Assembly (NCBI GenBank): GCA_951406725.2
Contig: OX597822.1
Coordinates: 12,090,001-12,154,000 of the forward strand
From: Octopus vulgaris
Lineage: Eukaryota
DNA: 64,000 bases
Direction: 5' to 3'
The notes under the pieces were generated by a model. The model worked only from the letters and a program-made list of their open reading frames with translations. It searched no databases and had not been told where the DNA came from. This document shows, one piece after another, positions 1 through 64,000 of the stretch (positions within the stretch are counted from its first letter, which is position 1; the number at the start of each line of letters is the position of its first letter). The position numbers were made by a program, and so were the translations under genes.

Positions 1-59
1 TATATATATAGTAAGCACATGTGTTTCCATAATCCAAGAGTAGGGGTTCATATAGTACG

Positions 60-805
60 CATTACAATAGTCGATCCATGACACGGCTAAGTTACTTTTC
101 TTCCTCTTGCAGTCTCTAAGTACATTTTTGTCTACCAGGAGTTGATCCTTTGAACTTCTGCACTTACGCTTGCAGCCCTTCTGCTCATGTGGCAGGACTC
201 CATTTTTTCTAGATGTTCGTACTTTGACTCTGTGAGTATTCCAGTCAATAATTTCCACATAAGTGGCAAACAGGATATTGGCCTGTGATTGTCTACCGTA
301 TTGCCTTGTTCGATGTTTTTCAGGCACAGTGCTGTCCTACCCAATGTCAACCACTCTGGTATTACTTGGTTGGCATTTAACAAGGTGTTGAGTTGCGCAG
401 CTTTTCGTGCATTACATTCACCAAATCTTTTGATCCAGTAACCTTGAACTCCATCTGGTCCTGGGGCCTTCCAGTTGCTCATTTTTTTTTTTTTTGCTGA
501 TTTCCTTCATTTCCCTAACTGAAATGACTAGTTCTGCCTGTTTTGGACAGATTAGTTTGTTTCAGTTCTTGCAGCCATTCAGCATCCTTCTTGTGCTCCT
601 TGTCTTTGCTCCAGATGTCACTCCAAAACCTTTACCTTTCAACGTTATCTGGTATCAACTTTTCATCTGTACACTCTCCATTTATTTCTTTATAGAATCT
701 CTTCTGATCTACGCTCAATAACCTATTCTAGTGGTAACCCTTCATTCTTTGGTCGTATCTGACTATTTTTGCTTTCTTTGCAACGAGACGCTGTTTCAGT
801 TCTTC
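60..805 (-). mobile_element. Dong/R4-type (RLE) non-LTR retrotransposon fragment, RT N-terminal region, frameshifted
   Basis: ORF 132..482 contains WKAPGPDGVQGYWIKRF...WLTLGRT...[16 protein letters not shown], typical of R4/Dong RT subdomains 0-2. The 5' end abuts a (TAT)n/(TAG)n tract at 808-920. Confidence 0.85.
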
Positions 806-806
806 C

Positions 807-919
<113 letters not shown>

Positions 920-1003
920 TTGTATTATGAATTAGTTTCAATATGTATCCCAATAGAAGAAATTGAATTTAGAATAAGATATTTCTATACAATATATTTT
1001 GCA

Positions 1004-1060
1004 TCTTCTAATATATAATGAACAATTTCATTCCCGGGCAATGCTGGGTGCCTCTTCTAG
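1004..1060 (+). mobile_element. Minimal Helitron-like element (both termini, 57 bp)
   Basis: A|TCTTCTAATATATAA start; CCCGGGCAATGCTGGG hairpin then CTAG|T end; sits between A and T. Confidence 0.55.
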
Positions 1061-1957
1061 TACACACACACACACACTCACACACACACACACACATACA
1101 CAAACACACACTCACACTCACACACACACACACATATATATATTCGTTTGTGTGTGTGTGTCTATATATATATATATAAGTATATATCTCATGTTTCTTT
1201 TGTTATCTTACCGTTTTTACCAATATATATATATTTATATATATATATGTATACTTGTATGAATGTACACACAAAATAGAGTAAAAATCAACCAGAACGG
1301 CGCGCCTATACCTTTAATACTTCCGTGATATAGCTGAATCATAAATCGAAAGTAGAATCAGTCGTTTGGTATTTGGTCCCTCTTCACAAGACCCCAGTGC
1401 ATGAAAGCATATATCTACGGGCATTATTTGTATCAACAAGAACAGATATATAGTATGTAACTATTCATCGCTGTTTATATACCCCTTAATTATTTCGATC
1501 CAACTTTCAAAATATATTCAAATTTTATTTTTCACATTGTATTTTTTTTCACCAATTTTCTTTTTTCGCCCGTGTCTGTAACAATCAACGCATTAAATGT
1601 TGATATTTCTGCGCATTTCTTTTGAGGTATTTTAGCATTATTTATTTCTTTTCTATGAAATAACAAGAAAATTATGTGTTGCCGCGTTTTTAGAGAACCA
1701 AATCGTGTTAGTATTTAATATGTTTTTCTTTCAAAACTAAATGTTTATGTCTGCGTGGAGAGAACAAAATATCTCACTGCTTCTAGGTTTTTCCTGTGCT
1801 TTCTCCATTATCTTTTATCGTTTTCAGATTTCGATCATTGGACTGCTGTCCATGCTTAGGTGTTTATGCGAAAAAATCGTTCCCAGTTCTTAAAATATAT
1901 TTTTTCGAAGTCGTAACTTTTCCCTGGACACCAATTGCCGGACGGCTGATTTTCACA

Positions 1958-2152
<195 letters not shown>

Positions 2153-2669
2153 TATAAATATATATTTTTATATATATATATATATACATGTATATATTTG
2201 TTTTATATATATATATACACACGTTGTCTTCTACGCACTTTTTCCCTCGACCAAATTTACTTTTCGTCATTTCTCGTCGGTGTTATTTTCGCCCCATATA
2301 ATATTCACGTGTAATCTTCAGAAAAGGTGCGTGGTATGGTGTGCTGGTCTTTTCTGTTTGGCTCACACTTTTCAATTCCTTTAATTTTGTTCCTATTGAT
2401 TTCAAATTTGGTGTATTGATGATGTTTGGTATGCTAATTATGGAAATGAAATTCACTTTAGCCATAACTTAATAAATAAAAGGTTAATAGCTTTTAAATG
2501 TTCCCATTTTGATTAATTTTAGCAAACCGAAAGCGACGAATATATTGGTGCCTGTTTCTATAGCAATAAGCCGAAGTATAGTCTGCTTCACCTATATTTG
2601 AAATTTTCATTGTTGACAAACAGATAGTTTCGGTTGCTGTGCTGTCACTTTCCTAATTTTCATCATCTT

Positions 2670-2915
2670 AACAGCGTATTTTCCTGGATCTTTTCGACCT
2701 AAATAAAAGTATGACCACAGTCAAGTTGTTTAACCTTTCGAATGTGATGGAGAAAATGAAAATCAAGGAGAACAGTGAACCACAGCTGAGTTTATTAATT
2801 TTAAAGATGGTATCCACACGCAATATGTGGAAAGCACATGGCTCTCTGTGAAACGAGGGAATAATGATGCTGTGGAACCCACCGTTGACTTGTATCTGTG
2901 CGAGTTTACGTAGCA
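2670..2915 (+). pseudogene. Merlin / IS1595 (ISXO2-like) DDE transposase relic
   Basis: Manual translation gives RTVNHS*..FINFKDGIHTQYVESTWLSVKRG...VDLYLCEF, matching the ISXO2-type TVNHS / GxHTQxIExxWxxxKR / YLxEF motifs; interrupted. Confidence 0.6.
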
Positions 2916-3185
2916 CAACAGATATGAAAATTGTAATTTGATAAACTCCTAGCGTGTATCAAATATTTCGTTTTTGAATATTCGATATATATTGGATCTT
3001 TTGCCAAAAAAATATCCATCAGAATTTTTCAGATTTTGTATTGTTTACATGCCTACACCAACATTTCACATGCATTTGTTCATTAAAACATATTAAAATT
3101 TTCTGTCGTGATATTGCCATCGTAATGTTTTGTCATCGTAATGTTATCACGCACAAAATATGAGCCTCCAAATACTATTTTCTGA

Positions 3186-3530
3186 TACTCTCTTTTACTT
3201 GTTTCAGTTATTTGACTGCGGCCATGCTGGAGCACCGCCTTTAATCGAGCAAATCGACCCCGGGACTAATTCTTCCGTAAGCCCAGTACTTATTCTATCG
3301 GTCTATTTTGCCGAACCGCTAAGTAACGGGGACATAAACATACCAGCATCTGTTGTCAAGCAATGCTAGGGGGACAAGCACAGACACACACACGCATATA
3401 TATATATATACATATATACGACGGGCTTCTTTCAGTTTCCGTCTACCAAATCCACTCACAAGGCATTGGTCGGCCCGAGACTATAGTAGAAGACACCTGC
3501 CCAAGATGCCACGCAGTGGGACTGAACCCG
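3186..3530 (-). mobile_element. SINE family A (tRNA-derived), head truncated
   Basis: Reverse complement of the copy at 11265-11698; internal (CA)/(TA) tract. Confidence 0.9.
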
Positions 3531-3687
3531 AAAAAATAGTCAAACTTTAAACCTTTGTAAATTTTTTTCTAAAATTTTTCTGAATCAATTCGGCATGAAA
3601 ATTTACATCAATATAACAAATTTGAAAATTTTCACTTAATTTTAAAATTTCAAAAAGATCCTGCAGTACGTTTATTTGATGGTATTT

Positions 3688-3800
3688 TAAGGCACGTGCA
3701 TGGACGTTTGACTCACGATCTTGCGAGCGTGGTTTGGATTCCTGAACTGGGTGATGTGTTGTGTTCGTCAGCAAAACACTTTATTTCCTGTTGCTCCAGT
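3688..3800 (+). mobile_element. SINE family C head, degenerate
   Basis: Similar to the 4707 and 18616 heads (gactcacgatc...aaaacact). Confidence 0.6.
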
Positions 3801-3919
3801 GCTGTTTAGGCTCTGGCATATCAAAAAACTACACCTTACATTTCCTCCGCGTGTCATAAAAGGCGACTAAAAGAAGTCGAGGTAGCATTTGGACTCTGTC
3901 CGTGTAAAATTTCCCCAAG

Positions 3920-3962
3920 ACACCTGATGAAGTCTGGGGTGTATATCAGCCGAAACGTGTGC
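3920..3962 (+). ncRNA. Minimal hammerhead-ribozyme-like motif in a PLE-type tail
   Basis: CTGATGA-AGTCTG...CAGCC-GAAAC (3924-3956); followed by an aatgta-repeat tail and (TA)n. Confidence 0.55.
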
Positions 3963-4706
3963 TAACAACAAACAAGATGAGGACAATTATACGTCAAATG
4001 TAAATAATGTAAATAATGTACGTAATTCCTCATCTGTTAAATATAGAACTATATATATATATATATATGTGTGTGTGTCTGTGTGCGCGCACGTGCGTGT
4101 GAATGCGCGTGCGCATGTGTTCGACTTGCTTATACGCAAAGAAACTGAAGGCCAAATAATACGGTCGCGAATAGAACTTGTTAATCGCCCTTGAGACTCG
4201 CAGGTCTTATTAACCGCCCAACAGTGTCTACAGCCGTACCTGCACCCACGTATGAAATATTCTATAATGTACGTTCACGTCATACTTCGAATTCAGCTGA
4301 GATAAAGCTTGAAATCTACAAACACAGCCTTTCTTCTCAAATCGATAAATATACACAATCATACAACCTTCCATTATACAAGCAAAGAATGTTAAAATAT
4401 CGTTTATTTTAATATGAAACAAAAACACAATATAAACGATAACTATTATGCTCAGAAATTTTTAGATTAAAAATTATTGCATATACGTTTGCAATAAATC
4501 TCGCTGACATTACAGTTATTAAATACTGTCATAAAATAAGCAGAGGTGATTCCTAAAAGCCACCACAATACTGGAAAGGATATATAAATTTATTCGACAT
4601 TTTAGCATTTCCAAATCTAATTCACAAAGAATAAATAATTCATAGGTGTCATCCGCATGGTGAGCGAGTGTAGAATCAGTGTTGACATGCATACATACAG
4701 ACATGT

Positions 4707-4970
4707 GAAGGCGCATGGCTTCGTCGTTAGGGTATGCATCTCACGATCGCAAGATCATGAGTTCGATGCCTGGAGGCGCACTGTGTTCTTGAGCAAAACA
4801 CTTCATTTCACATTGGTCTTGACTATTCCGCTGCCCAAAATGAGAAGTGGCTGTAATTCAAACGGTCACCTTGTTGCATTTTGCATCATGTGTGCTCAGT
4901 CACCTGCACGTTACTTTCACTTGAATTTCGGATCAAATGGAACCCTTATCGTCGTAACCAACGGAGTGCC
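4707..4970 (+). mobile_element. SINE family C, internally shortened
   Basis: tRNA-like head (B box GAGTTCGATGCC); 3' end cggatcaa..gaaccct..tcgtcgtaacc..cggagtgc shared with 18616-18995. Confidence 0.8.
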
Positions 4971-5282
4971 ACACACACACACACACACATACACACACGC
5001 ACACACGTGCACGGTTGTGCTGCGTTGAATTTTTATAGTAGTAATAACATTTTCATTTTTACCGGCAGTTAAAAGGAAAACCTCTCACAGACACAAATCA
5101 TCTAATTTTGACCTTATCACAGCGGTGTAGCCTTCAACAGACTTGCCAAACAAGTGGAAAATTGTATAATAATGTAAAGTTATGAAAGTATAATGCTGTT
5201 AAAAAGACTGTATTATGTTAAATAGAAAAATATAAATATATGAAGATTACACAAGATTGTATAGAAACGCGTTATGTATATA

Positions 5283-5822
5283 TGTGTTCTACGTTTATTT
5301 GTGGTGTCCTGTACTCATATATATATATATATATATATATCCATGTATATATATCCATGTATATATACATATAGATGTAGGTGCGTACATATACAAATAA
5401 AAATACAGTACACATAAAGAAAGTCAATTCTGAATAGCGCTCCGTATTTTTCCACCGTCTTGGCTTAAAAAAGCCCTCAATGTTGGTTTCCTTGTCCTGT
5501 TTTTAGTCTTTATGTGTTCTGTATTTTTATTTGTATTGCTTTTACGTCCTGTTCTTGTCACTTTTTTCTTTCCTTGTTTTACCCCTCCGCAAAAGAATTT
5601 TATTTAATTCATTTTGCAGGAAGGACTGTTTCGGCCGGATCGTGTCCTGCCCTTACCTTCGAAACACGCATTAAGTCGAACCAGGGGCAGCTGATGAAGG
5701 GGAATATTCCTTGTATTGTTTGTCTTGTACCCTGTTTTTTCGTTGTTAAAAAAGTCCGTTTCTAGTTTGTTTTTATGTTTTCGTTTCTCGTTGTGTTCTA
5801 CGTTTATTTGTGGTGTCCTGTA

Positions 5823-5894
<72 letters not shown>

Positions 5895-5960
5895 GATGTA
5901 GGTGCGTACATATATGTATGTATGTATGCATATATTTTATTTATTAAATTGTTATTATAT
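5283..5960 (+). mobile_element. Non-autonomous repeat with terminal direct duplication, carrying the rearranged hammerhead motif
   Basis: About 110 bp at 5283-5391 is repeated at 5792-5912. The 5600-5960 part is homologous to 47660-47950 on the minus strand. Confidence 0.65.
5641..5715 (+). ncRNA. Rearranged (non-circularly permuted) hammerhead-like motif, copy 1
   Basis: CGTGT-C | CTGCCCTT | ACCTTC-GAAACACG | 14-nt linker | AGGGGCAG | CTGATGA. Stem III is 5 bp and stem I is 8 bp. Confidence 0.6.
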
Positions 5961-6011
5961 ATATATACACATATATAGGTGTGTGTGTGTGTATGTGTAT
6001 GTACGTATACG

Positions 6012-6626
6012 TATCAAACTAAAGTTATTGAACAAACAAATGCAAGGTCATCCAATAACATTTCATAATTCGAACATTTAATCATAGAATATACATATAA
6101 ACATCCCGCAAGATGGAACATAATTCATCTGTACAAGCATACAAGCATATAATAATAATAATAAGGTGCGAGAAAAACATTTTTTCATCACAGTTTGGAG
6201 CTAATACTTTAGCGATTCAGAAAAATACATTTTCTAGAAAAACATTACAACACCTAGAAAGTAAAAATATAATATAAAGTAATATATAAAAATATATAAA
6301 ATATATATATATATATACATATAGAAGCATATAAAAAATATATAATATATATCATGTAAATAAAATAAAAGTTCATCGTTTAGAAATCTTATTAAATAAT
6401 TATTCAAGTAAAAGAAGTCTTATATTATGTTCTATCTTGCGGGATGTTTATATGTATATTCTATGATTAAATGTTCGAATTATGAAATGCTATGCGGATA
6501 ACCTTGCGTTTGTTTGTTCAATAACTTTAGTTTGATATTTTTGTCTCTTTCAATAGAGCACTTCTATAGCAGTCCTATTAAACATTTTGTTCCTGATAAG
6601 AAACAATCACTGTATTATTGATATTG
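6012..6626. mobile_element. Fold-back mini-element: about 113-bp inverted arms plus about 90-bp tail, with 16-bp TSD
   Basis: 6012-6124 is the reverse complement of 6424-6537. ATGTACGTATACGTAT is at 5999-6014 and 6627-6642. Confidence 0.8.
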
Positions 6627-6859
6627 ATGTACGTATACGTATACATGTCGTCTTTATATTCTTGAATTCGATTCTCACCGAGATAAAAATTTAGCCTTTT
6701 TTTCTTTGGGAGTCAATAAAATAAGTTTCAGTTGAAGACTGGTGTCAGTGTAATCAACTTACGAACTTGCTGGACTTGTACCCTCCCCACCCCCCAAAAA
6801 ACATTGAAACAGTTATTTTAAATTTGGCTCAGGTTTGGTCTTATTCCTGGTAGCACTTA

Positions 6860-7110
6860 TGTGGTTAGCTGACTACTATCAGTAACCTCAGGTAACCACA
6901 AGTTTTCAGCTGTCTTTCAAGTGCTTAGAACTCTCCTGGAAATTTTTACTGTCCCCAAATGACAGGCTCTCTATAGGTGCTCTACCGAACATTCTATTTC
7001 AATCTCCTTCAGCCATTTCTGTATATCTGAGCTTATTCTTCCCAACGCATCAATTGTTATAGGCACGATCGTTACTCTTCTTCCTATTTCGTATTTCAAA
7101 TTTTAAGAGA
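6860..7110 (-). mobile_element. Dong/R4-type C-terminal fragment
   Basis: Minus-strand translation VTIVPITIDALG...RACHLGTVKISRRVL* matches the RLE-element C-terminus; next to (TTC)n(TTA)n. Confidence 0.65.
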
Positions 7111-7163
7111 TTGTATTTTTTGTTTCTCTTCTTCTTTCTCTACGTATTCTTCTTCTTTTTCTT

Positions 7164-7246
<83 letters not shown>

Positions 7247-7252
7247 CATTTT

Positions 7253-7480
7253 TATTGTTTTATTTTTTCAGTCATGTGACTGTGGCCATGCTGGAGCACA
7301 GCCTTTAGTCGAGCTTATCGACCCCAGGACTTATTCTTTGTAAGCCTAGTACTTATTCTATCGGTCTCTTTTGCCGAACCGCTAAGTTGTGGGGACGTAA
7401 ACACATTAGCATCGGTTGTCGAGCGATGTTGGAGGGACAAACACAGACACACAAACATATACACATACATGCATACATAC

Positions 7481-7511
<31 letters not shown>

Positions 7512-7687
7512 ATATACATCTATACGGCGGGCTTTTTTCAGTTTCCGTCTACCAAATCCACTGACAAGACTTTGGTCGGCCCGAGGCTATAGTAGAAGAT
7601 AATTGCCCAAGGTGCCACGCAGTGGGACTGAACCGGGACCCATGTGGTTTGTAAGCAAGCTACTTATCACACATCCACTCCTACGCC

Positions 7688-7690
<3 letters not shown>
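7253..7690 (-). mobile_element. SINE family A, full length
   Basis: Reverse complement of 11265-11698, with head and tail. Confidence 0.9.
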
Positions 7691-7736
<46 letters not shown>

Positions 7737-7739
<3 letters not shown>

Positions 7740-8645
7740 TAGTTTTATTTTTATAGCGTGCTTTCACTTCACTACCGAGCGCAGCTCTGTGTGCCTTGGG
7801 TGTGTGCTGTGATTTGTTGTGATGCTCTGATGGTTATTGTATGGAAAGTGTTCTGCGTAGGATGTGTGCAGTGCCTAGTAGTGCAATTTTCTGTATGTTT
7901 TTGGCTTTGAGAATGTATCTTCGTACGTTAGCTAATTTATTAGGGTTCATTGCTGTATCCAAGTCTATATCTCTATTATTTTCCTTCCATATTTTATATG
8001 TATGTGTTGTATTTTCATTTTGTGGGTAGAGCATTGCTGTGAAGTATGCGTGTAAGATAGAAATGTATTCCTCACGTGTCCATTTACGTCTTTTGGGTTT
8101 TAATTGCGGGACACGAGGTACAACGTCCGGCCCATTATTTTGACGGTCGTCATTTTTGTAGGGTACCGGTCCGTTTATTTCTGTTGTCACATTATTTCGC
8201 ACGTGTAGTTTTTCGTACATTTTTTGTTGTAGGTTTAATGTACGTACCGCTCGGTTGTTATTCTTGGGTTGAATAGTATCGGTGGCATTTAATTTCTTCG
8301 TAGTTCCTTTGTACATGGTGTTTGAGGTCGGGGATGATCGTGTTGTTCCACGCATGTTTACATGTGTTGTGTTAGAGGTGGAGATAATATCGAGTCAAAA
8401 TACATCATTTCGTTTCGAAAATAGTAATAAATTTCAATTCGTATTACTTACTCGGATATAGTCCAATTCTTTGTTAGTAAATCTTTGGCTCCATAGGGTG
8501 TCCTTGTTTTCGATGTTTGTGGATAGATTTCGGAGCTCTGTATTTTCCTTCTTACATCTTAAACGGCCCTGGTGTCTCTCCTCTTAAACGTCCCCGGTGT
8601 CTCTCCTCTTAAACGTCCCCGGTGTCTCTCTCTTAAACGTCCCCG

Positions 8646-8646
<1 letters not shown>
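7737..8646 (-). mobile_element. Internally deleted Dong/R4-type element inserted in (TAA)n, 173-aa N+C fusion ORF (7834..8355)
   Basis: The N-terminal RRKWTREE...YF...IW...KLAN motif is joined in frame to the C-terminal IQKIALLGTAHILRRTL*. (TAA)n lies on both sides, and 25-bp tandem repeats are at the 5' end. Confidence 0.8.
8558..8646. repeat. About 3.5 x 25-bp tandem repeat (CTTAAACGTCCCCGGTGTCTCTCCT)
   Basis: Directly visible; no spacers between units. Confidence 0.9.
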
Positions 8647-8692
<46 letters not shown>

Positions 8693-9829
8693 CATTATTA
8701 TTATCATTATTATTACGGTGAGCAGGAAGAATCCTTAGCACATGAGAAAATGTAACTCGTCAAGTCTTGAGGCTTTTCTCAACATAGTTCAAATCCCACA
8801 GTGATCGACTTAGCTTTTCCCCCTCATGGTGTCAATATGCATCATCTATGCACTCGGGTTAATCTAATCGTCTACTCCCCTCCCCACAATTTCTCGCCTT
8901 GTGCCTAATATAGATGTAGTTGTAATAATTATCATTAAAAAGCAGTGGGTGTGCCAAACCCGAATATCGCTTGTTATTATATTTTGTGAATTCAAATTCG
9001 CCTGTGAGCTTTTAAATTTTTTTGAGGAGTGCTCTTTTTTGTTGTCATCATCGGTTTTGGTTTGTTTCTTCTTTTGATGTTTTTTTTCATCGTCATCATT
9101 GTTGTTGATGATGTTGCTCTTGTTTTTTGGTGATGACAAGGCGTTGATTTTGTTTAACCACAGTTCAGAAAATGACACAAACGGGAATATGATCAAAGTC
9201 ATACAAGCCGTGAATATCCCATCTATTTAGTGAACCCATTGTATCTCCGATTGAATTAGCCAATGATCTTTTTTCACGACAGCAGGGTGTAATTTGTACG
9301 AGATGTGGTCGCTATATCGAGAACCTCTAGTTACTACGTAAAGAAAAATTTTCTTTTTGGCGATGGCACGTCCTAGGAGAGTTGATTATATTGGTAAATG
9401 TCATTTAATGAAGGGCTCACAAAATCAGATATCTGTGGTCTTTTTCTTTTCATAGAAACACCAATTCCTATCATTATGATTTGTTAGATTCCAACGCTAC
9501 GCAGCGATATTATATTTTTCTCTAGTTTCACTTTCATTTTCCATGCAATTCTTGTCCTCTCTTTCCTTCTCATTCTCCTTCTCCAGCATCTTCATCATCA
9601 TATTAATATTATTGTTGCTGTTTTTATTTTTGGTGTGGTTATTATGGTTTATTTATATATTGGCTTCCTTCTATTTAACATTATCAAACTCACGTATCAA
9701 TAAATGTTATTATCACAATTGAATATTAGACAAGGGCGGATCGATATTAGACAGCGATCTTCCTGTTGCTTTCCTTCCACAGTAATACATACACAATTAT
9801 TAAAAAGGAAACAGCATAACTTATTACGC

Positions 9830-9904
<75 letters not shown>

Positions 9905-10045
9905 TATGTATATAGATATATACATAAATATATGTACATATATGTATATATACGCACACATGTATACATATGCTGAATTTCAATGTACACATTATGGAAT
10001 ACGTGTACATATATGTGTATATGTGTTTATATGTATCTTTATATT

Positions 10046-10088
<43 letters not shown>

Positions 10089-10410
10089 TTGTATATATAC
10101 CTATATATATACATATGTACACATATACATATATAGATGCATGAATACATGTGTATGTGTGTGTGTGTGTGTGAGTGTTAATTTCTATATTAAACACATA
10201 TTCGCACATATGTACCAATGTTAGTTTCCAATGTACAGATTCCTGCATACGCGTATATCTGTATATATGTACACACGCACACGCACACACATTTGCACAC
10301 ACACACATGCACACACACACACAAATACACAAAACCGCCACCACACATATATAGATATAGATATAGATGTTTACCTATATATACATTTTCGTATGCAGCG
10401 ATATATACAT

Positions 10411-10441
<31 letters not shown>

Positions 10442-10471
10442 GATGTATGCATGTATGTACATATATATGTA

Positions 10472-10913
10472 CATGAGAAAGTAAGGAGGGATGTCAGGAA
10501 GGGCATCGCTGTTACACTTCCAGAAGGGAAGGGTCTTCCTTTGATTTTGACATGCAATGTCTGTGCAAGACCCTGCCTCAGTAAAGCTGGACTCATGAGT
10601 CATCTTCGTAGTCATAAAACGAGACAGATGAGTGACAACCTGGCCACTGGTGGTGGTGTAACACACCATACTAATCATATCTGTCGGGCATGTGGAAGAG
10701 AGTGTAATTCGGCAGGAGGACTTAAACGACATGCAAAGGTACATGAAGCCCAGTTACAACTACAGCCGGCTATTACCAGTAAAGGTTTCAGTTGCCAATT
10801 TTGTACAAGGCATTGTAGATCTTTAGCTGGGCTAAAAAGTCACATTCGATCACAGCACCAGAAACAGTTAAGCTTCGTTCAATGACCATAATCGATAACG
10901 AGGGGGCAGCCAT

Positions 10914-10915
<2 letters not shown>
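10472..10915 (+). mobile_element. 5'-truncated RTE-type LINE 3' end encoding three C2H2 zinc fingers
   Basis: CNVC..SKAGLMSHLRSH, CRAC..SAGGLKRHAKVH and CQFC..SLAGLKSHIRSQH follow the RTE C-terminal CxxC-S-x-xGL-SH pattern; very short 3' UTR (atcgataacgagggggcagcc) then (TA)n. Confidence 0.7.
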
Positions 10916-10966
<51 letters not shown>

Positions 10967-11264
10967 GTGTATATATATAGGTCTGTATGTAATTGTATGG
11001 GTGTATATCTGTGTATGCATGCTTATATGCATACAAGACACACACCCATAGATGCGCGCATGCTCTGTCGCTTAGGATCTTTTACGTATATATTGATATT
11101 AATGCATACAATTCTGTCTTCTCTTTGTGTGTTACTGTTTTCATACCTTGACTGATTGTGAATACACGCGTGTGCGCACGCAGACCCGTATACATGGGTA
11201 GACATGCACACACATACACACAAATATACTCAATGGATCCTCAGGAAGAAGATTTATGTAAATA

Positions 11265-11435
11265 GGCGCAGGAGTGGCTGTGTGGTAAGTAGCTTGTTTA
11301 CCAGCTACATGGTTCCGGGTTCAGTCCCACTGCGTGGCATCTTGGGCAAGTGTCTTCTGCTATAGCCCCAGGCCGACCAATGCCTTGTGAGTGGATTTGG
11401 TAGACGGAAACTGAAAGAAGCCTGTCGTATATATG

Positions 11436-11470
<35 letters not shown>

Positions 11471-11698
11471 TTGTGTGTCTGTGTTTGTCCCCCTACCATT
11501 GCTTGACAACTGATGCTGGTGTGTTTACGTCCCCGTCACTTAGCGGTTCGGCAAAAGAGACCGATAAAATAAGTACTGGGCTTACAAAGAATAAGTCCCG
11601 GGGTCGATTTGCTCGACTAAAGGCGGTGCCCCAGCATGGCCGCAGTCAAAATTATTGAAACAAGTAAAAGAGTAAAAAGAGTAAAAGAGTAAAAGAGT
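11265..11698 (+). mobile_element. SINE family A, full length
   Basis: Pol III A box TGGCTGTGTGG and B box GGTTCAGTCCC; internal (TA)n(TG)n; (GTAAAAGA)n tail; more than 10 homologous copies in the window. Confidence 0.92.
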
Positions 11699-11754
11699 AT
11701 GTAATTAATAATAATAATGATGATGATGATGATGAGGATCATGATGGTGATGAT

Positions 11755-11787
<33 letters not shown>

Positions 11788-11788
<1 letters not shown>

Positions 11789-12264
11789 TTGTCTTGGTAT
11801 AAACATGTGCTACAGGAAATATTCTACTCGGTACCACAAGTGTGATTGTCAGTTTTTTTACCTTAACGAGTTGAGTATGTCCCTTGGTGTCTGACTGTAT
11901 GTGCATCCCTGATCTCGAGCAGAGGTAGTGGGGAACCGTCATAGCCATGTGTCGAAAGGAATTCTTAGAGATTTGGATAATTCACCTCTGGAAACATGGG
12001 TATTTCGTTCAACATCCTTAAACAACTGTTATTCAGCAACCTTTTGAGCGGGATGGGTTACTCGACCAGAAGAAAATTCTAACTAGGCCCCACCTGCAAA
12101 GTCATGCGCTGTTTATCTTGATATGAGATCACTATGTCGCGCACATATGGTTGTGATGCATGTGCATGGTGTACCCTTATCAGGCAAGTGGTCATGACGG
12201 GTATACTGGTCTTCGTATATTTTACCTCAGTGTCATCTTGTTGGCATACACTGCTCTCTCACTC

Positions 12265-12266
<2 letters not shown>
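11788..12266. repeat. Unclassified about 480-bp insert flanked by (AAT)n on both sides
   Basis: Higher-complexity block between two TAA tracts; no recognisable ORF. Confidence 0.45.
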
Positions 12267-12294
<28 letters not shown>

Positions 12295-12298
<4 letters not shown>

Positions 12299-12493
12299 TC
12301 TACTATAGGAGCAAAGCCTGAAATTTAAGGGAAGATGATTGTCTATTCCATCTACCCCATTTCGCAACTGGTATTCATTCTATCGACTCCGAAACAATAA
12401 AAGGAAAAGTCGACGTCTACAGGATTTGAACTCAGACGAAATACTACTAAGCATTTCCTAGGTGTGATACCAACTGCACCAGCTGGCCGCCTC
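12295..12493 (-). mobile_element. SINE family B, degenerate
   Basis: Reverse complement similar to 16955-17182. Confidence 0.7.
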
Positions 12494-12523
12494 AGTGTAT
12501 AGTTGCATATTACCTTTGTCATT

Positions 12524-12960
12524 CGGCGGCGAGTTGGCAGAAATGTTAATGTTCCCCTTTACACTTTTTGGATTCCTGAGTTCGGATTTCGAAACTTGTC
12601 AAAGACATCTTTACTTTCCCTTTATTTGAAGTTTGATGTAGGAATTTACCAATCCACTCCTATGACTGTAATTATTCTGTATCTCTATTTCTCTCTGAAA
12701 GAAATCGACTGTGTTAATCATGGAGACGGATGGGTAAGTCTAGGATTACAAAATCGTATTGTAAGATGTGGCCCCCGAAAATTCCTTCAGTAACTGAGTG
12801 ATTCGGGGAGAAAGAGAACGATACAATGAGTATCATACTGGGCAAAAAAAAAGACTACAAAAATACGTATTGAGGTTGATTCACTCGATTGAAGATTCTT
12901 TAAGGCGGTGCACCAACATGGCCGCAGTCTAATGACTGAAACAAGTAAAAGATGAAAGAT
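12524..12960 (+). mobile_element. Degenerate SINE: family B head, family A tail
   Basis: ggcggcgagttggcagaa head; catggccgcagtctaatgactgaaacaagtaaaag tail. Confidence 0.55.
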
Positions 12961-13321
12961 ATTATATTTCCTGGTATTCCCTTATTTTCTTAAGTCACTT
13001 AATCTGTTAAACAGTTTTTATTTTTTGAAAATTATTCACTAACATTATGTTATGTAATAATAGAGTATATATAATTTTTCACTCTTTGGTTTTGGTTTCA
13101 AATTAGAACACTTGGTTTTTTCTAATTATCGATCACTGATTATCAAATTCAAACGATCCTTATCTTTCTCTTACCATTTCTTTGTATCTCTCCTACTCAC
13201 CAGATACCTTCCTTTAATCTCTCTTAATCCACCTAACTACCGTTCCATGTTGTTCTCTCTTTGCCCGTCAGCATACCTGTACAGATGTACGTGTACAGGC
13301 TTTGGTTTCCAACAGTATGTG

Positions 13322-13367
<46 letters not shown>

Positions 13368-13411
13368 CATACACACACACACACAAACAGACATGTATAT
13401 ATATGTGTATG

Positions 13412-13443
<32 letters not shown>

Positions 13444-13469
13444 TAAATATTTATGCATATACATATATG

Positions 13470-13507
<38 letters not shown>

Positions 13508-13581
13508 CACAAATATTTACATTTTGGAATAGAAATATATAAACACATACGAGAGGGTGTATATATATGGGTGTATACATG

Positions 13582-13627
<46 letters not shown>

Positions 13628-14241
13628 TATGTATGTATGCGTGTATTTATACATACGTGTATAAACATATATTTATATACACATATTTCTTACTGTTACT
13701 ATATATATAGATATATATGCGTGAAATGATTGTTAATTGAATCGTGTTTGTTTTAAATCAAATTATTCCTAAAAAAAAAATAAGTGAAAAAGCTTCGAAA
13801 TGAAAGGTAAAAAATAAAACGTAAGAAATAAAAAAAGTAAAAATATTGATAACGAGAGTTTGATTTTACTTCAATGGAGATAAAACGAGAATCAAAGCTT
13901 TATTCCGTGTCTAGAGATACATACACACACACACACACACACATACACACACAAACACAAACACAGATATATGTATGAATGTATACAGCCATATCAAAAG
14001 TATATAAATAGATATATATACATGCATGAGGATACCTATATATATATATATATATATATGCTTATATTCATATATATGTATATACTTATATGCATATATA
14101 CATATATTTATACATGCATACACGTACGTATTCACATGAGCATGTATATAGGTGTTTGCATTTGTTTGTGTGTATATATATATCAATACATAGACATATA
14201 TATATATATATATGCATATATGCATATATATTTAAATATAT

Positions 14242-14305
<64 letters not shown>

Positions 14306-14661
14306 GTATATCTATATATGCGTTAATAATTATCCCTCTCTCTCTCTCTTACCCACTTTTTCCATATATATATATACATATATGTATGTATAATATATAT
14401 TTATATAGTTGAATATATGTACATGTATATATACCAATATATTTCGATACATATAAATGTATATGTAATTATACACACATACACAAACACACCGACACAG
14501 ACAACACACATATAGTTCCGTGTATGGATGCGAGGTTCCGTATAGCTTTGTGTGTGTGAGCGTTCATTTAAAATGTGGCAACTAATTGTGACTAAACGAT
14601 GTATTCTATGCACTTTAGGCATGCCTGTGTGTATATTATAGATGTTTGAATGGATATATGC

Positions 14662-14698
<37 letters not shown>

Positions 14699-14798
14699 CA
14701 TAAAATCTTACTGCAGTGTACTTTCATGTCTGCATATGAACATAAATATCTATGTGTATGTATTTTAGAAAATATATATGCACATATATGTATATATG

Positions 14799-14849
<51 letters not shown>

Positions 14850-15294
14850 ATATATACCTATATATGTGTGTTGGTGTATAAGGGTGACGGTGTGCAACGT
14901 GTTGTTGCTGCTTGAGTGTGTATATAAATGTATAGCTTGTAGGTGCCTCTGATCATTTTCCAATCATTTTCTCCCGGATTGTGCGTGCGCATGCTTGTTT
15001 ACTTCTAATAACAGTTATGTGGAAAATAGAGATATAATAGAACGTAATATGGCGAATGACGATGAAATAGGAGAAAAGGAAAGAATATTCTGTCAAATAA
15101 ATTGGTGTAGAATGCATTTGCGTTCGAATATAATAACAGAGTCGGCAAGAGAGAGAAACAGGAAGAAGAGGGAAGAAGAAGAAGAATGTGGTGGAGTTGG
15201 AAGAGGAGTAAGGAGAGAGGGAGGTAGTACAGGAGGCAATTAGAACGAAAAAGGGATTTAAAAAAAATAGTTAATATACGGATGGGTGTAACAC

Positions 15295-15350
<56 letters not shown>

Positions 15351-15446
15351 AAACAAACACTTGTGTGTACATGTATAATATATACCCTGTTAGATACATA
15401 CCCACACGCTCTCTCAAACACGCAGCCACACACAGATACACAATCA

Positions 15447-15510
<64 letters not shown>

Positions 15511-15512
15511 AA

Positions 15513-15548
<36 letters not shown>

Positions 15549-15903
15549 AATATATACATATAAAATATATATATATATATATATAGATGTATAAATATAT
15601 GCATATGTGTGTTTATCAGAGATGTACATGTATATATGCATATAGATACGTGTAGTTACATATAAATAAATATGCATTGACACATACACTTGTGTAATGA
15701 GACACACACACACACACACACATGTGGGAATAACAGAGTTAAAACACAAATAAGAGGGAGACAGCAAGCGTGAGAACGTAGAGAAGATTCATATGTATGT
15801 ATATATATATACACGCGCACGCACACGCACATACACACACACACACATATATATATACATAAATAAATTTATATATCTTAATCTATAGTTACATCTCTCT
15901 ATC

Positions 15904-15974
<71 letters not shown>

Positions 15975-16954
15975 AGAGAGAGAGAGAGAGAGAGAGGAGG
16001 GGAGAGATTGGGAGAGAGACCGAGAGAGAGTTAGATAGATTGACATTAGAGTGATAGTGAGATAGAAAGAGGGAAGGATACAGAAATAGAGAGAAGTGAG
16101 AGAGAGAGAGAGAGAGATAAGAATCAAGATAGTGAGGAGTCGATATACACGAAAATAATTTATCGAAAAAGTTTTAAAGAATAGAAAGGAGAATGGGAGA
16201 AACCTGAAGATTATGATGTTTAAAAATCACATGCTTCTCAATATGTGTACAAGGGTGTATGTATTCGCTTACACACACGTATACACAAGAACGTGCATAT
16301 GTATGGAAGCATATTTATGTACGTGTGCGTGTATGTGTATGCATACTAACGTATGTACGTCTATGTGTATGTATGTGCGTGTGATATGTGTATAAAAATA
16401 TGTGTGTCAGTGTAGAAAATATTTTCTTGGTGTTATTTATGCATGATTATTTAATTAGAAAATGGATATAATATAGAGGTGTCTATAATTACAATTCTAT
16501 GTTAAATGGTGCTGAATTCTTTGAATTATCGCCGTCATAGGTTTCCAAATTTTAAACCGATGATTCACTGCCGTGTCGAGCAATTTCCGCTTGAGTACTG
16601 TACTACAACCTGCAAGTAAATATTTATGAATTTTTCAACCGTATTTGCTCTGGGAAAGTAATGATTATGAATACGAAAAAAGAAATATTTACGCTTATAC
16701 GTACACACACTCACAAAGCAATTCAATGTATATCCATATACACACACACAAGGTCCAACTGACATTTTGATTAACGGGTTTGCTTTGCAACGACATGTTT
16801 CTGAGTTTGGCCTAACGTTAAAGCCTCTGAGTAACTCCTGTAGTCTCGGACCGACGTATCATTTGTAAGTGAAGGATTGTAGTCGGAATATGAGTGGCAT
16901 ACTCTCGTGCAAATATACATACATACATAATATTTAGCAGGAGTAGCAATAAGA

Positions 16955-17182
16955 CGGCGAGCTGGGAGAAACGTTAGCACGCCGGGCGAAATGTTCAGCG
17001 GTATTTCGTCTGCCGTTACGTTCTGAGTTCAAATTCCGCCGTGGTCGACTTTGCTTTTCATCCTTTCGGAGTCGATAAATTAAGTACCAGTTATGCACTG
17101 GGGTCGATGTAATCGTCTTGATTCCTTTGTCTGTCCTTGCTTGTTCCCTCAGTGTTTAGCCCCTCGTGGGCAATAAAGAAAT
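16955..17182 (+). mobile_element. SINE family B
   Basis: ggcgagctgg..aacgttagc head, B box GAGTTCAAATTCC, core tttcatcctttcggagtcgataaattaagtaccag; homologues at 25770 and 27095-27778. Confidence 0.85.
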
Positions 17183-17492
17183 TGCAATGTCTATACATAT
17201 AAATTTGACATAAGCGATTCCTTCTTGGATTCACGGTCAAAAGGCTGGGTGGAATTCAGCGAAAAATTACACAGATGTGTAGAATATTGCGGTGGTGATG
17301 CTGCACTTTGTATTCTTTTCATAGCTCCCATGGTTACCGAGATGATGTACCATAATAATACTTTTGTGTTTATGAATGAGAAAGGAAGGGGTGGTGTCAT
17401 ACTTAGTAGTTGCGATGATGAAAATTGTACGCTAAAAAAATAAATCAAACTGCGTTACAACTGTGTGAATATATGTAAAAGGGGTATGTGAA

Positions 17493-17534
<42 letters not shown>

Positions 17535-17544
17535 CACACACACA

Positions 17545-17918
17545 ATCGCCGACTGCCTGTTGTAGGAGGACGCTAACTGTTCTCAGTCAGAAATCATCTC
17601 TGGTAGGCTCGAACATGGGCTCTTGATATTCCTGCAGTAAGGGTGCCATCCGGTGCAGGTGGAGCTATTGACGCAGAGAAGAATACGTGCCTCTCATGTA
17701 ATCTTTCGCATCCTCTCTATTGTCTCTCCAGAATCACTGGAATTAGGAGCTTCAGCGATCAGTTCTATTCATTGCACGGCAGCGCATTCTTTTCCCATGT
17801 GGCTGGGGAGATGTCTCAGTTCTTCATATGTCTCTTCCGCGCATTTGTGCATCGCAGCCTTTGGCCACTACGGCTCCGCATCCTCTGCTGCATTTCAGCG
17901 TACAAAAGGATTGTGTGA
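17545..17918 (-). mobile_element. RTE-type LINE C-terminal fragment, decayed
   Basis: ILLYAEM..RSRSGQRLR...KRHMK..ISPATWE matches the RTE post-RT region; flanked by (TA)n/(CA)n. Confidence 0.7.
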
Positions 17919-17935
17919 ATATATATATATATATA

Positions 17936-18225
17936 TTGTAACTTTCTCCGTTTTTCCCATCCCTGTTTTCGTATACATTCGCTGCTTTCTTCCAAGGAAT
18001 CTAATGCTCTTAGCTTAGTTTCTCCTTGTGGTTGACCAGGTTGGAGCAATCTCGAGAATAACAGTCGAAATTGCAAAGATAATCTGGAACTCGACTGAGG
18101 AAAGAAATTTCCGAATGACCTGGTTTTCTTTGTATAGTTTATCTGGATGTATTGTTGTCCCTTTCTTGTATCTGTCTGGATTTTTGGGTTCTTGTTCAAT
18201 TTTGTATTTATATATTATAATAAGA
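17936..18225 (+). mobile_element. Short TA-inserted repeat carrying the rearranged hammerhead motif
   Basis: About 290-bp T-rich block between microsatellites; contains the motif at 18046-18101. Confidence 0.55.
18046..18125 (+). ncRNA. Rearranged hammerhead-like motif, copy 3 (divergent family)
   Basis: GCAAT-C | TCGAG | AATAACAGTC-GAAATTGC | 15-nt linker | CTCGA | CTGAGGA. Confidence 0.6.
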
Positions 18226-18234
18226 GATATACAT

Positions 18235-18287
<53 letters not shown>

Positions 18288-18615
18288 CATATATATATAC
18301 ATATATATATACATAAGTGTATATATATTTACATATATATATATACATAGGTATATAAATATATATATATATATATATACACATATATATATATATATAC
18401 ATACAGGTATATAATATATACAGAGAGAGAGAGAGAGAGAGATGCTGGTGTTCCAGCATGGTCGCACTCAAATTTCCCATGACAGTAACAAGTAAAATGG
18501 TAAAAAATCTATTTATATCTATATCTGTATCTATACAGACACACACATACACATACGCATATGTATACGTGTATACATACAAATAGACGTATTTATTCTA
18601 TGCGTACGTTTAGGT

Positions 18616-18995
18616 GGAGGCGCAATGGCCCAGTGGTTAGGGCAGGGGACTCACGGTCGTAGGATCGCGGTTTCGATTCCCAGACCGGGCGTTGTGAGTG
18701 TTTATTGAGCGAAAACACCTAAAGCTCCACGAGGCTCCGGCAGGGATGGTGGTGATCCCTGCTGTACTCTTTCACCACAACTTTCTCTCACTCTTACTTC
18801 CTGTTTCTGTTGTACCTGTATTTCAAAGGGCCGGCCTTGTCACTCTCTGTGTCACGCTGAATATCCCCGAGAACTACGTTAAGGGTGCACGTGTCTGTGG
18901 AGTGCTCAGCCACTTACACGTTAATTTCACGAGCAGGCTGTTCCGTTGATCGGATCAACCGGAACCCTCGTCGTCGTAACCGACGGAGTGCTTCC
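18616..18995 (+). mobile_element. SINE family C (tRNA-derived), full length with 10-bp TSD
   Basis: A box TGGCCCAGTGG, B box GTTTCGATTCCC; ACGTTTAGGT at 18606-18615 and 18996-19005. Confidence 0.9.
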
Positions 18996-19581
18996 ACGTT
19001 TAGGTACAGTCATTTACATTTATGTAATTGAGATTTTATAGAATAGATCCATCATTCTTGGAAACGATGGGCTTTGAACTTGGTGTATTACAGCGCTAAT
19101 TTAACTTTCATAAGTAGGCTGAAGTAAGGAGGGAAATTGATATCGCGCCATTGCTATAGAAAAAATATTTATTGAACAATCATTGGTGTTGCAGTCAGCC
19201 GGCCGGTTGAATAAAGATTCTTTATGTGCAACTTGAAGTCACTGTTTTTTACTATATCAGCGATAGCAGTTTTGCTAATAGGTGATGCTCACGAAGCGCA
19301 AAGATGCAGAAATGTGCATGAAGCTTCCTCACCACTGTTGCTGAAAAACACGAACAGCATGAACAACAATGGGTAAAGTCACATCATTATTTGATGATTA
19401 CAACATACACTACTGAGGATCGCTTCCTGTGTGACAGCAGTTTTAGATTCAGAAAAAAGTACGTCCCAGAAAAATTATGCTGAATGCTTTCTAGATATTT
19501 TCCAGGGATTTAATTATCACTTTTACTTTTTATGATATACATACATATACATAACTATACATATACATAACTATACATACA

Positions 19582-19630
<49 letters not shown>

Positions 19631-19705
19631 TGTCTCTTGGGGCTAAATAGCAGTACCATTCTTCCCTTTCCTGGGACTGCCACATTATGGTGGCAGCAAA
19701 CCATC

Positions 19706-19740
<35 letters not shown>

Positions 19741-19745
<5 letters not shown>

Positions 19746-21152
19746 TCTTCAATTCCTTTTCCTTCCCTTCCAGCCCCTCTCACCTCCCCTTCACCCTTGA
19801 CATCAAATCACTGTATACGGTGATTCCCCACAACGACGGTCTCCTAGCTCTCCAACACTTCCTCGACCGTCGCCCCGACCCAACCCCTAGCACACCCACC
19901 CTCATCCGCCTGGCAGAGCTCGTCCTAACCCTCAACTGTTTCACATTCGCCGGGGAAACGTACCAACAAATGTCCGGGGTCGCGATGGGAACGAGAATGG
20001 GTCCCAATTTCGCCAATCTCTTTGTTGGCTACATTGAGGCCCAAGTATTTTCCCAATTCTCCGGGCCGACCCCAGAACTATACGGTCGTTACATAGACGA
20101 CTGTATAGGCGCCACCTCCTTTCCCGCGAACAACTCTGCCACTTCATCTCTTTCCTCTCTAACTTCCACCCCTCTCTACAATTCACTTCCACCATATCCA
20201 ATACTTCCGTTAACTTCCTAGATATCTCACTCAGCATCGACCACCCCTCCCACTCTCTTACCACCTCTGCCTTCTTCAAACCCACGGATTCCCACCTCTA
20301 TCTCAACTTCTCCTCCTCCCATCCCTTCCACACCAAACGGGCTATCCCCTACTCCCAGTTCCTCCGCCTCCGACGCTTGTGCAGCCGCGACCAGGATTTC
20401 GAGACCCAGACTCAATACCTGGCCCGCCTGTTCAGGCTTCGAGGATACCCACCTACCCTGGTCTTGAACGCCCTCGCCCGCGCTCGTCGCATCGACCGCA
20501 CCACCGCCCTTTCTCCTTCCAATCACCCACCCCCAACCGCACCCCCTTTCCCCTCCTTTTCCACCCCTCTACTCTACCCCTTCGTCGGAAGATACTTCGT
20601 GCCTTCCGTCGTCTCCAGCTCGATTCCACGACCCACCCCATTTTCCCCACTCCACCCCTGTCCTCTTTCAAACGAGCCCGGAATCTACGCGACCTCCTGG
20701 TCCGTAGCACCCTCCCTTCTTCCCCCTCGGCCCCACTCGGATCCTTCCCATGCTCCAGATCCCGCTGCAACACCTGCCCCTTCATCACCAACACCACTGC
20801 TGTCACCGGTTCCAACCGGCGAACTGTACGTATCGGGTATTCCTTTACGTGCACCTCGTCTGGAATCATATACTGCATTAAATGCAACCGCTGCAGGATG
20901 CTGTATATAGGACAGACGGGACGCCGGTTGTCAGACCGATTCACCGAGCATCTGCGGGATGTTCGTCTATTTTCCAATTCTCCCGTCGCACGGCACTTCC
21001 GCTCAGCCAGCCATTCCCCTGATGACATCTCGGTGTTTGGTCTTGCCCCACACAACGGCTCTCCCTAATCTAGGCTTCACTTGGAACAACGGTTCATATT
21101 CCTTCTACGGACTCTAACCCCACACGGACTCAACACAGCTCCCTCCTCTTAG
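19741..21152 (+). pseudogene. Penelope-like element ORF: RT + GIY-YIG endonuclease, 5'-truncated, two frameshifts and one stop
   Basis: LDIKSLYT, GVAMGTRMGPNFANLF, RYIDD, FLDI, KPTDSHLYL, CSRSRCNTC, IIYCIKC..YIGQTGRRLSDRFTEH, GLN. Frameshifts near 20122 and 20525; TAA at 21066. Confidence 0.95.
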
Positions 21153-21249
21153 TGACTGCGCTCCACTTCTCCCCCCGCATCTTTTATTTTTTATTTTTTA
21201 CTTTTTATTTTTGTTTATTAATTATTATTTATTTTTAATATTTAAAAAT

Positions 21250-23430
21250 TTTTATAATTGTCCTTATGCAGTCACACACACATACTCACGTACCCACGAA
21301 CACACCTACTCCCAACACACCAAACACACACAACGTACATGCACATGTACGCACACATACTTCCACACCCATACACACACCCACACACCCACACGTGCAC
21401 ACACACACATGCCTGTGCACATACACCAGGGACAATACTCATGCAGATACGCACAATCCTATAAACACCTAGCTGGGACGCACAGATACACGCACGTAAG
21501 CGCACACACGCACATGTACCTTACGCCCACACAACTCCAACCCCCCCCACACGTATACATTCACACACACACACACATACATACGTACACACACATAATA
21601 CATACATAGATACATTCATACATACATACACTCATACACACACACACACATACATACATACATACACATACATACATACATACATTCATACATACATACA
21701 CACACACATACATACATACACACACATACATACACACACAAAAAATACATACACACACACATACATACACACACACATACATACACACACACACACATAC
21801 ACACACACATACATACACACACATACATATACATACACACATACATACACACACACATACCCACCCACACACACGCACGCACACATACATACACAAACAT
21901 ACATACATACACACACGTACACACACACATACATACATACAACACACATACATACACAGATACACACATACACACAAACATACATACACACACATACATA
22001 TACATACATACACACACATACACAAATACACACATACATACACACACACATACACACATGCATATATGCATACACACATACATACATATACATACATACA
22101 CACACATACATATACACACACACACTTACACACATACACCCATCCATACATACATACACACTTACACACATGCACACACACATACACACACGCACACACA
22201 CACATACATATATACACACATACAAACACACATACATACATAGATACATGCATACACAAACATAGATATACATACATACATACACACAAACATACACACA
22301 CACATACACACACACACACGCACACATACATACACACACATACATACACATACACGTACATACACATACACGTACATACATACATACATACATACACACA
22401 AACTTACACACATACACATACATACACACACATACACACACATACATACATACGCACATACATACACACACATATACATACATACACAAACACATACACA
22501 CACATATATATACATACATACAAACACACACACACATGCACACATACACGCATGCACACATACATACATACACACACATACATATACTACATACATAAAT
22601 ACATACATACACACACATACATAAGCATACATATGTACACACACGCACATACACACATACACGCATGCAAAATACATACATACACACATACGTACATGCA
22701 TACATACACACACACATACACACACACATACATACATACATACACACACATACACACATACATACATACACACACGCATGCATACACACATACACACACA
22801 TACATACATACACACACGCATATATATACATACATACATACACATACACACACATACACACATACATACACACACACATATAAACACACATATAAGCCCC
22901 TACATTGTACACACACGCACACATATATATATACATTCACTCGCACGCACGTACACACACACACACATTTACATATATATATATACTATACACTCACACA
23001 CACATACACGCGTACAAACACACAAACTCACATACACACCGACAGATATACATACACAATATACACCCACCGCGCACGCACACATGCACACAAACACATA
23101 CAAACGCACACATACACGTACATACATACACTCTCACACAAATGAACCCACATATACATCCCCCTACACACACACACGTACTAGGGTTACGCCACACACC
23201 CACACTCTACGCATACACACACGAAACACACACACGCACACACACACACTACAAACAACACACACATATGATGTTTTTTGACCTGTCTTTGACCTACATT
23301 GACACAAACAGCTAGTAGTCATCACCACAGCTGGCTTTGTCATTATCTATTCACCAAAAAATACACACACACACACACACGCACGCACAAACACACTTGT
23401 CATCTTGCACACACACACACACACACACAC
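21250..23430 (+). repeat. About 2.2-kb degenerate (CA)/(CATA)n tract between the PLE ORF and its tail
   Basis: Directly visible; source of the HT/VC-rich pseudo-ORFs. Confidence 0.95.
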
Positions 23431-23732
23431 AGGCATTCCCTTTTTTGGAACTCTCTTGCATTATAAAACCATTTTTCAACTACCTCCAAATTCTGTTCTT
23501 TTCAACATGTGATCTCTTAAGCACCACCAGCTCAAATATTGTCTCCTCTGTCTTCCCTCCTTGGGATCTTTCCTTCTCCTTGTTTCCGACGAAGAGCTCC
23601 GCTCGAAACGTTAAACCCTCCTTCCCTTCTTTCCTGAGCGTCAATAATACTTTAATTGTTCCACGTCCTGCGTTGCTGTGTTTATTTCTTTTTTTTCCTT
23701 TTTTTCTGTGTTTTCTTGTTTGGATTAACTTT
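23431..23732 (+). mobile_element. PLE pLTR/tail with minimal hammerhead motif (23586-23613)
   Basis: CCGACGA-A-GAGC-TCC-GCTC-GAAAC-GTTA, with palindromic stem III AACGTT, downstream of and in the same sense as the PLE ORF; U4>C variant. Confidence 0.7.
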
Positions 23733-24210
23733 ATATAATGATGGTTTGCTGCCACCATAATGTGGCAGTCCCAGGAAAGGGAAGAATGGTACTGCTATTT
23801 AGCCCCAAGAAACACCATTTCTAGTTGGCTATGTGACCCAAGCGTTCTGTGCCATTAAGTTTTCAAATAGGGGAGATAAGCACCTCCACCCAACAAAGCC
23901 AGCTGTCAGAGAGTAGTTTCACTGTTGTTGCACTTCATCAGTCTGGATTAGGTTGGCTTTGCAAGCTGTCGGTGCTAAATAGCTGTCGAAAACTTATAGA
24001 ATTTCAAGTGAAATAAATTCACTGATCTACAAAATTAGAAATATTGTATTTCTAAATCTCTCAGAGAGAGTTATACTGCTGTAGCACGATAAAGTGATGG
24101 TTTGTCACCAACTTAATGCGGCAGTCCCAGGAAAGGGAAGAATTCTACTGCCCCAAGAAACTCCGTTTCTAGTTGGCTACGTGACACAAGCGTTCTCTGT
24201 CCTTAAGTTT
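23732..24210 (-). mobile_element. PLE-type non-autonomous element with partial direct repeat and hammerhead remnant
   Basis: 23757-23860 is repeated at 24115-24210. The minus strand reads CAGA-CTGATGAAGTG..GAAAC-TACTC-TCTG at 23906-23945. An inverted copy of its end lies at 19627-19711. Confidence 0.6.
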
Positions 24211-24227
24211 TTAATATATATAACTAT

Positions 24228-24366
24228 AATTGAATAAACTAGAGTCAACAAGAAGGAGTACGGTTAGGTAGCTACTTAATAAACACTGCACATGTTTCGA
24301 TACATGAGTTGTGTTTATTAAATAACTGTCCAACAGTACTCCTTGTTGACTCTAGTTTATTCAATT
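24228..24366. repeat. About 140-bp imperfect palindrome followed by an about 130-bp tail
   Basis: aattgaataaactagagtcaacaa...catgt-ttcga-tacatg...ttgttgactctagtttattcaatt. Confidence 0.85.
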
Positions 24367-24494
24367 TTATTTTCACGCCCGATGAATGTCTAAACCTACA
24401 CTTGGAAGTAAAATGTAATACGACCGGCTATTTGGTAATTCTAAGGATGAATGTGCTCTATTTTGTACTCTGCAACGTTATAACGGAACAAAAC

Positions 24495-24548
<54 letters not shown>

Positions 24549-24551
<3 letters not shown>

Positions 24552-24970
24552 TGCAATGGTTGCTGTGTGGTAGGAAGCTCGCTTCCCAACTCATTGTTGC
24601 CGGTTCTGTCCCACTCTCTAGCACCTTCGCAAATGTCTTTCCACTATAGCCTCGTGTCGACCAAAGCCTTGTGAGTGAATGTGGTAGATGGAAACTGAAA
24701 GAATCCCGTCGTATATGTATGTGTGTGTGTGTATGTGTATGTATTTGTATGTCTGTATTTGTCCTCCCTCCATCGCTTGACAGCCTATATTGGTGTGTTT
24801 GCGTCCCTGTAACTTAGCGGTTTGGCAAAAGAAACCGATATAAAATGTTCTATGCTTACAAAGAATAAGTCCTGAGGTCTATGTGTTCGACTAAAGGTGT
24901 TTCTCCAGTATGACCACAGTCAAGCGACTGAAACAAGTAAAATAATGAAAGAATAAAAGAATAAAAGAAT
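24549..24970 (+). mobile_element. SINE family A, diverged
   Basis: Colinear with 11265-11698. Confidence 0.85.
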
Positions 24971-25769
24971 TTATATATTGGTAAAAGAATGAAAGAATAA
25001 AAGAATAAAATAATTTATATATTGGTGTGTGTGTGTGTAAAGTCATGAATACACAAGTTTGCTTAAATTTCTCTGTGTTCGTGTATTTATTTGATACGCC
25101 AAATCAGTGTAACAGTCATATGCTGTCTTAAATATGAAACGTCTACCATACGAAGCCTGTTGCCAAATGTATTATACTTCCATGTATAATTATTGTTATA
25201 ATGCAACAGATTTAATAAATATGGCTGCATCACTACGCTATACACTTTTTTCGTTTCTTTTTTCTCACTAATCTGGAAACTTGAATCTGGCAAGTTTTAT
25301 TTTCTTTCGAAATGTGCGAATTTATTGATGTTCGTGAAAATATGCCAAATAATATTAGTTTTACGTTTCCATGAATATTGTTTGCTTCCACTGTAGCAAC
25401 GATACTGATTAGTATTGGCGCATCAAATATTTTTTGTTAATGGATTAATATAGTATATTATAATTACGTTGTTCTCTTAACTTTTCGTTTTTAACAGCAG
25501 AAATTCTTTTACAATTGAAATTACTTGTAAAAATGTCACCCCTGCTAGAAAGTTATTGCTTCTGTGATGACAGATTCATTATTTTAAACACCATGGCTCT
25601 CCAAAGCATCACTGAGGAGTTTTCGTTTGAAATTAGAAATGTAATGTGCAGATTCATTCTAAAACTGTCACAAAGTACTTTAACACGTAGAAATTGTAAT
25701 GGCATCCTTTATATTTTGTTGCTGTTAAAAGAGAAATAAATTACTATCGCATTATTACAAGATGAAGGA

Positions 25770-26540
25770 ATGCGGTGAGCTGGCAGAATCATTAGCACGC
25801 TGGATGAAATGCTAAGCAGTATTTCGCCCGTCGCTGCGTCCTGTGTTCAAATTCCGCTGAGGTTGATTTTGCCTTGCCTTCTTTCGGGGTCGATAAAATA
25901 AGTACGAGAGAAACACTGCGGTCGATGTAGTCGACTGGTCCCCTCCTTCCAAAGTTCAGGTGTTGTGCATTCAGCAAAAGGAATTATTAGAAGATGAAAG
26001 CGTGTGGCCTAGTGGTTAGGGGCATTGCACTGATGATCGCAAGCTCGCGTGTTCGATTCCCAGGCGGTACGTTGTGATTTGTGCAAAACACTACATTTCA
26101 CATTGGCCCATTACATTTAGCTTTAGATGAGTAACGTTGCGAGGCACTGGCGTCCCGCTCAAAAGACAATATTGCGTGATCTTATGTAGCGGGCTGGCTG
26201 AATCGTTAGCATACCGGATAAAACGCATGACGACATTTCGCTCATGTCTACGTTCTGGGATCAAATTACGCCGGGGCCCACTTTACCTTTCATTTTTTCG
26301 GAGAACGATGAATAAAGCACTTCCCTCGAAATTGCTGGCATTGTGCCAAAATGTGAAGCCAATATTACGGGACCTATTAGTATATATATATATATATATG
26401 CACGACGGGCTTCTTTCAGTTTTCGTCTACCAAATCCACTCACAAGGCTTTGGTCGACCCGAGTCTGCAGTAGAGGAAACTTGCCCAAGGTGCCACGTAG
26501 CGGGGCTGAATCCCAACAATGTGGTTGGCAAGAAAGCTAC
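25770..26540. mobile_element. Cluster of SINE fragments: B (25770-25985 +), C (25996-26165 +), B (26170-26360 +), A (26401-26540 -)
   Basis: Similar to the full copies elsewhere in the window. Confidence 0.75.
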
Positions 26541-26930
26541 TTTATTTCATATTTGCCATAAGGCAATAAATAGAGGGGAGGGACAAGAAAAGACAAACAT
26601 AAAAAGGGGTGAAGTAGCTTTAAACGATTAAAAATGAACAATGATTATCATACAGAGAAGATTTTAAAAGAATACATTGCTAAAAGCAATGTCCAACTCG
26701 AAGGAAAGGCGTCCTACACCAGAGTAGAACCTTTGCTTTCTTTCCGTGGCTCCGCTCACTTGGTGCCAGTTACTCCCAGCTTTCTCTCCATAAGCTTCCA
26801 TCTTTTTCTAAATTTTTCACGTGACACGTACCTCTTCTCCAGCCTGATCGGTAAGTTGACCAACCCCTTGCCAGACACGAAGGTACCCGTCACAACCCCT
26901 TTCAACCGCGTCACGGATAAATTCCTCTAT
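26540..26930 (-). mobile_element. Tx1/L1-type LINE 3' fragment
   Basis: TRLKGVVTGTFVSGKGLVN..IRLEKRYVSREKFRKRW aligns by eye with the C-terminus at 57160-57290. Confidence 0.6.
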
Positions 26931-26983
26931 TTACATAATATCGAGGTCTCCTTCATTCTTTTGTTGTCTTCCTGTTTCTATCA

Positions 26984-27020
<37 letters not shown>

Positions 27021-27094
27021 CATATATATAGAATTTTGAATTTAGTTCACGGACCGCCATTTCTACCCCAGGTTGGGAGCCATTCAGACTGATG

Positions 27095-27778
27095 GAATAC
27101 CGCTAAGCATTTTGTACGGTGTGCTAACGATTCTAATAGCTTAATGTCCTCATGGTTTCAAATTTTTGCGTAAACCTAGCAACTTCGGGGAAGAGATACA
27201 TTAATTACATGGAACTCACTGCTGGACTGATATTTATTTTATCGACCATGAAAGGATGAAAAGCAAAGTGGAACTCGGCGGAATTTGAACTCAGAAAGTG
27301 AAAATGAACGATATGCCGTTAAGTATTTTCCCGGCGTGCTAACGGTTCTACCAGCTCGCCGCTTTATTATCGTAGCAATATTCCTTTCCACTCTAGGCAA
27401 AAGACCTGAAATTTTTAGGGAGGGGTCCAGTCGGTTAGATCAACTCCAGTGTGCAACTGGTACTTAATTTTTTGACCCCGAAACAATGAAAGGGAAAGCG
27501 ACCTCTGCGGGATTTGAAATCAGAACGTAACGACAGACGAAATAATTATTTCTTTACTACACACAATGGGCTAAACATAGAGAGGACAAACAAGGACAGA
27601 CAAACGGATTAAGTCGATTATATCGATCCCAGTGCGTAACAGGTACTTATTTCATGGACCCCGAAAGGATGAAAGGCAAATTCGACCTCGGCGGAATTTG
27701 AACTCAGAACATAAAGACAGAAGAAATACCGCTAAGTGTTTCGCTCGGCGTGCTAACGATTCTGCCAGCTCGCCGCCT
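27095..27778 (-). mobile_element. Three or more tandem/nested SINE family B copies
   Basis: Repeated gaccccgaaaggatgaaaggcaaa..cggcggaatttgaactcagaa blocks. Confidence 0.85.
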
Positions 27779-28195
27779 TGTTGTCGTGGTAATATTGATT
27801 GAATACTAATGGTGGTGGGGGCACACATACTAATGAGGATCAGTGGTACCATGATACAAGTGAAAGGGCGACGAAGCTGGAGGTAAACACAGAAACCAGC
27901 ATGAAAGACAACCTACAAAGTTGAATGTTTACTCTGCGTTGATTAAACTCTATAGAAACTATACAGTCCCACCGTGGCCCACACCACCCTAAATTCTGCC
28001 CCCATCACCACTCCACGCCATCCACTCCCTCCCGTGTACACCCTGATACATCCCGCTTCGTTCCGCTCCACTTTGCTGACACCAGTTAATTATACATTTC
28101 CACTAGAGTATTGATTACGTGCTTCGATCATTTGCGTGTACATGTCTCCCTAATTGCGATTTATCAATTAATACATAAGCATACTCGCAAGTATA

Positions 28196-28240
<45 letters not shown>

Positions 28241-28311
28241 GGGAGTGTATGGTTATGCGAGCATGTATATATGCAGTACAATATATTGAAATATGAATAT
28301 CTATCAATCAA

Positions 28312-28390
<79 letters not shown>

Positions 28391-28742
28391 GCATATATAT
28401 ATGTATATGTATGTATATATATATATATGCATACATATACATATGTAAATATATATATATATATGTATATATTTATATATGTATTTACACATGTGTATCT
28501 GTATGTACGTACGTATTTATGTATATATCAATGCAAGTATGGTTCAACAGAGAATACGTTTATATTTTCCACCTGTGCGTACACATACCTGAACATATTC
28601 GCACGCTTTCTTTACAATTTCTGCATCCTAAATTCTCTGCAAATGAATATATGATGACACACTGCCTAATACACGCATAAATATATCTAAATTCACTTAG
28701 AACACCTGAATACATACAAATATATAAGTATCATATATATAT

Positions 28743-28811
<69 letters not shown>

Positions 28812-28843
28812 CATATATATATATATATACATACATATATATG

Positions 28844-28896
<53 letters not shown>

Positions 28897-29181
28897 CCAT
28901 ATGCACGTATATATATACATACATATATAATGTATATAAATTTGTGTGAGCGTCTGTACTTGTTTATGGGTATTCGTGCCACAATAAACGCTACATGGTA
29001 AATCATAAGTAAATAAATATACGTCCTCATTCATGCTTATATATACATATATATATAAGTATGTATATATATATGCATAAATACATATATACGTACATAA
29101 ATGCATACATACATACATAATATATGTAATATATATAATATAATATAAGTAGGTATTTTATTATATATATATATCTATATC

Positions 29182-29215
<34 letters not shown>

Positions 29216-29575
29216 ATATAATATAAGTAGGTATTTTATTCAGTCGGTTCAAAGGAACCAATCAAAGACTTCAATTTGACGATTGCTTTCATTCCTGCGA
29301 AAAAAAAAACCCCAATTACTCATCTTTGATAGCTGCGAAGTGTATTTACTCTAACGCTGATTTAGCTCAGGCAACACATTAAATCGTTGTGCATTGTTTC
29401 GTTTAATAGTATAGGGCACGGTGTAATTGACTCCACGTGATATAGTGTTTTAATTGCGGGCATTACATGTAGGTGTTCCTGTCTGCCAGTCTGTTTGTAT
29501 GTCTGTATGTCTCTGTCTATCTATATATATATCTATCTATCTCTATCTCTATCTATCTATCTATATATTTCTATG

Positions 29576-29614
<39 letters not shown>

Positions 29615-29862
29615 TATATATATATCTATCTATATATATATGTATATATAAAAAGTACATATATTTATGTATATATATGCACGTATGTGTATATATATAT
29701 ACATCGATGTATATATCTATATATATGAAGGTGTGGCACCATCTTCGTGTAACAAGTGTATTTATGAGGGCAATATTGTTTCGCACACATCATAATCTTT
29801 CTATCAATCTATCTATTTATTTGTCTATCTATATGTAGATAGTATGTACACTTACCAAAATA

Positions 29863-29943
<81 letters not shown>

Positions 29944-31039
29944 AAATATATGTATATGTATATACATACATATATATATATTTTTATATGCATATATACA
30001 TATATGCACATATACATACATATATATCTATTTATAGATGTACATATATGTGTGTGAGCGCGCGTGTACTTGTTTGTTCCTGTGTGTGTTTGTGTGTGTG
30101 TGTATGTGTGTGCGTTTATTACAAACTCTACTGAACGGGCATTTATGGAAATTACAATTATATCTCTATAAATTGCATTTCCGTTTTTTAATATTTTAGT
30201 TGCACCAAATAATGGCGATCATTTCGTTATAATTTTCCTTTCCTCCATTCTCAATAACGCAAAGAAACTTTGATGTTGAAGTGCAATCAGTTTTTGGTTG
30301 ATTTACTTTAGAGAGAATGAATGACACTATATTACGCCCTCATCTTAGCTGTTTCTTTTAAGGGCTATATGTATGCACACACGCACGCACACACACGCAC
30401 GCACGCACACACACGCACGCACGAGCATAGTTGGATGTATTCATATAGCAGGGCAGAAACCACAGCTGTACACCTCCAGCTCGCACCTTCATTTCTTTTA
30501 ACGAGGTGTTTTTTTCCTGAAACTTGCTCCACAATTATTCAAAAGGTATCGAATTACTCTGCGCTTTAGCACGAATCTATAGTACAAAAAATTAATGATG
30601 GAAAGAGCTAAAATTCTATGTTACTAATCTGAACAAAATATTGTTTGGTAGGGCATGATTTGTTTCAATATCTATATTTCTCTTTTGCCACGATGATGAA
30701 CAAAATCCCTTTGTGACCAGCATTTACTGTTTGAATTTAAGACTGTCGTGTTTTTGCCCTTACCATATCATTCTCAAATCATGTGTTTCTGGCAGAAATT
30801 CAAAGCTAGTGCCCATGGCAACTGCCCATATCCTACGTTTAATACTGTCTATGTTATGTCAAATTTTTTTAAAACTCATAATTTTCTTATGTTTTCTTAA
30901 ATATTCTCTAGAACAATACTATGAGCAAAGCCAAATATATGACACTCAAGACATAACACCAACATGAACTTCTATAATAATAATACTTATAATAATAATA
31001 ATCTGCTTAGTTCGTCTCCTGGACACGAGACGAACTAAA

Positions 31040-32150
31040 CAGCTTAGACAGAAACACAAGGAAGTTGCTAGCTAGATGTGGGATACTCCACCCAATACGT
31101 GACACAGGCAGACTGCATGTACCACGAAAAAGAGGAGGAAGAGAACTGTTTGGATGCAAACACAGTATTAGAGCAGAAGAAAACAATATAACGTGGTATA
31201 TAAAAAATGCTACAGAACCGCCATTATTGGAAGTAAGAAGGTCAGGCTTGTGTAAGAATGAAAATTGTAAAGATAAAGCACTGTAAAAGCAATTGCAAAT
31301 GAATGAAATTGAAAATAGGTGGGTAAAGAAAAGAATACATGGTCAAATTGATAGGGATGCTGAAGATAAGACAGACAGAGAAAAAAGATGGCTATGGATG
31401 ACTAAAGGTGATTTAAAACCGGAAACGGAGGCTCTAAACTTTGCTGCCCAAACTTTGCGTTAAAAGCCGATTACATTAGACAACACACCAGAAAGCAATA
31501 AGTGCAGAATCTGTGGACAAAATGGTGAAACCGTATGGCATATTAGCAGCCAATGTACGCCATTAGCCCAGAAAGAATAATGTAAGAGATGTCCTGATAA
31601 TATAGCAAGGATTCTCCGTTGGACACTTTGCAGCAAGTATGGACTTGACAGAGCGAAAAATTGGTACGAACATAAAACAGAAGGCATCGTCGAAAATAGA
31701 AATGCAAAGATCCTGTGGTATTTTATGATTCAGTGCGACCATGAGGTAGAGAATAGGAAACCAGACATAGTATTAATTGAGAAAGAAAGCAAAGGATGCT
31801 GGACGTAGATATAGCGTGCCCAGTTGACAACAAGTTATGCGATAAGCAAGAAAGAAAAGTTGAGAGACATGACAGGTTAGCTTGGGAGGTTAAGCAGCTA
31901 CGGTCGCTGTAAAAGGTGGTAGTAGTACCAATAGTTGTTGGAGCCCTGAGAACATTGATTAAAAACCTTGTGAAGTAAATGGAAGAAATATTGGCTGCAA
32001 TAAAGCTAGAGTGCTTGCAGAAAACAGCACTGCTTGGAACCGCTCGAATACTCAGGATGGTGCTCGGAAAATAAGGGTTGTTACCTTAGGTCACTGGTAG
32101 TGAACAGCAGACGCCATAGAATATCTCCACCGCAGCGTTAGTAGCTTGCA
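31040..32150 (+). mobile_element. Dong/R4-type LINE 3' portion: zinc knuckle + RLE endonuclease, decayed
   Basis: LHP..DTGRLHVPRKRGGREL, CRICGQNGETVWHISSQC, KPDIVLIEK, DIACP, LQKTALLGTARILR. It starts after a TAA tract and ends in (GAC)n(AAT)n. Confidence 0.88.
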
Positions 32151-32181
32151 AAGACGACGACGACGACGACAATAACAACAA

Positions 32182-32269
<88 letters not shown>

Positions 32270-32299
32270 GATAATATTAATAATAATAATGATGATGAG

Positions 32300-32525
32300 A
32301 ACCAGAAAAAAGAGCAAAAGTCATGCAACTGGCAAATGAAGGCATTGCATGGTAAATTTCCAAAGATAGTTGCAGAAATAGTAGTAGTGAAACATGGTTA
32401 TGGTTGGAGAAAGGAAGGCTGAAATAGGAGGCACGTTTGTTAGATGCAGCACAAGATCAAGCATTTGGATCAAGCATTTGGATTAAAAGCCAAGATAGAC
32501 TAAAGGAAAAGAGATTCCCAATATA
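32300..32525 (+). mobile_element. Second Dong/R4 fragment
   Basis: WQMKALHGKF...WLWLEKGRLK...AAQDQA, directly after (AAT)n. Confidence 0.65.
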
Positions 32526-32569
32526 GGGTGTGCTAATCTTTCTCTCTCTCTCTATCTCTCTCTCTCTCT

Positions 32570-32571
32570 AC

Positions 32572-32634
<63 letters not shown>

Positions 32635-32705
32635 CCTACCTATCTATCTATCTATCTATCTATATATCTATCTATTTATCTATCTATCTATCGACCTACC
32701 TATCA

Positions 32706-32774
<69 letters not shown>

Positions 32775-32788
32775 CCTATCTATCTATC

Positions 32789-32853
<65 letters not shown>

Positions 32854-32868
32854 CCTATCTATCTATCA

Positions 32869-32921
<53 letters not shown>

Positions 32922-32958
32922 CCTATCTATCTATCTAAATATCTATCTATCTACCTAC

Positions 32959-32989
<31 letters not shown>

Positions 32990-33015
32990 CCTATCTATTT
33001 ATCTATCTATCTAAT
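32570..33015. repeat. (CTAT)n microsatellite, about 450 bp
   Basis: Directly visible. Confidence 0.95.
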
Positions 33016-33423
33016 CTATTTTTCTCTCCCCATTGTTATTAATTTACCAGAGATCTAACTGCAAATTTATGCAACGTTCCTTTGTAAAGTATTCAAAATC
33101 TCCACATACACTCGTATATGCTAACATGAACACTTGCACAAGTACAAACATACACAATAATACATGTATATACATGTACACATGCACATGCACACATGGG
33201 TGTGTATGAGTGTGAAGCGTACACACCCAATTCTATTTCTTTTCTCTCTCATACACAATAATTATAACTGTTAAATCCTTTAACTCGCTTTCAGTAATTC
33301 ATTGAATGAATGATTTACCGAGAATTCTATACAAATTCCGAAGAATAAGGTTTATTCAAACTTCCCAAACATACATACATACGCATCCATCCATCCATCC
33401 ATCCATCCATCCATCCATCCATC

Positions 33424-33457
<34 letters not shown>

Positions 33458-33601
33458 TGCGTGTGTGAGTGTGGATGTGTGTGTGTGTACAGTGATATAT
33501 ATATATATTCATATACATAGATGCATAGTTTGAAATTTACATACATATATATATAATATAAATACGTATTTATATATACACATACATATATATTTACATA
33601 C

Positions 33602-33684
<83 letters not shown>

Positions 33685-33886
33685 AGCAATGAAATATTTG
33701 TATTTACAGGAGATTCATTATCTTTAAGCAAAGAAATTATGCTTTCACCTTTTTAGAATGAATAGAGACTTCCTCAGCTTAAACATAAATCTTTTATTAA
33801 CACAAATATTTGCCATATAATTATTTGTATGACGTGGATAGAATCCTCTTTGCATTTTGATCAACTCCAACTTTCCACACAAACTC

Positions 33887-33939
<53 letters not shown>

Positions 33940-33959
33940 CATAATGTATGCATACATAT

Positions 33960-34115
33960 AGGCGCAGGAGTGGCTGTGTGGTAAGTAGCTTGCTAACCAA
34001 CCACATGGTTCCGGGTCCAGTCCCACTGCGTGGCAAGTGTCTTCTGCTATAGCCTCGGGCCGACAAAAGCCTTGTGTGTGGACTTGGTAGACGGAAAATG
34101 AAAGAAGCCTGTCGT
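33960..34115 (+). mobile_element. SINE family A 5' half
   Basis: Head near-identical to 40961; ends at the internal microsatellite. Confidence 0.85.
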
Positions 34116-34116
34116 A

Positions 34117-34189
<73 letters not shown>

Positions 34190-34449
34190 TTGTATACGTA
34201 TATTTGTATTTTATATAAATATATACAGGTGGGTAATAAATTTTCCTGGCTTGAAGGGAATCTCGGAAGGCCTGGTTGGAAACCCAATATTCCGAATTCT
34301 TTTACAGAGCTTAGAAAAATTGGACCACTGAAAGGAATTCCATCCACGTTTTATGGTTCGCTACCTCACCAGCTCCTTTATCGGATCCAATCTCAATTAT
34401 TTTATCCTCCGGTATTTTCTTCAAACAAACACACACACACACACACACA

Positions 34450-34499
<50 letters not shown>

Positions 34500-34697
34500 A
34501 ACCGTGTCTTATACAAATATATATATATATATTTCCCTCCTGCAAATGTCCAAAGAACGACACCTCTTTCAGGAAGAATATGGAGAAATATTTCATAACT
34601 AAGTTCTCTCACAAATTGAATGGCTGAAAATATCTTTATAAGCTGTACCAGATGAAGGACCAAATTTGCTAAGTAAACTGTATTAAACACACACACA

Positions 34698-34746
<49 letters not shown>

Positions 34747-35134
34747 TCTACACATATGTTTTGATTTTTGGAAAATACAACATTGAACAAAGGATATTCT
34801 AATATTTGAATGAAACCATTTCACTTTAATTTGTGGAACCAGTTGCTCCTGTATGATAAAACTTAATATTTATTTTTAATCAGTGACTAAATCAATTGAA
34901 GATCATTAGTTGTCAGTTTGTATTCTGTCATTTGTAACTTCAACACAAGAGAGTCTCTTTTTCAAGTATGGACTTTATGAAATTTTACTCATACAGTGAA
35001 GGACAAATCTTTCAATTTAGAACTTAATATAGTGGAGCATTGTTTTATTTATATTCCTGAGCGCCATACTAATACAATTGTTTGTTTGTATTCCACCTGC
35101 CTTCGTCTTTTGTTTATTTTCATAAAGCTTCCCG

Positions 35135-35227
<93 letters not shown>

Positions 35228-35430
35228 CATATATTTTACCTATTATATACGTTATATTATTTTTGTAATTTACTTAACTTTTTAATTGTTATCTTAATTT
35301 TAACTTTTCTATGATATGCAATTTTCTAGATGGTGTAATTTAGTTATTCATTTTGAATTGATAAAAGGTGTTTTTTTTCCTAATATTTTATATATATGTA
35401 TATATATATATGTATATATATATATGTATA

Positions 35431-35473
<43 letters not shown>

Positions 35474-35749
35474 GCACACACACACACATGCTCTCTCTCT
35501 CTCGCTTTCTCCTCATACTGTCTTATATTCCACCCCACCACTACAAACTCAATACCACTATAAAATGATCAAAACTTTTCACACAGGAACTTACTTTGAT
35601 TTGAAAACCCCACTAGAATGGGAGGAAGCGCTAATACGTGATCTAAGTTATATGATGTATAAAAAATGTAACATACAAATAAATATCTCTAAATATAAAC
35701 CATCCGATTGTCTGAGTACCTTCATTTCTTCTAATAAATAAATAAATAA

Positions 35750-35788
<39 letters not shown>

Positions 35789-35806
35789 GGGAGAGAGAGA
35801 GAGAGA

Positions 35807-38760
35807 GGTATTGGTATCCAGAAGGCCCAAGATGGCAGGTAAGGTTTGTAAGTGTGACGGGCGGACCAAGGTTATACTTTCGGTTTGATAATAAATACCA
35901 GTGAGGAGCCTAATGCGGGTCTTGTATGAGCATGTATATGTTACATATAATGAGACGACAAAGACAAGACTGTGTGGAATATAGGACATTTAAATGTCCT
36001 ATAATTTCCACACAGTCATAACTCTGTTGTCTCATTTTATTTAATACATACACACACACACGCACACACACAAACAGACACACACACACATGAATAACTG
36101 CACATATATATATAAGATCCCATATCAGCACTCTTGATGCCATCTTTGACAACGAACAAATGACAATGATAGAGGCACGGATGCATATGAAAGATGTCAT
36201 CCCCACTTGGTAGACACCCAGGACAATAAAGAAGATTCAAGTGAGAAACCTGTCCGGGAAGTAAACCCATGTGCAAGTGCCCCTACCAGCATCAAAAGGC
36301 AAAACCATGGAGATGAAAGGGCCAAAACAGAAGTAAAAGAAGGAAAAAATGAGGAAAAACAAAAGATGAAACAGCCAAAGAAGGAAAAACTAAAACTCAA
36401 ACAAAAACAAATGATGAAACAGCCAAGGAAAGAAGCAAACCTGGCTATCCATATACCAAAAACGATAGAAAGAGACAGCACGCACGAATGTGTAAATTAT
36501 ACGTGAAGTGTGTCTGCTGGCATGGAGAGGAAGGCGCAGGCTGCAGTTTTGCACACCAAAGACCCCACCACATAAACATGAAACAGGGCGGAAACCAACT
36601 GCCAAAAGGAAAAGGAATGGACGACGCATCACAAAACGGAGGTACGCAGATGTAGTGCGTGTTACAAACCATCAACATGTTATTGAAAGGGCAGCTGCTG
36701 AACAAGAGTCTTTTTTTGTGCATGGCACAAAATATTGTACAGCAGCCAACCTGGCTCCATCAAACCCAAACTCGCAGAGGGAACTATCCACAATACACAA
36801 GACCGCCACAGCAAATAAACCTAAGGTGGACACCACCACTGGCAACAACACACAATCACCTCGATGCTCCTACTGAACATCAGAGGACTGCTAACACTCA
36901 GTAACAGGACCAAAACCACCATTTCTTGAGAGACCTTGTTGCATGCAATCAAGCCTTATGCATAACTCGTACGGAAACGCACCTGAAGCCAGATATAGCA
37001 GATGCGGAAATACACATACCGCAGTATGTTGTATTACGGAACGACAGAAAAGAAAGGAGTCATGGTGGAATAGCTATGTACATCCGCGAGAACCTCACAC
37101 CCCATGTCCTTTTCTCATACTCAAATTCGGTGTGTGACACATTAATTACGTATAAGGCGACTTGGTGTAGTTATATGTGCTACATATCGCCCTCCTGATG
37201 CTCCAAGTCATGTAGGCAAGTTTGAAGACTTACAAAAATAGTAGTTCTAGTCACATTAGAACAACACATAAGTGTACTTCTTATGGGAGACTTCAATCTG
37301 CCCAATATCAGATGGCCCGAGGGCCTTTCTCTCCCAGGAATGACACGATGCGAACGAGGACAGGCGAGGTCCCTCCTGAACCTCATCAACAATCTGTACA
37401 TGGAGGAAATAATACTCCAACCAACCAGGGCAGGTAACTTACTGGATCTCTGCTTCACAAATAATATGGATCTCATCCATAATGTGAAAGTGACACCGAC
37501 GCTACTTTCGGATCACAACATGGCAGAGCTGAACATGCACGGGCCAAAGGAAAGTATGAACATGCAGCCTACAAGACACTCTCAGAATCTTTCCAGCTTG
37601 AACTTCCATAAGGTAAACTGGAAACAGATTAAGAGATCCTCAAACAAAACTGGCCTAAATGTCTCTCCTCCCCAGACATCGACATGAAGCTTCAACAATT
37701 CATGTCTGGAATGCAATCCATATGCTACAAATGTGTGTGTCCCAGAGAGAAAGGCCACTGTACACAAGAACAAAATCCCCAGAGAGAGGAAAATTCTTAT
37801 GAGACGGTGTACAAAAGTTTCAAATCGCCTCAACAAACAAATTGAAAGCAGTGAAAGGTTCCGCCTGAAAATGAAACTGTTGGAAATTGAAAAAGTGTGC
37901 TGAAAAGAATAGCATGCAGTTCAATGCTGAAAAGTTTCAAGCTTTATGCTATCAGCATGCAAAACTAAATGCAATATCCAATAAATACACTGGATTTGGA
38001 GGGACTGCAATCCCAGAGGCACAATCAGTGCGAGACCTGGGTATTTACATGAGTAATGATGCAACCTTTCATGTGCATGTTGCTAAATTGGCAATGAAAT
38101 TCAGGCGGCTGACCGGATGGATTCTTAGAGCTTTTAGAACAAGAGACCAGGAAACCATGATGGTCCTCTGGAGGACATTTGTCCTAAGCCACTTTGACTA
38201 TTGCTCTCAGCTATGGTCACTAACCAGTGTCAAATTAATCACAGAACTTGAGGCGATGCAACGAAGCTACACGAAGAAGATAGCCTCTATGTAGCATATA
38301 AGCTACTGGGAAAGACTCAAGAGATTAAGACTCTATTCCTTATAGCGTAGGCGAGAAAGATATGCCCTAATATACATCTGGAAGGACTTGTCCCAAACTT
38401 TGGCATCGAGAGTTACACAAATACTAGAACTGGGCGCCACTGCATAGAGCCAAGGACTCCAAATTTGCCATCAAGATGTAGGACAAGATACTGTGATAGC
38501 CTGGGCTTCAGAGGTCCACAGCTCTTCAATATCCTCCCCAAGGACCTGAGAAACCTGCATGGGGTGGATGTAGATGTCTTTAAAATAAAGCTGGACCTCT
38601 TCCCGTCAGGTGTCCCAATGGAACCAACTTCACGGCAGGAGGTGCAGATGACGACAGCTGCATCAAACTCTCTCATGCATCAAATGCCAATTGCTAAAAA
38701 GCTTTCGTGAAGTAAAATCATGTAGCAACACAGAATGGCGGTGCCCACAGCTCGTGAGCT
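35807..38760 (+). mobile_element. CR1-group LINE, decayed: ORF1 remnant, APE endonuclease and ORF2 C-terminus; RT core deleted
   Basis: TETHLKPDI..RNDRKERSHGGIAMYIRE, GDFNLPNIRW, PTRAGNLLDLCFTN, SDHN; it then jumps near 37886 to MQFNAEKFQ, VRDLGI, FDYCSQLWS. Confidence 0.85.
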
Positions 38761-38800
38761 GAAACTAGATAAAATGAAAATGAAAAATGAGAATGATATA

Positions 38801-38844
<44 letters not shown>

Positions 38845-38924
38845 TACACACATTTATGTGCTACCGATGGCGGTGCTCCTGTATGTCCGCAGACTTTGGG
38901 CTGAAAAAAAAGGATGCATATCAT

Positions 38925-39345
38925 AGGCGCAGGCGTGGCTGTGTGGTAAGAAGTTTGTTTCTCAACTAAATGGTTCCAAGTTCAGTCCCATTACGTGAGA
39001 TTTTGGTGACGTGTCTTCTACTGTAGCCTCTGGTCAACCAAAACTTCATGAAAAGACATGGTAGACGGAAACCGAAAGAAACACGACGTATATATATATT
39101 ATATACATACGCACACACGCACACACACATAGGTGTTCATGTTTTTGTGTCCGCGTTTATCCCCCACTCCACCATCGCTTGACCATCGATTTTGATGAGT
39201 TTACGTCCCCATAACATAGCAGACCTAAGAATAAGTACTAGCCTTACAAAGAACACATCCATTTCTTCTACTAAAACCCTGTAAGGCAGTGCTCCAGGAC
39301 GGCCACAGTCACATGACTGAAACATGTAAAAGAATAAAAGAATAA
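38925..39345 (+). mobile_element. SINE family A, diverged
   Basis: Colinear with 11265-11698. Confidence 0.85.
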
Positions 39346-39354
39346 CAGAATATA

Positions 39355-40214
39355 TTGGGTTGGCACCAAAGTTCCCGCCGTTTTTATAAATTTTGGAATT
39401 TATTTTTTTGAGATTTCTATTTTTGAATCATTTCGGAATCTATATTGTTTTTCTTTTTTCTAGTTAATTTTTGTTAATTTTTGTTTATTTTCAGATCATT
39501 AAAATGGAATGTCAAATTAAGAAAAACGAGCATTTTCGACATCTCTTTCTTTTTGCTTTTAATCAAGATTCTAAGGCCGCAAAAGCTGCTCGCGGCATTT
39601 GTGCTGTGTATGGAGAGAGTGCCATCGCTGAAAGAACCGCTCGTGATGGGTATACCAAGTTCAAAAATGGAAAATTTGACCTCAAAGACGCACCTCGTTC
39701 TGGCCGTCCAGCTGAGTTCGATGAAGAGTGATTAAACAAACTTTTGCACGAAAATTCTCATCAAACGACAAGGGAACTGGCAGAGAAAATGGAATGCTCC
39801 CACACTGCTATAGAGAAGCATCTTCACTCGATGGGAAAGGTTCAGAAGTGTGGAACATGAATTCCGCATGCTTTAAGTGGCAACATCAAAAATCAACGAA
39901 CCACAATATCCACTGGTTTGCTTGATCGTCACCGCTCAACTCATAGACACAAGCAACGATTTATTTAGCGAATCGTTACTGGCGATGAAAAATGGTGTCT
40001 GTACATCAAAATGAAACAGCGTAAAGAATGGCTTGGTCCCGGTAAACAAGTGATACCGCGCGTGAAACAAGATCTTCATACGCGTAAAACGATGTTGTGC
40101 GTATGGTGGTACAGGGAAGGGATTATCCATTACGAATTGCTTGAACGGAACGCGGAATTCTATGCCCAACAGATTGAATGACTCAACGCGGCAGGAACTT
40201 AGTTGCCAACCTAA
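39355..40214 (+). mobile_element. mariner transposon, internally deleted, mellifera-subfamily-like TIRs
   Basis: 26-bp TIRs TTGGGTTGGCACCAAAGTTCCCGCCG / reverse complement TTAGGTTGGCAACTAAGTTCCTGCCG, TA flanks. Transposase from ATG 39504: HFRH..PRSGRP..IPHAL..RIVTGDEKW..MLCVWW, with stops; C-terminus missing. Confidence 0.95.
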
Positions 40215-40273
40215 TATATATGTGTGTTTGTGTCTGTGTATGTGTGTGTGTATGTGATTGTGTATGTATATAT

Positions 40274-40830
40274 AGGTGCAGGAGTGGGTGTGTGCTAAGT
40301 AGATTGCACGAAAATTCTCATCAAACGACAAGGGAACTGGCAGAGAAAATGGAATGCTCCCACACTGCTATAGAGAAGCATCTTCACTCGATGGGAAAGG
40401 TTCAGAAGTGTGGAACATGATTTCCGCATGCTTTAAGTGGCAACATAAAAAAATCAACGAACCACCGGATTCAGTCACGCTGCATGGCATATTGGGCAAG
40501 TGTCTTCTACTATAGCCTCGAGCCGACCAAATCCTTGTGAGTGGATTTGGTAGACGGAAACTAAAAGAAGCCCGTCGTAGATATGTGAGTGCGTGTGTGT
40601 GTAGGGGGGGTCTGTGGGCGTGTCTGTGTTTGTCACCCCACCATCGCTTGATAACAGATGTTCGTGCGTTTACGTCCTCGTAACTTAGCGTTTCGGTAAA
40701 AGAATACGACAGAATAAGTACTACGCTTACATAGAATATGTCCTGGGGTCTATTTGTTCGACTAAAGACGGTGCTCCAGCATGACCACAAAGATATGACA
40801 GAAGCAAATAAAAGATTAATAAAAGAATAT
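40274..40830 (+). mobile_element. SINE family A with a 162-bp mariner-derived insert in its tRNA head
   Basis: 40304-40465 is a near-identical copy of 39744-39904. Confidence 0.9.
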
Positions 40831-40909
40831 ATACAATTGCAGGGTGGAATAGTTTTCGTTCCCGCACACGTTCTCAGATCAGGTCACTTGCTATGCAAGT
40901 ACATCTCCG

Positions 40910-40960
<51 letters not shown>

Positions 40961-40963
<3 letters not shown>

Positions 40964-41370
40964 CGCAGGAGTGGCTGAGTGGTAAGTAGCTTGCTAACCA
41001 ACCACATGGTTCCGGGTTCAGTCCCACTGCGTGGCATCTTGGGCAAGTGTCTTCTGCTATAGCCCCGGCCGACCAATTCCTTGTGAGTGGATTTGGTAGA
41101 CGGAAACTGAAAGAAGCCTGTCGTATATATGTATATATATAAGTGTGTGTGTGTATATGTTTGTGTGTCTGTGTTTGTCCCCCTAGCATTGCTTGACAAC
41201 CGATGCTGATGTGTTTACGTCCTCGTCACTTAGCGGTTCGGCAAAAGAGACCGATAGCATAAGTACTGGGCTTACAGAGAGTGAGTCCCGGGGTCGATTT
41301 GCTCGACTAAAGGCGGTGCTCCAGCATGGCCGCAGTCAAATTACTGAAACAAGTATAAGAGAGTAAAGAG
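40961..41370 (+). mobile_element. SINE family A, full length
   Basis: A/B boxes; highly similar to 11265-11698. Confidence 0.92.
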
Positions 41371-41419
<49 letters not shown>

Positions 41420-42002
41420 GTGTGTGTCTGTGTGTGTGTGAATGTGTGTGTGTGTCTGTATGTTAGTGTATGTTAGTGTGTGTACACACAAACGTATATG
41501 TTTATATGCCTGTGTGGCAGATTGTTATATAGTGTAGCGTTATAGATGAATATAATAAATCAGAGATTTCAACGTCAAATAATATTGTATTTTGGTTTTA
41601 TTACGAAAAGTTAATTGGCAATGATTTCACTACATAAATATTTTACAATGACATTTAACACCGTTATTAATGTTTCATAAACTCCCATCGTCTTTAACTA
41701 TGTACATCGTCAGCCACATACAAACTGCTCAAGACGCGTAATTAGATATTCAGAAAGAGACAGAGAAAGAGAGGGGGAGAGGGAGAGAGAGAGGAGAGAG
41801 AGAGAGAAAGGGATAGGAAGAGAGAGAGAGAGAGAGAGAGCGATAGAGGCGAAGGTGAAAGGGAGCGAAATGGAGAAATGACAGAGATATGAAAAGCTAG
41901 ACAGCCCTACGTGATTAAAATTTTCTATTCATTTTATCAATATGCGTAGAATCTATATGTATGATGTTTGTATATAAGTGCTGGAACTACACACACACAC
42001 AC

Positions 42003-42036
<34 letters not shown>

Positions 42037-42148
42037 ATACATATATATATATATATGTGTATCTATATATATATGTGTGTGTGTGTGTATACATATATAT
42101 GTTCATACATACATATATACATACCCACACACACGTATATATATATAT

Positions 42149-42195
<47 letters not shown>

Positions 42196-42196
42196 T

Positions 42197-42239
<43 letters not shown>

Positions 42240-42249
42240 TTATATAAGT

Positions 42250-42283
<34 letters not shown>

Positions 42284-42296
42284 GCCACTCAGTATG

Positions 42297-42341
<45 letters not shown>

Positions 42342-43044
42342 TATAAATATATATGTGTGTGTGTATGCATTTATATATGTATATGTATGTTTGAATAGTT
42401 TTCCTTTAGAATTGTTATTTGCCAATAAGAAACAGACCGACTGGTTCTTTCTCTCCTTTTATTCTTACAGTCAACCAATTAACCAATTAACCATACTACT
42501 AATCAATTTCCTCAATAGCCGTCTCGTCGATAAATCAATCAATCACCTAATAAATCAATCAATCACCTGATTTGTCAGAGTTTTGTCACCAGGCACAACG
42601 TGTCCACAAAGCCATGAAAGCATAATCACACACCACATGTAGCTCCTCATATTTTTTAGGGTTATACGGTTGATTTGTATTCCTAAGCTCATATGACTGT
42701 GCTTCGATGTGTTTGCTTGCATCCGTGGTTGCGGATGGAGAGGGTTGGATAAAGCGTCTACCAGTTACGTGTTTCAGTCATTGGATAGCAGTCATGCATG
42801 TGCAACGTTTTTCAAGAGTTCAGTGAAACATATCCCCGCACGAGCAACGCTTTTCGGGAGTTCAGTAAAACAAATCAACCACTTTCTTACATTTTTTGGG
42901 TACTTATTTTATCCATCAGTTTCATTTCTCGAACCACTAAGTTACAGGGCTGCAAACGAATCACTCGATTGTTAAGCAATGCTTGGAATCGGCAAACGTA
43001 AGCCATGCATGCGCAGGTACTCAAGATAATACATACATGTGTAC

Positions 43045-43153
<109 letters not shown>

Positions 43154-43187
43154 TATTTATATTATATAGATATATTTACACACACAA

Positions 43188-43245
<58 letters not shown>

Positions 43246-43264
43246 GATTATATATTACTATTTA

Positions 43265-43341
<77 letters not shown>

Positions 43342-44539
43342 CAAATGTTGTCTTCTACATAAATTCCTTATATGGAGCTCTGAAATCCCATTTACCCATT
43401 TCTATAATTAGAAAATCTTTATTGTCTCTTTCCACTTATTTTTCCCTCTCAGAATCTTACAATAGTCTGGAGCAACCGAATCTTACCCACACAGTTAATG
43501 GGCTCCACCACCTCAAATGTTCTTAAAATTTAAATCCACATCTTTCTCTGTATATCTACCTTCTTTATAATGTTGTCACTTGATATGAAGATTTTTGTAT
43601 TAATGGAAAACCTCTATAATTGGTTGATGAGTACTCAGCATTTTCAAACTGTTGTAATACTTACAACATTTAAGAAAATGATGTAGTACGAAACGATCGT
43701 ACCAAATCACCGGAGTCATTCTTGTTCCTTATTTTGATTCTAATCACTCCACGGATTTTTATGGATAACACCATACAGAATTCTGGTGCATCTAAATTCA
43801 GTACCATATTCATTTGAATCTAAATTTTTGCTACATATATATATATATTTTGTTAAATGGTCGTTCGACTCCATTCTCTCATTTATTTATAGTTAAAAAA
43901 AACACACAAATTTCCACACGAAAGCACGTGATCTCTGCCCTTGGCTTGTAGCTTCAACCGTGTTTTCTGACGTGAATTTGCTATCCAGGTATCGGTTAAC
44001 CGAATTATCCATACTAGGATAATTCATTCAACTACTTATACATATATATATATATATTAAGTATTTGTACGACTTTCACACATTTGTTTGTTTTCTGTCG
44101 TAAAGTATATCAATGGCCTCTGGGTGCGTTCTCTGCAGCTTCTTTTTTTTATATGCAGGTAGTAAGGTGTATTATCTGCTTATGAGTCGAACGAAGGTGT
44201 CCATGTGTTAGATGGTAATTATAATATTGTTTGGTATGCAACCATAGTGTTTATGTGTTAGTATATGTGCGATTGCATGGATGGGGAAAAACCATGTAAA
44301 CCTCCATCATGTGTACATCGGTGTGTGACGTAGCCATCGTGACAGTCTCGTGCCTAGAATTGGTGACGAATTCGGAATTCTTATTGAGTTGTACAGAGGC
44401 AAAGAGACTGAAGTAGGCTTCAACTGTACATAATTTACAACTCTTACTCCCACTTTTATTTCGTAGTCTTCTCGATTTCCTTTTACTTCTCTAAGAGCTT
44501 TACTTCCTAATCATATGGCTTCATATATATATAAACTTA

Positions 44540-45285
44540 GACTTAGATAAACTTAGATATGTTTCGACCAAAGATTGGTCCAGGCCATGTCTAACTTAAT
44601 AGCACCACCTGATAGGATTATTCGAATCCTGTCTAAGTCAAGTTTTGCTTAAGTCAAGTTTTGTTCAAGTAGTGAGTTCTTGTTGGGTGAGTTGTATCCA
44701 ATTAAGGGTGGCTTATCTGGTATTCTTTGAAGGAATCTATCCAGACTCTGTTTAAAGTTGATGGGATCCTTTTCCTCTTTGATCTCCCTCGGGACAATGT
44801 TAAATAGGGCAGGGCCTGTTGAGGAAAATAAATTATGTTGCAGTGTACATGTATGTTGTGATCTTGAATTGGGCAGGGGACGTATAGCCCATGGTCCAAG
44901 TCTTGGATGGGCCTTGAAGCTAATGTTTAGGTCGTTTGGGAAAAGTTGGCGGTATATTTTCCACATCGTACAAATGATGTACCGCTCACGGCGACGCTGG
45001 AGGGAGTAAAGTTTGAAGGCTTTAAGGCGATCCCAATAATCGAGAGCAGCCATGCCTTCAATTTGTTTAGTGAGTGCCCTCTGGGTGACTCAATTCTGGA
45101 GATGTTTAGTCTTGTGTGAGGAGACCACAGTGGGCAGCTGTATTCAAGGTGTGGCCGTACAAAGGAGGAAAAAAGTGGTATGATGACACCTTGTTCTCTG
45201 GACCGGAAAGTTCTTAAGATCCAGGAACTCATCCTACGAGCTATATCGACCTTCTTGTTGATGTGTGCACTCCAACTGAGATCGT
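44540..45285 (-). mobile_element. CR1-group LINE C-terminal fragment with 3' UTR
   Basis: LSWSAHINK..WILRTFRSRE..VRPHLEYSCPLWSP; DYWDRLKAFKLYSLQRRRERY. Confidence 0.85.
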
Positions 45286-45287
45286 AT

Positions 45288-46678
<1,391 letters not shown>

Positions 46679-46689
46679 ATATATGAATA

Positions 46690-46895
46690 TGTATTCATTT
46701 ATTTGTCGCAGTCATTTAACTGCGGCCATGCTGATCGCCTCCTTTAAGTCGGACAAATCGACTCCAGGAGTTATTTTTGTAAGCCTAGAACTTATTCTGT
46801 TGGTCTATTTTGGCGAGTCGCTAATTTTTGGGGACGTAAATACATCAACATCGATTGTCAAGCGATGGTGGAAGAAGAAACACACAAACTCAAAC
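46690..46895 (-). mobile_element. SINE family A 3' half
   Basis: cagtcatttaactgcggccatgctg... homology to the family A tail. Confidence 0.75.
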
Positions 46896-46928
46896 ATATA
46901 TATATAAATATATATATACATACATACA

Positions 46929-47453
46929 TAGGAAAATGTGTTGTTGCAAATGCACCTAAATTTCAAAAACTCGAAAATGTTTAAAATACATTTATTTACA
47001 TATATACCAAACTAGTTTTTCTGAACCGCTTTAAAAAAAAAGTACAATCAAAAGCGTCTATTAGAAGAGGATCGGAGAAATTGTAAATCAAATTCCCTGT
47101 TTTTTACTATTTTCATTTCACACTTGTTTTTTCAGTATGACTCGTCGACCAGTGCTAAAATTAATGGACTTTGTACATTCAGACAAACTGATATACAGTT
47201 TGAATTTTTTTGACTGCTATGAACATTCAAACTTACACCTTCTGTTTTGAACATGTTAATTTGTCAACATTGAAACATTTTAATTTGTCAACATTGAAAC
47301 TTATAACGATGTTTTTTTTCTAATTTTAAACTTTTATTATTAATAATCAAAAAAATATTGTTGAAACTAGTTTGGTATATATGTAAATAAATGTATTTTT
47401 AACATTATGAGTTTCTGAAATTTAGGTGCATTTTCTACAAAGCATTTTCCTAT
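46929..47453. mobile_element. MITE-like element with about 90-bp imperfect TIRs
   Basis: taggaaaatg...ccaaactagttt (46929-47017) versus aaactagtttgg...cattttccta (47365-47452). Confidence 0.75.
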
Positions 47454-47487
47454 ATTTTTTTACTGCGTGGAAACACCCCACCTCTTT

Positions 47488-47531
<44 letters not shown>

Positions 47532-47625
47532 GGCGAGCTTCTTTCAGTTTCCGTCTACCAAATCCACTCAAGGCAATGGTCAGCCTGAGGCTACAGTAGA
47601 AGACATGGGTATAAGCCTATGGGTA

Positions 47626-47656
<31 letters not shown>

Positions 47657-47718
47657 TATAGTAATAATAATGATATAAATAATATATATATGCATATATA
47701 CAAACATACATGTACATG

Positions 47719-47769
<51 letters not shown>

Positions 47770-47844
47770 GCATATATGGGTACAGGACGTAAAAAAAAGA
47801 AAGGTGAACAAAATGAGAAACCAGACGAGCAACATAAACATCAT

Positions 47845-47907
47845 TCCCTTCGTCAGTTGTCCCCTGCTTAATCTACTCCACGTTTCGAAGTAGGGACAAG
47901 ACACAAC
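47845..47907 (-). ncRNA. Rearranged hammerhead-like motif, copy 2 (same family as 5641)
   Basis: Minus strand: TGTGT-C | TTGTCCCT | ACTTC-GAAACGTG | linker | GGGGACAA | CTGACGA. Confidence 0.55.
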
Positions 47908-47999
47908 TTCGATAAAACAGTCCTTCCCGCAAAGCAAATTGAATAAAATACATATATAAATACATGCATACACACACACACACATATATATATATAAAT

Positions 48000-48432
48000 T
48001 TTAAAATTTAATTAGGGTAGAAATTGATATTAATCAATAAGAACCAGTGCCTAGAATATTAAAAAAATCCGAAGATTAAAATATTTTTACATACAAAATT
48101 TAAAGGACTGACCATTAAAAGTGGATGGTCAACATGCTAGATATAGACATCAAATCGCTATTTTCCACAAAGAATATGTTCTCAAATAAAAAAAACTCAG
48201 CACAAATCAAATCATTAAAAATAAGCAAGACAAATGAAAATATACGAAATAAAAGTGATTACCTATGTATATTTCCGTATATTTTAATTTGTCTTGCTTA
48301 TTTTTAATGCTTTGGTTTGTGCTGATTTTTTTTTATTTGAGAACATATTCTTTGTGGAAAATAGCGATTTGACGTCTATATCTAGCATGTTGACCGTCCA
48401 CTTTTAGTGGTCAGTCCTTTAAATTTTGTATA
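48000..48432. mobile_element. Fold-back mini-element: about 90-bp tail plus about 160-bp inverted arms
   Basis: 48091-48250 is the reverse complement of 48270-48431; inserted in (TA)n; homologue at 49648-49880. Confidence 0.85.
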
Positions 48433-48469
48433 TATATATATATATATGTATTTTTTTAATTTAAAGTTT

Positions 48470-49628
48470 GAGCTCGAGCTGCGGCCATGTTGATGCACCG
48501 CCGTTTTGCGCTACACTGTTATTACTAGGAGCCTCCTCTAATATGTGGCATTTGATGAAGAATGGAGTTTGATATTGTTACCCTCATTTGCACCTCTTAC
48601 CGTTAGGTAGGCTCATCTGAGACTCCCGACAGGAAGAGGTCCAGCTTTGATTTTAAAATCCCTACATCTACTTTGTGCATGTTCATCAGACTCTTTGGGA
48701 GAATATTAAAAAGCTGTGGGCCCTTGAAACCCAGGCTGTTGCAGAAGCTGGTCCTGAAGCGTGATGGCATTGCTGGGATATTTGGCACCATGCGGTGTTG
48801 TCCCGTTCTGGCATTGGTGTAGCTTTCAATGCCAAAATTTGGCACAATTCCTTCCAGGATCTTCCAGATATATATTACTGCATACCTTTTCCGTCTTTTC
48901 TCCCGGGCGTAGAGTCTTAGCTGTTTCAACCTTTCCCAGTAGCTGAGCTGTTGCAAAGAGTCGATCTTCTTTGTGAATCATCTCTGGATTGCTTCAAGGT
49001 CCGCTGTTAATCTCACACTGGTAGGTGACCATAGCTGTGAGCAGTAATCCAGGCGGTTGAGGATGATGTCCGCCAGAAGACCATCATGGTTTCCTTATCT
49101 CTGGTTCTGAATGTTCTTTGGATCCATCCAGCCAGTCGTCTGCAATTTGTCGTCATCCTGGTAATGTGCACTGGGAAAGAGGTATCATCACTCATGTCGA
49201 TACCCAGGTCCCTCACTGACTTAGGCTCCGGGATTGAAATTCCCTGTGGTCCGGTGTACCCTGTAGGTTTAATATTCAGTTTTGGATGCTGGTAGCGCAG
49301 GGTCTGGAATTTTTCAGCATTAAACTACATATTATTATCCTCAGCCCATCTGTAAATTGAGACCAACTTCTGCTGCAGGTGTGCAACATCACTGGGGTTC
49401 TGTATTTTCTGTGAGACTTTCGTATCCTCTGCATTCCTTGCCAGAGTGGCTATCCGGGCATTTGAGGGTATATCTGAGAGGGCCACTATAAGAAGCAGTG
49501 GTCCCAAGACAGAACCCTGTGGAACACAGTCTCACTATTTGTGTGTTCATAAAGGTGGCTCTATTAGCCACTACTGCCTGACTCCTATCTTTCAGGAACT
49601 CATGTAACCACACTCCAAGTTTTCCAGG
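48470..49628 (-). mobile_element. CR1-group LINE RT/C-terminal fragment
   Basis: VPQGSVLGPLL, AEDTKV (from YADD), WAEDNNM, RDLGIDMS, SYWERLKQLRLY; related to 37887-38710. Confidence 0.88.
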
Positions 49629-49647
49629 TATATATATATATATATAT

Positions 49648-49880
49648 TGAAAATTAAATAAGGGTAGAAATTGATATAGCCTAGTATATTTTTAAAAATC
49701 CGAAGATTAAAAATCTTTTACATACAAAATTTAGAGGATTGACCACTAAAATTGAAAAGCCTGTATACTAGATATAGACGTTAAAATCGCCATTTTCCAC
49801 GGAGAATGTGTTCTTAAGAAAAAATTCAGCAAAATACCAAACCTGTCCACTTTTAGTGGTCAGTCCTCTAAATTTTGTAT
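49648..49880. mobile_element. Second copy of the 48000 fold-back family with a short (about 30-bp) inverted arm
   Basis: Same left tail and the same terminal aaattttgtata. Confidence 0.8.
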
Positions 49881-50821
49881 ATATATATATATATAAAGAT
49901 ATAGTATTTAAAGATATCAAAGGGAAATGGAATTTAATTAAAATTAAAAACATTCAATTAAAATTTACATTTCAAGTGGTCTAACGTGTAAAAAAATTTT
50001 AGTCAAAAAGACTATATATTAGCCATGCGATATAGTGTATATTTAAACGCATATAGAATCCACTTATAGGGATTCTACGCATTAGAAAGAACAGCTAAGT
50101 TCTATGGCCACAAATAATTCGGGACAAAATTCGACAGGAATAAATTTGGAAATGAAAAACATTTATCATCTAGTTTCCTGGACCAATTGGTTTCTGATCA
50201 TCTTTTAGACAGAACAAGGCTACCTGTCTCGTGTTTATACGAGCCAGCCTTTCAAATTTACTGCGCAGACGCAGTCCTTCGTTGGCTACAATAAAACTGC
50301 CAAACAATAGTTTGTTTGAACTTAGGAATTTCAGAATATGCAAAGAAAAAACAAACGCTCACACGTAACTCGAATTGTCTCTCTTTTCCTTAACCTATGA
50401 CCATTTAAACGTATTAGAGTTAATTCTTGTGCATATAATATATTGATTTCTAAATGTAGTGACAACAACTCAGTGGCTCTGATTTGTGGAGGTGTTATCG
50501 CGTTACTCAGTTACATTGTGAGATATCGGATGATATCGATTTAAACTTGTAAAACAACGCTTAGACACTAATGCGTGAAAGTGTGTAACTACCAGTGTAT
50601 ATATTTGAAAAATGTATAATAAACACGAAGACAAAAAGAAAAATGACGAAAGACAGAGACAGGTGAGAGAACAAACAAGATATATTAGTTTGACACTCAG
50701 GAAAAATAGAAGAGTGCTTCACGTTTCGACTCTACACACTTCTACTGAAAGGAATGAGGAGAGAAAAAAGAGGGAGAGACGACAGAAAATAGAGAGAATA
50801 AAACGTGTCTGAACTATTAAG

Positions 50822-50885
<64 letters not shown>

Positions 50886-50889
<4 letters not shown>

Positions 50890-51276
50890 TTTTATTCTTT
50901 TATTTGTTTCAGTCATTTGACTGCAGCCATGCTGGAGCACCGCCATTAATCGAATAAATCGATCCATAACTTATTCTTTGTAAGCCTTATACTTACTCTC
51001 TCGGTATCTTTTGCCGAAACGCTAGTGTACGGGAATGGGAATACACATCAACATCGGTTGTTAAGCGATGGTTGGGTGGGAGGTGGGGGGAGAAACACAG
51101 ACACACAAATACGACAAGATTTTTTCAGTTTCCGTCTATCAAATCCACTCACAAGGATTTGGTCGGCCCGAGTATACACTAGGAGACACTTGACCAAGGT
51201 GCCACGGTGTGAGACTGAACCCGGGACTATTTCGTTGGTAAGCAAGGTCTTTTCCATACAGCCTCTCCTTCGCCTA
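50886..51276 (-). mobile_element. SINE family A
   Basis: Reverse complement of the consensus; internal microsatellite collapsed. Confidence 0.85.
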
Positions 51277-51347
51277 TAATATATATACATACAAATTAGG
51301 GCTAGTGAGGGTACGGGATTGGGTGTAAGTATATGCATGCATGTACG

Positions 51348-51403
<56 letters not shown>

Positions 51404-51869
51404 CTATATATTTATATATAGTATTCAATCCAAGGGAAATATAGTCCCTGCATGAATTTCTTGTCTATGTTGGAGACAAATGTTACCCTGACGGGTTTCA
51501 TATACATAAACTGTATTTTTATATAAATTAATTCGTGGTTAATAGAAAAATAATTGTGGGATATATATTTGTTTTAATTGTTAGTGATATCATATCTTTT
51601 TATAGTATAATTATGTTATAATGTAAATAAATTTACAATATGTCACTTGTTTTTCTCAATATTCTATGTATTTATACATGTGTATGTGTATAAAGATAGA
51701 GAGATAAGTATGCTATAAATGTTGTGTTTTGAACGACAATTTTAGCATGGTATTTTAATTATATATTTGGTGGATTTCGACATACTTATGATCGATGCAT
51801 GCCCTTTAATAATTTTCCCCTTATTTCAGACAGAAATCATTCTTGAAATATAGGCCCCCTTAAAACTGA

Positions 51870-52250
51870 ACATAATAAAAAACGACCTTCTCATACTTTT
51901 CTTGCATGAGTTCAAGTTTGGGGTAAGGGGACCACAAGTGATCGCAAAGTACGAGGGTGGTTTCAGAAACTCCGTAGTGATGAAGAAGGTAGAGGACGAT
52001 CATACAGTCTTGACAATGAACAATTGAAAGCAATTGGTGAACAAAGCCCACGTCAAAATGTCAGAGAAATGTTCCAGGCACTTAGTATCGGTATAGCAAC
52101 GGCTTCATGCAATCTGCAGAAGATTGGCAAGGTGAAGACGCCTGAGAAATGGTTACCGTAGGAGCTCAATGAAGAACAAAAAATTCGGCGTTTTGAAGTG
52201 TGCCCGATGCTCCTTCTGTGAAACACCAATGATCATTTTCTTGACCGAAT
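51870..52250 (+). pseudogene. mariner transposase relic (cecropia/Hsmar1-like)
   Basis: VRGWFQKLRS..GR..DNEQLKAI..IGKVK..KWLP*ELNEEQKIRRFEVC..FLDR. Confidence 0.8.
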
Positions 52251-52652
52251 GCTCCCCTCATCAGGATGGGTTCCTTCGTGATGAAATCATACATGATAAT
52301 ATTTTGGGGTTTTTGTTTATGAAATACTTAAAATGCCATTTATACATTTAATGTACCACTGAAACAACCGTAGATGATATCCTTCACTAGGATTTGTATA
52401 TTTAGCTTATCTAATAATTTTTATCCAATTTATTTACTACTGAATTTTAAACTTTTGAACTCTCATCCCACAATTCATGTTAGACATCAAATTCTTAATC
52501 GATTGGAACATTTCCTTTTTGGAAGCCCTTACCTTGGATCTTTGACTTTTTATTTGTCTCTTCTCCGTTCGGTACCTGAACCCAACGTGCATGATGCATA
52601 GTTTTTCCATATATATTTTACATGTAATTTTATCCACTTATTAATATGTATA

Positions 52653-53681
52653 CTAGCATTAAAGACCCGTCGTTGCCGGCTCATAGTGCTAGTGCATGTA
52701 TATATGTGTATATATATATGTACATATTACATGTACATCTATATATATATACATCTACACATAAAATACAAAATACAAAGTTATATCTTGATATCGCTAG
52801 TGATAACAATACTCAAAATGTATAACAGACTGGAATTGTTAGCTCGTCTCTTGTAATTTCGATCAATTGTATCTTGTCCTCCCTCTTGTATAGAAGTGTG
52901 GCTACAATCCAGCCTACCTCTACTTCGGGGTGGGGGGGATTAACATTTTTTTTTCTGGGATGTCCTTTATGATATAAAGGTAAAAATAAAATATTTCCAC
53001 TTTGCAAGTTCGAGTCGAGTACTCCCTTGCACACTCCGTTGACTCGAACCTTGCTTCTATTGTGGAGAATTTACCGCCTCTGATTAGATATCTTTCATAG
53101 TCACACCAAGACACTTTTCAAAGGTACTTTTCTCCATGTGTTCAAATCTTTTTTTCTCTACATTGTATACTTTATAGACAATAGTCTTTCCTTTAATTTA
53201 ATTTTTTATTATCCATCTGGACTATTCCATTTCTGCACGCTAATTTTATTTTTAATTTATTCCCATTCATGTGAAACCACTTATTCAAGTTCAAGTCATT
53301 GATGCAATTTTATACCAATTGCTATTTTTACTTTTATGTTACGATTATATTATACTTTAGTTTGATTTTTATTATTACTTACTACATATAATTCAATTGT
53401 TATTATTATTTTTATTGTTAAAGTGAAAGTATCTGACATAAAATAGAGAAATGTTTTTGTTTCACTTTTAACACGTAATACTGAAATAGTGGAGAAGATA
53501 TGATATTGCTATGGGCTCGCTTTAGGCAAGAAGTTGAACGTTTTTTTGCCCATGAAACTACATGGACCCTAAGTAAGGCATGTGTAAAATTTGAATGAAA
53601 TTGGTTGTGTAGTTCTCAAGTTTTAGGGAAACACACACACAGACAGAGAGACAGACATTCTCAGTTTTATATATATAAAGA
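52653..53681 (-). mobile_element. Non-autonomous Helitron, about 1.03 kb
   Basis: Minus strand A|TCTTTATATATATAAAA... with a (TCTG) tract and ccaatttcattcaaattt core; 3' CCGGCAACGACGG hairpin then CTAG|T. Confidence 0.8.
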
Positions 53682-53914
53682 TTTATTTCGTTGTGTGTTT
53701 TAAATTATGCTTTGGAGTTTCTATTGATTGCCTAGATGAGTCCCTTCTACAATTTCTCTTATCCTTCAATATATATGTATATACACATACATACATGCAT
53801 ACACACACACACACACACACATATATATACATGTATGTATGTATATATACATACATATATTTATATAAATATATATACTGTATATATGTGTATAGTACGC
53901 ACACACACACACCC

Positions 53915-54082
53915 ACGGTTGCACATATCGTGGCTACGTGTTAAGAGGTTTTCTTCGTAACCACATAGATTCGTGTTCAGTTCCAGTCCCTGGCACCTTG
54001 AACGCCTATTTTCTTCTATAAGTTTGTCAGAACAAAGCCTCGTGAGTGGATTTGGTAAATGGAAACTGAATGGAAGGCGGCA
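53915..54082 (+). mobile_element. SINE family A 5' half, diverged
   Basis: gtgagtggatttggtaaatggaaactgaa homology. Confidence 0.7.
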
Positions 54083-55055
54083 TATATGTGTGTGTGTGTG
54101 TACAAATTGTGTCTCGAGTCTTGAAATCCGTAAGGCCAATTACTCGCTCTTTACATTTACAATAATTCACTAAAATTTGCGAATGGAATGAGAAAAATAC
54201 ATCTCTGATGGCTCATCTCGTATTGGAAGAATTAATGTTACCGGCAGCAGGTGTTGTGAAAGTAATTACGAAAGTTGGTTACAGGCAGAAGATTAATGAT
54301 AAGAAGTCACAATATTTTCTTATATATTTACTGTTGGTATATAAAGATATATGATGTTACTTTTACAAAATTTCCAAACATAAAATCCTAAATATCAAAT
54401 TTTATTTTAAACAATCATTATATCTGAAAGAATTGTTACAATTCATGACATAAGCTTCTTGTTGCTTATGGGGTATTTGTGCAAAAGTCTTGTGTATATC
54501 AAACAGATAGCCGACATATAATTTACAGGGGACCATAGCAATACCTGCTATTTTCTATGTAAACTTTAACTGTTTGGTTCAACATAATTTACTTTATTGA
54601 AAGGAAGTGTTTTAAGGAACATAGTGTGTTATGCCATTGTGGTAATCCCCCGTTACAGTGGTAGATACATCTATTCCTTATAAAGAAACTGTAGCATCGG
54701 CTTGCAATTATACCGAATCATGTGAAATATAAAATATTTCAGTGTTTGGCGGACACCATTGTGATGGAGCAGACGCATAGTCATTTGTAGATCATACTTA
54801 AAACATTATATAGCGAAAAGCAAATTAATTTCAGTCTTCGTCCAGAGATGATATCTCTTATCAATGTACTGTGTTTAGAAAGACAAAAACATAGCAGTAG
54901 CAAAAAGAAAAGTCGTTTAGCAACGCTGGTGAGAATGATAGATTTATTCTTTGCCCCATTGGGCCTTGTGTGCAGTATGAATCCACTGTAAGGTGCATCA
55001 TGAGAAGAAACCCCATCGCTACAACAAAAACATAACAACAACAAAAAGAACATTA

Positions 55056-55280
55056 AAGTTACCTTCTCGAGTCATACCGACTCACAAGCACCGATATCCC
55101 GATTTTATGGCATATAAATTACCCAGCTGGCCGTCACAGAATTAATCACAGGTGAGTAGACTGGAGCAACATGAAATGAAGTGTTTCGTTTAAGAACACG
55201 ACGCGTCATCCAGTCCAGGAATCGAAAGCCCTGTCCGACAATCGTGTGTCCAACACCCTAACCACTAAGCCACACTCCTC
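55056..55280 (-). mobile_element. SINE family C-related, diverged
   Basis: Reverse complement head gtggcttagtggttagggtg..ttcgattcctgga..tgtgttctt..aaacacttcatttca. Confidence 0.65.
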
Positions 55281-55414
55281 CACAGCTACAGGAATATAGC
55301 GATAACTATAGGAAAATCGTGAATGAAAGTTAACTGATTTGATATTAGACCCCCAGTTCAATAAATTATTCGTTATAGGCAGCTTAACTTCCCACTTTGT
55401 TTCACAGTCTCAGA

Positions 55415-55846
55415 TAGTGTTTCCCAACGTGGAGCGTGGGGAAATTGGAGTGGGGCATGCGTTAGCGTGGGTTGTGAAATTTTTGCAAGTGACTTGAGCG
55501 CACACTTGTCGATCCTAAGCCTATCTTTGAACAATGAAATGAAGAAATACAATATTGCCATGTAATATTTATATTTAAACCACGAGAATTGATGTAGCTA
55601 TGACCAATCATCATACCGGGTGAGGTATCTGCATTTGTTAGGCGCTTATTTCTCTGTTTCAATATCTATTGTCCAGTGTCAAGCGTTTATAAAAGCAATA
55701 GTGAACTCCGCTTGCTATTGAGTCGAGGTATCCGTCAGCTTGGTACTTGAACTGAAGATCGTGTTGCTATCTTAAAAAAAGAATGTTGATGGGTACCAGA
55801 TTTTTTTAAAAAGTGGAGTACCGGAAAAAATGGTTGGGAAACACTA
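55415..55846. mobile_element. hAT-like MITE
   Basis: Perfect 14-bp TIR TAGTGTTTCCCAAC; an 8-bp TSD is not clearly preserved. Confidence 0.7.
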
Positions 55847-56294
55847 GTCGTAAGGATGAGTAAAACGCTTTCCACACTTAGTTTCTTAAACACTTCTTCA
55901 CACTTACATCTCACATTTCACCGTACTCCTCGCAACCTATGTTCTCCTTCAACGCTTATCTTCCAACATCATGCGTTCTCACATTTTGATATACACAACT
56001 TCACAGTGCCCAAATAATAATCCCAAACCCTTCGATATATTCTGTCCCCACACACCAACGTTAATATATTTTCACGTCTGTGCTCCTCTATCCGCATAAA
56101 TACATCATAATAAAACATACATAAACAACACTAACTTTTATGGCCCTTTCAGACAGAGATACACTCTGATACATACAGCTATACGTTGACAGCTGTGTCT
56201 CATCATAACGTTCCTAAAACATTAATAGACTGGGTTTCTAACCCTTCAGCTTTCTTCTGCGTTCTATTTATTCCTTATGCTTCTCTTTATTCTC

Positions 56295-56330
56295 TATCCG
56301 ATGAAGTACTATCATCCGAAATGTCTAGGT
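56295..56330 (+). ncRNA. Degenerate minimal hammerhead motif in a PLE-like tail
   Basis: CCGATGAAG..CGAAATGTC after a C/A-rich tract, resembling 23586-23613. Confidence 0.4.
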
Positions 56331-56416
56331 GCTCTCTTCCTCAGCCTGCACTCATAAACTAACACCATATTCATCAAGCTGTTTCACCAGTTTTTTTCTT
56401 GTTTACAGTTCTTACA

Positions 56417-56490
<74 letters not shown>

Positions 56491-56492
56491 TC

Positions 56493-56522
<30 letters not shown>

Positions 56523-56523
<1 letters not shown>

Positions 56524-57655
56524 CCCGGCTCTCCTTAGACGACGATGAACAGGTGTGGTCGCCGTTAGTGAGGCGCGCTTTCCTGCAGCTCGTCTCCATG
56601 ACCGAAATGCAGTCGTGGATCAAAAAGAGGCCGAGGAAGAGCGATTGGCACTGCGAGTGTCGCGTTGCTCTCAAGCAACTATGCCGTCCCGGGTCGACCT
56701 TGAGCGACTGCAACACAACCAAAGCATTCTATAGGGGATTAGTGGAGAGGAGGTACGACGACGATCTCGTGGTGAACCTAGGCGTCGCCGAGGAATACTT
56801 GACCCGCCTGTTCAAGACGACTTTCGGGCCGGGATCTATGGACAACTTCCCGAGCTCCCTGGCATAACAGTGCTATCGAGAAGCGCTACCCGTTCGGGAT
56901 AAGCTCTACAGGCATGACTCGAGAAAGACAAGGCCGACTTACCCGAGATGCTGTCAGATCGACGAAACCGTTCTGCACGCCCTCGTACAGTCTCCAACCA
57001 TTTCCGACCTGTGGGCCTATGTCGAACGACTGCTATCTCGTGTGGGACGAGTTGATTTATCGACCGAGTCTATCGTTAATATTGTCGTGCCTCCTTCCTG
57101 GAAACGGGAAGGAGGAGCCATTTTCATCGCACTTGTGGCAATGACGAAAGAATGTGTATGGTGGACGAGTCTGAAAGGTCCAGAGACAAACACTTTCCTC
57201 TCTGGTCAATCTCTCATCAACTTCTTCAAGTGATACTTGAAGAAGAAAATGAGAGTAGAGAGGGAAGTTTTGTCTAGTGAATTTTTAAAAAAAACATGTA
57301 GCAAGGATGGCACGTGTGAATGACAGAGCCACCTTCAGCATAATCCTATGAACCAGAAACAGAAAGAGGAAAAGATAGTCAGTTACTGTAATGTATTTTT
57401 AGCATGACATTATTGCCCGAGGTTACCGCGGTCTTTTCCGTAGGCATTTCTTTCCACGGATAAACCTAATCTATTTTCCATTTTTCACATTTCTATGATA
57501 CACGATACCTATTGATCGGCTTCCTCCACTTTTTTATTTTTTCATGATCCCTTTTGATCGAAATTCTACTCCTTTTTTCTTTCCTTCCCAAAAGGAAAAG
57601 CTCTACTTTCTATTTTGTCTCCTCTGTGTTCAGTCCTGTGTGGCCAATAAAGAAA
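56523..57655 (+). mobile_element. Tx1/L1-clade LINE 3' fragment inserted in (CTAT)n
   Basis: ALPVRDKLYRH..YPRCCQIDETVLHALVQ..LWAYVERLL (L1/Tx1 C-terminal zinc knuckle region); T-rich 3' UTR, CCAATAAAGAAA end. Confidence 0.75.
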
Positions 57656-57680
57656 CATATGTACCTACCTATCTATCTAC

Positions 57681-57796
<116 letters not shown>

Positions 57797-57804
57797 TCGT
57801 CCTG

Positions 57805-58130
57805 GTTATTGGAGGGATGATTTAGTCGAATAAATCGGTATCAGTGTTTTTTTTTAAAATATAGTAATTTTTTTCGCAATCTCTTTTACCAAGCCTCTAC
57901 ATTACAGGGATGTAAACAAAGCAAAACCGGTTATCAAGCAGTGGAGAGAGAGAAGCACAAGCACCAATTCACTCCAATATATATGTGAATACGACAGGTT
58001 TCCACACAGTTTCCGTATAACAAATTCACTCACAAGGCTTCTGTCGGCCCGGGGCTATCGTAGGACCGCGAAACTGAACCAGAAAGTATGTCTTTGCGAA
58101 TCAAGCTTCATAATCACGTATCGGGTGCCT
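57805..58130 (-). mobile_element. SINE family A, old
   Basis: cagtttccgtataacaaattcactcacaaggc homology. Confidence 0.7.
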
Positions 58131-58811
58131 TTACCTATCTATAGATATTTCTTACAGTGTGGTATTTCGCTGAAAGAAAATAATTTAAGGACCCAGTAAT
58201 TTAATAACTGCATATTAAATACAATGATCATGAAATCAGTGAAAGGACTTTGAAGGCTAGAAGACACTCTCAGCCCTATTTGTAATTATACAGCGATATA
58301 CCTCATGGCCAATCCAATTTCAACACCCACCAACATCATTGCTTAGAAATACAACATCAACGGCATCATAACCGCATCTACAAGCATCAACACCGCAGCC
58401 AAAACCACCCACCAACACCACCAGCACCAGCAATATCACCAGCATCACCACCGCCAGCGCCGCCACCGCTGCACCTTCTCTGGTCATTTTCAGTAAACGT
58501 CATTTAATTAGAGCACCGCCTCATCATCAATATATTGATAATAAAGTTTTATTGACAGGAATGCGTCTATTGAATTTCTTCGATTGACTTAATGGTGGCT
58601 TTTAATTCCATGTGCATACGCATACAGGTATACTTACATATATGCATACATACATATATACATACATACGTACATACATACATATATGTATACATACATG
58701 TATGTATGTATGTCATCATTCAGTTTTATTTCTTGCCAATAGAGATAGAGCCGGTTTCTAACCAAGATCCAAGGCTCCTCCTTTAGAAATGTATGTATGT
58801 ATGTATGTATG

Positions 58812-58845
<34 letters not shown>

Positions 58846-58954
58846 TGTATGTATGTATGTATGCATTCGCTTGTCTGTCGGTCTATCTAACTATCTATCT
58901 ATCTATTATCTTATCTCTATTCATTACTATTGAGTTAGTAGGTATATATGCATA

Positions 58955-59029
<75 letters not shown>

Positions 59030-60117
59030 ATACATACATATATTAATACAAGCAGGTAATACAATGATATATTAATATATTAAGATATATCAAACATAAT
59101 ATGAGTGGCACGCTAGTAATTAAAAACCAAAAGGGAATTATTAATAAATGAAGGATGTAAAATAGCACTAACGATTGCTACAAATTAGAGTAAAAAATTA
59201 ACTCTGAAAGCCACAAAATCACTAACCTCTGACATATACGGGACGCAGGCAGAGCAAACTAAAATGATCTTTCCCCTGGGAGACACATAAAAAGAAATGG
59301 CTGGACAAGGCTTTATCACGTGATTTCGAAATTTTGTCAATAAGGTCTCTGAAGGGAACCATGGTTTCAATTTCCGGACCGGGTAGTGTGTTGTATTCTA
59401 GAGCCAAACACTTCATGTCACTTTGCACTGTAATCAAGTCGACGCTTGATGTGTGCTACGCCGTTCATCTCTTCAGGCAACGACTATTTGACAAAGGGCG
59501 GGAGCTAAAGAACAGTCTGTACATTTGATCATTATAACCACATAATTTGTGCGGTTTGCTGCGAAAGAAACTGAACAACCGTCATTCTCGGATTGCGAGA
59601 GTGTGCCGACATTTTTTATGTATGTCGATATGTTTATGTGTGTCCGTATGTTAATAAACCGATCATTCATCAATATCTCATATATTCAGGTAAATTTGCT
59701 GTTCTAGCTACAACTACATACTTATGATCTCAATATAAATCAATACTTACCTATATACTGCAAGCATACAAATATGCATATATATGTGCATCGACACATA
59801 CCTACATGCACACTTACACACATATATATATATATGCATACACAGACTCACATACACATACAATCATATGTATGTATATATTCATACATTATATATATAT
59901 ACATATACAAATTGCATATATATATATATATAAATATCAATATGCGTATGTATTTACACGCATATAGATGGATATGTGCGTGTATACATATATGTGTGTG
60001 TATGCATGCATATACATATTTATATATATATATATACATATACGTACATACATGTATCACACCTATCTATGCATATACATACGTATCTATCTATCTATCT
60101 CTTCATATATATATATT

Positions 60118-60186
<69 letters not shown>

Positions 60187-60814
60187 ATATAAATTGGAAC
60201 AAAAGTCATGCATTGTTATCGACATGAGTTTTCTCCTGGCTATAGATTCTCATTTGCACCTTTTATCACAGGTGAACTGGACTATGTAACATTAAATTTA
60301 CATAAGCGCCGGAAATGCTACACATTTCTAAGAGAGATCAAAGAACACAGTCTCGCTTCCTCCAAATCCAATTGATCAAGAGAAGAGTAAAAATTTTGAA
60401 ATATTCCATAACTTTTCCATTTGAGTTTCCTGGAATGAATATATGCAAAATTTAGCATGAACATATCGCATAGGTATACATATATATATATATATATACA
60501 TATATATATAACACGGAACCATTTGCACATGTGTATATCGATAGATACAGCGATATGCATTATGTGAGCGGCCATATCCCTGAAATAATCTCTCTCTCTC
60601 TTTCTCTCTCTCTATATATATATAGATATGTACATAAGGTCTCCCACACGTATTCGGAAAGCCTTGGAAGTTACTTGTTTGAAGGAATCGCTGTCAATGT
60701 GTATGTGACCGGTTTGAATTCAGCAGAGCAAATAGTACACAAGTATACACACTCGCACACACACACTCACACACACATAAGCACACATATGTATGTATAT
60801 AAAAACACACACAT

Positions 60815-60864
<50 letters not shown>

Positions 60865-61029
60865 CTGTGTATGTATGTATATATAAATATATATATATAT
60901 TTATATATGCATACATGAGGTCATACGCCAGACCCACACACATGTGTGAATACAATGGGGGAGTAAAAGCAAAAAGTCCTAACACACAGAGATAATGTAC
61001 GAGTGTGTGTGTTTGAGTATATGTATATG

Positions 61030-61067
<38 letters not shown>

Positions 61068-61141
61068 CACAAACACATATAAATGAAATATATATAAATA
61101 TATAAAAATATTCAGATATATATTTATACAAATATACATTT

Positions 61142-61197
<56 letters not shown>

Positions 61198-61562
61198 GTA
61201 CACTTACGTATACATACACATACACACACGGTCATACATTAGAACAAAACAAAGTACGAATTTGTACACGCCTCTCGCTCGTAGGTTTATTGAACTGATG
61301 CAATTAATCAAAATATCTTCGTTTCACGTGACCTCATCGATTCGTAAATCCGCTTTGACATCGACTGTAAACAGGCGAGCGAGCGTTCAGTCTCTGATTT
61401 ATCAAACGACAATACGATTTAAACCCAACCTTCTCAATGGCTTATTTCGATGAAAATCTTTACGTGTCTCTATGTGTTCATATACACACACACACACACA
61501 TATATATATATATGATGATAAATATATATGTATATATATATATATATCATTATGCATAATTG

Positions 61563-61615
<53 letters not shown>

Positions 61616-61801
61616 TATATGATGATAAATCTATATGCATAATTATATATATATATATATATGTGTGTGTGTGCGTGTGTGTGTGTATATATATGTACAT
61701 ATATTATTATGTATATATCTATATCTATGTCTATCTATCTCTTTCTCAATCTGGCTAGCTAGGTAGCTATCTATCTCTCTCTCTCTGTCACACTCTCTCT
61801 C

Positions 61802-61871
<70 letters not shown>

Positions 61872-61892
61872 TAGATAGATAGATAGATAGAT

Positions 61893-61931
<39 letters not shown>

Positions 61932-64000
61932 TACGTATATATATATACACACCTTTGTTTTTCTGTATATATATATATATGCATGCTGTATGTCTCTGCG
62001 TGGGTGCGTTTATTTCTAAGATGTTTGAAATTTTAACATCGCTATATCTAGATATGTATATATATAGAGGAAAGTGCTTCTGTGTGTACGTGTGTGTGTA
62101 TGTGTCTGTGTGTGTGTGTGCGTACGTGTGCTTGCTCGCGCATGTGTGCATGTGTGTGTATACATGTGCATGCATGTATGTGAGCATGTATGTATGTGTA
62201 TGTGCATGTATGCATGTATTTGTGGATGTGAGTGTGTGGAGCATAGATCATTCTAATGTAGGTTCCTTAAAAGAGAAGCTTATATTTCATGCTTAATGCG
62301 AAAGACTTTACAAAGGTCAAGGTCAACCTATGCAAGCTGCTGGTATTGAAGAACAAACACCCATACTCCCTCACACGCATGCCTACTGTGAAACTGAGAG
62401 TGAGTTATGTGCAGCTATATATACAGGTGTGTATATGGCTGTATATATACATGTGCCTTTGTGTGCCTGTATATACATGTGTTTGCATGCATTTACATGA
62501 ATATATGTATGTATATATATGAGAAATATGATGGGTTTAGTTCACTGGCGATCTAAACCAATAGGTACGTTTCGTGATTGTTATAATTGGTCATCCGTTA
62601 GGTTCCAAGTTCACGGCTGACGCTGGAGGTAGAGACCCGTTGTAGGATTCCGATTCAGGAGATATATATTAAAAGTAAAAGGAAAATAAAAGCAAGGTAG
62701 GACGAGCATCTCAGTTCATCGTATACATAAATGTCAATCTTGCTGCGTATGCTAGTGAACCAATCTTGACGAAACTTTGCATACATGTTCAACTAACATC
62801 CAGATCAATTATAAGCTAATTGAATTTCAATAAAAATCTATAATGGGCCTCCTAGTTGGGTTGGGGAATTATTTGCTAAAATGAGAAGGGTGCAAACAGC
62901 GTTTGCGTGAGGGAAATGTGGTTGCATAGTGAGTGTGGTTGATATCAGTGTAGGTGAGAACAGCGCTGTGTAAGCGACAAATATGGAATGACAGTGGGGT
63001 GAAAACATTAATACAGCTGTCATTCACGGATATACACGCGACGCTACATACATACTTTCGTAAATACATAGATACATGCATACACACACACATACACTGC
63101 ACACACACACGCATGCACATACACATAACTAACTTTTAAAACACTGAGGGAGGGAAAGAAAGGTGGGTGTGAGGAATTCGTAGCTTTAAGGAGAGATGGG
63201 GTAGGTAACTATTCTGCTTTTCAGAAAGACACAGACGGACAGACACACACATACATATAAATAGATACATATGTACATGCATACTGACTTGTATCTACCA
63301 TACAACATTTTAAATTCGTGATTACCTGTGTGTACCTTTGTAAATGTGCGAGTGTGTGTATGTGCTTCAGTGTGTGTGTATATTTGTGAGCGTGTGCGCA
63401 CGTGTGTGGGTCAGGTGCTGTAATTGTCTGTGTGTTTATTTTTAGAGTATTTCCTGTTGCTGACACATATTGTGAAATTTTAAAATTACCTCAACATTTT
63501 CAAATTTGGTATATTGAAAATTTGCGCTTGTTATTAACTTGTTCGGAAGAATTGTAGAAAAATGTTACTGAGGTTTAAAGTTTAATCAATTTTACCTAAA
63601 CAGAAAACAGGATTTGGAAGCTGGCATTTTCTGCATGATAGCTGTCTATCACAAAATGAAAGCGAAATCATTAGGAAGAGGAATTTGTTTTTATTAAACA
63701 AACGAAAGCAAACGCATTACAACGACCAAAAATTGTAAGAACTTCTGAAGTTTTAAGGAATTAAGTCATGTGAAACGGTCGAACAGATACGCAGATATTT
63801 TAAAAGGAAAAAACATCACCAACGAAGTTTTTTGCGAAAAATTTCACAAATCTGTTCTGATCAAGACACCTTTCTGTTGGGGAAAGCATGATCTGACATG
63901 GAATAAGCAAACATTTATATAAGTCTTTTAATTGTAAAAATTGCCCGCCTCGACGAGATTTTCAGCTAGTTGAGAATATTTAATTAAAGTAATGTGAATC

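Follow-up and report, generated by a model that had tools for sequence, protein, structure and literature searches.

The hammerheads closest to the structure described here are the type-SGC ribozymes (HRIMA-1 and SGC variants) and the two type-CSG sequences of Eckert et al. 2023 (PMC10085705). According to the accessible text of that paper, both types cleave in vitro and require a bridging I helix; SGC hammerheads need all four helices, reach rates of 0.004-0.19 per minute and have a linker from stem I to stem II of "typically three nucleotides". The authors assumed block C to be uninterruptible, with covalent continuity from A9 to 10.1 as a necessity, and patterns built on this assumption would therefore miss a form with a split block. 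The words "octopus", "mollusc" and "metazoa" are absent from the text of their supplement. Metazoan Penelope-like element (PLE) hammerheads, as far as the accessible accounts go, often require dimers. Among the PLEs, Naiads were reported to be without canonical hammerheads by Craig et al. 2021 (PMC8557442), whose search pattern, in the accessible text, was CUGANGA followed by GAAA within 7-17 nt, and who flagged eight of them, Naiad_Ovul included, as "HHR_half_core"; Naiad insertions are described there as 5'-truncated, placed in (TA)n targets and carrying inverted pieces. Neither a split-core hammerhead nor Naiad SGC or CSG types came up in a literature search that included the accessible parts of PMC4209133, PMC13725137 and bioRxiv 10.64898/2026.07.22.740005, most subscription papers lying outside its range.

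Here, we have analysed a window of 64,000 nucleotides of Octopus vulgaris DNA, in which a scan for the S-G-C order returned two instances, at 5646-5697 and 18051-18101. The second of these probably belongs to the tail of a likely non-autonomous Naiad-type retroelement with a conserved fold made of hammerhead parts and with predicted self-cleavage after C18051. Its features, and those of its host repeat and of two further instances in the window, are as follows.

18030-18034, plus strand: 5' strand of stem II, coming from upstream and pairing with 18062-18066; G18030 is the G10.1 equivalent
18036-18042, plus strand: 5' arm of I', the helix bridging stems I and II, pairing with 18081-18087
18043-18045, plus strand: GGA, with G and A kept, the shorter strand of a kink-turn-like loop that separates I' from stem III
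18046-18051, plus strand: block S by sequence, with the 5' strand of stem III, U16.1 (18050) and C17 (18051); cut predicted after AUC, 3' of 18051
18052-18056, plus strand: 5' strand of stem I, pairing with 18090-18094
18057-18061, plus strand: short linker connecting stems I and II, type-SGC-like, 1-5 nt across subfamilies
18062-18074, plus strand: block G, with the 3' strand of stem II (18062-66, C11.1 at 18066), G12-A13-A14 (18067-69) and the 3' strand of stem III (18070-74)
18075-18080, plus strand: longer strand of the kink-turn-like loop, made of a 3-nt bulge followed by G, A and U, its GA conserved
18081-18087, plus strand: 3' arm of helix I', from copies, descriptor and folding
18090-18101, plus strand: truncated block C, with the 3' strand of stem I and CUGAGGA, lacking a stem II strand behind A9
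18101-18131, plus strand: local hairpin after A9, 7/7 pairs, nested probability 0.82
17937-18215, plus strand: host repeat, a 5'-truncated family-2 copy between (TA)n runs, from alignment to a near-full copy
5620-5697, plus strand: second instance, family 1, same four-helix order with S-G-C at 5646-5697; 2917 candidates
47850-47928, minus strand: third instance, family 3; 2385 candidates

The strands run in the order II(5')-I'-III-C17-I-II(3')-GAAA-III-I'-I-CUGANGA. All parts expected of a hammerhead core are there, namely CUGANGA, GAAA, the U16.1-A15.1 pair and an H17 other than G, and stems I-III stand in register with them, including the G10.1-C11.1 pair. The S-G-C order, the short linker, the bridging helix and the full core are shared with type SGC. 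In contrast to that type as it appears in the accessible text of PMC10085705, the host is an animal retroelement and the 5' strand of stem II sits at the 5' end instead of behind CUGANGA, about 20 nt upstream of the cut site and with its G-C pair adjoining G12, so that block C is broken here, as seen in the family-2 copies. Helix I' joins the far end of this upstream strand to the far end of stem I. Type CSG, as described in the same source, has the same strand circle and the I helix, though its circle is opened between stem III and I' and that of the split form between A9 and G10.1, and the order C-S-G is not found in the window copy, where CUGANGA stands last. The C-G-S hammerheads of PLEs, going by the accessible descriptions, have in common with our fold the position at the PLE terminus, a conserved G10.1-C11.1 pair and the tolerance of a base between 9 and 10.1; they are three-way junctions that often need dimers, whereas the split form has a full stem III and forms a double pseudoknot. 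Judged by its sequence, the fold is of the hammerhead type in a new strand arrangement, resembling types SGC and CSG and belonging to neither as defined. Rfam gave no match at gathering score in the window and no hammerhead among the eight matches at E<=10 in 17900-18260.

The sequence elements named in an earlier note on this DNA, GCAAT-C (18046-51), TCGAG (18052-56), GAAATTGC (18067-74), CTCGA (18090-94) and CTGAGGA (18095-101), lie exactly where it had placed them, and stems I and III are Watson-Crick helices unlike those of the copy at 5646-5697 in sequence, as it had said. Its reading of the domain was right for the core and overlooked both stem II and the bridging helix, which are present and covary. 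Instead, it had the domain closed by an outer helix of ACCAGGT (18035-41) and ACCTGGT (18118-24), that is, it saw an S-G-C hammerhead without stem II. Both arms are present at these sites and match perfectly over 7 bp in the window copy, which speaks for this model; yet the helix is specific to this copy, since none of the 29 other family-2 copies keeps the seven pairs and neither arm is exact in any of them, its nested pairing probability in the window copy is 0.03, and it competes for bases of the conserved helix I'. We therefore rejected the outer helix as a feature of the family, and the model built on it is very improbable. A stem II made by the bases directly after CUGAGGA was rejected as well, being complete in 0/29 copies when insertions of 0-2 nt are allowed.

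The split arrangement, with stem II drawn from upstream, is well kept among the 29 other copies of family 2. The core is nearly invariant, with U16.1 in 29/29 and C17 in 27/29 copies; stem III is intact in 26/29, the 6-bp stem I in 15/29 (with at most one break in 27/29), all seven pairs of I' in 21/29, and stem II is paired in 26-28 of the 29 copies at each position. The family consensus, which the earlier note had proposed as a check, thus retains stems I and III and is devoid of the outer helix. Identity to the majority sequence amounts to 95.9% in the motif and to 96.4% and 94.7% in the flanks, and the changes within family 2 look like neutral decay. The window copy itself is old and weakened: its stem II (18030-34/18062-66) contains two G.U pairs and has lost a base, another pairing competes over C3-U4, and the sixth stem I pair of the family is gone. 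Stems I and II are pseudoknots and thus outside the scoring of nested folding, which gave I' plus stem III a probability of 0.95 in the window copy and, in all four copies folded, preferred rods in which CUGAGGA is partly or wholly paired.

More is learned from a sister subfamily (2b), which came from an unselected stretch (L170), shows about 71% identity to family 2 and has 1546 candidates. A machine alignment was made of 28/30 family-2 loci (L015 and L028 were left out for indels) and 16/20 sister loci (three without the core regular expression and L267, with an indel, were left out), and across the motif it has no gaps between the two subfamilies. In these 44 copies, stems I-III are paired in 93.9% of cells, as compared with 12-41% in slid registers. 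The majority sequences of family 2 and the sister differ at 11 of 32 positions of stems I, II and III with all 16 pairs kept, an outcome reached in 91 of 1,000,000 simulations under a simple null, and the changes made on both sides across a subfamily comprise one in stem I and two each in stems II and III; this strongest covariation is a single comparison of two lineages. Pair-count measures of the alignment tool do not exceed those of shuffles (352 of 500). Among 13 core positions, N7 alone differs. Helix I' of the sister needs a shift by one column, being 82.8% paired in the fixed register, and by eye it has lost one G-C pair from both arms.

A kink-turn is marked by a 3-nt bulge followed by tandem G.A/A.G pairs between two helices. 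This pattern occurs between I' and stem III in families 2 and 2b and, by eye, also in family 4. The G and A of the GGA strand (18043-45) are kept in 27/28 and 26/28 rows of family 2 and in 15/16 and 16/16 rows of the sister, and the GA of the long strand (18075-80) in 27/28 and 16/16, respectively, with a variable bulge. By eye, no kink-turn is evident in coral or ctenophore Naiads.

Chance also had to be weighed, as short motifs might come together within any repeat. The earlier note had suggested a comparison with shuffled sequence, the outcome of which depends on the descriptor. A loose two-helix S-G-C descriptor (4 bp per helix, one G.U allowed) had three matches in 664 kb, made up of the window and 60 unselected 10-kb stretches, and 0-3 matches with a mean of 1.0 in ten shuffles; it is weak by itself because it lies just about threefold above them, which, like the silence of Rfam, would suit a chance assembly. 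A four-helix descriptor, composed after the families had been seen, had three matches, two of them in the window, and none in each of 30 shuffles. Few loci of each family pass it (12/30 of family 2, 1/30 of family 1, 6/20 of family 3 and 3/20 of family 4), so it is strict, and the family-1 instance of the window fails it because of a mismatch in I'. Given this result, the compensatory changes between family 2 and its sister and the presence of the same fold at the 3' ends of Naiads from five phyla in the accessible consensus data, the probability of a chance assembly is negligible. A pattern scan of metagenomes had three matches, none with upstream partner strands, which we took as chance.

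Four helices with differing sequences are kept in seven subfamilies here, namely 2, its sister, 1, 3, 4, 5 and 6, and in all of them G-C adjoins G12, U16.1-A15.1 is fixed and H17 is C, A or U and never G. Families 1, 3 and 5 are related, with 69-72% identity, and family 2 cannot be aligned to them. The earlier note's view that the architecture is real and conserved across repeat families is borne out by these same four helices; its description of the locus as an independent instance holds for a diverged sequence, as families 1 and 2 share only 18-21-nt blastn scraps, and fails for a separate origin. The families attest conservation rather than separate origins, because they most likely descend from the 3' ends of Naiads.

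The host repeat itself points in that direction. The window copy corresponds to positions 481-776 of a near-full family-2 copy of 780 bp at 85% identity, and its matches in the genome, apart from itself, show 84-87% identity (40/40 scored, of 1303 candidates). Copies of the family end together in (TA)n at the 3' side and vary at the 5' end; the longest have about 780 bp and are non-coding, with 70-112 aa as the longest ATG-initiated reading frame in three near-full copies. Family 2 bears the insertion marks of Naiads, i.e., 5' truncation, a (TA)n target and inverted or tandem terminal pieces; one copy (L004), for instance, has its 5' piece inverted and a head piece placed after the tail. A splice-donor-like GTAAGT near the head of the family (L007:1050-1060) and an AG-GTAC beyond the tail of family 1 (L036, just past 1775) recall the intron of Penelope pLTRs. 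A long reading frame with an N-terminal GIY-YIG and a C-terminal RT, as in Naiads, was not found in family 2, nor was family-2 sequence in 14 Naiad N-terminal loci or in 30 Naiad RT loci. As no reading frame ties family 2 to Naiads, its origin is a matter of inference, and we regard it as likely a non-autonomous Naiad-type PLE. In the accessible parts of PMC8557442, Naiads share with our repeats the 3'-end position of the motif, the (TA)n targets, the 5' truncation and the inverted pieces; the split fold is not described there, and family 2 differs from Naiads as a non-coding element of about 780 bp.

Family 4 provides the direct link. In File S5 of PMC8557442, the 3' ends of Naiad_Obim and Naiad_Ovul, as far as that file is accessible, are the family-4 motif and have exactly the split fold. 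This motif has 412 exact pattern matches in the genome and none in the control, and in 11/30 loci Naiad RT matches are found upstream of it, at a distance of 671-1472 bp. By eye, the split form is found in at least 10 of the 54 published Naiad consensi, among the matches listed (CTGATGA 1-15 and 21-50 of 62; the other three cores 1-15 of 23, 25 and 43, respectively) and apart from motifs split by line ends, which such a reading misses. Its hosts in this file are a ctenophore, cnidarians, an acanthocephalan, an ostracod and octopus; beyond octopus, the entries are, with names assigned by table order, Naiad_Bfor, Naiad-3_Chem, Naiad_Amil, Naiad_Aacu, Naiad_Anas, Naiad-2_Movir, Naiad_Plae and Naiad-4_Dst. 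In all split-form consensi seen there, G-C adjoins G12; stem II of Naiad_Aacu has one mismatch beyond this pair, and stem I of Naiad_Bfor has only 2 bp. At least six other consensi, including Naiad-2_Nbra and Naiad-3_Nbra, carry by eye an intact hammerhead of C-S-G order that has the bridging helix I' too, and these entries stand in the nematode-to-spider part of the accessible file. Some entries in the accessible text of parts 17-19 have GAAA upstream of CCCCTGACGA and GAC behind the core, and may be true type SGC or another variant. Read from these consensus sequences, the split fold is what ends many of the Naiads reported without hammerheads.

We hold it to be somewhat favoured that an active Naiad hammerhead exists in at least five animal phyla, outside the scheme of six permutations, with a core of four strands that is naturally nicked between A9 and G10.1 and supported by the bridging helix, to which octopods add a kink-turn. 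If true, the statement that Naiads lack hammerheads would be overturned and the ribozyme would again be a near-universal PLE feature. The hammerhead core would then need no link from A9 to G10.1, contrary to current permutation schemes and search descriptors, and one strand circle would exist as a natural series opened at different points. Together with the intact CSG Naiads, the split form would constitute the first large family of non-circularly permuted ribozymes in animal genomes; such permutations, so far a matter of rare RNAs from metatranscriptomes, would extend to repeats whose candidate copies number thousands in a genome.

As for the mechanism, the backbone is a hairpin made of I' and stem III, and the loop at its end pairs with sequence on either side: stem II comes from the 5' flank, and the 3' flank provides both stem I and the CUGANGA strand. 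Loop and base of this hairpin would be brought together by the bend of a kink-turn located between I' and stem III. The strands would run in the circle known from hammerheads of types SGC, CSG and GCS, with the opening placed between A9 and G10.1, so that no covalent link would join stem II to the G12.A9 on which it would stack; I' and the short linker would keep stems I and II next to each other, as they do in SGC. Cutting of head-to-tail (pLTR) transcripts would free unit-length RNA for reverse transcription, a role proposed for other PLE hammerheads. The split fold likely cuts, or once cut, its own RNA; self-cleavage by the window copy itself is doubtful.

Footprints of the predicted cut were sought in truncation points and RNA reads. 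By hand count among the matches listed (the first 100 of 404 for family 2 and the first 100 of 764 for family 1), truncated (TA)n-joined copies that start exactly at the cut numbered 3 of 24 loci in family 2 and 1 of 29 in family 1, and most truncated copies of both families began at an internal TA microhomology. In family 4, two of 20 loci start at the cut, being neighbours of each other with a shared A. Truncation at the cut was rejected as support, given how few loci start there. RNA reads of a related organism cover both strands of family 2 with no pile-up of ends, and almost none of its raw RNA reads are from family 1. Variants in these reads, each at about 30-55% and counted singly, affect the sixth stem I pair (T>A, A>T), H17 (C>A) and N7.

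The lack of a cut footprint, like the missing link between A9 and G10.1 and the conserved kink-turn-like loop, would agree with a conserved fold that does not cleave and binds a protein or serves template recognition at the 3' end, its kink-turn and CUGA/UGAUGA giving it a box C/D-like look. We consider this rather improbable, as the conservation is of a catalytic kind (a free N7, an H17 that is never G, fixed U16.1-A15.1 and G10.1-C11.1 pairs), related Naiads in the accessible file carry the intact CSG form, a type proven to cleave, and the kink-turn is the very part that is not evident, by eye, in coral and ctenophore Naiads. We likewise give a small share of probability to the same ribozyme with its gap between A9 and G10.1 closed, be it by a second molecule, which the frequent need of metazoan PLE hammerheads for dimers in the accessible accounts would favour, by a protein, or by a four-way junction in which the 5' flank and the bases behind A9 form a fourth helix. 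Family 2 has a pyrimidine-rich flank ahead of G10.1 that can pair with the purine-rich bases behind A9, and nested folds do join the two regions. Against the fourth helix, no compensatory change was seen between family 2 and its sister, families 1, 3, 4 and 6 have by eye only weak, G.U-rich versions, and the bases after A9 fold into their own hairpin (probability 0.82), of which a similar one can be drawn by eye in the sister subfamily. A fold predicted to cleave itself and open between A9 and G10.1 is the reading we retain as probable.

The window also holds elements of other kinds. Downstream of our locus, at 19740-23730 on the plus strand, lies a PLE with an RT, a C-terminal GIY-YIG, frameshifts and a long CA-rich 3' region; its close relatives have open frames over 1000 aa, and a minimal hammerhead-like motif of type I is found near 23575-23605. 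The sequence of 19630-19705 recurs in inverted form as about 75 bp at 23735-23810. A link of the split fold to this PLE (19.7-23.7 kb) was rejected, as the four-helix descriptor had no match in 36 of its loci and it is a different element. Another repeat has an ordinary type-I (C-G-S) hammerhead-like motif at 3915-3960 on the plus strand, and matches of this type number 22 in the 664 kb and 0-2 in shuffles. One of the unselected stretches (L154, minus strand, cores at 2248, 2808 and 3368) contains three tandem type-I hammerheads 560 bp apart, resembling a non-LTR retrozyme array, and two others (L157:942, plus strand; L189:5607, minus strand) have type-I hammerheads with a long stem II and a palindromic stem III that belong to a further PLE family. 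Finally, three family-1 copies (L055, L032 and L042) carry, at the 5' junction, short fragments of their own 3' end in inverted orientation and make a good set for studies of second-strand priming in PLEs.
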